NCBI GenBank assembly: GCA_964016885.1
Contig: OZ024745.1
Span: forward strand, 56,730,001-56,794,000
Direction: 5' to 3'
DNA from: Eledone cirrhosa
Lineage: Eukaryota
Length of the DNA: 64,000 nt
How positions within the stretch are numbered: the stretch's first letter is position 1; every line of letters starts with the position of its first letter. Below the pieces are notes generated by a model. The model made no database searches. It was not told the DNA's origin and saw nothing but the letters and a program-made list of their open reading frames with translations. Positions 1 through 64,000 of the stretch are shown piece by piece. The translations under genes were made by a program, and so were the position numbers.

Positions 1-12
1 AGGCATCTGTAC

Positions 13-645
13 CTAAAGTTCATAGGTCAGAACATCCAAACCAAACGATTTACCCATTATGCAGCCAGTCATTGCCTCCCGTACTTCAGTGGCTGTTATC
101 GGCTTTTCCCAACACTCCGCCTCAGTGGCCGAGAGCCGCGGCAGTCCGTCGAGGTAGACACTAAAGTTCATCCCTCGATCCCGCCCGCCGCTGTCCCCGA
201 ACAGCTGAGCGAAGTGTCGCTGAAAAGCTTCGTACATTTTCCCGGGATCGAGTAGCATGCGCCCGTCGTGGTCCACCAAAGACCGGATCATGGCTTTGTT
301 GCCACGACGCGCCTCAGCCACTCGGGCCCATTGAACGGCTTTCGTCCCCTCGTGTCTGAGAGCACACACCCTACCTCTGACAACGTACCCTTCGTGCTTT
401 GCATTGAAGAATTGGTCAAGGGCCAATTTCGCCGCAAGTACGTCGGTCGCGATGCCTTTGCTAAGCGCCTCATCTAATTTTCTAACTAGTTCTCCCTCTA
501 CTCTCTTTTTCTCTATAGCTAAAGCCTTACTAAATCTAATGGACTCTATTCTAATCGCTCCTTTCAGAGCAAACCACCACTTGTTGTGATGATGGCCCCC
601 GTCAACGGCCGCTTAACTAGTTCGCTAATCCGGTCTCTGTAGCTA
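13..645 (-). pseudogene. LINE ORF2 linker between endonuclease and RT (Tx1/L1 type)
   Basis: FQRHFAQLF, EKPITATEVREAM, GKSFGLDVLTYE (canonical 'KSPGxDGxxxEFY' region). Confidence 0.8.
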
Positions 646-1395
646 TGTCAGATACCCCTTAGTAACCATCTAGCAACATGTGGTCAGAAAATATTTATAA
701 TATTTCTATTCTACAAACTACACAGCCCAAGTGAAATCAAGAGAAAAATTAAAGAAAATAATTTTATTGATAAATCCACCCAAGCTAAATGAACAATAAT
801 AATGGTTAGGGGTACTACTCCTACTATGACTACGCCTACGACCATGTCGACTACCACCACTAACAACAACAACAACAACAAGAGTAATAATAAAAGTGAT
901 GTTGATGGTGATGATTACTGAAGATTTTTAATAAAAACCCTAGAATGGTATTTTCATCATTTCTAAGAATAGCAAAACAATTGATGCTTTGGATAGGGTC
1001 AAATAAAAGTCGTTATACATGCTCAACCACCCATGACGCCTAAACCAATCAGCTTTTGTAATCCAGTGAAACTACACACCGATTGGTCGAAATACAGTAG
1101 CCGCTTTTTACGGTATATAAGGCACAAACTTTACCCATCTCATTACAGTTAAAAATTGCAAACTTGACTGTCATGTAAAAGCATGAAAGTACTTGTTAAA
1201 TTAACACTTAATATTTAATATTCTACCATACTATTTCATTATAATATAATTATAATTTTAAAGGATTGTAAATAAAACGAGTAAATCAAACAAAGTTGGA
1301 ATTCCGTTTATTAATATAATCTTCTACACACAATCCTACACACCTGTGTAAATTTATTTATATATATATCTATATATATATGTATATATGTATAT

Positions 1396-1440
<45 letters not shown>

Positions 1441-1789
1441 CATACAAATATACATATACACACATATATAGAAACTCACACCACATACATATATATATAA
1501 ATATATACATACACACATACATATACACAAATAAAGACACACACATATATATAAATAAACACATATATATATATATATATGTATGTGTGAATGTGTCTAT
1601 TTATGTGTATGTATATGTGTATTTACATCTATATATATATATATATACCCATATACATACATACATACATACACATACATACACACATACACACATACAC
1701 ACATACACACATATATATATGAATAAAAAAATATATATATACATATATACACACACACATATACATATACATACACATAAATACATACA

Positions 1790-1945
1790 TGGTGGCTGCC
1801 AACCCGTTTTCGAGTACGGCCACTACTTTATATCCATGTAGGGGAATCCCTACCGATGCGCTGAACGAGTGTGACTTTTTAGTCCAGCCAGCGACTTGAA
1901 AACTCTGGTACAAACACTACACTTGTGACAATTATTGACACATAG
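1790..1945 (-). mobile_element. 3' end of an RTE-type LINE (C2H2 finger + short 3'UTR) nested in the Tx1 copy
   Basis: CHKCSVCTRVFKSLAGLKSHTRSAHR* followed by a short UTR ending in a (TGTA)n-like tail. Confidence 0.65.
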
Positions 1946-1974
1946 TGCTGGGCCCATACATACAGACACACATA

Positions 1975-2682
1975 CATCTAAGTCAAACACACAGATCACG
2001 AATTTACGGTCCGTGTAGCTGACTATCTTGAATTGAGGACAGCCTATGCTAGACCTAGCTATTTCCCTACAAAATACTCTAGATATGATCTGGATGACCC
2101 GATAAGGTTTGTCCAAGTCCACATTGGCACATTCGGGAAATCCAATCGGTACCTGTCAGACAGTTCAAAACGCCTGAGCAGGTTGGGGGGGCTCTTGCAC
2201 CCTCCTCCCATATCCACTAATCCCACACAGTCCCAGCGTGCATCTAAGATCCTGTTCCAGTCGCCCACTAACACTAAAGAGAGGAACGTTCCAAGAATTG
2301 TCTCCAGAAGCCGGAAGAAATCAGGCTGCCCAGCTCCTGTCGGTGCATAGACGGCCACTAGCCTGAAAGCTTGCCCGTCTCCGCTGGTCACGTCCAGCTC
2401 CACCAACTTACCTTCTGGGTCCAGGAAGATGGCCCGTATGGCGAGATTCAAACCTCTCCGAAAAAGCAGCAGCAACTCCTCCCCCGATCCAGGACAGCTT
2501 GGACATGCGTACACATCGTAGCCGCCGAAGATCGGTGCGAAGGTGCGTGTTTCGGAGATTCTGGTCTTGCTGGTGGCCACTACATCTATGTTTAGTGACC
2601 TGAGGTCGTTGAGCAGGTGGCCCTGCTTCCATGACGACCCCAAGCCACGCGCATTTATGCTACCTATTCTGAGTGAGGTCAT
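1975..2682 (-). pseudogene. LINE ORF2 apurinic-type endonuclease (APE) domain, frameshifted
   Basis: Motifs IGSINARGL, DVVATSKT (QET-like), LVAVYAP, LVLVGDWN, WTW...SRSYL(D), then SYTD(H/R) in the next frame. Confidence 0.9.
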
Positions 2683-3497
2683 GTTGAAAAGGAGTGGAAA
2701 AGATAGGAAAGATCACTTACCTTACTTCTCGTAGAGGGAGAATGATTTTTCCATCCTTTTCACTGCTTGTGGCCTCCTCCGGAAGGATGTCCTTATAAAT
2801 CCTCCTGGAGCGTGCTTGTCGGAAGTCTCCGATGTCTTTGGGGAATTTTTGTTTTAGTGCCGTGTACGTTTTCTGTGTGATGCGAGTGATTTGTATGTGT
2901 GGAGGTGGTGTAAACCTTTGGGTATTGTGTAATCTTTTTCTGTGATGCTGGTGTTGTGTTGGATGTAGTGTAATAATTGGTTGTTATTCAAATTTAATGC
3001 TGTGTAGTGTGTATCGTTTTGGTTTGCGTTTGTTGTGGGTTTGTTTCTGTTTCGCTTTTTGGTGACTTTTGTGGTGTTGGTGAAAGTAGTGTTGGGGTTA
3101 ATGATGGTGATGGTGTTGGTGATGCTGGCGTGCATGGTGGCATAGCTGTCCTAACTTTATTGTTTGAGAGTTTATTTGTTTCCCTCTGTATTTTGTTTTT
3201 GGAGGGGGGACGGAAGAGGATTTGTTTCTTTTTTGGCTTATTTTTTTTTTTTGATAGTTTCCCACTCGTCGTCGTCACAATCTGTCTCCAGTTGCGATAG
3301 GTCGGGGAGTGGAAAATCCTCCACAGGCGTTGGTTTTGCTTGTGGCGTGGTGGATGGTAGAGGCGCTGGTGCTAGTTCTGGCGCGGTGGGTGGTGGTGGT
3401 GGTGTTGGTTTTGCTACTGTTGCTGGGTTGTTGCTGCTACAGTTGCTTCTGTTGTTTCTGCTACAGTTGTTGCTGCCATTTCTGCTGCTGGTGGTGT

Positions 3498-4007
3498 TTA
3501 TGGTTGAGTCACTGGAGTGGGTAAGAGAGGTGTCCTCAACTTTTTAGCCTGAGGGCAGAAAGCCTTTAGGTGGGTTCCTTCACCAAAAATGACACACCTA
3601 GGCCTTCTACCCTCGACGATTACGGTGAGGTGGCTGCCGTCAGTGAGGTCTATTACCTCTGGGATTTCCTCAATGCTTTTTTGGTCCACTTGGATCAGGA
3701 GCTCCATCCCAGATCCAGACCAGTTCTCCTGCTTTTCTTTTGATATTTCAATTATTTTCGTGTTGGCCTCGATGCCAGCGAGGACGGTAGACATTAGCCA
3801 GGGAATTTCGATGGCCGGTGGCACGTGGGTCACTATGATCTTCACGAGTCTCTGGCCACAACAGCTTGGGACGAGTGTGAAGTCGTCGCTTCTTAATGGG
3901 GCCATGGAGTACTCTCTGGTCTTCTGTGCTGTTCCAAAGAACACGTCCATGATTCCATATTTCTGCCCACGTCTGATGTGGTCTTTTTTCACCCACACAT
4001 GTCCCAA
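3498..4007 (-). pseudogene. LINE ORF1 (gag-like) fragment with degenerate CCHC knuckle
   Basis: EGRRPRCVIFGEGTHLKAFCP resembles C-x2-C-x4-H-x4-C; it lies upstream of the APE ORF and is flanked by Thr/Asn/Lys low-complexity ORF1 pieces. Confidence 0.75.
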
Positions 4008-4867
4008 AGCTTTTTAGATTTAGGACGCGGATGCCCGTTCCACTGGGCGCGATTGTGTGTTAATAGTCCGATAAGACACGGTGCATAGGCGCCGATGCTC
4101 CATTTTATTAGGTGTGTGGAGGGGGTAGGGGGTGAGGCTGACCCTGTACCCATCTTTCTTTACCACTCTCTTGGCTTCATTTAATTCCTCCTGAGTTACC
4201 TCGATTGTTTCGCATTTCTTGGCTGCTTTTCAAACGACACATTTGCGCTGGTGTTGATGTTTTTGTTGTTATTCTCATTGTTGTTGTTGCTGTTGTGGTT
4301 ATTGTTATTTTTGTTATTGTTATTTTTAGTTTCAGTTGTGGTGATGGTGGCGTCAGTGGTGTTCGGTGTGCAAGAGTCGATTCTGGGTGAATCCATTTCG
4401 ATGTCACGAGATAATAATTTATTTTTTCTTTTGTTTCTGTTGTCGCTGTGGTGGTGGTGGGGGTGGCGGCTTTAACACCTGCAGTTTTTGGTAATGTCGG
4501 GAAATGAATGTCTGCATGAGACGAATTTAAATTATTGCTACTGCTTATATTTTTAGTTCTGGTAAACGTAGTAATATTTACAATGATGGTGTTGGTGTGA
4601 GGTGTTAGTTTGTGAGGAAGGCTGTCAGCTTGGTGTGGCTGTGAGTCGTCCATGATTTTTTCAAAGAAATTTTTTGTTTGATAATTATAAAAGCTTAAAT
4701 TGTGGGCTCAAAGCCCCAATCTTTTTGAGTGTCCTTTTCCGAAAGCAATATATGTGAACTTATAAACACTTAACAACAAACATTTTCCATAAATGGCAAA
4801 TTGAAACAACTGATAACAACAAACCTTTGCGGAGCTCACGATAATACGATTTCCTACGTAGGTCGCC

Positions 4868-4913
<46 letters not shown>

Positions 4914-5036
4914 TGAGGAGGAGGGCGAGGAAGAAGAATATGTATAGATATACTCATGTGTTTCGGCATGCAGATATGTATACATTCGACTACACACTCA
5001 CGCATACACACTCACAAATATATATATATATAAATA

Positions 5037-5250
5037 AAGGATCGATCAACTTTCGTCAAATCGGATCGAGTAAACAATGTTTCCTTTGGTCTTTCCAATT
5101 GCTAATACTATCTATCGGTCGAAACTCCGGGTAGAAGGAGCAACGTGAAATAAAGTGTCTTGCTCAAGGACATAACGCATCGTCCAGGAATCGAACTCAC
5201 AACCTCAAGATTGTGAATCCCATTCTCTAACCACTCAGCCACATGCCTTC
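5037..5250 (-). mobile_element. tRNA-derived SINE family B (CORE-like)
   Basis: Minus strand: A box TGGCTGAGTGG, B box GAGTTCGATTCC, then GTCCTTGAGCAAGACACTT; close copy at 16972-17146. Confidence 0.8.
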
Positions 5251-5291
5251 ACACACACACATACACACATATATATATATATATATATATA

Positions 5292-6050
5292 GTAATAATA
5301 ATAAATTTGAAGACTAAAATCCAAAGAAGGCTCGATAAGGGTAAATATATATCAAATATATAAGAACCGTAGAGCAAATATTTATTAAAATAACAGATTA
5401 AAGTTTAAGCAAATAATCGCTGCTTAACGGGATCTTCTGAAACTAACAAAGTCAATCTGTGAACACAGAAGTAAATATTTCAAAAAACGTTACAATCGGA
5501 GGAAGACAAGAGGACGATACTTTGGTTCGTGGAAACGTTCCCTGGCAAAGAACGTGAAAAAACGAATATAATACGTCATTATTTGGAGCGGTGAAAAACA
5601 ATTACACGCAAAGACAAAACCACGTTTATGGTATAAAAGAAGTCGTAGACTAATATTCTATTAGGTGGTTCATAGAGACGTTCTCTGGCAATAAACGAAA
5701 AAACGAAGATAATACGTCATATGTGGAGCGGTGAGAACAATTGCACGCAAAGACAAAACCACGTAAATGGTATAACTGAAGTCTTAGACTAAAATTCTAA
5801 CTCGGAAACCGAATGATTCTCGGCTTCAGAGTTAAGAATAAAGTAAATAAAATACAGAGGTAATTGAAATTAAATAAATACATACACGTACATACACAAG
5901 CATACGGGAAAACACTCGCTATAGGCATACAAATACACGCACGTACAAAAAAAAACAACCCCAAATCCCGCACGCACATACAGAACCCACGCAACGCCTG
6001 TACCCGCACGCATACGAATGTATACACCAAATACACATAACAATATATAT
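5292..6050 (-). repeat. Interspersed non-coding repeat with an internal ~140 bp tandem duplication (5534-5660/5677-5799); probable PLE 3'UTR
   Basis: Homologous to 27400-27950 in opposite orientation; short terminal pieces at 17735-17782 and 22000-22054; all end near AATAAA and (TA)n. Confidence 0.6.
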
Positions 6051-6271
6051 AAAAAAAAAATATATATATATATGTGTGTGTGTGTGCGTGTATACATGTA
6101 ATTAAATAAACGTATATAAATAAATAAATACGTATATAACAAACGCACACACATACCTACATCTAAATACACATATGTTCGCAGACTACGTCAACCAAAA
6201 CACAAAGTACACATATACACACACCCTACATACGTACGAACCCGCACACACACACAGACGCAAAAGTCACG

Positions 6272-6345
6272 TATACACATAACCAGAAGCATATGTATAC
6301 ACATAACCAGAAGCATATGTATACACATAACCAAAAGCATATGTA
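6272..6345 (+). repeat. 24-bp tandem repeat x3
   Basis: GTATACACATAACCAGAAGCATAT repeated three times. Confidence 0.85.
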
Positions 6346-6350
6346 CCAGA

Positions 6351-6397
<47 letters not shown>

Positions 6398-6401
<4 letters not shown>

Positions 6402-6920
6402 ATTAAGTCAAATATGTAAAATTTGGCTTTGTCTATTATAAATAATAAATATACTGCTATTTAGGTGGCAGGCATCATTGGCTTTGACCTCTTCAAGCAG
6501 TTCGAATTGGTGTGGGAAAGAGAGGTACACATGTTGTTGAAGTGTGTCAATGCATCGATATGTCCAGCTCCTGGTTGTGTTGTTATTCTTGTGAGGAAGT
6601 GGAATCATATGAGTAATCAGAAGAATAACAACAATACCAGGAGCTGGACATATCGATGTATTGCCGGGGTAAACACACTTCAACAACATGTGTACCTGTC
6701 TTTCCCACACCAATTCGGACTGCCTGAAGAGGTCGCAACCAATGATGGCTGTCACCGGATTATATATAGCGGTATATCTATAATTTATAAATAAACGAAG
6801 CCAAATTTTACATATTTGACTTAATTATTTTACATTACTCCGGAGTAAACAAACCAACCTGCGTACTTAGTCGAATGCTCCAATCTGCATACTGAGGTGT
6901 CGGTATACAACCAATATATA

Positions 6921-6922
<2 letters not shown>
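6398..6922 (+). mobile_element. Fold-back mini-element, family 1 (arms 6398-6590 / 6621-6829, tail 6830-6922), with degenerate hammerhead in each arm
   Basis: Inverted arms are directly visible; (TA)n on both sides; homologous to 15418-15940. Confidence 0.85.
6719..6773 (+). ncRNA. Degenerate type-I hammerhead ribozyme
   Basis: ACTGC-CTGAAGA-stem II-GGAT(for GAAA)-TATATA-TA-GCGGT. Confidence 0.55.
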
Positions 6923-6989
<67 letters not shown>

Positions 6990-7049
6990 ATATATATAAA
7001 ATATATATATATATATAATATATATATATAATATATATATATATATAAT

Positions 7050-7092
<43 letters not shown>

Positions 7093-7115
7093 GTATATAT
7101 ATATATATATTTATA

Positions 7116-7150
<35 letters not shown>

Positions 7151-9765
7151 ATAATTTATGTGCGTTTGTTTCATGCGCTACATAAATCATTTTCAATTTC
7201 ATATTAGCATAGTTATTGATTTACTATTCGATGTGAAATACCCATTCACTATGTATTTAGAACATATTCTATATAACTTATTCTATCCAAAGAATGTGTA
7301 TAATAATTATATACAATGTAAAGAGTATTCTTTAAACAAGTAATGTATCCTTGTGCTCACTAACGTATGTTTATCTACATTTAGTATACAAATCATTGCA
7401 ACAGACATTTGATATTGATCCATTCAATAAAAGGAAATGATCTATGAATGTTGATTATCTCATTTGGTTAATAACAATTATGATGCCATCAAAAGGAAAA
7501 TAGATGAAAATCCACGTTTCATAGATAAATTATTCCAAGTAATATATAAATACAAAACCATTCCAAAATTGAAAGATAACAGCAATTCTTTGTCATTGAC
7601 AAATAAGAAAGCTATAATTTTTATTACTATTTATTATGCGAAACCATTAAATATATTTCTTTTTAGCTCTTCCAATGGGCCTTGAACGTATTCATAATAA
7701 GAATATAAAACAAATTGTTATATCAATACCACCAATTCATCCATTTGCTTTTGAGAACTGCTCCTTAGAAATGTTTTGGCTATGTATATAGTTAATTAGA
7801 ATAGTTCAATAATGCAACGAAAAATTAGCTTCTCACAGCATCATATAATCATTGAAGCTTGCTTTCAGATAGACAAATACACACACGTGCACGCGCCCAC
7901 CCTCACACCGTACACCATAAATATACACTGAGGAATGTTACAAACTATGTTTACGATACTGATAAGGTTATATATATGGCATTTCCTCCCAGATAACCAA
8001 AATAGTTTATTGTGGTAAACCCCAGCTTAAGACAAACATGCAATTAAAAAGAACAAATATTTTTGGTATGATTCATGGAAACAGACAATCTATAAAAAAA
8101 TTATTCAACATAGTTGCAGTTTCATTAATGAATTCGGAAATTGACTACATTACTGATAGTGTTACACTATAAATAAATCTAGTGAGGTTAGCCTCAAGAA
8201 GATAAGGGATTTCATGAACATTTGAAATAGCTTTTAGGGTAAGTGTATCTTGTTGATGAATATATGGCTGTTATTAAATCCTAACTTCGGCATAATGATT
8301 TCCAAATGTTGCTTTACAGGAATATGGCAGTAACAAAGCACTGTATGGCAATTATGCGTATTTTTTAAAATCATTCCATATCCTATCTGTAAATAATGTT
8401 ACGTACACACTTAGGAAACCATACTAAAGCCTATGTGTTCAAGTAAATATGGAATATATATATAAATTACACAACAATATACACATCTACATTGTATTTC
8501 AGTTAATAAATATTTCAATAATTCAAATTCTGAATATCTCAGCATACTGTCTATAAACAAGAAAATATTTCCTGTATGATATAATCCTAAATAGTCGCCA
8601 TCTGAATGAAGGAAGACATATCAATGAATTGATTAAACGTCTACCTCAAAATTGAACTATTATTAATAGAAAAACAAAAAGGTCAACAACCAATAATATC
8701 ATTGTTTACTATTATTTGCAAGAACTGACAGTAAGCCCTCAACACGTCGTATCAACAAGGCAGTTCGAATTCCTCCTTGAAGATAATTCCTTTCATATAC
8801 TTACATTAATTACACAAGCTTGAAAATTACGAAAACAAGAATGATAGAATTTCATATTTCCTGTTTACTCAAAATATGTTAACATGAATTCCCGCTTGAA
8901 ACAAAGTGCTAGAATGGTTATCATGTAGGTATTTTCTTTTCTAACTATACACTTAGGATGTATCAAACCCAGGTTTTCTTAAAAGGTATTAAATCGCCAA
9001 TATGGGTGGGTCATAAATAATTTAAAGATTGTATAAATTCGAAATGACGAATGTTTTACACTTATGCTGCATATCTTAAGAGACTGTAACGCCATGCTGG
9101 AGTATATTTATTATTGCAAAGAAAGCAAACATTTGAACAAATGCAGCTGAACATTACTGCTTTAGAATGATCCTGAAATTTAATATTTTATCTTCAAAAA
9201 AGAATTAAAAACACGTATCCATTTTCTTATAGTTTCTGCTGTTGCTTAAATAAGGCTAGTCCTGAACGAACATTCATGGTAAAAATCGGATTTCCAGTTA
9301 TGTCAACAAATTATAACACAGTAAAGAAGTCGGAAATATTTTACTGAATATGGTTTCAAAAATTGCTCATCAAATTTGATAATAGATGATGTCAATAGAG
9401 GAAATATTGAATTATCAGTGCAACACGCTTAGGATATTTAGTCACATTTTGGATAATATAATAAAGAATAAGCAAAATCTGGAAACAACAACGAAATAAT
9501 TTGATATTATAAGCTAGATAAATTGATTATCAATATTTCTATCAATATTTTATATTCAGAATGTTCACCACAGTGATATTATTTTCAATTGTTCAATATT
9601 TTCAAAATCAATAATCTAGTAATCTATAACATTTTTCCTAAATATGTTTTCACAAATTTTAATTGATGGCTGGCTTAAAATAACATAGATAAGTAGTATA
9701 CTCACATAGCTCTTTTTCTGTGGATCTGAAAAAACAAAAGAATTATTATTATTATTATTATTATT

Positions 9766-10443
9766 AGAGTATAATTAATTTTCACATCATGAACTTTGAA
9801 AGGTGTAGGGACTAGTCAATCGATCTATATATATAAGACAGGTCCATCGTCTACCCCTTACACCTTTCAAGGTTCATGATGTGAAACTTAATTATACTCT
9901 CATTTCTGGGAGCCATTCAAATGACAATCATGATGAAGGTTGTGGTGGTGGGTGTGGGTGTGTTGGTGATGTTGATAATTACGATAATAATAATAATTGT
10001 TTCTACGTTAGGCACAAGGCCAGCAATTACCCAGTGTATTACTGGTACTTTATTTTATCGACCCCGTAAGGATGAAAGGCAAAATCAACCTCGGCGGGAT
10101 TTGAACTCAGATCGTAAAGGGACGTAACTATGCTGGAAAGCATGGCGTCCGACCCTCTACCGATACTGCCAATCCACCGCCTTTATCCACGATAATAATA
10201 ATAATGATGATGATTTCTACTATAGGCACAATCGCTGGATTGTGCCTATAGTAGAAAACATTGTTATTATTATCGTAATTGTCATCATCACCCCCACCCC
10301 CACACCCGACCCCACATGCTTCATCATGATTTTAATTTGAGGGAACGGACATGTTTTCGAATGGCTCCCAGAAATTAGAGTATGATTAAGTTTCACATCA
10401 TGAATTTGAAAGATGTAAGGGGTAGTCGATCGACCTGTCTTAT
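9766..10443. repeat. Double fold-back (inverted triplication) with a SINE inserted in the middle arm
   Basis: 9766-9823 is inverted relative to 9845-9900; 9833-10233 (minus the SINE) is inverted relative to 10238-10443. Confidence 0.85.
9998..10182 (-). mobile_element. tRNA-derived SINE family A, full length, 17-bp TSD
   Basis: A box TGGCAGTATCGG, B box GAGTTCAAATCC, core GCCTTTCATCCTTACGGGGTCGATAAAATAAAGTACC; TSD ACGATAATAATAATAAT at 9981-9997 and 10189-10205. Confidence 0.9.
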
Positions 10444-11372
10444 GTATTTAATGTTTTGGACGAGGAATCTTCTTGTGCTTACATCGTATTTGAAATAGCT
10501 ATTTACTTTAGAACTATTATTGATATCATAAATACTACGCGTGGTTAGAATGCCTCAGGACGGAACTGCTGGACAGAATGTTACGGGCAAAACCCCGCAA
10601 GATTTTTGAGATGCGTAAGGGCAGTTAACAAAGTTTATATATTCCTTTAAAGTACTTTATCTGAATTTTGAAATTCAACGAGGAGCGTACTAGCGACAAA
10701 AAAGCATCACTATGAATACTAACAGCATTTAAATTGCAAAAATTGATTGTTGTGAGAGCATTCGCGAAGAGTTTACATTCACCATATAAATCCCAAAGAC
10801 GTTGACTAGTATCTCACGGCTACAAATGTGATGCGTACTGCATGACCTCTAATCATTCAGTTACCTTCAGCTCAGTAATGGGCTCAAATCGTAGAATTGT
10901 CGACAACCATACAAATGGAATGTAAAGAATTAGCAGCTGTAACAACAGAAGGATATCAGTGGCAACAGCTGCTCAATGTTGCAAGAATTATCAACTAAAA
11001 CAAGAGAACATATTGTTTTTTTAATGCAAAACAAAGAAATAACTAGGTTACCGGAGACAGTATAGCATATAGCTGCCTTCAATAAACTTCCATCAAGAGC
11101 AACTGCACCTAACGAAGTCAAGGAAAACTGTGTATAGCTCCATTGACTGACGCTTTTAGTTTTTGAATTACATTCTAAAGTCTCAATATCGATTGCAAAT
11201 AGTCACGAATGCTACTTCATTTTTTCATCTGAAGGTGCACTTCACATCCTTCATATGTCCATTACACAACTATTAATTAATCGATGATTGATTTTTATTT
11301 TAGAAAGAAGTACATCTTTTTTTCCGACACTGGCGCTAATTTATATCAGAATGGTGACATCAAATCCTGTAG

Positions 11373-11501
11373 ACATATACTTTTTTAAGAGTTATACGCA
11401 CACGCATACTGACATATAAGTGCACACGAATACACACACCCAAGCACGCACATAAAACACACTCATGTGTTTGGGGGTACAGACAGTACCCCCAAACACA
11501 C

Positions 11502-11544
<43 letters not shown>

Positions 11545-11555
11545 GGTGTGGGTGT

Positions 11556-11589
<34 letters not shown>

Positions 11590-11680
11590 ATGTGTGTACG
11601 TGTGTGTGTGCGCGTGCTTGGGTGTGTGTATTTGTATGTCAGTATGTGGGTGCGTATAACTCTTTAAAAAGCATATGTAC

Positions 11681-11716
<36 letters not shown>

Positions 11717-11740
11717 ACATATGCTTTTTAAAGAGTTATA
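11373..11740. repeat. Double fold-back (inverted triplication)
   Basis: 11373-11450 is inverted relative to ~11610-11678 around the perfect 15-bp hairpin 11466-11500; a third copy lies at 11717-11740 across (TA)n. Confidence 0.75.
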
Positions 11741-14178
11741 TATATATGGGGGGCGGGGGTTGTGTATGCAATTATATACATCTGAAAACATAATATAGTA
11801 ACCGTTAGTTTTCAATTATTTCCTGTCATTATTTCTTCTCAAATTAAGCTTTCTCATAGACATTGACAGATTATCGCGACGGAACAATTATAAGAATGAT
11901 AATAGTTTATTAAAAAATAATCTTGATTGAAAAGTTACGATCACTTTGATTAGCATACTTCAGATATGTTAGCAGGAAATAAAGCTTTGCCACCAGACCC
12001 ACATTTATTTTATTTGTTTTTAAGCTGGAAGTGTTTCTGATCGTCGAAACACTTGCTCTGTCTTGATAATTTAGATTTGTTCCGAAATGAAAAACAACCA
12101 CAAATCCATATACCTATTATTTGTAGCCTGGATGTATTTTAATTCTGGGTAGATTATATATACATATTTAGTTTTGTGTGCACTATTTATATTAAAGGAT
12201 GTATATGAAGTTGAAAAGGGAAATTATTTTGGTCTAGAGCACATAGAAATCTTTCTGCGTACGACTAGGTTAGAGTATTATATCGTAGGTAGAGTAGATC
12301 CTGCGCAATGTGTAACTGGATATATCATTTTAAAAAAAGAAATATGAATATCTCACTTCTGACTGTATAACATAGGAACGGCCACGATAAAGGATTTATA
12401 TTGATGAAATTTGATAATAGATTTAACTTCCATATTGTACAAGCTTTTAGGCCTCCGTTCAAAGTTTTACTGTTTTAACCTCATTTATAATATCTGCTAA
12501 TTATAACACGCCATATAAAGATACCCTCTAAAACGTTTTGATGTATTTACTTGTCTCCTCTTATCGCATTTGATTGGAAAGGTTTTTATGCGAATTACTT
12601 TGTATGGGAGGAAATAACAAGGTATTTGCTTTTATTGGTTATGAAATAGTTCCAACAAGTTCATGACGATGGCCCATATATCATTACATATATCTTTTTC
12701 CATAACTCGTCTCCAATTATTCTAAGTATTATCTGACATAGGGGATATTTTCTTATTTCTATAATTCTTATTTGCGAAACAATGTCAAAGTGTACACATA
12801 TCTTATTTTTTATACGTTGTTTTACTTATTGTTGTTTACACTCTTTTAGGTATAACAGCAATTATCAGCCCTATAACGAAGAAACGTACTTCAGCAATGT
12901 GGGAATATGGTGGCTGAAAAATAAAATCACCTACTTAAATAAGAAAACATACTCAAGTCCAAACATCTGCTGAAAAATCAAATTATCATTGCGTATGTTT
13001 TTGGCACTTATATTTTATTGACGTGTAATAGGATTAAATTACTATCGGGTTTATTGCAATCTATTTGTATAAGTTTCCCTCACTAAAGTTATGCGGATAT
13101 GACATTCTTATGTGGGCAGCCAATTAGTAATTTTAGTGGAGGACATTTTTCCTCCATTAACCAACGCATTAAATCCTACTTTTATCATTTATGATGTGTT
13201 AATATACTAAAATAATCAAAATTTATATTTTATTATTTTGCCACACGTTGATTTTATGAATAGTTCTTTATAATAAGCTAGTTACTACAAAATCATCAAT
13301 AAATAGTGATGAATACCCTTTCATTGACTGATCATTATCATGAAAAGGTGTGCCCTTTATTTAGGTGCAGAAAGTAGGGTAATGTTCATTATTTCCTAAT
13401 ATGCAATCATCGAATATAAATCTACAGTAGCTATATCGGATAACAAATCAATTGAAATTGATCGGGACACTTTTCTATTTATGGAATTTGTTTTAATTTA
13501 TCAAATTTTATTCTTTTGAAAGAACTTTTACAATTAAAGTAGATTTTGGACATCAAAGTTACAAAAGGAATTCACATAAAACTACTTTTGTTTCGTGGGT
13601 GGTGCTGTCGTTGTTAAATATTATAAAATCTTACATAAGAAATAGCTTTGCTCTCCACAGGTATTTTCTCTACACTGGTGCATAAACACATATTCTACAT
13701 TCATTCATTGACATTAGGTAAATAAATTCGAAAACAACATTCGCATTTATCGCTTGCAAGTTCTGAAGACCGGTTTCGACGTACAGACAACCTGAAAAAA
13801 TTGAGCCTCATATAGATGCTTTTTTCCTTCAATTCTTTAGTTTTTATCATAAATTCATGCTTGTTAGCATATATTAACATTGATCTTTATTTACCGACTA
13901 CAGGTATGGCGATTTTTTCTATTTTTGAATAAGGGTTAAGAATAGTGAATAATGAATGAAAGCATAAACTGATTTTACTTGAATTTTATCTTCCTTGTGT
14001 TGTATATACTGGGTTGTGTGCTTAGTTAAATGTATAAAATTTACGTGAATGATGAGTGCGACAATTTCTTCAAACAAAATTATAATCCTTTGCAAAACTT
14101 TAATATTGTTTATATTCTTTTACAATTCTGCGTCAAGTAATCACGAATATCAGTGTTTCACACTTCATAATAATAGTG

Positions 14179-14490
14179 GTTTCTTATATTGGCACAAGGC
14201 CAGCAATTTAGGGGGAGGGGAAAGTCGATTAAATCGACACCAGTGCGTGACTAGTATTTTATTTTATCGCACGTAGGGATGAAAAGCAAAGTTAACCTCG
14301 GCGGGATTTGAACTCAGATGCCGTAACTCTATGCTGCAAATCATGGTGTCCGAACCTCTACCGATACTGCCAATCCACCGCCCTTATATTTCATAATAAT
14401 AATATCAATGGTTTTAGATTTAGGCACAAGGCCAGCAATTTTCTTTGGTGGGGAAAGTCGATCAAATCAACCCCAGTGCATAGCTGGTAC
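14179..14490 (-). mobile_element. SINE family A: one near-full copy (14179-14383) plus a 3' fragment (14410-14490)
   Basis: Same GGCACAAGGCCAGCAAT tail and tRNA head as 9998-10182. Confidence 0.8.
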
Positions 14491-14796
14491 TTGCTGAGGC
14501 CATGCCCCACTGGATGGCATCCCATATGCTTTGGGTAGATTTAACATCTGCAGACGGAAGAGGAGAGATGTCTACAAAAGGGAATCTGAGCCGTCTACAG
14601 AAGGCGGCTCGTGTTTCTCGATCACAGTGGGTCCATTGTGTTGTGGAAAAACCTGTTGATGAGGACACGGCAATAGGTTACCGACGAAATAAACGCCAGT
14701 AAAGCCAGCGAGACTGCAGACTGGAGACCAAGGCCATCGTTTCAAACGGGTAAGGTAACCTCATGCCATCCATTAAATAGGGTAATAACCCATAGG

Positions 14797-15291
14797 GACG
14801 GAAAAAGTATGTTGACAGTAGCCGCGACAAGGAATCGAACTTCACGTATCTTAAATAACTGCTAATTTACCCCTGATGCCATCTTACCGTCTAAATTAAG
14901 AGGCTGATATAGATATAGTTGCAGAAGAGTGTTGTTTACCTTAGTTGTTAATTTGTAACTTCCTGATGATAAGCAGGTCCTAGCGAAACAAAGCACTACA
15001 CGCCAGTAGCTTATCCTACGTAGCTGATAATGAGTGACAGAGTATTCATTTATATATATAAATGAATACTCTGTCACTCATTATCAGCTACGTAAGATAA
15101 GCTACTGAGGACCTGCTTATCATCAGGAAGTTACAAAGTAACAACTAAGGTAAACAACACTCTTCTGCAACTACATCTATATCAGCCTCTTAATTTAGAC
15201 GGTAAGATGACATCAGGGGTAAATTAGCAGGTATTCAAGATACGTGAAGTTCGATTCCCTGTCGCGGCTGCTGTCAACATACTTTTCCGTC
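14797..15291. repeat. ~250-bp-arm palindrome centred on a (TA)n run (15047-15064)
   Basis: Arms are nearly identical with no spacer; the right arm lacks ~22 bp (14982-15003). Confidence 0.9.
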
Positions 15292-15319
15292 TCTCTCTCT
15301 CTCTCTCTCTCTCTCGCTC

Positions 15320-16140
<821 letters not shown>

Positions 16141-16971
16141 ATATTTATTGTATATAAACTGCCAAACAGATCATGCAGTGGTTATGCATTGATGAACATA
16201 TTAAAAGTTCATTAATGTCCAACACATTATTCTTCCAAATAACGGGTTTCAAAAATCACTACTGTGTATATAGGTAGTAATGTATGTATTTATGTATGTA
16301 TGTGCGCGCGTGTGTGTGTGTGCGTGTTCCTGTATGAGTGAATTATGTTACTTAGTCTACATAAATAAATCTTTTGTGTTTACGTGCCTGTCTGCGCCGA
16401 GTAAATAATACAAAGCTGGTGTATATATAATTGTTGACGCTAATTCTTGTTTTCCTTTACCTACTTCAGTGAAATTTCTTGAAAAACACTTGGAGCTTTT
16501 CATTGATTTATACAGTATCTACAAAATCATTTCTAGTGATATTTATTATATATGTGTTTCATAGTGTTAAATGTAGAGAATAACGTTATTATTCTTAACA
16601 ACTAAAATAAATGTTATTTGATATAAATTTTTTAGTTTACGTGTTGTAGGTATTTCTCAAATGGTTGTTACATTAGATTCAATTTTAGGAAATTATATTA
16701 AACCATGTATCAGTTCTTTTATTAAATATAGAAGATAAAGTAAATGAAGTGTAATGAAAATGAAAAGAGATTTACAATGGGTGGATTATTACTTCTAATA
16801 TGTTCTATATATTATTCAAGAATTACAGAGCTCATGACTATTTCAAAATTTCGAAGATTGTAGAAAGATGTTCTGAAAGTAGAGAAATGTTCCACAACCT
16901 TGCAACAGATTGAACTCTAACAAACTCACGTTGTTGAGTCGGTTTTAATTTTGTATATTTATATATATTAA

Positions 16972-17146
16972 GGAACGATCAACTTTCGTCAAATCGGACC
17001 GAGGGAACAATGTTTCCGTTGGTCTTTCCAATTGCTAATACTATCTATTGGTCGCAACTCCAGGTAGAAGGAGCAACGTCAAATAAAGTGTCTTGCTCAA
17101 GGACATAACGCATCACCTGGTCCAGGAATCGAAATCACAACCTTAC
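16972..17146 (-). mobile_element. SINE family B, 5'-truncated
   Basis: High similarity to 5037-5250. Confidence 0.8.
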
Positions 17147-17147
17147 G

Positions 17148-17243
<96 letters not shown>

Positions 17244-17335
17244 ATATATATATATATCCATATATATATATATATATATATCCATATATATATATATATA
17301 TTTTTACTTTCGCTTTTCCCTGCTTACATTGACAT

Positions 17336-17369
<34 letters not shown>

Positions 17370-17435
17370 GTGTGTGTGTGTGTATGTGTGTGTGTGGAAG
17401 TAAAAAAAATGTATATATATATATACATATATATA

Positions 17436-17720
17436 CAGGGTGGTCCAAAAAGATGTATCCATTTTTGATAAAGTACCATTTTCTATTGAAAGGAAAACTA
17501 CAATTTTCTGTCATACACCTGTCTTACAGACATGTAAGTTTTGTGTGGTGTAACTTTTTTCGTCGCATACCACCATTTTGCGAGCACAGCTCAATAGTTT
17601 ATAATGTGCTCGATCCAAGCTCCTCGGCACTGAATCACTGTGGATACTCGCACATTGAAGTTTGTGATGTGATGTGATGTGATTTCCTGTCCTGACTGAC
17701 CGTGGCCGGCCACGGCCACT
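17436..17720 (+). mobile_element. Tc1/mariner-like terminal fragment
   Basis: TA followed by CAGGGTGGTCC, a typical Tc1/mariner TIR start; no partner TIR seen. Confidence 0.45.
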
Positions 17721-17871
17721 ACGACCTTCGTTAGTGGTGAAAGCAGCGATCCTTTGCTTAAACTTTAATCTGTTATTTTAATATATATATATATATATAT
17801 ATATAAAGAGAGAGAGAGAGAGCGAAATAAAGAAAGAGAGAGAGAGAGAGAGAGATAATAATAATAATAAT

Positions 17872-18047
17872 TGTTTCTACGTTTGGCACAAGGCCAGCAA
17901 TTATCCAGTACATTACTGGTACTTTATTTTATCGACCCCGTAAGGATGAAAGGAAAAGTTAACCTCGGCGGGATTTGAACTCAGACCATAAAGGGACGTA
18001 ACCCTTTACTGCACAGCATGGCGTCAGACCCTCTACCGATACTGCCA
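17872..18047 (-). mobile_element. SINE family A
   Basis: Matches 9998-10182. Confidence 0.88.
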
Positions 18048-18168
18048 AGACGAGTTGTTACATCTTTATTCTATTTATTGAGGTTTGACACGCGTTTCGC
18101 GATTGATCAGTTCCACGCTGATATATAAACATATGTATATATAAACATATATATGTAAAAGGTAAACA

Positions 18169-18361
<193 letters not shown>

Positions 18362-18459
18362 TTGTGTTTCTCTGTGTGTGTGTGAGTGTGTGTATACGAG
18401 TATATAAAATGGTCCATAAATATATATTTTCAATGCTACTATTGTTATTTCCAAATCGA

Positions 18460-18596
18460 GGGCGGTGGATTGGCAGTATCGTAGAGTGTCGGACAAATCC
18501 CACCGAGGTTAGCTTTGACTTTCATCCTTACCGGGTCGACTTAATCGATGCTCCCCTCCCGCCAAAATCGTTGGCCTTGTGCCTATAGTAGAAATT
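18460..18596 (+). mobile_element. SINE family A, internally deleted
   Basis: GGCGGTGGATTGGCAGTATCG head and GGCCTTGTGCCTATAGTAGAAA tail. Confidence 0.75.
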
Positions 18597-19019
18597 ATTT
18601 TTAATTCCAATTCATTTCCCTTTCATTGTTTCAAGATGTTTTTCATAACAACGAAGCTACTGCATTTTTCACACCGTACTTTTTATGAGATCTTGCTAAG
18701 GGTCCATGGTGCATCTATTATTTGTTTTTATTCCTTCTCGGTATTGAAATCAAATTTTTACGAACCTGATCAAAGCTATTTGTATAATCTGGCTATTTTT
18801 ATGACAATATTTAATTTTCTCAGCCAGGTCTAATTAGATCTTTTTTTTGTCTTTCAAACGCTTGTTTAATCATTACATATTGATCATTAATTTTCTAAAA
18901 ATATGACATCCAAATATTTTAGTTTTACAAGATTGTAATTTGATACCGAATACAGATATGCCAGACTGATTCTGCGATATACTCGCAGCGGTTCACTAAA
19001 ATTGGCAGAAGAACGGGTG

Positions 19020-19260
19020 TATTCCAAGTTCTCTGCGCCGGTGCGTAGGAAATACACCAACAAGAGGGATAGTTTACATAATTGTAAGCCCATAATGTTG
19101 TTATCACAGTGTTTAAGAATGTGGCCAAGGTGTTAGCAAAGAAGATGGCGCCTATTGTCGAGACTCTGCTAGAGGAGGCGATACCTTGCGCAAACCCGAC
19201 TACGTGCATACACAACAACCTCCACCGCATGCGATACATCATAGAGAGGGTGGAGAGGTA
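19020..19260 (+). pseudogene. Tx1/L1 reverse-transcriptase N-terminal fragment
   Basis: Hand translation KPIMLL/TVFKNVAKVLAKKMAPIVETLLEEAIPCANPTTCIHNNLHRMRYIIERV matches the RPITLLN..KILAK..Q..F..GR.I.DN pattern. Confidence 0.7.
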
Positions 19261-20039
19261 AATGCTGCAACAGCACATTTGCTAAATTATGGGTGAACGT
19301 TCCATGAATATTTAGATACGTAGTTCCACATCATTCTTTTCACATTAAATCATGAAACATGTACACTCTAGCATCGTGACATTTCTTAAACAATATTCAT
19401 GCTAGCTAGTATTGACGAAAAGAGATTAAAGAATGTTTGATCATAATTTTGTTTTTAAAAAGTGGGGTTAATTTCCAAAGAAATCGATAAATTTCATCAT
19501 ATTCCGTTTGATAGTAGCACAAACTAATAAAACAGATTTACGCTACATTGCATCAGTGACCGAATTGATACACATCTTCCAAACAGTAATAGCAGATTGA
19601 TATCTAATATCATATTCGCTGCGCTGTTCATGAGGTATGTGATCGTTTAAAACAGTACCCTAAATAGTTCTCAATATTCACAAGGGGCCAACTGATATAT
19701 CCAAACTAATTATATTATCAGTTCGGCTGTAAGGACATTATTATTATTGTTATTATTCTTTGAGTCTCAGTCATTGATGTTATTTATCTGGAAAGTTTGT
19801 TGAAATGAATATCAATAATTGTTATATTCTTTTTGAAAAAGGGGCGTCAGACCTCTGTCTATACCCAATGAATGAGAGACTTTATAATATTTTGGCCTGT
19901 TGACCTAAATATCTGAACTTTCTATATTGTTTGCCTATTTAAAAAAAAGAATGGATGAGAAACGCCGCTAAATGCTAAGTCTTCTGTCTTGGGATAGCGA
20001 CTTGAAAGTCGAGAGTAGGGACACAATAACATGCACAAT

Positions 20040-20680
20040 TATGGACCAACAAAAAGTAATTACAAATACAACTTACAACAAACAATTTAGCAACACTATC
20101 ACAAACAACATGAAAAACGACAGTGACAACAACAACAATGAAACAAGTGAAGAAAACAAAGCCAACACCATAATTAAAAACAAAATAAAACAAGATCAAC
20201 TGCAACAACGAAAACAACAACAACGGCACCAAGAACAATTCCAACTGCAACAGAGACAACAACACCAGAAACAACAACAACGACAACACCGGCAACAACA
20301 ACGTGACTAGCAACAGAACCAGTAACAGCAACATAGACAACAACAAAAATTCTTTTGCCGAGAAAGAAAAAGAAGTTGACCCAGGTCTGGAAGTTAATTA
20401 AACAAGAGCAAACCTAGGCCTAAGTAAAAGTCCCGGCAGAGGTCCTACAAGCGGTGGAGAGCAGAACTGTGGTATTTAAATGCATCGTAGCTGAGACGAA
20501 AAAAGCAAACAACACTCCCCAGGCTCGGAGCTGCACTGAGGATGATACAGAATACATAGTGAGGGGCAGACATTACGGCACAATCTCGGTGTTGTTTAAG
20601 CCAGAAGCCCTCACTGTTAAACACTCAGTAACCCCTTGCAAAACCAGCAAGGTTATTATGGACATACTTCTCCAAATAAG
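20040..20680 (+). pseudogene. Tx1/L1 ORF1 N-terminal fragment
   Basis: Q/N-rich start, then VRGRHYGTISVLF...HSVTPCK, similar to RRGQKYGIMDVFF...YSMAPLR in ORF1 at 3498-4007. Confidence 0.55.
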
Positions 20681-21936
20681 GTCTGAGGATCATATAGAAT
20701 TCCACTTATGTTTATGAACTTATGAAACTCATTTGCATACGGTGATTGTAAACGGGCCGTCATCAAATAGTTTAGTTTCAGCGGGCAGATATGTAGTCTT
20801 GACAACCACTTATGCGTGAGAAACGGTGGCATCATCGATTACTTCTCCCTTCTTTTGTTGAAGCTAGGTAGGTATGTGACGTTTTTTACTACTTTAGAAT
20901 ATATGTAGCGAAGGGCCTTCAAAGTGATTTTCGCATAAACATACCGTATATTGTTATATGTACAATATGTACATTCATATGTTTATCGCTATTTTGGTGA
21001 ACCAATGTATATGATTTCGTTAAATATACATAACTCAATATTATGATAGTTAATTTCGTGTATTAATGTTTTTTCGTTATCAAATTTTATTTGTTAGCAT
21101 TTCTCATGAAAAACTTCGGCAAATATAAAAGTCATATTTCGCAAACATTATTGAAATTTAATGCAAAGGTCATACTCATTCATTCCAATTTGAAAAAAAA
21201 AAAGATGAACTAATAGTTTTAAAAAAGTTATGAAGAATATATTTGAATGATAAGCACTGTCGGAAAAAAATAAAAAAACAAAAAATAACAATTAGACTTT
21301 CCCGTGGAAAAGGACTGAAATAGCATAATCTCTGCAAAGAAAGGAAACAATGAAAGAAGAATAACACGAAATAAAAATGTAATTTAATAAATTCATCAAA
21401 AAAATCATTGGATGTTTTCTAAATAAAGTTTTGGAAAGCACGTTATTGATAATGCTATCAAAAATATATACGTGGTTCGATAAACTTCAAGGAATAAACA
21501 CACACATACATACACAGACACGCACATAAACACCCACACACAACCTAACACACACACACACGCGCGCATATATACGCAACCAACTATATATATATATATA
21601 TATATATCATACTTTTAGGAATATTAAGCGCATTGTGGATTTGCAAATATATATATATATAACTGCTTCCATGCAGATTTTTACCTATGAAAAATAATAG
21701 AACAAGATTTTAGAAACAGTACTCGAACTCGCACATGCTGTATACCAGCCGACTGTACAACCAAATACAACAAAGCAGATTACAAAATTTCCCGCTATTT
21801 TATGCCTCGTCAATCGATGAGAAGATTTAATTATGTTATCCCGTATCTACGGAGAATTGAGCGAATTATATATTGCCTTAGATGTTACATTAAATTTAAC
21901 TCAACCAACAAAGGTTTGTGGCTATTAAATATATAC

Positions 21937-22004
<68 letters not shown>

Positions 22005-22080
22005 TAAAATAACAGATTAAAGTTTAAGCAAAGAATCGCTGTTTTCACCCTTAATTTTATTATTATAATTTTATTATTAT

Positions 22081-22176
<96 letters not shown>

Positions 22177-22394
22177 TAATAAAAACAATGAAATAAAATC
22201 AAAGAACAGATTCCTTATATTCAAAAAATCATCATTTCACGATCCTTTCTGGGATATATATGTGTGTGTTGGTATGCATATCATATTAGAGATCTATGTA
22301 AAAAATATTACATAAAAGGAAATTAAATTAATTGATAGGTATACTTAGAGAATTAAAATAACATTAATTCTTATGAATGTGATAAATAAAGAAG

Positions 22395-22454
<60 letters not shown>

Positions 22455-22743
22455 AAGACTGAAATAGATAACATTTTATAAAAAGTAGTGTATCTATCTA
22501 AACATCCATAATGTTAAACATATTAATTATATTTACTAATCCTAGGTATTAAATGTGATAGATAGGGGATGCGGTTAAAAGAAATAGTGACGTTAAGGAT
22601 AACTTTAGGTTAAGTGAGCTGCAAGAGGGAAATCAAATTATGAAAATCTTTGTAGTAAATATCTAATTATAGGTTAACTAAATAAAAAAAAAATATAAAA
22701 AATTAATTATAATAATTTGTAAAATATAAGAGTGAGATATATA

Positions 22744-23910
22744 TTAATTAAGTTTATAATATTTGAAGGTTTTTCTAATTCTATGATTGCAAGATATAAT
22801 TAACTCTTGTCGCTTATTTAATAGGATATCATTAGATTTCATGATTTCAAATACTTCTTGGTAGCATAACTTACACTCATATCTGCTATTTTGATAAGGG
22901 GAGGCCCTTTTGAGCACGCTCCAGGTCAGATTGTAATCAATATTCTTCTTTCTATAATTATTAATTGCTTCAACCAAGGAGATTGTATTAGCTAATGCGG
23001 CATTTTTAAAACTATGTTTGTGGGTATTAAATCCTATGTAGGATTGAGTGGAGTCCTTAGTACTAATTTCACATTTATAGACTATGTTATTAATAAGACA
23101 ATTTCCCTTTAATGGGCAATTCCTTTTGATTCCACAGTTACAGCCATTCATAAATATTGTATCAGGAGAGTTAATTGTGTTATCTATAGTGGTATTAGTG
23201 TTACTATTTTCATTAATGTATGGTTTAGAATGGGTTGTAATTAGATTAGTATGGTTAGATAGGTTGTTGGTGGGTGATAGTTTAGGGGATGTGGAGCTAG
23301 TAGAATTCTGTTTGTTTTGGAGATTTTTAGTCAAAATTGGTGTTGAGTTTATTATAGGTGAAGAAGAAGATGGTTTGCTTTGGTTTACTTTAATATTATT
23401 ATGGTTGGTTTGATGTGTTGGTATATTTATGTTTTTTTTTACACTTATATGTGTTGTAAGCACTTATATTCTGTTGTATATTCTTGGTAGTGGAGTAGGA
23501 AAATCTGACAGTAGATCTATTTAAAATTTGATGGTATTTATGGTTTGGTGGGAAGTTCTTCTCTAGGATAGCAAATACTTTTTTATGGATATGGTCTTTA
23601 ATCTGTAGATTAAATGGAGCATTATACCAAGTAACCCGTCTATTACGGTTTCGACATTGTTTCTTATTATGTATCGGGAGGTTTACTGAGAGAGTTACTA
23701 TTAGTGATTTTATTATATATAGATTTAGTTAGATTAAATGATGTTTTAGTCTGATTACTAGGAATGTTGTTAGTTACGTTGTTGACATATGTAAGAGTAA
23801 TAGGGTGAATGGTTTTTTGAAAGTCATTATCTTTTATGTGAGAAGAGGTAGAGAAAATAAGTTTAGGGTTGGTGTCTTTAGGTGTAGTATGAGTGGCATT
23901 TAGGTGTGGG
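22744..23910 (-). pseudogene. Penelope-like element C-terminus: post-RT region, Cys-rich linker and GIY-YIG endonuclease, degraded
   Basis: RNRRVTWYNAPFN, NHKYHQILNRSTVRFSYSTT, CNCGIKRNCPLKGNCL, IVYKC, SYIG, HKHSF, CKLCYQE, LNKRQEL...CNH. Confidence 0.9.
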
Positions 23911-23931
23911 TATATATATATATATATATAT

Positions 23932-24710
23932 GGAGGAAGTTATAGTTCACTTGAAGCATTGTGTAATGAGGTATAAACGTTTGATTATGTATAATAAAGC
24001 CAAAACAATGCCAAAACAATGCAGGTATGGACATAAAATAAAGAATGCAAATGCAAGAAACCTCGGCAATCTTAGAATTAAGGAAGCACTAATTATAGAC
24101 AAAACACAACCACCAATCAATAATAGACTAGAACTCAACACCCAATTTATAACTTGATAGACCATCTAGCCCCGTATTTACACCCCCTCCCATACACACG
24201 CACGCACACACACACGCACGCACACATACACACATACGCTTACACCTCCACTTATTCTCTCTCTCACACACACATTCACACACAAAGACAAGTTCTAACA
24301 CGAGAGGACATCTATCCCCCACATTTACGTATAGACATATCTTCTCACACTCACACACACACACATACTTACACATTCACGTATTCTCCCACATACTTAA
24401 ACAGGCATGTACAAAAAAAACATTTTAAAGGGAGACTACTCTTTATCCACCTAACCTTAACTCTTTGACATTAGAGATAGAACAGATACTCTATACCATT
24501 TCCTGTCAGCATGACTTGGCAAGCTATTTAGAACAGTGGTTTAACCGTTTTATTTCCCTTCGAAGAAGATATATTATGTCGAAAATTAAGGACATTTAAA
24601 TAAATCTAAGGTAAAAGACTAATTGTCAACAATATCTTTTGCATTTGCATTATTTATTCTATGTCCATACCTGCATTGTTTTGGCTTTATTATACTCATA
24701 CAAACGTTTA

Positions 24711-24712
<2 letters not shown>
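23932..24712 (+). mobile_element. 5'-truncated PLE (end of GIY-YIG ORF + 3'UTR) preceded by an inverted copy of its own 3' end
   Basis: LRIKEALIIDKTQPPINNR (24057-24157); 23972-24056 is the reverse complement of 24639-24712; (TA)n both sides. Confidence 0.8.
24557..24591 (+). ncRNA. Degenerate minimal hammerhead
   Basis: CCT-TCGAAGA-A-GATATATTATGTC-GAAA-ATTA-AGG, then AATAAA; expected position in a PLE pLTR. Confidence 0.45.
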
Positions 24713-24761
<49 letters not shown>

Positions 24762-26436
24762 TCACACATATGTATACATACATTATGCATATATAGGTGT
24801 GGGTGTGTATGGGATCGTGTCTGCATCTGTATTTGAATATATATGTACGAAACACCGCAGCCACAACACTGGCATTTTATTATATAATATTATTGCAGGT
24901 TGTAGAATTCGAGACAGGCAAATCAAGCGCTGAACTTGCTGGGGGCCATATTGAAACGTATATATAAAATATGTTTATTGAATATGATTTAACTACTTGA
25001 AATACTTTGTTGATATACAATAAAGTTTTATGTGTATTAGAAGGTCACAATGATAGCTTTCTATCGCAATATCAAACAATAGTATTACATCGCAATAGAA
25101 GTATAAGAAATAAAATGTAGGTCTCTTTCTCATAATTTTTATATTCATATGATTATAAGCGTCAATCACTAATATCGGGTCATAAAGTATGAAATTTGTA
25201 GACATTTGTAGAAAAAGAAACACATTTCTACAACTTTCATACTTGATGACCCAATATAAATCCATGAACTGTAATCCATTAACGGTATGTATATATGTTA
25301 GTGTGTGTGGATGTGTTTGTGTGTTTGTGTGAGGATATGTGTATGTGAGTAACGTAATATACATATATATATTACATGTATATATATGCTTATGTCATGG
25401 AAGCCGCTAGAATGCAAATAGGGTTGCACCTCGTAGAGCAAAAATATCGAGTAATGAAAGAAAGAGGTGAGATTGATCCCTGAAAAGAAAAAGAAAACAA
25501 AATCCAGAGATAATGCTATCTTGTATATATTCCTTAATCACAATATATTTTAGACGTAACAGCCAATATTGAGAAACTTCGAAGAAATTTGCAGACATTC
25601 CCATGCGTCCGTGTGATTTAAAGAAAAGCTTTCCTTTTTCTTTTTCATTTAGCTTCCCTTAACTTAAGATATTCTCTGAATGTCCCGTTTTTAAACAAGA
25701 CCTGCCTGTCTGGTTGCATTGCGCGTGTGCATTCTATTACAGTCAGCGGAAAAGATCATGTCCACAGGTTGGCAAGATGACAGCTAAAAATATAGACTAA
25801 AAGATAAAAAAAAAACAATAAACATGCTTTATATCTGATAAGTACAACACGATATCACTATTTGAAATGACAATGTAAGCCTATATAAATCCTTTTAAAT
25901 TATTACTTATTCTGTGCATCACTACATCATTAAAATGATTCTGATCGTATCTAGTTACGATTTTATGGTGCAAAATATATGTAGATGCCTCATGTTTCCG
26001 AGAGTTTAACCATCATTCATGTGTATTAGCAATATTTATGAAAACATATCAAGCAAAGTAGATGGCAGTCTCATGTTTTAGATTTCATATATTCAATACT
26101 TACTTGAATGAACACTATAACGATATTGCATTTGTCTCATATTGTCTCAAATTGGAGTGGTTAAATACCAAGTGCATGTTGTGTTTGTGGTTAATTAAGT
26201 ATGGCTGCCATCGACAACCTGGAGTTGTAATAGTTCATTCTATGGATCATATGGGATACCCGTTATTGGCAGTAGATATTCTGTTGTTTTTTCGCGTGGT
26301 AGTGGAATGCGGGCGATGAATTTGATGATGATACAGAAAAGGCGGAGAAAGCGAAATATATAGTCCACTCTACATTTTTGCACTTATCTGTATGAGTTAT
26401 TTCTGTGTGTGTGTGTGTCTCTCTCTCTCCTTCCTT

Positions 26437-26732
<296 letters not shown>

Positions 26733-26883
26733 ATATATATATATATATATATATGTAGAAGTTCTATTTATATTGTTGGGATACAACAAGTAAATATTTT
26801 TATAACTGAATATTATAACAAATTATTGGAGTAAAAATACGATATATTAACAAATGGAAACTATATTTATAAAACCATATTTA

Positions 26884-26944
26884 TTTCATTATACATATTT
26901 CAAGAACACCATGTTAAATTATGGTGTGCTTTCATCAGATAAAA
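26884..26944 (-). ncRNA. Type-I hammerhead ribozyme, intact core
   Basis: TTTTAT-CTGATGA-AAGCACACCAT..ATGGTGTTCTT-GAAA-TATGTA-TA-ATGAAA. Confidence 0.8.
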
Positions 26945-27172
26945 TATAATATACATCAGTTTTATAAAGAATGCGACCATTTCTGTTGGAAGCTCCCGGA
27001 TAGTGGGGTTATCAAATTTATTTATTCTATTATGCAAATTATATATCCGACACTAATTTGCAAAATAGAATAAATAAATTTAATAACCCCACTATCCAGG
27101 AGCTTCCAACAGAAATGGTCGCATTCTTTAAGTGTATGTCAATATTTATTTATAAAACTGATCTATATTATA

Positions 27173-27233
27173 TTTTATCTGATGAAAGCACACCATAATT
27201 TAATTTGGTGTCCTTGAAATATGTATAATGAAA
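27173..27233 (+). ncRNA. Type-I hammerhead ribozyme, intact core
   Basis: Stem I TTTTAT/ATGAAA, CTGATGA 27179-27185, stem II 27186-27215, GAAA 27216-27219, short palindrome-like stem III, predicted cleavage after 27227. Confidence 0.8.
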
Positions 27234-27276
27234 CAAATATGGTTTTATAAATATAGTTTCCATTTGTTAATATATC

Positions 27277-27324
<48 letters not shown>

Positions 27325-27399
27325 GTTATGTACGCATTTATGTGTGTATATGTATATATGTATATATAATTATATGTATACACACACACATATATATTT

Positions 27400-27950
27400 A
27401 TATGTGTATTTGGTATATACATTCGTATGTGTGCGGGTATATGTGTCACGCCGGTTTACGTACGTGTGCGCGTGTTTGTACGTGTGCATGTATTAGCATG
27501 TATGGCGTGTGTTTTCGTGTATGAACGTGCATGTATATAAATGAGTGTATATATTTAATTGTCATTACTATTATGATTTTAATAACCTCTGTCATTTTCG
27601 TTCAACTAATTTATTTACATTATTCTTAACTCCGAAGCCGAGAATCATTCGGTTTTCTAAATAGAATATTAGTCTACGACTCCATTTATACCATAAACGT
27701 GGTTTTGTCTTTGCGTGTAATTGTTCTCAACGCACCATGTAACGACGTATTATGTTCGCTTTTTTCCGTACATTGCCAGGGAACATCTTCAGGAACCATA
27801 GTTATGTCTGCCTGTTTTCCTTCGCTTGCAACTTTTTTCGAAATATTTACTTCTGCGTTCACAGATTGATTTTCTCTAGTTTCAGAAGATCCCGTTAAGG
27901 GTGAAAGCAGCGATTCTTTGCTTAAACTTTAATCTATTATTTTAATAAAT
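27400..27950 (+). repeat. Second copy of the 5292-6050 repeat family
   Basis: Reverse-complement similarity over ~500 bp; ends in (AATA)n/polyA/(TA)n. Confidence 0.7.
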
Positions 27951-27965
27951 AAATAAATAAATACA

Positions 27966-28039
<74 letters not shown>

Positions 28040-28044
<5 letters not shown>

Positions 28045-28230
28045 AGTAAGTAAGACCCCGACGGCTGAGCTCAAGCTGTTTCGACGGCTAATTCACAGAA
28101 TTAGCCGTCGAAACGGCTTGAGCTCAGCCGTCGGGGTCTTACTTACTCCTATTACCCACTCTACTACCCTAAGTATTGAGTACTTTGGTGCGTTATGGTC
28201 CATCTGGTTCCTTACCACTTTTCCCTCGCT
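28040..28230 (+). mobile_element. Fold-back mini-element, family 2 (IR 28040-28152, tail to 28230), carrying the 3' half of a hammerhead
   Basis: Central hairpin GACGGCTAATTC-ACA-GAATTAGCCGTC, then GAAA-CGGCT..AGCCG-TC; (TA)n both sides. Confidence 0.88.
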
Positions 28231-28924
28231 ATATATATATATATATATTTTTTTTTTTGTTTTTTTTGTTTTTAGAATCCATATTCAATAAACAAACCAG
28301 GATTTTTCATTCTGAGGATTGAAAGCAAAACCTTTTGCTTTTAAGAAACCACTGGTAAATGGAATAAATGCCTTATGTTGTTTATTACATAATGAATATA
28401 TATATATATATATATATTGTGGTAAAAGACCGAGAGATTATTATATCCGTTAGTTAGAGTACTCAGTCCAGAGGACGAGTTCGATATTCACCGTAATCAT
28501 ACATGGGTTGAAAAACCGCTCAGTGAAACACGCGTCCTCGAGTATGTCTTGTTAATTTGTTGTGGAACTAACTTTCTCTCTCTTTATATATATACCTAAA
28601 TATCTAACTCTCGGTTTTCTGCTTTTAAATTTGTCTGCATGTGTCAAATCAAATCTACGCATTTAAGCATATTCACTTATGTATTTATTTTCAGAGAAGA
28701 ACAAGTATAACAATGAGAAAGCAGGAATCTCTAAAGCAGCGCTAAGATGAATAGATACATAGGTAGAACAAAATCACCGTAATTTTGTGGATATATTATT
28801 CATATTTGATAATGATTAAAGAAAGTGTAGAATTATTGTAACTTTTTAAATTATAATTTAATGAGATAATGAGAATTGTCGCAGCAACAAACGGGAGAAT
28901 ATCAAGAAATTGTTTTATTAACTT

Positions 28925-29230
28925 TGCCAGTTAATAGAGCGTAAGTTCACAATACTATGGTTGTGATGTCGAATCCCGGAACGGGCAGTGTTGTGTTAAC
29001 GAGGAAAACATTTTATTTCAAGTAGCTCCAGTTCATTCTCATTCATCTGTAGAAATGATTTGCGTTGTTACTGGTGCCAAGCTGTATCTTAGAAAACATG
29101 GGTGGCATGGAGAGGAGTGACTAGCGTGCATGGGCGATGGTTGGTTTTGAAAAACACAACTTGCCCAGACTTGTGCTTCGGAGAGTGGGGTGCAAATCCC
29201 TGGTAATTTGTGACCAAAGGGGGATTACGA
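28925..29230 (+). mobile_element. Old SINE related to family B
   Basis: Degenerate tRNA head (GTCGAATCCC) and TTTATTTCA..GCTCC motif. Confidence 0.5.
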
Positions 29231-31599
29231 GATGTATTATATCAATATATAAATCTTGATATGTGTATACAAGCACACATGCACATATACGCACACTAAC
29301 ATATACACGCGCGCCCGCTCGCACTCACACACACAGACACACACACACATGTATATATATATATATATGTATATATTTATATATACTTTCGAACCTGTAT
29401 ATTAATCTTTTTCTCTATCGGCATGTTTCTCATTTTTTCTCTCTTCATTTTCCCGTTAGAATTTTCGGAATGTTTTGGGGACTTAATTCAATAAGTGATT
29501 CAATATGTGATGCATATATCAAGCCGGTATTTGCATTTTTCATTACCCAAATTGTCAAAACCTCAGTAACTCATGTGGGATATATTAATGTGTGTACTAT
29601 ACACCATTTCCTGGTGTAGATGGTAAAGGAATCGCATAATATAGAGTACAATTTCTTTCAATTCATATTTTAAGCGACATTTCAAATGAAATAAGATCTT
29701 AACGATTGTTTCACAATTTCAGTAATGTCTGTTTGGAATTTGCAATACCAGAAATAATGGGTAATAGTTGTAAACCTACATATTAAATGTACTATAAATA
29801 CATATACGAGTATACACAAGACAATTATACGTTTACATACAACCAGCCTTTATGTACACGCACATAAACACTGACTCACACATATTCACACGCATTCATA
29901 TATACATATATACAACATACACACGTGGTTGTGTGTATGTGTGTGTGTAAAGATTTTGTTTTCAATACAGAATATGCATTTAGTTTAGTGCAATATTCTC
30001 AATATATTTCTCATACGAATTAACTTAATTTTTTTATAGAATTTAATCATACCTCTTCTGGTAACATGTAGTCATGTAATATCAATAAGTATATGTATAT
30101 AAACACACGCAAATATATCTATATCTATTTCTCTCGCTCTCTCTCTCTCCATCTCTCTCTCTCTCTCTCTCTCTTTTCCCTCTCTCTCTCTCCCTCTCTC
30201 TCTCTGCATATATACATATATACATATGTGTATTTCATTAGAGAAAAAGTAAAAACAAAAACGTCGGCTATGTCTGACCTACACTGTCTGTTAATTCTGG
30301 CGGAGGTAATTAAACAAAAAGAAAAGTTAAGAAATAGCTAGAAATACTGCCAATATATTCTTTGTTTCAGCAGAACTAACCTGGGCGGAGCTCATACTTT
30401 GCAAAGCTATCCCCCCACCGTATGCTTCGAAAATTGTTCGGAATGCTAATGTATTCATGAAACAATTAGTAATAAATGGCCACTTTATATCATTTACATA
30501 TATGCTGACTCGGGGTTAACATTCCAAATGACATGTTTCATCTAGTAACATTTGATTTGAGGTTTTTGTGATTTAGTTCATTATTTTGAGCATCGCCGCA
30601 GTTGCTCAACCGCAAAGTCTAACAAAGTAATTTCAATTGCATTTAGCACTTCAGTATATTGATATGTTGTTCCAAGTTAATGCCTCTTGCAGATTCGCAA
30701 ATAAATTATGCATGCGTTAACAAGAATACTTTTACTCTCAAACTTTCCACTATCCTGTAAACACAGTAAATAAACACATTTCATAATTAATGTAATTAAA
30801 CACATTAATAATTATTCATGATTTATCGATGTTATCAACCAGCATTATTCAAATTTGTTCACTCGTTCTCTACTCTCTCCGTATATAGTCTTTCAATCAC
30901 ACATACTGAAATTCCCTGCAAAGATACGTCTTAAAATATGTAGATAATATTGATGAAATTAATTTCATAATTGAGAAAGAAAATAAATTATAAGCAATTG
31001 GCATACTTCGGGAAATCCTCAATTAGTCGGCAGGTGGATAAAATTATTTAATAACATAATAGCTAATTTGATTTATTTGTTAGTATATAGATTATGAGAA
31101 TAAGTCTATTAGATATCATTGGCGTTTAAATTGAGAAGTTTTATTTTGTGATATATATCGGAGTGTTGATATGATTTTAAATTTTTTCACGGTTGTCAAC
31201 AATATTCTTTATGGTGATAAGTACATATCTGTGTGTGATATTGTATATGAACCAGATTCTCATGTGTCCTTGTTTAAAGTTCTCCTGTTGTAGTGTTTGA
31301 AAATTATGTCTCAAGCAGTTACGCATTTATAGACAGAACGTCATTACGTTAACTAGTGAAAATAGAAATTTACGTTTATACAATTTTAACTAGCAATCTA
31401 TCAAACTACAACCAACCCAAATCACCAGACTGATACTGAGCATGAAACAATAATATTCAAACAAGACCACCAGATAATATCACCAATCCTCCCGGCAAAG
31501 CCCCCAAACTGCAATTTTTTGGGGGTCTTTATACTTATCTATTCATCCAACTACATATCCGCATATGTCAATATATCTTCTCTCCTCTTTATTTTGCCT

Positions 31600-32020
31600 C
31601 CTTCATTCTCGAGAGATGATTGCTGCATCAAGAATTTAGTCACTGCCTGATGTTGCATTTTCTGCTGTGGCTGTGTAGTCTGATGTCTGAGGCAATCTCT
31701 ATTGCATGAGCGACTGATATAGGTAGACGCTAATTGCTTTACAGAACCTGACTTGAGCATGGCTCTTTTTCTCCTCACCGACTCGACATGATTCCTCCCA
31801 GCTTGTTTCGCCCAACGCTGAATGGCACATTTCCAGGTTCCATATGAGTCTGCAAGACTTTACAAGAACTGTACATCAATTCCTCTACTTTTCAATTCTC
31901 GTTTGAATACACTTTTAAATTGCAGCCGGGGACGGCCTAGAGACCTACATTCCACTGATAGTTCACCGTACAACATATCTTTAGGAATGCGGATGACATA
32001 CATTCGGTAAACATGACGGA
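31600..32020 (-). pseudogene. RTE-type LINE ORF C-terminal fragment
   Basis: HVYRM...RIPKDMLYGEL...RSLGRPRLQFKSVFKRELK, followed by a degenerate Cys motif (SRSCNRDC). Confidence 0.75.
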
Positions 32021-33029
32021 GTCAATGAAGACAGCGTTGGCTCAGAAGAGCGAAGTCAGTTAACAACCTACATACCGGCCTAATCAAGCACACATACATA
32101 CCCGTATATATATATAGTTTTTTGTTTGTCTCTGTTTAAATAAACATGCGTGTGTCATCACATTGATTTTTATTTTATATCAGTGCGTTTTAAGAAAACA
32201 CATATCTTGTATTTCATTGGTCACATTATGATTATATCTAATAATCTTTTGGCGGTGAGGGCATGAATACAGTCGTATACTAAGGTCTGTTTCATTGGTT
32301 GAAACTCCCTGCTTTGAAACTTTACGTACTTTTGGTAATGCGACGAATGAATATTAATTGACACTGTATTAAGGCACCATTAACATATTCAGTTAACTTG
32401 TGTTGAGAAATAGTGAGGATATGTGTACATTAAAGGGAGGCTGGGGAGGCTGAGAAATTAGGTTAACTGATTGCAGAAAACTAAAGCAGAAAAAATCTGA
32501 TAAACATTAAATAAGAGATGACAAGAACGAAAAAGAGTGAGAGTTCGCTTCATGCAATAAGGCAAAGATAGAACGATATAGAGATACAAAGAGAGAAGGA
32601 AGCCTAATATTTTAATACATTAACTAACATTAGACGTTTCTTTGTTTGATAAAATTGTCTCCGCTATATTGCAAATTACTAGACATTTGTATATTTGGTT
32701 TGATATTTCAATGGGATTTCTATATTCTTTTTAATTTTAAGAATAACAGCCATTAACGAGATCAATGATATAAACCCTAATGCAAAAATGTTTACGAATA
32801 TTTCAGTGTTTTTATTAATATTCAATATTTATATTTCTCCATATAATCAGAAATCTTCAAGAAGCGACGATGAAAATAGATTCAAAAATCACTTGATGCA
32901 TTTTATTAATGGCTTACACGTTTACAACATAATGTCTTAATAATCAAACTATCAACAGGACTTTAAAAGGAGGAACGGATAGCAGTATATACATCATAAT
33001 CATGATACTGACAATAGTCTTCATTATTA

Positions 33030-33215
33030 CGGGGAATTGGCAGTATCGGTAGAGGGTTGGACGCCATGTTTTCTAGAATAGTTACGTCCCTTTACGGTCT
33101 GAGTTCAAATCGCGTCGAGGTTATCTTTGTCTTTCATCATTATGGGGTCGATAAAATAAAGTACCAGTAATCTACTGGGTAATTTGCTGACCTTTTGCTA
33201 AAAGTAGAAACAATT
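33030..33215 (+). mobile_element. SINE family A
   Basis: A/B boxes and core match the other copies. Confidence 0.85.
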
Positions 33216-33448
33216 ATTACTTTATTAAACATTTCAACTCGTGCTTTTTGCCGACACTGTGTGTGCATGAGAGTTTCAGAGACAGAGAGGAGAGAGGAGG
33301 AGATGGAGGGAGAGAGAAAGAGGGAATCAGAGGAAGAGAAACAGAGAGAAGTACCTGACTCGTTATATGTGTTGACCACAATAATGTAAATATAGAATGA
33401 AGCGCTCCGAGTCGAAAATATAATGAGAGGATAGCGATATATAATGTA

Positions 33449-35284
33449 CTAGCAGTGGTACCCGGTGTTGCACGAGATAAGGTATTTGCGGGCCGCCAAC
33501 AGACCTAATCGTGGAAAAACTGCATGCCTGGACAATATGTAAAGAAAATAAACCGAATACTCTGATGGCTGGATAATCTTTATGATTTTCCTGATGAAGC
33601 AGGAAAAATGCAGGTTTTCACCTAATGCGGGCCCTAGTAGATCAAGAAAATGAATTTTTATGCCTTGAAATTTTGGGAAAATCGCATAGACGTAACGCCT
33701 CCAAAAAGCCCTAAGAAGCTGAAAAAATGAAGTTTTTCAACTAATGTGGGCCCTAGGTCATAAGAAAGTTGGATTTTCTTTGCTTACGGTATGAAGAAGA
33801 GACTGACTAATACATAGTTAACATTTCAAGGAAATTGGTGTGACGTAACGCCTCAAAAAACACTTAAAATTCTTAAAAAAACGCAGTTTTTCACCTAGGA
33901 GATGAAAAAGTTGAATTTGTTTATGTGCATAACACGCTGAAACATAAGTAATACACATGTAAAGTTCGAAAAAAATCGGTTGGGTACTTCTCGAGTTTTA
34001 GGGATTCAAACTCACAGACACACACACACACACACACACAGACAGACATCCTCAGGGAAGTGACATAATGCAGACAGCCAGACATAGAGGCAGATATTAT
34101 ACGGGCGCGACGTTATATGTATGTATCTATCTAAAAATAGAAAGACTAAGAATTATAGAGAGAGATCGCTAAATCGCCTAATGCGGTCCCTAGGTCATTG
34201 ACAATTTAATTTTCTTTTCTCAGAACACTCCCTGAAATATAAGTATTACATGTGTAAAGTTTGAAAATAGTCTGTTGGGTGCTTCTCTACAATACTAAGC
34301 GGTAAAATAGTAACTTTTGTTCTCGTAAAGGCACGTTTTTCTTTACCAGCTTTAACTTTTAGTGTTGTGTGAAATATATAACCTGCAAACCTGATTTTTG
34401 AATCGCAGCAGGGTCGACTTTATTTCACTCGCTCCACTAAAAGTTGGATTTTCTTTGCTCACGGTATGTAGAAGAGACTGACTAATTCATAGTTACCGGC
34501 TTTCATTGTTAATGTTGTGTGAAATGTATAACCGCTTTAGCTAAGCTTAGTATTGCCACAACCACGGCTGGCAAAGAAGTAAGGGTCTGGTGGTATGTAA
34601 GTAAGCAACACTGTGGCTTAAAACGTGAGGAAGAAGTTGTGTGCACTTACCAACTGTTTGGGGATTAAGTGTGAGATTTGTCTTTTAGCAAGTGTGGCGT
34701 AATAACCGGAGGCATCAGACAGCTAGACATACAGACAGATATTTGTAAGGACGCGTTCTGGAGGGAGAGGGAATTGTGGGAAGTGACGTAATGCAGACTG
34801 TCAGACATACAGACAGATATTATAAGGGCACGACGTTATATGTATGTATCTATCTAAGGGCAGTGGATTGGCAGTATCGGTAGAGGGTCGGACGCCATGC
34901 TTTGACGCATAGAGTTATGGTCCTTGCCATTCTGAGTTCAAATGCCGCCGAGGTTTACTTTGCCTTTCATCCTTACGGGGTCGATAAAATAAAGTACCAG
35001 TAATGCACTGGGTAATTGCTGGTCTTGTGCCAAAAGTAGAAACAGTTATATGTATGTATCTATCTAAAAAGAGAAAGACTAAGAATTATAGAGCGATATC
35101 GCTAAATCGCCTAATGCGGTCTCTAGCGCATTGACAATTTGAAATTCCTTTTGCTCAGAACACTCCCTGAAACATAAGTATTACATGTGTAAAGTTTGAA
35201 AACAGTCGGTTGGGTGCTTGTCGAGTTTTACGGATTCAAACTCACACACACACAGACAGACATCCTCAGTTTTTTATATATAGA
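33449..35284 (-). mobile_element. Non-autonomous Helitron with internal duplications
   Basis: Minus-strand 5' end A|TCTATATATAAAA..ATGTCTGTCTGTGTG at 35284; 3' end CTCGTGCAACACCGGG hairpin, then CTAG|T at 33449; no TSD. Confidence 0.8.
34858..35044 (+). mobile_element. SINE family A inserted in the Helitron, ~23-bp TSD
   Basis: GTTATATGTATGTATCTATCTAA at 34835-34857 and 35045-35067. Confidence 0.92.
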
Positions 35285-35559
35285 TGATATATTATCATAC
35301 ATTTCGTATCAGCCATAGTATCATTTAGTTACTGTTGTTTCGCTAGACTTCTGTTAATGGATCATTCACAATATATTACCTGATCTCCCCACTGGCGAAA
35401 CAATTGTACCAACTTGACACGGAAGATGGTGTAATAATTATTCATATATCACAACGGATTTCCGCAGATTGAGCCCCCTCCCCAGCTTAGAATATTCTCT
35501 ACCAAACTACATTATATTGTAATATGCGCACACAAACTCCCTTCATACAACATACCCAT

Positions 35560-35639
<80 letters not shown>

Positions 35640-36137
35640 CACACATTTATGTGGTATCTATATGAAATCACACCCATATAATTTCATTCCACTTGGCGAC
35701 ATTGTTGCATATTTCAGTATAATCAGATTCTACATATTGCCTAAGTGTATATGGTTCACCACACTGGTTGTGTGTGCAAGATATATACCATTATAATACG
35801 TACCATAGCAGTTTATATTCTCACATATAACAATAAAAATATATATTGTATGCTGATAATTTCTCATGAAAAATAGTGAAAAATATATGAAACAGTGGCA
35901 ATCTAAGTTGAAATATTTTACACAAGATATTTTTTTTCTCTTGTTAAAGTGATTACAGTTACGCGTGCTTTAATGTTTCTTTTTATGTTTACAAGAAATA
36001 CTGAAAAAAGAACAGAAAAGGTGTATATAAATGTATGTCCATAGGTGTAAATGTGTGTCTATGTATGCGTGAGTGAGAAAAATTGTATGTTTGCGTATGC
36101 ACACGGATATCAGATGAGAATGTTAGTGTGTTTAAGA

Positions 36138-36220
<83 letters not shown>

Positions 36221-36744
36221 TAATTAAGTGGTTGAAAGAGTTAAAGAAATACACGTTATTCTGAAGTCTGAGGGAACAGGAGCTATTAAATAATCTTTTA
36301 GAAATGCTTTCAAACTATGAACCTGACACAGCTATGAGCTCAAATAGCATTTTCAGAATCAGTAGCACATAATGTTGTTTGTCTGTTAAATCAATAGATC
36401 AATAGATCAATAATTCCAGGAATAGAACTTTGACATGGTATAACGAACGATGTTCCGTCAATAGTTTCCATCGGAAAGACAGATCCGGATATCTTACATG
36501 CCAGCAGCCTACGAGCTTCCTGTTTTCAATGAACTGAAGCTACACGTGAAACTCTCATACACGATTGATTCCAGTGCCATGCGTTTTAAAGGAACGGTAA
36601 CAAGGCCACTACACTGTTATACAGGTGACATGTTTTGAAAATTTAGGCTGACAGAAAACCAAACAAAATTAGGGAAAACACAGGTAAAACAGAAATACAC
36701 ACACACACACGCGCGAATCCAAACAAAACACACACACACACATA

Positions 36745-36791
<47 letters not shown>

Positions 36792-36810
36792 ATGTGTGTG
36801 TGTGCGCGCA

Positions 36811-36855
<45 letters not shown>

Positions 36856-37208
36856 AGGATTTAAGAAAGAGATAAATCAAATGTACACGTGAAGGAAATA
36901 TTAGTGCATATATAAATATTTCTAGTCATGGCTATTTCAAAGCATATACAACGAAAATAGAATTCTTACATATTCATGGCGTCGATAAATTCAAGCCAAT
37001 AGATGAACTCATTTTTTAAACGTAAATATTTTGTAGGATGTTCAAATCATCTAAATGCCTCGGTTAATAGAAAGATTTATTTACTTAGGTATCGATTAGT
37101 GTGTTTAAATGTGACATTCACCTTGCGCGTGCATACACGAACATACACGCACAAACATACACGCAGTCACACACACACACACACACACATACACACACAC
37201 ATGCATAA

Positions 37209-37304
<96 letters not shown>

Positions 37305-37385
37305 TTATATATATTTATATCTATGCATGTGTGTATGGGTGTGTGTGACTGCGTGTATGTTCGTGCGTGTATGTTCATGTATGTT

Positions 37386-37440
<55 letters not shown>

Positions 37441-37495
37441 ATAGTGAAAGAGTGAAGAATAACATGGTCGGCTGTACAAAAAGGGTTTTATTTAT

Positions 37496-37606
37496 AGTAT
37501 TAACAATTGTTTCATTGATCAGGTGAGTCTAAAGGCCGCTAATCACTCGAAGTTGCGGCACTCGACCATAAATACAGTGTTCGCCTCTGATCAAATCATC
37601 AGTATT
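37496..37606 (-). ncRNA. Candidate type-I hammerhead with ~80-nt extended stem II
   Basis: Minus strand: CTGATGA-TTTGATCAG...CTGATCAAT-GAAA-CAATTG-TT-AATACT, then AATAAA; it lies in a (TA)n-flanked insert at 37439-37746. Confidence 0.55.
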
Positions 37607-37743
37607 CTGATGATTTCTCCCGAACTCGCTACCCAACTATGGAAACCTCTTGTTGAGTCAAACAACGCCGTACGTTAAAACTATCCACAATACAGAGTAC
37701 ACACAAACTCTAACTGGATTACCTAAAACAATAACTTGGTATC

Positions 37744-37821
<78 letters not shown>

Positions 37822-37823
<2 letters not shown>

Positions 37824-39005
37824 GAAATTGTTTGGAAAGAGAGATATATTTTAACTTTAATTATATCTCATAAAATAATACAACTGGTTTTCCACAAAAT
37901 ACATATAGTTACACCCCAAACACTTAAATTGGGTTAATACTAACATATAACCTAATGTTTGTTGAGTGAGATGGTTACCAGTCGGAGTTTAGCTTTAAGC
38001 TATCTCTGTTATTGTATTAAATATTTTACTCTTGATTTGGCCAGAGGTATTTATTTCCAGGTACCTTATAAACATGACGTTCCGTATTTATTACTGTTAT
38101 GAGATATGGAGGTTTTTTGGTTGTCACTTCTCTGTTTTTAGCCTAAGAAAATATATATATGCATGTGTATATAATTACATGCATACATTTATTTTTTTAA
38201 GTTAATTGAGTTCTTAACACGTGAATTGATATTAGTTTTGAAATAACTAATTAACCCGCGTGTATTAAATATTTTACTCTTAATTTGGCCAGAGATTTAC
38301 ATTCCCAATCGCCTTTTAAAGCGAAAATTTCCGTATTTACTACGGTTTTGAGATGCGGCACGTTATTTTGGTATCACTTCTGTTTTTAGCCTAAGAAAAT
38401 ATCTATATGCGTGTGTGATTAATACACGCATACATTTATTTTTTAAATTACAATTCAGTTCTTAACACGTTGGATTGATAATGTTTTTGAAAAATCTAAT
38501 TAACCCACGTGTTTATTATTTTCTTTTCTCGTGAATGGTGGTTGTCTCCCTTTCCCGCTTAGTGACGCTATGAAACTTCCTCAGTCAAAAGACTGCTGGA
38601 ATTTCAAATTTGGCGGTCAATCGATGCGTGAGGGAGCAGCTTAGCAGACACGATTTTTAACTGCGGTAAGAATTTTTCTTATATCAAAGTTTAATGGGCT
38701 TCCACTGAAGATTTATAAGTGCCCACCTAAATATATTCTTACATGAATATATGTTAGGCTTCTACATAAACTGGAAACATTCTCCCAATTTGTAAAAAAC
38801 TTATAATGAAACAATTGTTTGGAAAGAGAGACATATTTCAACTTTAATTATATCTCATAAAATAATACAACTGGCTTTCCACAAAATGCATATAGTTAGC
38901 ACCCCAAACACTTAAATTGGGTTAATACTAACATATAACCTAATGTTTGTTGAGTGAGATGGTTACCAGTCGGAGTTTAGCTTTAAGCTATCTCTGTTAT
39001 TGTAT

Positions 39006-39012
<7 letters not shown>
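37822..39012. mobile_element. (TA)n-flanked non-coding element with ~200-bp direct terminal repeats and an internal ~248-bp tandem duplication
   Basis: 37826-38024 ~ 38813-39012; 38013-38260 ~ 38261-38512. Confidence 0.75.
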
Positions 39013-39070
<58 letters not shown>

Positions 39071-39074
<4 letters not shown>

Positions 39075-39170
39075 AGAAATAGCCGTCGAGGCGGCTTGAG
39101 CTCTGCCGTCGGGGTCATACGTTTTCCTATTTCCCACTCTACTACCCTAAGTATTGAGTACTCTGGTGCG
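39071..39170 (+). mobile_element. Family 2 single arm (second single arm at 40114-40167)
   Basis: AGCCGTCGA..CGGCTTGAGCTC.GCCGTCGGGGTC...CTACCCTAAGTATTGAGTAC. Confidence 0.75.
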
Positions 39171-39856
39171 AAATATGATTCTCGATAATTTATATTTGTA
39201 TTAATCTCCAGATTCTAGCCATTGAACAGTTAATTTTCTTGATTTTTTTAGTTGATTCTATTGACTGATGAATAGCTTATGTTAACTTTAACCCTTCTGT
39301 TGAGAACTCTATTCGATTCGTGATTTTTGCATTCTTGCAATAATATACGCAACTGAATTCATTCGCCTAAAATAAGGGTTGCCTCCCTTGCCGATCCCCA
39401 CGTGGGGTCAGTAATAGTCATTCCTTAAATTAGCATTGAAATAAAACCTGTTGAAAAAGTGGCTTCCTTGTTCAATCATCTTACCAGAAGCCTAACATTA
39501 TTTATGTAAGCGGACAGTACTTGATTTAGGAGTCGCAGAAACCCAAATGCTGGATTTTACCAACCATCCAGGGGCCCGGGTAAATTTTCAATCACATATA
39601 TTTTTATTTGTTTGACCCGAATTACTTGATCGTTTTTTTGGCTGTGCGGATGATTGTTTAATCATCGTCTCAGTGTGTTTGGCCTTTAACGTATGTTGTA
39701 GCTCTGGTTCATCTGAATCAATGAGCACTTGCCACACATCTCAGAGGTTGTTTTTCGTTATTTCATAGGCCGAAATACGATTCTCGATACTTTATATTTA
39801 TATATATATATATATATTCCCTTTTACTCTTTTACTGTTTCAGCCATCCGGCTGAG

Positions 39857-39896
<40 letters not shown>

Positions 39897-39897
<1 letters not shown>

Positions 39898-40082
39898 CTG
39901 TTTCTACTTTAGGCACAAGGCCAGCAATTACCCAGTGCATTACTGGTACTTTATTTTATCGACCCCGTAAGGATGAAAGGCAAAATCAACCTCGGCGGGA
40001 TTTGAACTCAGATCGTAAAGGGACGTAACTATGCTGGAAAGCATGGCGTCCGACCCTCTACCGATACTGCCAATCCACCACC
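39897..40082 (-). mobile_element. SINE family A
   Basis: Nearly identical to 9998-10182. Confidence 0.9.
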
Positions 40083-40163
40083 TATATATATATATATAAC
40101 GAATTATATAACTGAATTAGCCGTCGAAACGGCTTGAGCTTAGCCGTCGGGGTCTTACTGGTT

Positions 40164-40204
<41 letters not shown>

Positions 40205-40393
40205 ATACGTGATAGATTGCCTTCCGGATATAGCCCTCCGGATCGTACCAAGTCCAGTGATGGTCTGGAACCTCCCGGGGAGACCGTTCAGCCTAGGAAA
40301 GCCCTACCAAGGACAATGCTCCAGTCAGTAACACTCTCTCGGATTTAAGGAACCACCGGACCATCTCGTTACGAAAAGACCACACCCAATAGG

Positions 40394-40443
<50 letters not shown>

Positions 40444-40583
40444 AGATATAATGTCATGTTACATGAGATATAATGTCACGTTTGCATACAACTGCTCTAT
40501 TCGTCTGTATATGTCAGATTTATCGGAGACATCCTCAATCATATTCTGTTGAAAAACTAAGCACCAAAACAGAAGTAAATGTA

Positions 40584-40645
<62 letters not shown>

Positions 40646-42182
40646 GCATATTTATATGTGTGTAGGTGTGTGTTTGTTAGGCTGCTTAGGTTACTGGTTT
40701 AGTTTTCGACAGAATATGATCGATATATGTAAGTACATTTGTTGATATGAAGGATTAGACCCCTTCAACGTGGTTGTACTCCGATGAACGAAAGATGTGA
40801 AAAAATAAAAGAATCAGCAATATAGATATATTATTACAATCATCATCATTCACTTGTTCCTCTCACTTTTAACTAGCTCAGTAGAGCGCCGACACCTGTA
40901 GCCTCAACTTATTGCCCAGTCGTCTTAAGATGATATAATATGTCTCAATGGCCTGAATATGAAGCTGTTACAATATCCATCCCACAGGCTTTAACACTGT
41001 CTCCGTCTATACAATTTCGCTTGAACTGATTGGATCTGACAGAGTTTCCAATGAAAAATCATATATGCACAGGATGCCACATATTGGTATCGATTTCAAT
41101 ACTTCTAATCGAACTCCATATAACTGTAGACTATGTTTACATATCTCTTGCACTTAATATCTCCTCCTCCCACCTCGCTCTCCCTTACTTTATATATATA
41201 AATGTATGAACGTTTGTATCAGCAAGATTGTCCATCCTTCATTCTTCTCTGTATTGAGTAGAATGAAAGATAGAACATCTTGGAGTATTCATATAAACGT
41301 ACATAAATCAATTAAATAACAAAATATAATTGGATTTTATTCTTTGTATATATATATATATAGGCTCTGTGGTATTGTAATCCTACTGTGATTGGAAACT
41401 GATTGGATTAACTCTAAACACTATTTTACCGATCTTACTATGATCTTACTGTGGACTGTAAAATCACGTATATGTTCACTTGTATGAACATATATTTATA
41501 CATATTTTTATGTTGGGTTTGTTTATAGTAGAAGTGTTTATTTGGATACAACTGGGTGTGTGTCTGTGCGTGTATACCAAAGTGTTTGTCTGTAGCATCA
41601 TTAATCGTTGGTTAATACCAGTAACCTACCTTTGATAGTTACTAAAACGTTGATCATCTAACTTCCCTATGATATAGTTTTCATGGTTTTTTTTTTTAGT
41701 AATACATCTGGGACTGTTGGTCAGTCATATTGAAATGCAGCAGCAGCTTACACCTTGTCCTCTAGGGCTTGATTTATGGATTATTTGCTACAACTGCTTC
41801 TGACACATTATTGGTTCTCTTTATATACAATTTCTTTTTGTACAAGTATATTCCATCTTCTTGTATTTTTCCTTACAGTGTTATAATCGGTACCAATGTA
41901 AAAACAATTGTATAACAATGAATAAGCTGAGAACGTTATTCTTTTATTTTCTTTGTGTTTATGTCTATCTTTCAGTATATTTTACCATGAGAATACCTCT
42001 CATATCTTCCACAAATTGAGCTTTGCAAAAAACTATTTGGCCATCATATACTCCTCAATATAGCATTCTTTATGTAAATAAATTTATATTTTTAAATTTA
42101 CTATAAATATGTGTGTGTGTGTGTGTGTGTGCGTGTGTGTGTGTGTGTACGTGTGAGTCAGTATGTGCGTGTGTGTGTGTGT

Positions 42183-42217
<35 letters not shown>

Positions 42218-45200
42218 GGGTTGTTTTGGGGATGGCTGGTAGGTATGGATTGCTGTTGATATATTATTTGACCACGTTTGAGTTTCTCTCCAGAAAATCA
42301 TTTAGATTTACTATTGTAATGTATATCTCAGTTTAATTAAGGATTTTCGTATTTACTTAAGTTCATTGAAACAACAGCATATACACAAGCGTAAATACAC
42401 ATACATATATTTATACATTAAAGAAGATTTTTTTCGCTTTGGGAAAAGGAAACATTCAATTTATTAATTTTCAAATAAATTCATAATTTGTTTACACAAG
42501 AGATTTTAATGGTATTTTCTATGTTTTTCTTTTAATTTGTGCTGAAAGATATAATTGACAATAAGGAATATTTTATTCATGTATATATCAACAATAAGAT
42601 TGAGATTCGAAGCTATTAATGGTGAAAGGCGATGACGAGAAGATAGAACACTCACACAGCCCCATACACTTCTAAACGCAAATAACGTCACAGTGAAAGA
42701 AGGGGAATAAAAGCGATCGGAGAATGCAAGTTGACCTACGTGAGATGGAACTAGCTTCTCTGTTCTACCTAGGTGTTCAGTCCTCCGAATTTTAATATGA
42801 CGTCATCCAGTGAAACATAACCTCGGACAGGCTGGTGCACGGGTTTGACGATCAACATTTAGCATGTTTTTGCTGGACCTCTCCACCCCATACTGGCGGT
42901 GGCTTAACCCCATACCCTTACTCACGGCATGATCTCGGCTGGACAGTGAGTGTTTGCCAATCCGTCTTTTCCTAAGGCTCGGCGTCATGATGTATTAGCC
43001 AAAAATGCCGCTGCGGATCAAATGCGTTTTTTTTCGGCCTCCCCCTTCTGTTATATCATTATAGTGTAAGCGGCCTCCCATACCATACTGCTCTCAACAA
43101 GATCGTAACCCATGACCTGGACGCTGCAGGGCAGCTTTCCTAGCTCGAGCCAGTACGCATGGACCAACGTGACAGCAAAATACTTGATGGGATGTCAAGC
43201 TTGCAGTTCCTTACTGGTAGGTCCCTCATTTGGCATGATAGATGTCACGATACAGTCGCCGGTGGTAAATCGGTGCATTCATCAACTAGCTCGTCAAGAA
43301 GAGGCCAGACGGTATTGGCTCCATGATCATATCCCTATTCCAGCGGGTTGGCTTCCCCTGTGAGTGAGCCTCGCGAGGTGAAGTGGCACTTCCAGAGTGT
43401 CTCCCTCGCTATCTTCCGAGGCAACGTCTCTCAATTCTGTCCGGGGAGAACACGATGCAGTCTAACCCTTAAAATATTGTTTTGTCCTTTGTTTATTAAA
43501 TGAATTATATTTTGTTTTAAATATTGACAGAATGTAAAAAAAGTGATTTGTTGAGAAAAATTAAAATGTTTAAACTAATAGAAACCTTATGACTGACAGT
43601 GAAGAAGTACATAACGGCTTCACTGTTCAAATATGTTATTCTACGTAACCGCAACACATGCCAGTGTGTATATGTGATTTAATATAAACGACTCGCCTAC
43701 ACATACATACAGAAAGAGGGAAGGAGAGCGAGAGAGATGAATTTTGAATATTCATATATATGAAATTTGTAAATTGTGTTTGCGTCTAGGTCTGTGTATC
43801 TCCGTATGTGTACGTGACTTTATAATTTAGGTGACATTTCTATCAACTGTGCTATCAGGAGAAACTTAATCATTTGAAAGATCTGCCTTGATGATTGCAT
43901 TACACCACTGGAAACAACATTCTGGGAATTGAGGTAAAGCCTCTTTCCTCCCCTAGATTACAAAATTAATTAGAACGCTGCATGTAATTCACTATGGACA
44001 TGGACAAGTTTAATCACAGCGCATTCCTTGATGCCTTTACGCAATGAATACCAACGAGATTTAATGCGATTTAAATTAATAATAAATCTCTTGGGTTTTG
44101 TCCTAAAAAGTAATACCGTACCTTCAACAGGAAATATGAAATAATCTCAACACGAGATTTTACATTGTTGCAAGTTTATTTTATAAGTAAAACAGATTCT
44201 AGGGCAGGCAAAGGTCAACACAATATTTTTGAAGTTTTAAGTCGATTAGAATTCAGTTGAATGCGTGATAATGGACATTTCTCTTTGTTTTAATGATGTC
44301 AATCTATACTTTGTTATTAAAATCTTTTCAATGTTCAGCATTCTGTCTACCTACCAAATAGTGTATTTGGAGTTACATTAACAAGCGGCTTCCCGTTTAA
44401 TAGTTGATTTATCTCCAGTTTCCGTCATATATCTTACAGGCCCAAATATTTCTTGCTACATATTTCTTATATTTCACTTTGCGATTTCAAGATCACGATT
44501 CTTACCCTCTACAACATAAAACTTTGTAACCAAGTGTTCCTTCCGTAACTAACCTGCTCTCCTCACTGTAATTTCGAGTCTGCTTTCCTAAATTGTTGAA
44601 TTTTCATTCTCTAATATATTTCTCTTTCGGTAATTATTTGCAATTACTTATCGATTCCATCCTAATGCAAAGAGGTTTGAGCCAAACGTCAAATGAACAC
44701 AGCATAAAACATAATGTATGTATGGCTTATCTCTATAATGAATAATAATTTCTTGACACTGAAAAACAACCACAAGTCTGTGAAGCAGAAATTTAACAAA
44801 CACTGCAGGCCCGAATATCAACAACAGAATAAATTGTAAATAAACAAAAACAGACGCATCTAATTAACACTCATAAATGGTATTGATTGGCCTGGCTTAA
44901 ATAAGTTTTATATGAAATTAAAAGCTGAAAGTTCGGATAGCATGTCGACACATTAACAATGGGCCCAGTCATGACACCAAGATAGCATTTCGTTAGTCAA
45001 CACCTGGAAATTGATATCATGACAGAGCAAAGACAACTGTCGTAGAAACTTTCATAGTGAGTTGAGCGAACGGTGACAATGCAATTGAAACCCTAACGTC
45101 TTATGTTCCTTACTAGTAACAGACATATTATCAAGGACAATCACTGCAAATTAACTAGCAGAAATGTTTGAAAACATATACGCTGTTAATAATTAAATGG

Positions 45201-46559
45201 AAAGTAACTTCGATTAAATATTATGTTAACTGAAATTATTTTCTAAAACTTTAATATAGTCATGCGAAAACATTAATTATTTTCAGAATATATTTGGTCG
45301 TTATTGTTAACATAGATTATTTCTAAAGAAAAAAACATTATTTATGTCACAAGAATTGATACGACCTATGTCATAAACCACAAAAAACGTAAACCGCCTT
45401 CTGCGTAACAGAACTTGTATTTGGGAAAACCTATAAAAACATCAAACAAATGCAATATATTAAACTATAGACGCATTTACTGTTACTTCGAAAATAGGTA
45501 TAGTAACAGCTTTTTTATGGTTGTCATTTACTATTGAATTTACACGTATGCAAACAGAAACACTGACGTAACTGGACAGTCAGATATATAGGGATGCCTA
45601 TATATAGAGAGAGTGAGATAGCTGGCCGGGTGGGTAAAAATATAGATAGATATATGTATATGAATATGGGCATGTTTGTATATCTCCCATATATACTCCA
45701 GTTATTTACATCCTATGATCACATGAATCGAACATTCTTAAAACGAACCCTTTTCTACAAGTCATTTTTCTCCCTTTCTTTCTTACTTTGTTTGTTTCTT
45801 TCATTCTTTCTTTCTTTCTTATTCGTCTTTTTTGATTTCGGTCAATATATAAGCTATTTCATGATGTAAAGATGTAGTTAATAGCATCTTTCAAAATCGG
45901 AGTGTTTATAACGGATTAGAAAAGAAGATAATTTTCAAATATTGGCTTTCCTACGTAGCCACATTTCGATTGTTAACAAGGACACCACAAAAGTATAATT
46001 CAAAGATATTGGATTACTTTTTTCTCTATAATGTTCCTGCAATCTTATAATTTTCGAAATAGCCATAGTTTCCTTTTTATTGTATGAGTTTCTTCTTTTT
46101 ACTCGTGTGTACATAGTAATCCGATTAGTGAACGCCGTTCACAGGATAATACGCTTTGGCAATGTTAAATGCAGATGATTCAAATCAGCTTTCCTTAATG
46201 GAAATATGTAAAATAGATATTTTCGACGATAGTCCGTTCTGTCTATGTTCATTTAAGTGAATAAAATTCGTTTAATATAAAGGGAAACAAAAGGGGATAT
46301 TGGTCAGATTGACATCAGATCTTAATTAAAGCTTGCGTTTGGTCCCTAGTGACAGACAACATTTCAACTGTTGTGATTGCCTCTTAAACCTTCTAAAATG
46401 AACAAGTTTCAGTCATAGTAGTTTGCACACATATATTAGAATCCTTCTCTCTATATATCTTGTCCTTTCTCTCTCCCCCTCTCCCTCTCTCCACCCTCTC
46501 CCTCTCTCCCTCCCTGTCCCCTTCTCTCTCTCTTCTCTCCATCCCTGCCCCCCTCTCTC

Positions 46560-46595
<36 letters not shown>

Positions 46596-46719
46596 GAGAG
46601 AGAGAGAGGAGGGAGAGTAGATAGAGAATGTCATACCTGGTATCTAGACAGACAGATAGACACGTAGACAGTCAAAGTGAAATATATATATATATATATA
46701 TAATCATGTTATTCTGGAG

Positions 46720-47145
46720 CGGTTAAATCCGTTGTGCAACGTCTATTTTCGACAGATGGTTCTCGCGGCTTTTGTCACCATGCCATGAGCAACCACCACC
46801 ACTGGGACAATGGCCACTGTCTACACTTATTTAATCCAGTATTTCAAGATATCATATTTTAAGTTGGTTTTTAGCCCCTACATTCTCATCTTTTCATTCA
46901 ATTGTGGTGTCGAAAAGACACTCTTCATCTGTGAGAGTACACTTTCTTTCATTCCTCTAAATTACAACATCTGGTTTGTTGTGTTCTATCTTCATCTCGG
47001 TCTGAATTCGGAATTCCCACACGGGCTTCATATTATGGTTCTCTAGCAATCTCATTCCATTTGTCACAGCATGTTCATAGATTTTTATCTACACATGGAA
47101 ACCTATACTTTTAGAATAACTTCCAGTGTCACATGGTACCATATA
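46720..47145 (-). pseudogene. R4/Dong-type LINE restriction-like endonuclease (RLE) fragment
   Basis: Hand translation HWKLF.KY, ENHNMKPVWEFRIQTEMKIEHNKPDVVI, CTLTDEECLFDT, VPVVVVAHGMVTK resembles 'WDF.IQTD..I.HNRPDIV...C..ID..CP.D...VPVVVGALG'. Confidence 0.7.
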
Positions 47146-49028
47146 TTGAATATTTACTAAACAGATAATACACCTTTACTACTACTTGCCAAAAAAAATC
47201 ATATCAGAACAATTTCATTAAGTAAACCAAGTATTTTATGTAACACTTGAATAACAAGGATAAATTTATATAATGAACCTATGATGCTAATTATATTCCT
47301 GTCTTGAACATTCAACATTGAAAGCGTCATCAAATAATAAAGATATAAAGCAATTTAGTTTATTGCAATTTCATCGGACGAATCAGATGAATTTGTTTGA
47401 TGTTAACTTTTCTTTGAATACAACTGATGGGAATACAAGGCAGAACTTGATTTACGTTTATAATCACATTAGATTCTGATATAATTTAAGAATATTCAAC
47501 AAATGGGGTTCTATGAAAGTATTTTTTAATGGAATATTCAGAGGAAGTATAACCGCAATGACTTTCCTAAATACCCTGGGAATGTTTTCAGAAACACAGA
47601 GAGATTCTCAATAACACCGAGTACAGTTTAATGTTCAGTATTTCGTTTATACTTATAAAGAGCGTTTAAAGAGCGTTATATTCAAGTATCTTCCGTCAAA
47701 AGATAAATTATGGATGTGGTTTGCTAGTTCATACATTAAGCTATTTTCAAACCACTCCTCATGACGAAATGAGAATGCTGTAGGCATATACGTAGGTGGG
47801 GCACTTAAGAAGATTAATGTTCTTGCACTATTTGTATTTATTTTTTTTTTTGTTTGGAAATCTGATTTAGTTTATATTCACTGATCCAGGAGAGAGGCTG
47901 GTTCACACTTTCAAGGAGAGAGGGTCATTACACATATTTCGTTTCTGTTTATATTCATATCGTAGTCTAGAAAACACTAAATTAGTTCATATAAAAATGG
48001 AACATGTCCATTACGACTTTCTAACGCCCCCAGCGCACCATATAGTAAAGAAAATTTGGTATGGTAAGACCTTTGGTTACTCATATAATCTATATTAGCA
48101 TTTGAATGCGATTTAGTAATGATTGGGGTGCCTTATTTTGTTAAAATACACAATAAGGTGTGCTGAAGCCTATTTCATATTACTGAGAAAATTCAATTGA
48201 GAGAAATGTTAAAATATTATAATGTTCAATATTATCGACTCATGCGATATAGTTGACGGCATATTTGGTTAACTTTAGCTATGTAATTTTCATAATTTAT
48301 TAATAACATAACGAAAATGACAAATGGGTACACATATTCTGCCACATATAAACACACATATAGACAAACCATTGTATAATATATAATAATAATAATAATA
48401 TGATTCTTTGCCTCTCTGAGTGAATATTGGTTGGGTATGTGATCATGTATATGCATGTGTTTGTAGTTATTTATAAAAACTTTGGAGAGGAGGGATGAAG
48501 TAAGTTAATTTGGTAAGGAAACTATTTTACAGTCAACGAAACGAAAGTGATAAACATGCATTATAATATTGAACTTTCGACGTCCCCAGACTTACACTAG
48601 ATTGCTATTCATTGCGAGACATACAAATAGCAGTTTGAAAGCCTGAAACTTATTGTTATAATACACACGTAAAGGTGAAATGTTTAAGGTTACAGTAAAG
48701 AACAACTCGATTCATTCACAAACTGAGTACATTCTAAATATAGATTCCAAGTTATTTATTTGATGAACAGGCTTGTAAAGAGCAAACGAAAATAGATAAA
48801 ACAAAATTATAAAACAAAATCGAACAAAGGTGACCGGAAATAGCAGCACAATTAAATGAATGGCTTTGTAAAATAGCAGTATTAATGAATATACAGTAAT
48901 GGCGGTGTAATAACAACAACAACAGCGGCAGCAGCAGCAGCAACAACAACTACAAATAGACCAGCAACTATAAAAACGACTACATATACAACAAATATAA
49001 CAATAGAATATTGATTTTTAGAATACTA

Positions 49029-49350
49029 ATTAATCAAGGCAATATTTATGCATCAGTTGAAATGTTGAATACCAAATACACCAATAGGAAACGAATATAA
49101 TTAGCCGGTGGATGTTATAACGCAGGGGTAAGTATATCAATTCGGGCAGAAATCAATCGGTGCATCGAACAAAATTCAATTGAATTTCTTTGTTTTACAG
49201 AAAAGCCCGGCATATATTGTTAAACTACCATCACCATGGGATAGCCACATATCTCTCCATTTTACTTATCTTTTGTGACACATGGAAAATCATTGTAAGT
49301 AACACTTCGTAAAGACTCCAATAATACACACGCACACACACACACACACA

Positions 49351-49388
<38 letters not shown>

Positions 49389-50200
49389 ATATTTTCTTTA
49401 GGATGTTTTGGAAGCCTCAACAATGCACATGGGTAATTCTCCGGGTAACAAGATCCGGTGGTGAAGAGAGAGATGTAAGTGAATGTAGAATGAGATGTAT
49501 AGTGTGTAACAAATAAAAATAATAATCTCTTGGGAGAAATTTAATTGTCCCTATATTTCGGATTCACATCCATCAAGTGGCGGGGTTTTCGGGGGGGGGT
49601 TATCTGTCAGATAGGAGCGATACGTGTCCTCCGCTGTTCGTTGTTTTCAAAACAATTAAATCTCACCCAAGGTAACTCTATCTCATGTTATTATTTTTAT
49701 TTTTTACGCTCTTTCCTACGTTCTTCTACACACTATACATCTCATTCTACATTCACTTACATCTCTCTCTTCACCACCGGATCTCGTTACCCGGAGAATT
49801 ACACATCTGCATTGTTGAGGCTTCCAAAACATCCTAAAGAAAATATATCTTATTATTTCACAATGCTTCAAGCAAACTTCAATACTCTCTTATATATATA
49901 TATATAATATCGGAGTCTTTTGTAAGATTTATTTACAATCAATTTACTAGTTTCACAGCTCCATGATTTTTAAAAGATAAGTGAGATGGAGAGATGTGCA
50001 GCTATACCGTTGTGAGATTAGTTTAACGTTATATAGCGGGTCCTTCCTGAAAAACACATTTGTTCGATGCATTGATTTCTGCCCGAACTGATATAATTAC
50101 CCCTGCATTATGTACATCCAGTGGCTATTTATATTCGTTTCCTACTCGTGTATTTGCTATTCTGCATTTCAACTGATGCATAAATATTGACTTGAGTAAT
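49029..50200. repeat. Nested fold-backs: old outer IR (49029-49327 / 49905-50200) around a younger asymmetric inner element (49386-49548 / 49652-49849, tail to 49890)
   Basis: Reverse-complement matches are visible for both pairs. Confidence 0.85.
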
Positions 50201-50242
50201 ATGTACGCACACACACACACAGATATATAAACATATATATAT

Positions 50243-50588
50243 TTAAAATCGATTGTCAACCAAAGAGTTACTTCAAATCATTTTATTAATATCTACACGC
50301 GTTTCAAATTCAATATTAGCATATAATTCTAAATCATCGTCAGGTTATAATTTCAATATTTGAATGATGTGAGTCTCAAAGAAGCTCAATAATCATAATC
50401 AATACAGTCAATGCCTTGATGATGCTTAAGTATTATATGCTATTATTGAGGTTCAAACGCATGTAGACATTAATAAAATTATTTGAAATACCCCTCTATG
50501 GTTGTCAATTGATTTTTAAGAAATTTATAGTTTTTAATCTACCCTAAGTGGTTAATACATCGAGGTTCTTGATAAGAAACCCGTTTGC
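50243..50588 (+). mobile_element. Old fold-back mini-element, family 4 (IR 50243-50519, tail to ~50588), with degenerate hammerheads at 50288-50349(-) and 50410-50471(+)
   Basis: Minus arm CTGACGA..GAAA-CGCGTG-TA-GATATT; plus arm TTGATGA..CAAA-CGCATG-TA-GACATT-AATAAA. Confidence 0.7.
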
Positions 50589-50711
50589 ATGTGTGTGAGC
50601 CTGTGTGTGTGTGTGTGTTTGTGGGTATGTGTGTGTCTGTGTGTGTGTATGTATGTGTGTGAGTGCGCGCGTGTGTGTGTGTGTATTATTATGAATCATT
50701 ATGTGATCTGT

Positions 50712-50900
50712 AAGGGCGGGGAATTGGCAGTATCGGTAGAGAGTCGGACACCATGCTTTGAAGCATATAGTTACGTCCCTTTACGATCTGAGTTCAAATC
50801 CCGCCGAGGTTAACTTTGCCTTTCATCCTTACGGGGTCGATAAAATAAAGTACCAGTAATGTACTGGGTAATTGCTGGCCTTGTGCCTAAAGTAGAAACA
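50712..50900 (+). mobile_element. SINE family A, 14-bp TSD
   Basis: ATTATGTGATCTGT at 50698-50711 and 50901-50914. Confidence 0.92.
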
Positions 50901-51424
50901 ATTATGTGATCTGTGATAAATGACTGATGGGTTTCAGAAAGCCTGTATGATGTGGCAAATAAAACACACATCAAGTTTTAAGCTCTTTTCAAATGTAAAA
51001 CGAAAACGGTGAAGAACGAAACGAACAATGTGTTCTTCCCTAACCGGTCTAAATATCTAAATTACGCATGGGTGGAGACATTATAGTAGCCAATCCACTT
51101 CGTGTATTTTCAATCCAATAATTGCTTTTGGCTCTCTCTTGTTATTCATAATGGCGCCTTTGATTCTTAAAATTCCCATATTACTTTTCGTTACGTCTAT
51201 GGTGACCTCAATATCAGTGCTGGGAATCTGTCATGATGGTTTTCGATTGTAGACGCACTCGTCATGTGTTCCTTCATTCGAATATCCAACATCCGTGTTT
51301 TATGCCCGGTCTACGAAGACCTACATTGTTTACATGTGAACTTGTAGCTCATTATCATGCACAATTCTCTGTTGTTGATGAGGCACATAGGATGTGTGCC
51401 CAAATCACTGTATTCAGGCGGTAT

Positions 51425-51810
51425 CTGTATATTCAGTTCTTCCATACATATGGCCTCTCGGGTGGCAGCGGTCGTTTTTCATTGGAATGTGGAGGTTTTA
51501 GGTAAAACATGTTACTTCTAGGTGCACATGTCCTCTCTGTAATCTTAAGTGTTGCTGCCTTGGCATATCGGTGTTTTATGAGAGAAGTAGGTTAGCTGTT
51601 CTCAGTGTCTGTAGAATAATCCTCTTAGTGAAGGTGCCAGCTATATATTCAGGCTCTACCTACGGATGGCAGCGCTCATCTTTTTATTGAAATGTGGCAG
51701 TTTTAGGTAGCATATGTTACTCTACGGGCATGTGATCTTTTTGTCCTTTAAGTGATGCCGCCTTGGGAATTCGGTGTTTGGTGAGATATGTAGGGTAGCC
51801 GTTCTCTGTG
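51425..51810. repeat. Diverged ~190-bp tandem duplication
   Basis: 51425-51610 aligns with 51640-51810 (GGCAGCG..ATTG.AATGTGG..GTTTTAGGTA..ATGTTACT). Confidence 0.65.
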
Positions 51811-52211
51811 ACAATTCTCTCTAATATCATCGTGCTGGTATGTTTGTCACTACCCTAGATGCATCTTTTGCGAATCTGGGCAAGTTCAATCCGTATATAG
51901 GTGTTTTGCCTCTGTAGGCTAGGGATTACTCTCATTTTGTTTTGATTCGATTCGGTTTTACATTTTAAATGTTTTACGTGAAATAACGTGCTGAAATATA
52001 TTGGGTAAAGTATTACTTTGTTTTGTTTTATTTGTCAGACTTCGTTCTTCATAAATTTCTCCCGTATTGAAACGGATTCTTGAAACCTATCATTCATTTA
52101 TTACATACATACATAGGCACGCACGTACACACACACGCGCGCGCGCACACATGCACACAGACACAGACACACACATACACACAAACACACACACACATAT
52201 ATATATCATTA

Positions 52212-53402
52212 TCTATAAAAGGCAGATTGTTGTTGTTGTGTGTGTGTGTGCACATGTTCCATGTTTATACATTTGCACAATTTCAAACCAATTCGACTCC
52301 ATGTCTGTGAGAATGTTGTAAATGGTCTAACTTAGGTCACGAACTATTTATTCCATTCAAAGCTACCCACAATTATGGAAATAATCGATAAAACTAAATA
52401 CATGATGCTCTATGCCTCTAATAGAATCTGCTTACCTCTCTCGATTCCTCTTCAAATTCGATAAAACTACATACATGCTTACAAACTTCCTTTAGGAACG
52501 CCGAACAGAGAGAGAGAAGAGGGTGAGAGGGAGAGAGAGAGAGAACGTTTGTTTTTGAGTGTGGAACGGTCAAACATTTATTTACTTCAATGACAAAGAG
52601 ATATTATTACATTTCATACGAAACGACAATTATTCAAAAGCAACAGATAAATGTATTCAACAACAACAAAAATGGCGATAAATCATTTTTTAAAACCTCT
52701 CAACGAACGTGGATTCTTACAGACTTTGAATCGAATCGGTTTGAAATTGTGCAAATGTATAAACATGGAACGTGTGCACACACACACACAACAACAACAA
52801 TCTGCCTTTTATAGATAATTGTTTCTACTTTTGGCACAAGGCCAGCAATTACCCAGTGCATTACTGGTACTTTATTTTATCGACCCCGTAAGGATGAAAG
52901 GCAAAGTCAACCTCGGCGGGATAATGATAAACAATAATATCCTCTATGAGGTCACTAAATCTGCTAGAAACAGCAGCTAACTCTCCCCCATATCACACCC
53001 CTCCCTACTGTCTTAAATTTAGAAAACATATCCTCTATGAGGTCACCAAACCTGCTAGAAACAGCAGCTAACTCTCCCCCATATCACACCCCTCCCTACT
53101 GTCTTAAATTTAGAAAACACACATTAGACTACCATGCAGAACAACTCCATAGCAGCTCTGTTGTTCGGCTGGCATCGTCTACGCGCGTGTTGCGCAAGTA
53201 CTGTGAAACAATAAATTTCAACACTTCTTTGCACAGAGATAACTACAATTGTCACTGCTGGCGCAGCTCCTGCTTCGGCAGTCCAGGTCTGCAATTCATT
53301 CACCCTGTGCCTGGCAGACAAAAAAGTGCTGCGATAAAATGGGTGGTGCAACCTAACTTTGGTAACTTACTGATCCCGAGCAACGCCGGGCTTTAATCCT
53401 AG
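52212..53402 (+). mobile_element. Non-autonomous Helitron, rearranged
   Basis: 5' A|TCTATAAAAGGC; 3' CCCGAGCAACGCCGGG hairpin + CTAG|T. It contains an inverted copy of its 5' end (52711-52815), a SINE A fragment (52817-52921) and a 92-bp tandem duplication (52937-53119). Confidence 0.65.
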
Positions 53403-53434
53403 TAAATATATAAATATATATATGAGCAAGGACT

Positions 53435-53587
<153 letters not shown>

Positions 53588-56500
53588 GGGAGAGCGAGAG
53601 ATATGAAATATAAATATTTGATGGAGAACGAAAATAGAGACAGATTGACTGAATATCTTCTATATGAACGTTATTTAACATTAGGCCGACTTTATTCGAA
53701 AAGGAAACATGTTTCGTTATGTAATTTATTTTAAAAATATCAATATAGTTTCCCATTGCAACAAATCTTTCAAAATATATTGAGTGACATAAATTTTTCA
53801 TTATACGTAACAACTTCTTTAAAATATATGAAGCTGATTAATTTAGCACGAGTAAAGTTAGCGTCAGAGTGAAGGAGAGAGAGAGAGAGAGCGAAAGAAA
53901 GATAATGTGAGGGAAAGTGTATAAGCGAGTGGGGAGATGTGAGAGATAGGTAAACAAGAAGAGAGGAAAAGAGACAGAAAACGAGTCTCTAGATTTAGTA
54001 TTTTATTTGATCAAATTTTAAAATTATATATTAGTGTCCTAGTTTTGTGTTTTCGTCTCCCTGGAAAAAATAAGATTTTCTTTTTTTCTCTTTTTGAGCG
54101 AGTGACTCCTAGTCTTCATTAAGTTATCTCTATAGGAGAAGGTCACTCTGATATAAAACCTGTGACTTCGTTTGCATCTAATGATGTAGACCAGTTCTTC
54201 TTTTTGGACAAATGAATTCGATGTGAAGTGAGTGGGAGTGGCTCCGTGCAAAGCCTTTCTTCACTTAAAAAAGATTTAAACACCGGCATCGCTTGATGTG
54301 TCACATTCTTTACGGTGAATGGCATTGCAGGCCATAGGCAAGTCCAGTGATCCCCATGCTTAAGCATTAAGTGATGGCATTACTCAAAAAAGAGTTGCAG
54401 CCATCATCTTGTATGTATGCATGCATGTATTTCTGTATGTGTATGTTCATATGTATTTACGTGTGTATGCATGCATTATATACGTATCTTTGCTACGTAT
54501 CAAGCTTTTGGAAAGGGATACAGATCGAGTTAACGGATATATTTTCAGATATTTCTATGTAATTACATTTTACGCTTCTCACTTATCATTTGACGCGCGT
54601 CAGATAATTTTTTTATTTACTTTTCTAATACAATAGCTATCATGAGATCTAAATCCAATATGAAAGCATCATTTATCATTTGTTAAATATAGTAGAGAAA
54701 AAAATTAATGAGATCAAACAATTCAAGTAGGTATAATGCTGAAATATAAACTGATGAAGCGTAAAGATAATATGGAAGATATGAATGGTGTGAATATAAA
54801 ATATACGATATAGAAATTAAACAGATTTAAATGCTGATCAATGTTAAATTGCTTCTATTGAGATAAAATAATGCAAAACGTAATATTCTACAAATATATT
54901 CAGATAAAAGCACACAGACATAATATCCCATTGCAACACATGTTTATAATTTCCTGCTAAAGGAGAATGCTGTCCTAAATATGTGTACTATTACATTTTT
55001 TCTTTAACACGGGAAGTAATTATTCGCCGTAGCAGGTTGTTAGTGTATATATCGGAATACACGAGTTTGACAGACAAGAAAAGGATTTGAAACGGTATTT
55101 AATTTTAGAAATTACGCACATGAATCGATGTAGGCTGAATGTATATTTACTCAAATTGTCTAATAGATAATTCTAATTCATAGTTCTTCTACAAAAATAT
55201 ATATTGCTTGGTTACACCTAAAACACCTTTAATAATGCTAATATTTACAGTGCAAGAGCGTGTTGGCTGATATAAATATAAAAGAACTGATTAAATAAAA
55301 TGCGATATCCTTGCACTTTTTTCTCACGTGTTTTCTATTTCTAGTTAAACAGGAATCGAATTCCTGTGCTTTTCTGTGCATATCAGTTTCTATTAAAATA
55401 ATTTGCTAGCCCCTGATTGGACCTTTAAGCACAGTACTTGAGCGATACTTTATTTAATTCGACAGAGAAGGATCAAATATGTAGATGACATCGGCATAAT
55501 TTGAACAGTGTCTATAAAATACCATAACTGAATACCGACAAACATTTTATACCACTTCTGGCAATCTACCACCCACTATCTTACATATTATTCCAGGTAA
55601 TCAAAGACATTCATTAAGTTTTGCTTCATAATTTAACATCCACGTTTATGTTTTCAACCCAGAATATCTTCCACTAACATCTACACTTATGCATTGACAA
55701 ATATTGTTAGAATGTTGGAGCAGCATCTCAGAAATCAGTCAATTGGATTGATATTACACCAATAAATGGAATACAACCTTCAAAAATATTAAACACTTTG
55801 ATAACATTTAAAGATGAGATAATTACAGCTTTCTCATATATCTACTTAATTTGCTCTCTCTCTTGGTTGAGGAAGTAAAACCATCCATAGCAGCAACAAA
55901 TCAAATACGCAGAATAACTAGCTGTCAAAAATAATATATATGTATATTTTCACAGTCCTTGCTAGTTATTGCTGTGAAATTACTCACGAATACGAAGAGC
56001 ATTTTGAAGAATGAAATAGGCATTAGATGATATACTCCTTGATGTTCTACAATGAAGGAGTTTGATTCTAGAACACCATTCATCAGAGGTCTGCTCACTG
56101 AAAAATTATAAGTAACCACCACAAATAGCATAGGAATCAGCATATCAACTTTCACAGCCCCAAATCTATATACATTGCAACAACTCAATGTTGCATCACA
56201 ATAAAGAATTTACGTTTCTCAGGATAGGTTATTGAGAAATACAGATTTACAGTAGGGGAAATGAAAATTACATTCAGACAGTGTTATTTAAATATCCAAG
56301 AAACGAGCTTATGAAGTCAAATATACATTTTATTGGTATTGTATTTCAGTAATAGCACATGAATGAACCTAGTGCTACTTTGATAGTATATTACTATTAT
56401 GAGATTGCTTCTTCAGGTATTATTTTGATATCGATAATATAGATATTAAATATTAAATAATGTACCTTTAACTTCCTGACATTTGTTCCAAATATTTGTT

Positions 56501-56589
56501 TCATTCGCGATCATTACGATCAGTATAAACGATTGAACTAAACTGCAAACTAGCCATCATAATACGTCTGATATATTGTATTGAATAAA

Positions 56590-56745
56590 TAACGCTCGGA
56601 TGTCTATATGAATGCAAGAGTATGTGTGTTCGGATAAATGAGGCTAAATCGAAACCCTTTAGTGTAGGAGACAGAGTCGGATTCCACCAAGGGTGCGTTC
56701 TGTCACCTATCATATTCATTATTTTCATGAAGAGGATTCAGATGC
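56590..56745 (+). pseudogene. Non-LTR RT fragment
   Basis: CVRINEAKSKPFSV...GFHQGCVLSPIIFIIFM (QG..LSP motif). Confidence 0.7.
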
Positions 56746-57606
56746 GCAACCGAGCTGGAAGTTTTATCACGACTGGCTGGTATAGAAACAGTCGGCTTTA
56801 ATTTCTCTACATGGTTGTGTTCATGATTCGAGAAACAGAAATTACGGTATTTAGAACTCTATTTTACAAAATGAGGAATTTTGTCATTCATTTCGTCTAA
56901 AACTTTTAAAGGCTAAACATATACAGATAATGAGAAAGCTAACATATTAGTTAGATGTTAATACAAATTCATTCTGGCCTCTTTTTCCGAACACTACCTT
57001 CTTCCTTTATTGGAAGGTAGTATACAAAACGTAAAACGTTTCACAATTTATTACTGTTTAGATGTTAGTATCGAAAGCTGTAAAGTGACAATTTGGTTTT
57101 CAAGGATATTACTACAATCTTGTATTTCTCGTAACCTAAATACGTTTGTTATTCATATAATTTTGATTCTGCTATAGGTCAAAAACATACTACCGCAAAT
57201 AAACAAAGTAAATTTTAATTTAAACTGTTATAAATAACCGAGGAAACAATTGGAGAGGTGTGTCGTAAGAAGTTCAACATTGCAAAGGCATCTTAATTCG
57301 TTTCATATTTTATTCGGTTATTCGAAAATTATATTTATGTTTTACTTGAAATATTCTGAGCTTTTGCCTTTTATATTTTTAGAAACTATTTCTATTGTAT
57401 TCGAGTTAAAAAGTTGCATATGCAACGTATAGTCATTATTTTTACCCATTAATCTAATGATTCAAAAGATAAAGATATATTAAATTGCATTCGTGAAATT
57501 TTGCAGCTTCTCTCTCTATCTCGAGTTCTCACACTCACTCACTCTCTTTTCCTTTTCTTTCTCTCCATAGATACACACGGAAGGGAAGAAGCATATACAT
57601 ATATGA

Positions 57607-57669
<63 letters not shown>

Positions 57670-58003
57670 TACATATACATATATACACACATGTATATAT
57701 ACATGTGTATATATACATATGTATGTAAATGCATGTATACACAGACACACACACACACACATACATCCACACACACACACACACAAACATATATCATTAT
57801 ATATATATATATATATGAATGTATATATATATAGGTATATATTTCTGTGCGTATATAAGTGTATACAGAGAAAGAAGTAGGTAGACATGCAGACGACAGT
57901 AAGAGAGGGAGAGAGAAAGTGAATGATAAATGAGTGCGGAAACTAGATTACAGATCTGACATTCAAGATGTAAGGAAAACATAACACACCCATTTCAGTA
58001 GCC

Positions 58004-58071
<68 letters not shown>

Positions 58072-58393
58072 ACTAATAATAATAATAATAATAATATTAA
58101 TGGTAGTAAGAAACGAAACATCTAGCCCATTCGTTTAGGTTCATATGATGACCCTGAAACCTATAGCATTTCATATATATATATATACACTCTCTCACCC
58201 ACCCACCCCACATATATATATGTGTGTGTGTGTGCGTGTGTGTGTGTGTTTGTGTGTATGGGACAATGCATCTTAACGTGTATGCATGTGTGTTTGTGTG
58301 TGCGTGTTTATAGACTTGCATAATACATTGCTCGCTTGACATACAATTCCAGTTGAAGGTTTTTTTTCTGTATTCGTACAGCACTTTGTAATA

Positions 58394-58466
<73 letters not shown>

Positions 58467-58521
58467 ATTGCGTTTCGCTTACTTCTACCCGCCGAAATAC
58501 GATTCTCGCTGAATTTATATT

Positions 58522-58560
<39 letters not shown>

Positions 58561-59402
58561 CGATAGATTTATGTTTTTATTTTCATTACCAAAGAGATCC
58601 ATATCAGTAAACGCGACGACATACTTCAGGTGCGATAAAAGGATAAACATAATTGAAATTTCAATCGACCATCGTAACACGACATTATAAAAAGGTGTCG
58701 GATTTTGGTTTAACACATTCCTTAAAGTAGTTGATATTTCTTTGTCATCAGCTATCTTTGGTTAATGTGTACACAATATAAATAATCCGTTCCAACTCCG
58801 CAAAGCCACCAAAAATCATTTGTTATGCGTTTTAAAACAGGAAAGTTTCAGTAACAAAGAAAATGACTATTATAAAATCAAATAAATGAGAATGCAATAG
58901 GAATATGTAAATTTGTTTTATTAATTGTGTGAAACTTGCTTGAATTGCGGATTTCCATTCGTTCTACAAGATAAAAATTCGGACGAGACTCGGCTCAGCA
59001 AATGATTCGTACTGTGAGGTTCTATTGTATATTGTTTATTCAGGAAACTTTGCTACTGCCGTATTCTTGGTTTGGCATTCATGAGAATCGTTCATCTGGT
59101 CTATAAGTTGAGCATTGACGCAAGATATTTGTGGCAGCTAATAGGTAAGGAGTGTCCATCGTAGTCATTCACAAGACTGGCAGTATCTAAGCTGTTCCTT
59201 TGTCTTTGGGGAATACAAGTGCTACGATTTTTGAATTTAGTTAACGAGATGTTTCTCCGCGGACAGCGAGGTAATAAATATTGGAGGTTGTGGGCGGAGG
59301 CATATGAGAGAGTAGCAATCGCTGCGCAACCATACAAATAAACAGCGATATAAAGAGACAGATGATTACATGGATAAATGAATAGATAGATATAGATAGA
59401 TA

Positions 59403-60365
59403 AATTTCTTTATTCGCCACAAGGGTATAAAAGATGGGAACAAATACAAAGTGGGGAGTTTACATACATGTGTGTAAAAAGAAATAACAATCATAAATTA
59501 AACAATTACAATCTCCAATATGGGAGAGGCGTTACACAGAGGTTGTATACACCCCGAAAAATATACAACCCTCGTCTCCAGGTGCACGAAGAGTTAGTGC
59601 TCCCTTCCTCTCTTCTTCTTCTTCCTCAACCTACAGGTTTCTATAGAGAGAAGGCCCAACCACTCGGGCCATTCTTGCCAGTTTCACCCACCTTTCAGAG
59701 AATTTGCTGGGTTTCAGCACCTCTCCCTCCACTCTGATACTTCTTCTAACAGTTGTTCGCCGGAGAGAAAGGCGTCTGACCTCAGACCTTTCAGCCTCGT
59801 CCACCATATAGCCTCTTTCACCATAGCCATTACACAGAGGAAAACCGCCTCTCCTTCGTTTTTGAAGGAAGGTGGTGGTTTGATCGTAATAATCGACTCG
59901 GTGGTCGACCGGATTTGTTCCACCCGCGACAGTAGTCGTTTTGCGTAGCTCCACAGGTCGATAACGCCCGGAGTGAACGAATGCGTGCGCGACGGCTTCC
60001 TGTTCCCGCACGCATCTCGGACAGATTTTTTTTCGAGGGATCCCTGCTCGGGCGCCCGTGTCTGTAGAGCTTGTCTCGAACGGGTAGAGCTCCTCGGTAG
60101 CACTGCCAAGCCAGGGACTTTTGGAAGTTGTCCATTGGTCCCAGACGGAAGGTCCTACCGAACAGATTGGCTAGTTCGTCTCCTCCTATGCCTAGAGGTT
60201 CCCCGAGAGTGTCGTCGCACTTGCTGCGCACCAACCCTCCATAGAATGACGAGGTGGAGTCTCCACTGATTGCCGGGTCCGTTTGCCAGAAGACTGATGG
60301 CCTGAGCACATTCGATGTGCCAGAAACCCATTTTCCTCGGTCTTTGCTTGCCTCCAGGACTGGGT
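59403..60365 (-). mobile_element. 5'-truncated Tx1/L1 LINE: ORF2 C-terminus + 3'UTR, embedded in (GATA)n
   Basis: FQKSLAWQCYRGALPVRDKLYRHG, EAVAHAFVH, MVKEAIWWTR; AATAAA near 59408-59413; TAGA repeats on both flanks. Confidence 0.85.
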
Positions 60366-60418
<53 letters not shown>

Positions 60419-61847
60419 CAGCGAGATAGATAGATAGATAGGTAGTTAGATTGATTGATAGATAGTTACGGGGATAGCTGGATAGTTAGAAAACATTCTT
60501 GGTAATTTATAACTCAATAATTCATAAATTTTAATAAAAATACTGAAGTAAGTTATTGTAATTGATTTAAATTAATATAAAACGAAATGTGGTTATGACC
60601 AGAGTTAATTGTTTCTAGTTGATCTTCTTCGAATATAGCTACATTGATAAACAAAGGTACATAGATAACTAAAGCTTGATAGGAGATAGACAGAGAGACA
60701 TATGGAGAGCTAGAGAGTTAAATACATAGATAGGGAATCAGCAATCTATGTAGGTCGGTATCTATACAGATATGCTGTTAGGTATATAGAAAGGTAGATA
60801 GATATATAGAACGTCAGATAGGTTGGGAGGTACGTAGTTATGTAGGTAGGCCGATAGAGATGTATTCAGACAGTCTCAGTAGCTAGGTAGGCAGATAGAT
60901 GTTTAGTCAGGAAACAGAGAAATTAGCTGATTCTTTAAGATATAATGTAAAGACTATGTATTGTCGTGAATTTTGAGGCTTCAGTTATGTTTTGATACAA
61001 TGTGAGAATATAATACAATATTTTCTTAGCATGTGTAGCAATTATATGTGTTGCTAGAAGACTCTGCGTTTTTAATTTTATATAGAATAGTAATTCCTGA
61101 TTATCGAAGAAATGCTAGGTTGTTGCGAATTATCTAGATTGAAATAGGTCACGAATACTCTAGTAAATCATACATTGCTGGCATTTTATATATGATCAAT
61201 GAGAAGTGAGAGTGTTCGAGATTTAGGAGTTTGTTTTAGAATTCCGCAAGAACAATATAATATGTAAGAGAATGAAATACATGAGTATTTCACTTGATAA
61301 TGTCGTTGACCTTCTTGGGTTACTAAATATTTGGCTAGTATGTTGTAGAGAAAAAGAAATTGAAGAATGTTTGTTATAGCTCAATTTGAAAGTGAAGAAT
61401 GAATATAATTTCACTACTGCTCTCCTAGCTGTTTTATATAGATCAGAGTGAAGTTTATATTGCCGGATATATTTAATTGTTAGTGTTGAAATAATTGGTA
61501 GCAGCTAAGTTATAGCCGAATGTCGGCTCTGGTCCTGACGAGTCAGACTTGAAACATATTTTAGACGTCGTCAGTCAACAGCGCAGCAAACGCTTTTGTA
61601 GATATAGAGAAGTGATATTTTGTGAGCAAGTTGTGAGCAAGTTTACTGATTGTGAAGAAAATCGCAATTTGGGACACTCCCTTGGAGTACATAAGTTAAG
61701 TATTAATAAGATTAATTAAAAGGCTTTTAAAGTAGCGATTATATAAACATTCTCAGGTAAATTTATAAGTATATAAAATATAGTTGTTATATTTCAGGAA
61801 ATTACAGAAATGAAGATCATCTTTCAAAGTATTTAACAACCACATGC

Positions 61848-61920
<73 letters not shown>

Positions 61921-61959
61921 CGCACATCTCTCTCTCAAACACACACACACGACCGAACG

Positions 61960-63522
61960 GAACGTTTAAGGGTAAAGACCCCGCACTTTACCCAGAAGGA
62001 CCACAGGGGAGACTTCCTCAACAAACCATCAGTCAGCCATATCAACCCCATACGTTCCGATATCGGCTCTATCAGCAAAAAGTTAGAGTTCTACCATCAC
62101 TGCTGGCGGCTTCACCACTCCCACTCTGGAGCAGATTTCCGAGGCAATCACTTGGTTCCAAGAATTGCCCGATAAACGCCACACTCGTTTCCTGCAATTC
62201 GACATAGAAGACTATTACGCTTCTATCTCAGAGCCCCTATTGAAGGATGCACTTGCTTTTGCCAGGAATGTTACCACCATAACCGACGCTCAGCAGGATG
62301 TGATCCTCCACGCCGGTAAGACCTTTATACACCACGAAGGATCTTACTGGATCAACAAGAAGTCTGAGACCCCTTTCGACGTCAGCATGGGAGCAGGTGA
62401 CTCGGCTGAAATTAGCGACCTCGTGGGCCAGTACATCCTATACCACGTGAAGAACCTCTTCACGGGCCTAACCGGAGGATTATACCGAGATGATGGCCTT
62501 TTCGCCTTGCACAAAGTTAACCCCAGAACTACTGATGTGTTTCGTAGAAACTTAAGCTCGTTCTTCCGTAATCTAGGATTTAGAATAAGAATAGAATCTA
62601 ATATGACTAGTGGCAACTTCTTAGATGTCACTCTCGACTTAGATACTTCCCTCTACCACAAACCTAACGAGTCCCTCAGATATATAAACGTTAATTCAAA
62701 CTACCCCCAAAACATCACAGATAACTTAGTTAAAAACGTCTCACTCAGAATCCCTGGTCTCTCGGCCAATGAAGATATCTTTAGCGCCTCTGCCTATTAC
62801 TACAACAACGCCCTCGCCCGCAGCGGATTTATAGAAAAGATTGCTTATCTAGAAACCACCCCAAAACTACCTAGGAGAAATAGGCATAGGCAGATTAGTT
62901 GGTACAACTCCACCTTCAATAGAGAGGTTTCTACACCTATAAGTAGGACTTTCTTCAAATTGCTGAATATACACTTCCACACACAACATAGGTACTACAC
63001 TATTTTTAATAAGAATATAATACGACTCTCCTACTCCACTACACCTAACCTAGCTAGGAGTATATCCAATCTCAACACTACAAAATTAAATAAGGCTACT
63101 ACCTCCGAACCCAATCTCCGGACAGGAGCTTTGTGCGATTGCCAAAATAAGGTAACCTGCCCACTTGAAAACAAATGCCTGACAAATGACATTGTATATA
63201 AATGTGATGTCATCTCAGGCACTGATGACAACAACAAAAAGACCTACATCGGCATGACTTCCAACAAGTTTAAGAACCGGTGGTATGCTCATACCCACTC
63301 TTTCAGAAGACCGGACAAATCAAATCAGACAACACTCGCCTCCTATGTCTCAAAGGGAAAATACTCCAGAAAGCGCGCTCTTACAAGGGAGGACACAAGT
63401 GCTGTGCCCTTTGTATTTCAGAGAGCTACGAAATACTATTTGCCAAGGGCCAAATACCAAACAAACACTCTGAATACTGCCCGAGTTGCATGCAAAAAAC
63501 TTTGCTACTTTCTAATATCTTA
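61960..63522 (+). pseudogene. Penelope-like element (Neptune-type Cys linker) RT + GIY-YIG ORF, 5'-truncated and frameshifted; longest open part 62165-63523
   Basis: KDH..F.NKP...INP..SDIG.ISK; QFDIEDYYASI; FDVSMGAGDSAEISDLVG; LYRDDG; NFLDVTL; YHKPN; CDCQNKVTCPLENKCL; IVYKC; TYIGMT; FKNRWYAHTHSF. Confidence 0.93.
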
Positions 63523-63790
63523 AGCCAGTGTTGCTGCCAGATGGCTAAAAAGATTATATTAAAAAAATCCCAATCGACAAAATATCCCCTCCACCTCCAT
63601 CCCACGCTACCCGTACCTCATCTCGAACAGCCTGACGGCACTAGTGTAATATAAGCACTTCTCACCTATTTCCATTTTCCACATGTATAACGTACTTCAA
63701 TGAATGCATGTATATAAGTGTGTATATATGTGTGTGTGTATTTATTTATGAATATGTATGTATGTCTATGTGTATGTATATATATGTATA

Positions 63791-63894
<104 letters not shown>

Positions 63895-64000
63895 TATGTA
63901 TATATGTGTGTGTATATATATGTATATATGTGTGTGTATATATATGTATATATATGTGTGTGTATGTGTATGTATGTATGTATGTATATATATATATATA

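Follow-up and report, generated by a model that had tools for sequence, protein, structure and literature searches.

A 64,000-nucleotide stretch of Eledone cirrhosa DNA (GCA_964016885.1, contig OZ024745.1, positions 56,730,001 to 56,794,000 of the forward strand; hereafter the window) contains a palindrome with a hammerhead ribozyme motif on each of its two strands. The question raised by this locus is whether the palindrome is a unit in its own right, built so that a transcript from either strand carries a ribozyme together with its own antisense, or whether two copies of a longer repeat have come to lie head to head.

Two hammerhead motifs in one palindrome

The original prediction placed two intact hammerhead cores, one per strand, in a single palindrome extending over 26755..27280. 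Both cores were read directly in the letters at the predicted places and were recovered by our own descriptor scan (Table 1). The single palindrome is also real, with outer arms (26832-26971 / 27146-27285) that are 94% complementary and inner arms (26965-27041 / 27054-27130) that are 96% complementary around the turn. Its left limit has to be moved inward, since the sequence at 26755 is unpaired and belongs to the tail of the left copy. The core nucleotides C3 U4 G5 A6 N7 G8 A9 ... G12 A13 A14, the A15.1-U16.1 pair and an H17 other than G are present in both arms and in a third motif of the window.

Table 1. Features of the palindrome and its surroundings, in positions of the window
Feature	Position	Strand	Basis or remark
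(TA)n microsatellite, outer side of the left arm	26732..26755	.	sequence; likely insertion target
Left arm: 5′-truncated 3′ end of a family-1 PLE (Hydra clade by motifs and fold), tail included	26756..27041	-	matches the end of the 3.4-3.65 kb repeat
Tail continuing past TATATCGTA, left arm only	26756..26837	-	continues TTTTTACTCCAATAATTTG...
Left-arm hammerhead motif	26882..26946	-	H17 = 26890
Turn, meeting point of two 5′-truncated copies	27042..27053	.	12 nt
Right arm: 5′-truncated 3′ end of the same PLE family, no tail, straight into (TA)n	27043..27280	+	
Core of a ~22-nt stretch of the right arm and most copies, absent from the left arm	27131..27145	+	repeat offset, copy alignment
Right-arm hammerhead motif, core intact	27173..27233	+	
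(TA)n microsatellite, outer side of the right arm	27281..27323	.	
130-nt 5′-truncated 3′ end of a second, younger PLE family (Hydra clade by motifs and fold)	28263..28393	+	

In the left arm, the CTGATGA box starts at 26938 and GAAA at 26901, and helices I, II and III comprise 8, 10 and 3 pairs, helix II also containing one mismatch. The right-arm motif has CTGATGA at 27179-27185 and GAAA at 27216-27219. Its helix I pairs 27173-27178 with 27228-27233 (6 bp), its helix II pairs 27186-27195 with 27206-27215 (10 positions, one of them a C.C mismatch), and its helix III consists of ATA/TAT, 3 bp closed by a 2-nt loop. H17 of this motif is A27227, and the predicted cleavage site therefore lies at 27227/27228. 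C27234, a T in most copies, leaves the right arm with a helix I of 6 instead of 8 bp; together with T27204 and T27133 this C is a minority letter in the short, very deep read contigs over 26600-27325, which leave the palindrome unspanned.

Chance does not account for these motifs. The descriptor, consisting of the core and three helices, found three sites in the window, derived from two independent repeat families, while its loose form gave 0.06 matches per window on both strands of 200 dinucleotide shuffles, and the form with at least 6, 6 and 3 pairs in helices I, II and III gave none in 200 dinucleotide shuffles. A reading as chance motifs was rejected on these figures. The Rfam hammerhead families gave no match at the gathering score over the whole window and none at E≤10 over 26600-27400. 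Over the turn, Rfam returned generic miRNA-like hairpin matches below threshold, which we read as effects of the palindrome.

Folding bore out the predicted dominance of a long hairpin in read-through RNA, inside which the ribozyme would be buried: the full hairpin 26832-27285 has an MFE of -285.8 kcal/mol (z -48), against -10.5 to -13.9 kcal/mol for single ribozyme regions. The folds of the latter are not more stable than those of shuffles (z -0.4 to -1.6), and a dimer co-fold gave AU-rich alternative pairings that are uninformative on helix III.

Conservation of the ribozyme was analysed in an alignment of 49 distinct copies from several subfamilies, with 4 rows truncated inside the motif dropped. 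Because the rows were chosen by a regular expression on the 3′ core, the conservation of GAAA and of helix III is there by construction. When the columns were paired as in a hammerhead, 97.0% of cells formed pairs, compared with 40-50% when the partner columns were slid by 1-3. In helix II, 94.6% of cells were paired, with two strongly compensatory pairs and three pairs changed on both sides; the switches between GC and AU (26/18) and between CG and UA (23/23) occur in all four combinations, though they represent perhaps just 2-4 events. Helices I and III are nearly invariant and, with hardly any variation to draw on, are neither supported nor refuted. The 5′ core, which lay outside the selection, shows 96-99% majority letters. 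Its columns thus have 1-4% non-majority letters, while the free position N7 is the most variable core column (10%), and the figures are 35% in loop 2 and 25% in the 5′ flank. Such a pattern of variation is the one expected of a structure maintained in active lineages, although it may reflect just a few events.

In 30 rows, the first pair of helix II (10.1-11.1) is A-U; another 14 have G.U and the remaining 5 a different combination. It thus departs from the G10.1-C11.1 that Cervera and de la Pena (PMC4209133) called highly conserved, and the published PLE feature of this pair with an extra nucleotide after A9 is not matched by the copies aligned. The palindromic stretch of helix III and loop 3 reads AUAUGUAU (with a G.U pair) or AUAUAUAU in 49/49 rows, all selected on that stretch. 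At its fourth position, helix II displays a pyrimidine-pyrimidine mismatch in every subfamily seen, flanked by covarying pairs. It falls in columns 31/56 of alignment A2, corresponding to 27189/27212 (C.C) in the right arm and 26928/26905 (C.U) in the left arm, and from the aligned copies it may be a conserved bulge or mismatch.

The retroelement families behind the motifs

A search of the 3.0-Gb genome of the species itself with the query 27054-27285 gave 1878 first-look candidates. Scoring 40 of them yielded 44 matches, most of which (the full-length ones) are 96-98% identical. A 27-mer taken from a sister subfamily has 4923 exact matches in the genome, with none for the control. Family 1 thus counts thousands of copies, most of them solitary among the loci fetched. 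Their 3′ end is constant, most copies being flanked by (TA)n, and their 5′ ends vary between reference positions 1966 and 3618, a spread of 1.6 kb. Homology continues beyond the turn, covering as much as 1.7 kb or more of upstream sequence, and solitary copies run past 27043 into their own upstream sequence. Extension of three loci gave a full repeat of 3.4-3.65 kb, and one of the three carries an extra hammerhead unit ~300 nt upstream, resembling a pseudo-LTR. A tandem array at locus L004 has units of ~1 kb.

The constant 3′ end and the homology past the turn mean that the two ribozymes belong to the ends of two 5′-truncated copies placed head to head. The palindrome is therefore no independent unit, and both of its arms are 5′-truncated 3′ ends of a longer repeat. 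On the 3760-nt family-1 reference, the left arm begins at about position 3501 and the right arm, which shares 96-98% identity with at least 40 other copies, at about 3490. Both are short, ~290 and ~240 nt, respectively.

The 5′ ends of family 1 are not evenly spread. Thirteen of ~45 copies begin at reference positions 3455-3502 (~27043 in the window), just downstream of a CT-rich low-complexity tract in the 3′ UTR of the element. Stalling of the RT at this point could account for the clustering, as could an effect of the alignment or a short form that is favoured.

Long family-1 copies contain broken frames with the RT-like motifs FIQLDIANYYSSI, GGLYRDDMLL and VNFLDVTLNL, followed downstream by a CNCRNKxxC linker, a GIY-YIG-like block (IVY..NYVGST..R..H) and CDLC..CKH; the ORFs are broken in all three long copies examined. 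Database homologues of ~711 aa, on contigs of 2.5-3.3 kb, were found with E values of 1e-26 to 1e-38, and the aligned homologues carry RWK, ADKT, CxCX5C, CxxC and CxH. In the available text of Craig et al. 2021 (PMC8557442), the hallmarks of Hydra-clade PLEs are RWK, DKT, CxCX5C, CxxC and CxH, to which insertion into (TA)n and hammerheads that are easy to detect are added. The proteins compared with this list (remnants, homologues and the intact ORF of a second family) display RWK, the change of DKG to DKT, the CxCX5C linker, CxxC and CxH, and by eye they lack CCHH. At the level of the DNA, a pseudo-LTR (partial tandem), 5′ truncation, an adjoining inverted truncated copy and a one-sided tail were all found. 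Insertion into (TA)n was seen as well, 21 of 36 scored ends running straight into it and the tail-bearing end of the window also then reaching it.

Pfam gave nothing above its cut-off for the ORF remnants, the homologues or the intact ORF of a second family described below, and RVT_1 was not matched; the GIY-YIG motifs VVY...YVG...R...H...E...N are visible in the sequence, while the best Pfam GIY-YIG match reached E 0.05, in 2 of 9 homologues only. A sequence profile of the homologues had no PDB match at E≤1. Among ESM Atlas neighbour clusters, which serve as leads only, GIY-YIG was annotated in 26-50% of members, along with HTH_animal, DUF8422 and RVT_1. Judged by motifs and fold rather than by a tree, the repeat is a Hydra-clade Penelope-like element (PLE).

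The third hammerhead of the window belongs to a second family. It has CTGAGGA at 28312, GAAA at 28345, H17 at 28357 and the helix III sequence 'acca c tggt', with helices of 7, 11 and 3-4 bp. Family 2 has 1222 genome candidates at 99% identity. One of its loci, L084 (G000:C1:319423500-319432700), contains an intact 714-aa RT-EN ORF with Hydra-clade hallmarks and is abutted by a large inverted copy. One hammerhead of this locus lies in a pseudo-LTR, 260 nt before the ORF, and a second, at a distance of 4143 bp from the first, lies at the 3′ end. The ORF shares 40% identity with the database homologues over 703 aa and 36% with the family-1 remnant over 240 aligned residues. The 11 best PDB matches of its AF2 model (mean pLDDT 72, 80-96 in the RT core) are all telomerase RTs (E 1e-8 to 3e-7), which fits the kinship with TERT by which PLE RTs are defined. 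From its near-identical copies and intact frame, family 2 looks recently active. Altogether, the Hydra clade is represented in this genome by two very large, young families, and one of these has an intact ORF.

Other repeats were noted in the window. Two further frames show Hydra-clade PLE hallmarks, one of 239 aa at 22744-23463 (-) with NGCNCGIKRNC, IVYKC..SYIG and CKLC..CNH, and one of 478 aa at 62087-63523 (+) with FDIEDYYASI, GGLYRDDG, FLDVTLDL, CDCQNKVTC and IVYKCDV..TYIGMT; several PLE lineages are therefore present in the window. The frames 13-612 (-) and 2059-2712 (-) look LINE-like by eye: the N-terminus (MTSLRIGSINARGL...) resembles an AP endonuclease, and an RT-like part lies downstream. 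A 187-nt repeat flanks the region in inverted orientation, at 26545-26731 (+) and 28024-28225 (-), each copy adjoining (TA)n. It contains a GC-rich, nearly perfect 56-bp hairpin (26618-26734) with sub-threshold Rfam hairpin matches only, has 2626 first-look genome candidates at 94-98% identity and also lies near PLE copies at four other loci (L002, L021, L023 and L025). It may be a MITE or SINE-like.

Head-to-head pairs and their origin

The arrangement of the window recurs elsewhere in the genome. Among the first 100 places listed for the 27-mer, 12 pairs lie 150-450 nt apart, all of them with the minus-strand copy before the plus-strand copy, and no +/- or +/+ pair at 150-450 nt was found among the same places. 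Six -/+ pairs occur among the 44 scored matches of the right-arm query, and family 2 shows such pairs too. About a quarter of copies stand in -/+ head-to-head pairs. Their junctions vary from one locus to the next, and the two copies frequently abut. Within a pair, the truncation points can be near-equal, as at 3501/3490 (the pair in the window), 3489/3501, 3502/3499 and 3580/3580, or far apart, as at 3573/2996.

The 3′ ends of family 1 are of two main kinds. After TATATCGTA, 21 of the 36 ends scored at loci L001-L030 pass straight into (TA)n, 10 continue into a common tail of ~80-90 nt (TTTTTACTCC...; 26756-26837 in the window) and 5 are of another kind. Eight of nine scored pairs combine one tail arm with one (TA)n arm. 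Which arm lacks the tail is biased, because the loci came from a search with a query ending in (TA)n; the frequency of tail-ended partners (8/9 pairs, compared with 10/36 ends overall) is unaffected by this bias.

We consider it very probable that the palindrome consists of two 5′-truncated 3′ ends of a high-copy Hydra-clade PLE lying head to head in (TA)n, each with the hammerhead of its family, that it likely arose in one integration in which both cut strands served as primers, and that its ribozymes are predicted to cleave only as dimers or with the protein of the element. In the proposed mechanism, the endonuclease would cut both strands of the (TA)n tract, and each 3′-OH would prime the copying of element RNA from its 3′ end. 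Two short cDNAs would then point at each other and be joined, leaving the hammerhead-bearing 3′ ends facing outward. Priming from both sides of one break would in this way give the -/+ geometry with outward 3′ ends. As the arms differ by 4-6% and by a 22-nt indel, a single event requires later decay.

The original prediction went further and can be read as a working bidirectional device, in which dsRNA from read-through would block the ribozyme and could supply siRNA or ADAR pathways, and in which transcripts initiated at the turn could cleave themselves. The stability of the hairpin in read-through RNA, the intactness of both cores and the hundreds of similar -/+ pairs speak for it, and this abundance makes hairpin RNA plausible as a by-product. 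Against a device stand the junctions and arm lengths, which differ from locus to locus, so that no fixed device has been copied; most copies are solitary, and the arms of the window are decaying, the shortened helix I of the right arm included. A promoter at the turn is unsupported, and RNA starting there would contain a single ribozyme of a type, the minimal hammerhead of PLEs, reported to have no detectable cleavage as a monomer (PMC4209133). The suggested self-cleavage of such transcripts accordingly fares poorly, and we regard the device as very unlikely: what was taken for one is two truncated 3′ ends of a retroelement with thousands of copies. The predicted need for dimers fared better, the short palindromic helix III on which it was founded being present here and published for hammerheads of this kind (PMC4209133).

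Two further origins can be weighed on the same evidence. The short hammerhead units of 240-330 nt might be non-LTR retrozymes, spreading through hammerhead-processed circular RNAs rather than arising as plain 5′ truncations of PLEs. The cluster of 5′ ends at reference 3455-3502 and the large excess of short units over long ones fit this idea, and animal retrozymes are argued to derive from PLE pseudo-LTRs in the accessible part of a 2026 preprint (10.64898/2026.07.22.740005). Yet no head-to-tail (+/+) pair of short units within 600 nt was found among the first 100 places listed or at the loci inspected, and a retrozyme array was rejected for these places; the tandem array at L004 has units of ~1 kb, the 5′ ends are still spread over 1.6 kb, and their cluster adjoins the CT-rich tract, which may stall the RT or shorten alignments. 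This makes a retrozyme origin highly improbable. A foldback element or MITE, a type of DNA transposon bounded by long terminal inverted repeats, that contains hammerhead-like words by accident has next to no probability, even though the inverted repeat is long, nearly perfect and set between simple repeats, with generic miRNA-hairpin matches from Rfam over its turn. Each arm corresponds to the 3′ end of a repeat that bears RT and EN, arms occur most often singly and in variable lengths, and the hammerhead shows covariation and core conservation and itself occurs far above chance. Fixed terminal inverted repeats moving as a unit with a target-site duplication were not found and are contradicted by the variable arms and solitary copies, and the foldback candidate was rejected.

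Known ribozymes, retroelements and the meaning of the locus

In the minimal hammerheads of PLEs (min-HHRs) described by Cervera and de la Pena 2014 (PMC4209133), helix II is long, helix I is short and helix III is a tiny palindrome, which implies dimers. Cleavage was not detectable in monomers and was weak in dimers, and 'dual min-HHRs' that lie on opposite strands within ~100-700 bp of each other have already been reported (PMC4209133). The motifs studied here share with them the type I topology, the long helix II, the short AU-rich helix I and the tiny palindromic helix III, as well as the location in a terminal repeat, the thousands of mostly solitary copies and the opposite-strand pairs. 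They differ by a helix II of 10 bp with a conserved C.C mismatch, by an A-U or G.U pair at 10.1-11.1 and by a helix III of 3 bp with a 2-nt loop.

Hydra-clade hammerheads, in the available rows of supplement S2 of Craig et al., follow the scheme ctgaNga(+1)/helix II of 3-7 bp/(+1)gaa/'acNN N NNgt'/H/helix I and lie ~100 nt from the 3′ end. Their helix II of 3-7 bp (28 rows in that part of the supplement) contrasts with the 10 bp found here, whereas the first helix II pair of our copies resembles the 't...t' extra pair of those published rows, and the family-2 helix III 'acca c tggt' is close to the 'acca a tggt' listed there for Hydra-1_oBim. With the elements of this clade, as far as the available text of PMC8557442 describes them, the Eledone families share a single ORF of ~710 aa, insertion into (TA)n, a hammerhead ~100 nt from the 3′ end, pseudo-LTRs, inverted truncated copies and a one-sided tail. 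The same portion of that source gives '<3 kb' for the elements, while the units here measure 3.4-4.1 kb and have a long 3′ UTR of low complexity, and family copy numbers in the thousands are a further difference from what it lists.

The priming step has a parallel in another clade. According to the available portions of a 2024 study (PMC11167929), the protein of a Poseidon-clade PLE from the lizard Anolis cleaves and extends both strands in vitro. In the same portions, the ribozyme of that element required protein for its cleavage, insertion in vitro did not depend on the ribozyme, and no RNA-seq ends were found at its site. Such activity on both strands would give two copies with their 3′ ends outward, the geometry observed here, and would account for a tail through internal initiation. 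The clade and the host differ, and by analogy we infer the link from this activity to the head-to-head pairs, which the available text of PMC11167929 does not itself draw. The animal non-LTR retrozymes of PMC7229834 resemble the short copies, in the accessible part of that work, by their short non-coding units, type I hammerhead and kinship with PLE terminal repeats; theirs are head-to-tail arrays giving circular RNAs, as described in that part, whereas such arrays of short units were not seen here.

In a full element, one hammerhead in the pseudo-LTR and one at the 3′ end would cut tandem or read-through transcripts down to a single unit; trimming by an upstream and a 3′ hammerhead is a published hypothesis. 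In the dead, truncated pair of the window, the ribozymes would be without a role of their own, and read-through RNA would merely fold into a long hairpin. Nothing suggests selection for the arrangement.

A broader proposal is that about one in four insertions of PLEs of this clade yields a near-symmetric hairpin locus, as both cut strands prime reverse transcription, that many hundreds of loci would thereby set the ribozyme-bearing 3′ end against its own antisense, that the hairpin RNA could seed small-RNA silencing of its own family, and that the asymmetry between tail and (TA)n is a read-out of two initiation modes. As a whole, we hold this proposal to be unlikely. The matches listed in a literature search held nothing specific on inverted PLE pairs as sources of siRNA.

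PLE terminal-repeat hammerheads and inverted truncated copies are already in print, and since the layout has been described and a single insertion is its likely origin, the palindrome is what a known class of retroelements ordinarily produces. With thousands of insertions, the frequency of pairs, their junctions and the asymmetry of their tails can all be counted within one genome, and such counts make the idea of both-strand priming testable.

What the first reader, a model, noticed from the sequence alone, without database searches (positions are those of the whole stretch)
28040..28230. Fold-back turn sits exactly in hammerhead stem II, replacing the CUGANGA half
Seen: the central hairpin GACGGCTAATTC/GAATTAGCCGTC is followed by GAAA, a 6-bp stem III (ACGGCT/AGCCGT) and a GUC triplet (28130-28132). 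This is the 3' half of a hammerhead. Where CUGANGA and the 5' strand of stem I should be, there is instead the mirror image of that 3' half. The same turn is used at 26661-26691, and single arms at 39071 and 40114 begin in the same loop. Inference: RT copies through stem II, the nascent cDNA folds on it and primes on itself, so the ribozyme hairpin itself is the snap-back signal. It predicts a parent reading GACCCC-CTGANGA-GACGGCTAA.
Basis: partly seen in the sequence, partly recalled or inferred. Interest (0 to 1): 0.8.

Follow-up and report, generated by a model that had tools for sequence, protein, structure and literature searches.

The report
Palindromic stubs of a Penelope retrotransposon
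This 190-base mirror-image insert is one of about 14,000 stubs of a Penelope-like retrotransposon, likely made when reverse transcriptase starts near the front of the element's RNA and runs off its end, and the stub ends likely record both a transcription start inside the hammerhead ribozyme's loop and the ribozyme's own cut site.

Summary
The palindrome and the hammerhead 3' half are real. The parent is a Hydra-clade Penelope-like element (3,542-bp unit). Its complete type I hammerhead has a U3:A8 core, not CUGANGA (4,804 copies). The central hairpin is a product of mirroring; the true stem II has a 37-39 nt loop. Stem-II snap-back is refuted: 0 predicted products against 13,928 short-turn palindromes. 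Arms instead stop at two sharp walls. Wall 1 is an initiator-like TYAGT in loop II and carries an extra G (82 G to 18 A), the mark of a copied cap. Wall 2 is exactly the predicted GUC cut (about 2-4% of arms). Each arm can hold bases the other lacks, so two cDNAs are likely started at the two 'tail' sites, run off the RNA 5' end and are joined head to head. None of 55 ORF-spanning copies stops at either wall, which points to a template without a 5' end, possibly a ribozyme-made circle. All RNA-level steps are inferred from DNA copies; no RNA data were available.

The parts
28010..28042 (.). (TA)n target, left side
   Evidence: sequence; 57 of 64 stubs have TA repeats on both sides
28040..28094 (-). 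short arm: element positions +61 to +7 (+1 = A of TTAGTCC in loop II, L065:2849)
28095..28235 (+). tail arm: element positions +4 to about +144
28095..28101 (+). remnant of hammerhead loop II, just 3' of the inferred transcription start
   Evidence: matches parent loop II
28102..28109 (+). 3' strand of hammerhead stem II
   Evidence: fold of parent
28110..28132 (+). GAA, stem III with palindromic GAGCTC in its loop, and C17; predicted cut between 28132 and 28133
   Evidence: wall at this bond
28133..28137 (+). 3' strand of stem I (pairs with ACCCC of the parent)
28150..28152 (+). TAT, proximal end site (+59 to +61); inferred first RT start site
   Evidence: fixed end of short arms
28153..28235 (+). 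about 83-nt 'tail' up to the distal end site; in full elements it runs on into the 5' UTR and ORF
26538..26670 (-). second stub, tail arm, reaches only +9
26673..26734 (+). second stub, short arm, reaches -1 (further 5' than its tail arm)
39071..39170 (+). single tail arm starting at +2, joined directly to (TA)n
40114..40168 (+). single short arm starting at +7

Best explanation
The insert is a head-to-head stub of a Hydra-clade Penelope-like retrotransposon, likely formed when the element's protein cuts a (TA)n site, likely primes one cDNA from each strand at two start sites only about 60 and 140 nt from the RNA's 5' end, and the two run-off cDNAs are then likely joined. The usual 5' end is probably a capped polymerase II start at an initiator-like TYAGT inside hammerhead loop II, so this RNA carries only the 3' half of the ribozyme. 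A minority of RNAs are cut by the complete hammerhead at GUC and give shorter stubs that begin at +42. Shown from DNA: the parent, the two walls, the extra G, the two fixed 3' ends, and arms that cannot be copies of each other. Inferred: the promoter, the cap, cleavage in vivo, two-strand priming and end joining.
For: Wall 1: in 64 stubs the longer arm ends at +2 or +1 in 36 and never beyond -4. Of 99 tail arms anchored at +36, 63 end between +11 and -4, 4 between -5 and -40, 9 read through and 23 end earlier. Arms with no mirror partner end there too. Cap mark: the base before +1 is G in 82 and A in 18 of the first 100 of 561 matches (hand count). In 30 fetched loci only 4 of 21 G are templated by the mirror arm, and two insertions carry the G on both arms. 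Wall 2: 751 matches start at +42, against 37 at +39 and 58 at +46. Of 30 fetched, 22 are true starts, and in 10 of these both arms end at the cut. At this uncapped wall a single extra base is A or T in 6 of 7, against G in 7 of 9 at wall 1 (p = 0.04). Two cDNAs: the tail arm reaches further 5' in 26 of 64, the short arm in 23, level in 15. Three stubs join a +42 tail arm to a short arm that reaches +2 to +4. The anole element cuts and extends both strands from two internal start sites that bound the tail (PMC11167929).
Against: No RNA evidence for either end. The two arms share a subtype in 44 of 46 stubs against 26% expected at random, which a single self-copied cDNA also predicts. A loop-less palindrome with G on both arms could also come from a hairpin. 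About a fifth of arms reach -1 to -4 (18 of 99), so the start is not one base. The commonest end is +2, not +1. The TATA-like stretch near -29 varies between subtypes. The cap test is restricted to arms with C at -2 and to the first 100 rows. 41 of the first 100 '+42' rows are an extra G in the G run, not starts (hand count). The samples come mainly from the first contigs.
Confidence: 0.75

Rival explanations
1. One reading: RT copies through stem II and the cDNA primes on that hairpin.
For: The parent's 5' strand of stem II is close to the predicted sequence. Self-priming has been proposed for palindromic PLE junctions (PMC3846280).
Against: The product must keep loop II and has 0 matches. 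None of 64 stubs reaches beyond -4, while the 5' strand of stem II lies near -28 to -36. A second family in the window forms palindromes with whole hammerheads in both arms.
Confidence: 0.02
2. Same RNA 5' ends, but one cDNA: the tail-primed cDNA runs off, folds back or jumps onto itself, and is copied to the short end.
For: Arms share a subtype in 44 of 46. The commonest junction could use a 4-bp ATTC/GAAT pairing. Perfect loop-less palindromes exist.
Against: In 23 of 64 stubs the short arm holds 5' bases that the tail arm lacks. Mixed +42 and +2 to +4 stubs exist. Two stubs have arms of different subtypes. Later deletion at the palindrome centre could explain some of the first group but hardly ends exactly at +42.
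Confidence: 0.13
3. Wall 1 is not a transcription start but a splice acceptor (the sequence reads TTTTCATYAG), a nuclease cut, or a stall at a small hairpin in loop II.
For: The -1 base varies only between T and C, which fits YAG as well as TYAGT. A weak hairpin covers -4 to +5 in some subtypes.
Against: No constant upstream exon or leader precedes the wall. Ends keep the AG and often TTT. The hairpin is -0.9 to -5.0 kcal/mol and not shared by all subtypes. ORF-spanning cDNAs pass the site in 52 of 52 cases that reach it, so sequence or local fold does not stop RT. None of these explains the extra G.
Confidence: 0.07
4. Assembly artefact from fold-back long reads, or a DNA-transposon-like miniature element.
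For: Fold-back chimeras occur in long reads (recalled). The stubs look like short inverted-repeat elements.
Against: Arms are asymmetric, have unique flanks and differ by point changes. A contig from an independent public run holds the same fold-back (X5, record 19). The turn differs from copy to copy, so the palindrome is remade at each insertion.
Confidence: 0.03

Closest known systems
Hydra clade of Penelope-like elements (Craig et al. 2021, PMC8557442)
   Same: C-terminal GIY-YIG, DKT, CxCX5C linker, CxxC and CxH motifs, no CCHH pair, (TA)n targets, hammerhead in the pLTR, inverted 5'-truncated arm, tail on one end.
   Different: RWR instead of RWK; unit 3,542 bp (Hydra generally under 3 kb); tail about 83 nt (30-40 bp typical); U3:A8 core; thousands of fixed-length palindromic stubs are not mentioned in the passages read.
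Poseidon element of the green anole (Frangieh et al. 2024, PMC11167929)
   Same: Two internal RT start sites bound the tail; both target strands are cut and extended; AT-rich target; hammerhead in the pLTR.
   Different: They saw no RNA-seq reads ending at the hammerhead cut and no need for cleavage in vitro. Here genomic copies pile up at the cut. In the parts read they do not address inverted stubs or the transcription start.
PLE hammerheads with U3-A8 core and the circular-template proposal (Cervera and de la Pena 2014, PMC4209133)
   Same: Type I ribozyme, U3-A8 covariation, short helix I, palindromic loop 3; circles proposed to explain tandems.
   Different: They state that in vivo evidence was lacking. 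Here helix III is 6 bp, loop II is 37-39 nt and appears to hold the promoter start.
Drosophila virilis Penelope internal promoter (Schostak et al. 2008, PMC2377424)
   Same: Start site with an initiator inside the pLTR.
   Different: There the hammerhead lies downstream of an intron that follows the start (PMC4209133); here the start splits the ribozyme.
L1 twin priming and cap-derived G (Kojima 2010, PMC2912911); retroviral strong-stop DNA (recalled)
   Same: Two primers from one target; extra G from a copied cap; run-off at the RNA 5' end after a short stretch.
   Different: L1 inversions copy different parts of the RNA; here both arms copy the same 5' stretch. No tRNA primer, and no sign of efficient strand transfer from the cap.
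Non-LTR retrozymes (PMC7229834; bioRxiv 10.64898/2026.07.22.740005)
   Same: Short, pLTR-related, hammerhead-linked, high copy.
   Different: Retrozymes are head-to-tail tandems with whole ribozymes; these stubs are head-to-head and hold only the 3' half.

Membership tests
Penelope-like elements (EN+) | single ORF with RT and C-terminal GIY-YIG | tested here: met
   719-aa ORF in L065 with FDIESYY, YRDDG and VIY...YIG read by eye; atlas neighbours at 0.96-0.99 include GIY-YIG and RVT_1 clusters; Pfam scan and PDB search gave nothing
Penelope-like elements (EN+) | pLTR or tandem structure, inverted 5' arm, tail on one end | tested here: met
Hydra clade | DKT, CxCX5C linker, CxxC and CxH around E and N, no CCHH | tested here: met
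   read from the translation against the description
Hydra clade | RWK motif | tested here: inconclusive
   RWR at the matching place
Hydra clade | (TA)n insertion | tested here: met
   57 of 64 stubs on both sides
Hydra clade | RT phylogeny with named Hydra families | not tested
   no reference sequences were brought in
Neptune clade | CX2-5CxxC linker and CCHH motif | tested here: not met
   linker is CxCX5C; one Cys in the GIY-YIG core
Type I hammerhead (parent) | stems I, II, III around the core with a GUC cut triplet | tested here: met
   minimum-energy fold has this topology, though z = -0.66 against shuffles; no Rfam hammerhead match
Type I hammerhead (parent) | canonical CUGANGA box | tested here: not met
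   of 51 copies: UUGA(N)AA 35, CUGAGAA 14, other 2; U3-A8 is a reported variant
Type I hammerhead (parent) | self-cleavage after C17 | not testable with these tools
   indirect only: excess of 5' ends at +42
Type I hammerhead (the stub itself) | both halves of the core | tested here: not met
   5' half absent
Non-LTR retrozymes | head-to-tail tandem units each with a whole hammerhead | tested here: not met
   head-to-head, half ribozyme

The most novel reading that the evidence does not exclude
The genome preserves three RNA templates of one Penelope-like element. Capped mRNA that starts inside loop II gives only dead-end strong-stop palindromes. Hammerhead-cut linear RNA gives shorter stubs. 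Unit-length RNA cut at both ends and closed into a circle is the only productive template and yields the pLTRs, partial tandems and arrays. The ribozyme would then be the switch from mRNA to transposition template, and since the start site opens loop II, the mRNA's 3' end could supply the missing half to cut its own 5' end.
Probability: 0.4. Interest if true: 0.87.

Novelty: new variant of a known kind. Interest (0 to 1): 0.72.

Why it matters
What hammerheads do in Penelope-like elements, why insertions carry inverted arms and how pLTRs are regenerated are called open in the papers read (PMC8557442, PMC4209133, PMC2377424, PMC11167929). Here thousands of copies give base-level maps of the RNA 5' ends. 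That yields indirect in vivo evidence that a U3:A8 PLE hammerhead cuts, a promoter start placed inside a ribozyme loop, a simple origin for inverted arms, and a sharp test of the circular-template idea. It also accounts for at least 14,000 small hairpin-forming inserts in this genome. Copy ends could be read the same way in any PLE-rich genome.

Tried and rejected
Rfam found no hammerhead in the window or the parents; Pfam and PDB found nothing for the ORF. No RNA holder was listed; the four runs laid are contigs of unknown kind and cannot show starts. I first filed the parent under Neptune and dropped that after the motif comparison. End-to-end jumps from wall 1 onto a ribozyme-cut 3' end: only 10 matches, about 4 near-exact, so rare; a homology-guided transfer would leave no mark. 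A ligation scar at the cut in read-through copies: none seen, 0 of 72 longer than normal. Retrovirus-like strand transfer from the cap was considered and disfavoured because a second pass should stop at the cap, and 0 of 55 ORF-spanning copies do. A cut-site wall in the second family could not be judged: too few truncated copies. The palindrome check was one base out of register and was redone. The degenerate matching gave false '-8' ends from mirror sequence and was replaced by matching to real parents. Earlier findings: none returned.

Full report
Numbering. +1 is the A of TTAGTCC in loop II of the parent ribozyme (L065:2849). In the window +11 is 28102, +41 is 28132 and +61 is 28152.

1. 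Observation. The insert lies in a (TA)n tract. Arms 28040-28094 and 28098-28152 match at 54 of 55 bases, and the right arm runs on for about 83 bases. The genome (G000, 3.0 Gb) holds 39,226 exact copies of a 17-base core and 13,928 head-to-head pairs with 0-30 bases between them. A contig from an independent run shows the same fold-back, so it is not an assembly artefact.

2. Parent. Non-mirrored copies lead to a Penelope-like element with a 719-aa ORF and a 3,542-bp unit in tandem arrays. The protein has DKT, CxCX5C, CxxC and CxH and lacks the CCHH pair, which matches the Hydra clade as described in PMC8557442; RWK reads RWR, and no tree was built. It folds as a type I hammerhead (the energy is not unusual, z = -0.66). 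There are 4,804 exact matches. Position 7 takes all four bases among 51 copies, and 14 of 51 have C3 opposite A8. U3-A8 is a reported PLE variant (PMC4209133). CUGANGA gave 38 hits; none of the 30 fetched is a hammerhead with that core.

3. Stem-II snap-back fails. A cDNA that primes on stem II must have copied loop II, so the product would read mirror arm, whole loop, 3' strand. That pattern has 0 matches.

4. Wall 1. In 64 stubs with one tail arm and one short arm, the longer arm ends at +2 (21) or +1 (15), 12 reach -1 to -4, 16 end earlier, and none passes -4 (part of this set was chosen by a gap of at most 30 bases). In 99 of the first 100 tail arms anchored at +36, with no condition upstream, 63 end at +11 to -4, 23 earlier (several of these are mis-calls at mutated bases), 4 at -5 to -40 (one is a diverged read-through copy) and 9 read through. 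Arms joined to (TA)n or other DNA end at the same place. The site is TYAGT, nearly invariant in 26 loop variants; calling it an initiator rests on recalled consensus and on the internal Penelope promoter of PMC2377424. With C at -2, the base before +1 is G in 82 and A in 18 of the first 100 of 561 matches (hand count), although CpG decay works against G. In the 30 fetched, 4 of 21 G are templated by the mirror arm, 7 are single extra bases (2 for A), and two insertions carry the G on both arms. An extra G from a copied cap is described for L1 and SVA (PMC2912911).

5. Wall 2. Tail arms that start at +42 give 751 matches, against 37 at +39, 58 at +46 and 22,421 that read through. 41 of the first 100 rows are an extra G in the G run. 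Of 30 fetched, 22 are true starts: 10 with both arms ending at the cut, 3 with the partner reaching +2 to +4, 5 on (TA)n, 4 other. After allowing for the artefact and for pattern acceptance the excess is roughly 8-fold and the class is about 2-4% of tail arms (my estimate). A single extra base here is A or T in 6 of 7, unlike wall 1 (p = 0.04, small numbers). It also shows that stub ends mark RNA 5' ends.

6. Two cDNAs. Short arms end at +59 to +61 and tail arms near +144, both at TAT next to (TA)n. In the anole element these two ends are the two RT start sites, and both target strands are extended (PMC11167929). A self-copy of the tail arm cannot hold bases that the tail arm lacks, yet the short arm reaches at least 2 bases further in 23 of 64 stubs, the tail arm in 26; the window's second stub is such a case. 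Mixed +42 and +2 to +4 stubs and two stubs with arms of different subtypes point the same way. Against this, arms share a subtype in 44 of 46, so both templates usually come from one source.

7. Long copies. I examined 86 of 331 places where the tail runs on toward the ORF (90 fetched, 4 dropped as the same insertion or array). Of 55 that extend past +1500, none starts at wall 1 or at the cut; 52 continue upstream and 3 start at +49 to +89. Of 31 short ones, 9 start at wall 1 and 7 at the cut. In 20 of the 31 the piece is followed directly by a second piece that starts at wall 1 (14) or the cut (6): RT ran off a 5' end and jumped to a point further 3'. So the capped and cut RNAs extend into the ORF side, as mRNA would, but do not yield full copies. 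The most economical template for long copies has no 5' end, such as a unit-length circle, as proposed without in vivo evidence in PMC4209133. Uncut RNA from far-upstream promoters is the untested alternative. Whether the stubs are themselves transcribed and recopied is also open.

8. Literature. Inverted arms, tails, PLE hammerheads and pLTR promoters are known; palindromic junctions were read as self-priming (PMC3846280). Eight searches listed no paper whose title or opening abstract describes run-off stubs, a start site inside a hammerhead loop, or genomic copies ending at a PLE ribozyme cut; the library lacks most subscription papers and Repbase. Seen: PMC11167929 parts 1-2 of 4; PMC4209133 parts 1-2 of 4; PMC8557442 passages, section 11 and two supplement searches (a Hydra family from an octopus is listed; not compared); PMC2377424 abstract and passages; PMC3846280, PMC2912911 and PMC7229834 passages; bioRxiv 10.64898/2026.07.22.740005 part 1 of 5, its supplements not seen.

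9. Verdict. New variant of a known kind; interest 0.72, because it turns open questions on PLE ribozymes and inverted arms into exact predictions.

Noticed in passing
window 26836-27285: A second palindromic (TA)n insert of another family, with a canonical CUGAUGA hammerhead whole in both arms; many relatives in the loci held, whose arms mostly end 45-110 bases upstream of the ribozyme core.
   Followed up: partly
L021, L100, L241, L259, L267: T runs of 7-18 bases abut position -3, as if RT slipped on the UUU at the RNA 5' end and added poly(A) to the cDNA.
   Followed up: partly
L164-L192 and L314-L373: Jump landing points cluster at +184 to +358, around the start codon at +232; two land exactly at +232.
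   Followed up: partly
L165:1380-2040: Tandem of 257-bp units (-3 to +254) ending in a tail arm: repeated jumps from wall 1 to one point.
   Followed up: partly
L068:388-1176: Three short arms starting at +2, separated by (TA)n-like tracts, in a local tandem.
   Followed up: no
window 14963-15000 and 61535-61560: CUGANGA followed by a short hairpin and GAAAC, possibly minimal hammerheads of other Penelope-like families.
   Followed up: no
window 40200-40400: A G+C-richer stretch of about 190 bases between (TA)n tracts, probably another microsatellite-targeted insert.
   Followed up: no
L003, L067 and related copies: A subtype with C3 opposite A8 (14 of 51 parents) that is predicted to cut poorly yet is common.
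   Followed up: partly
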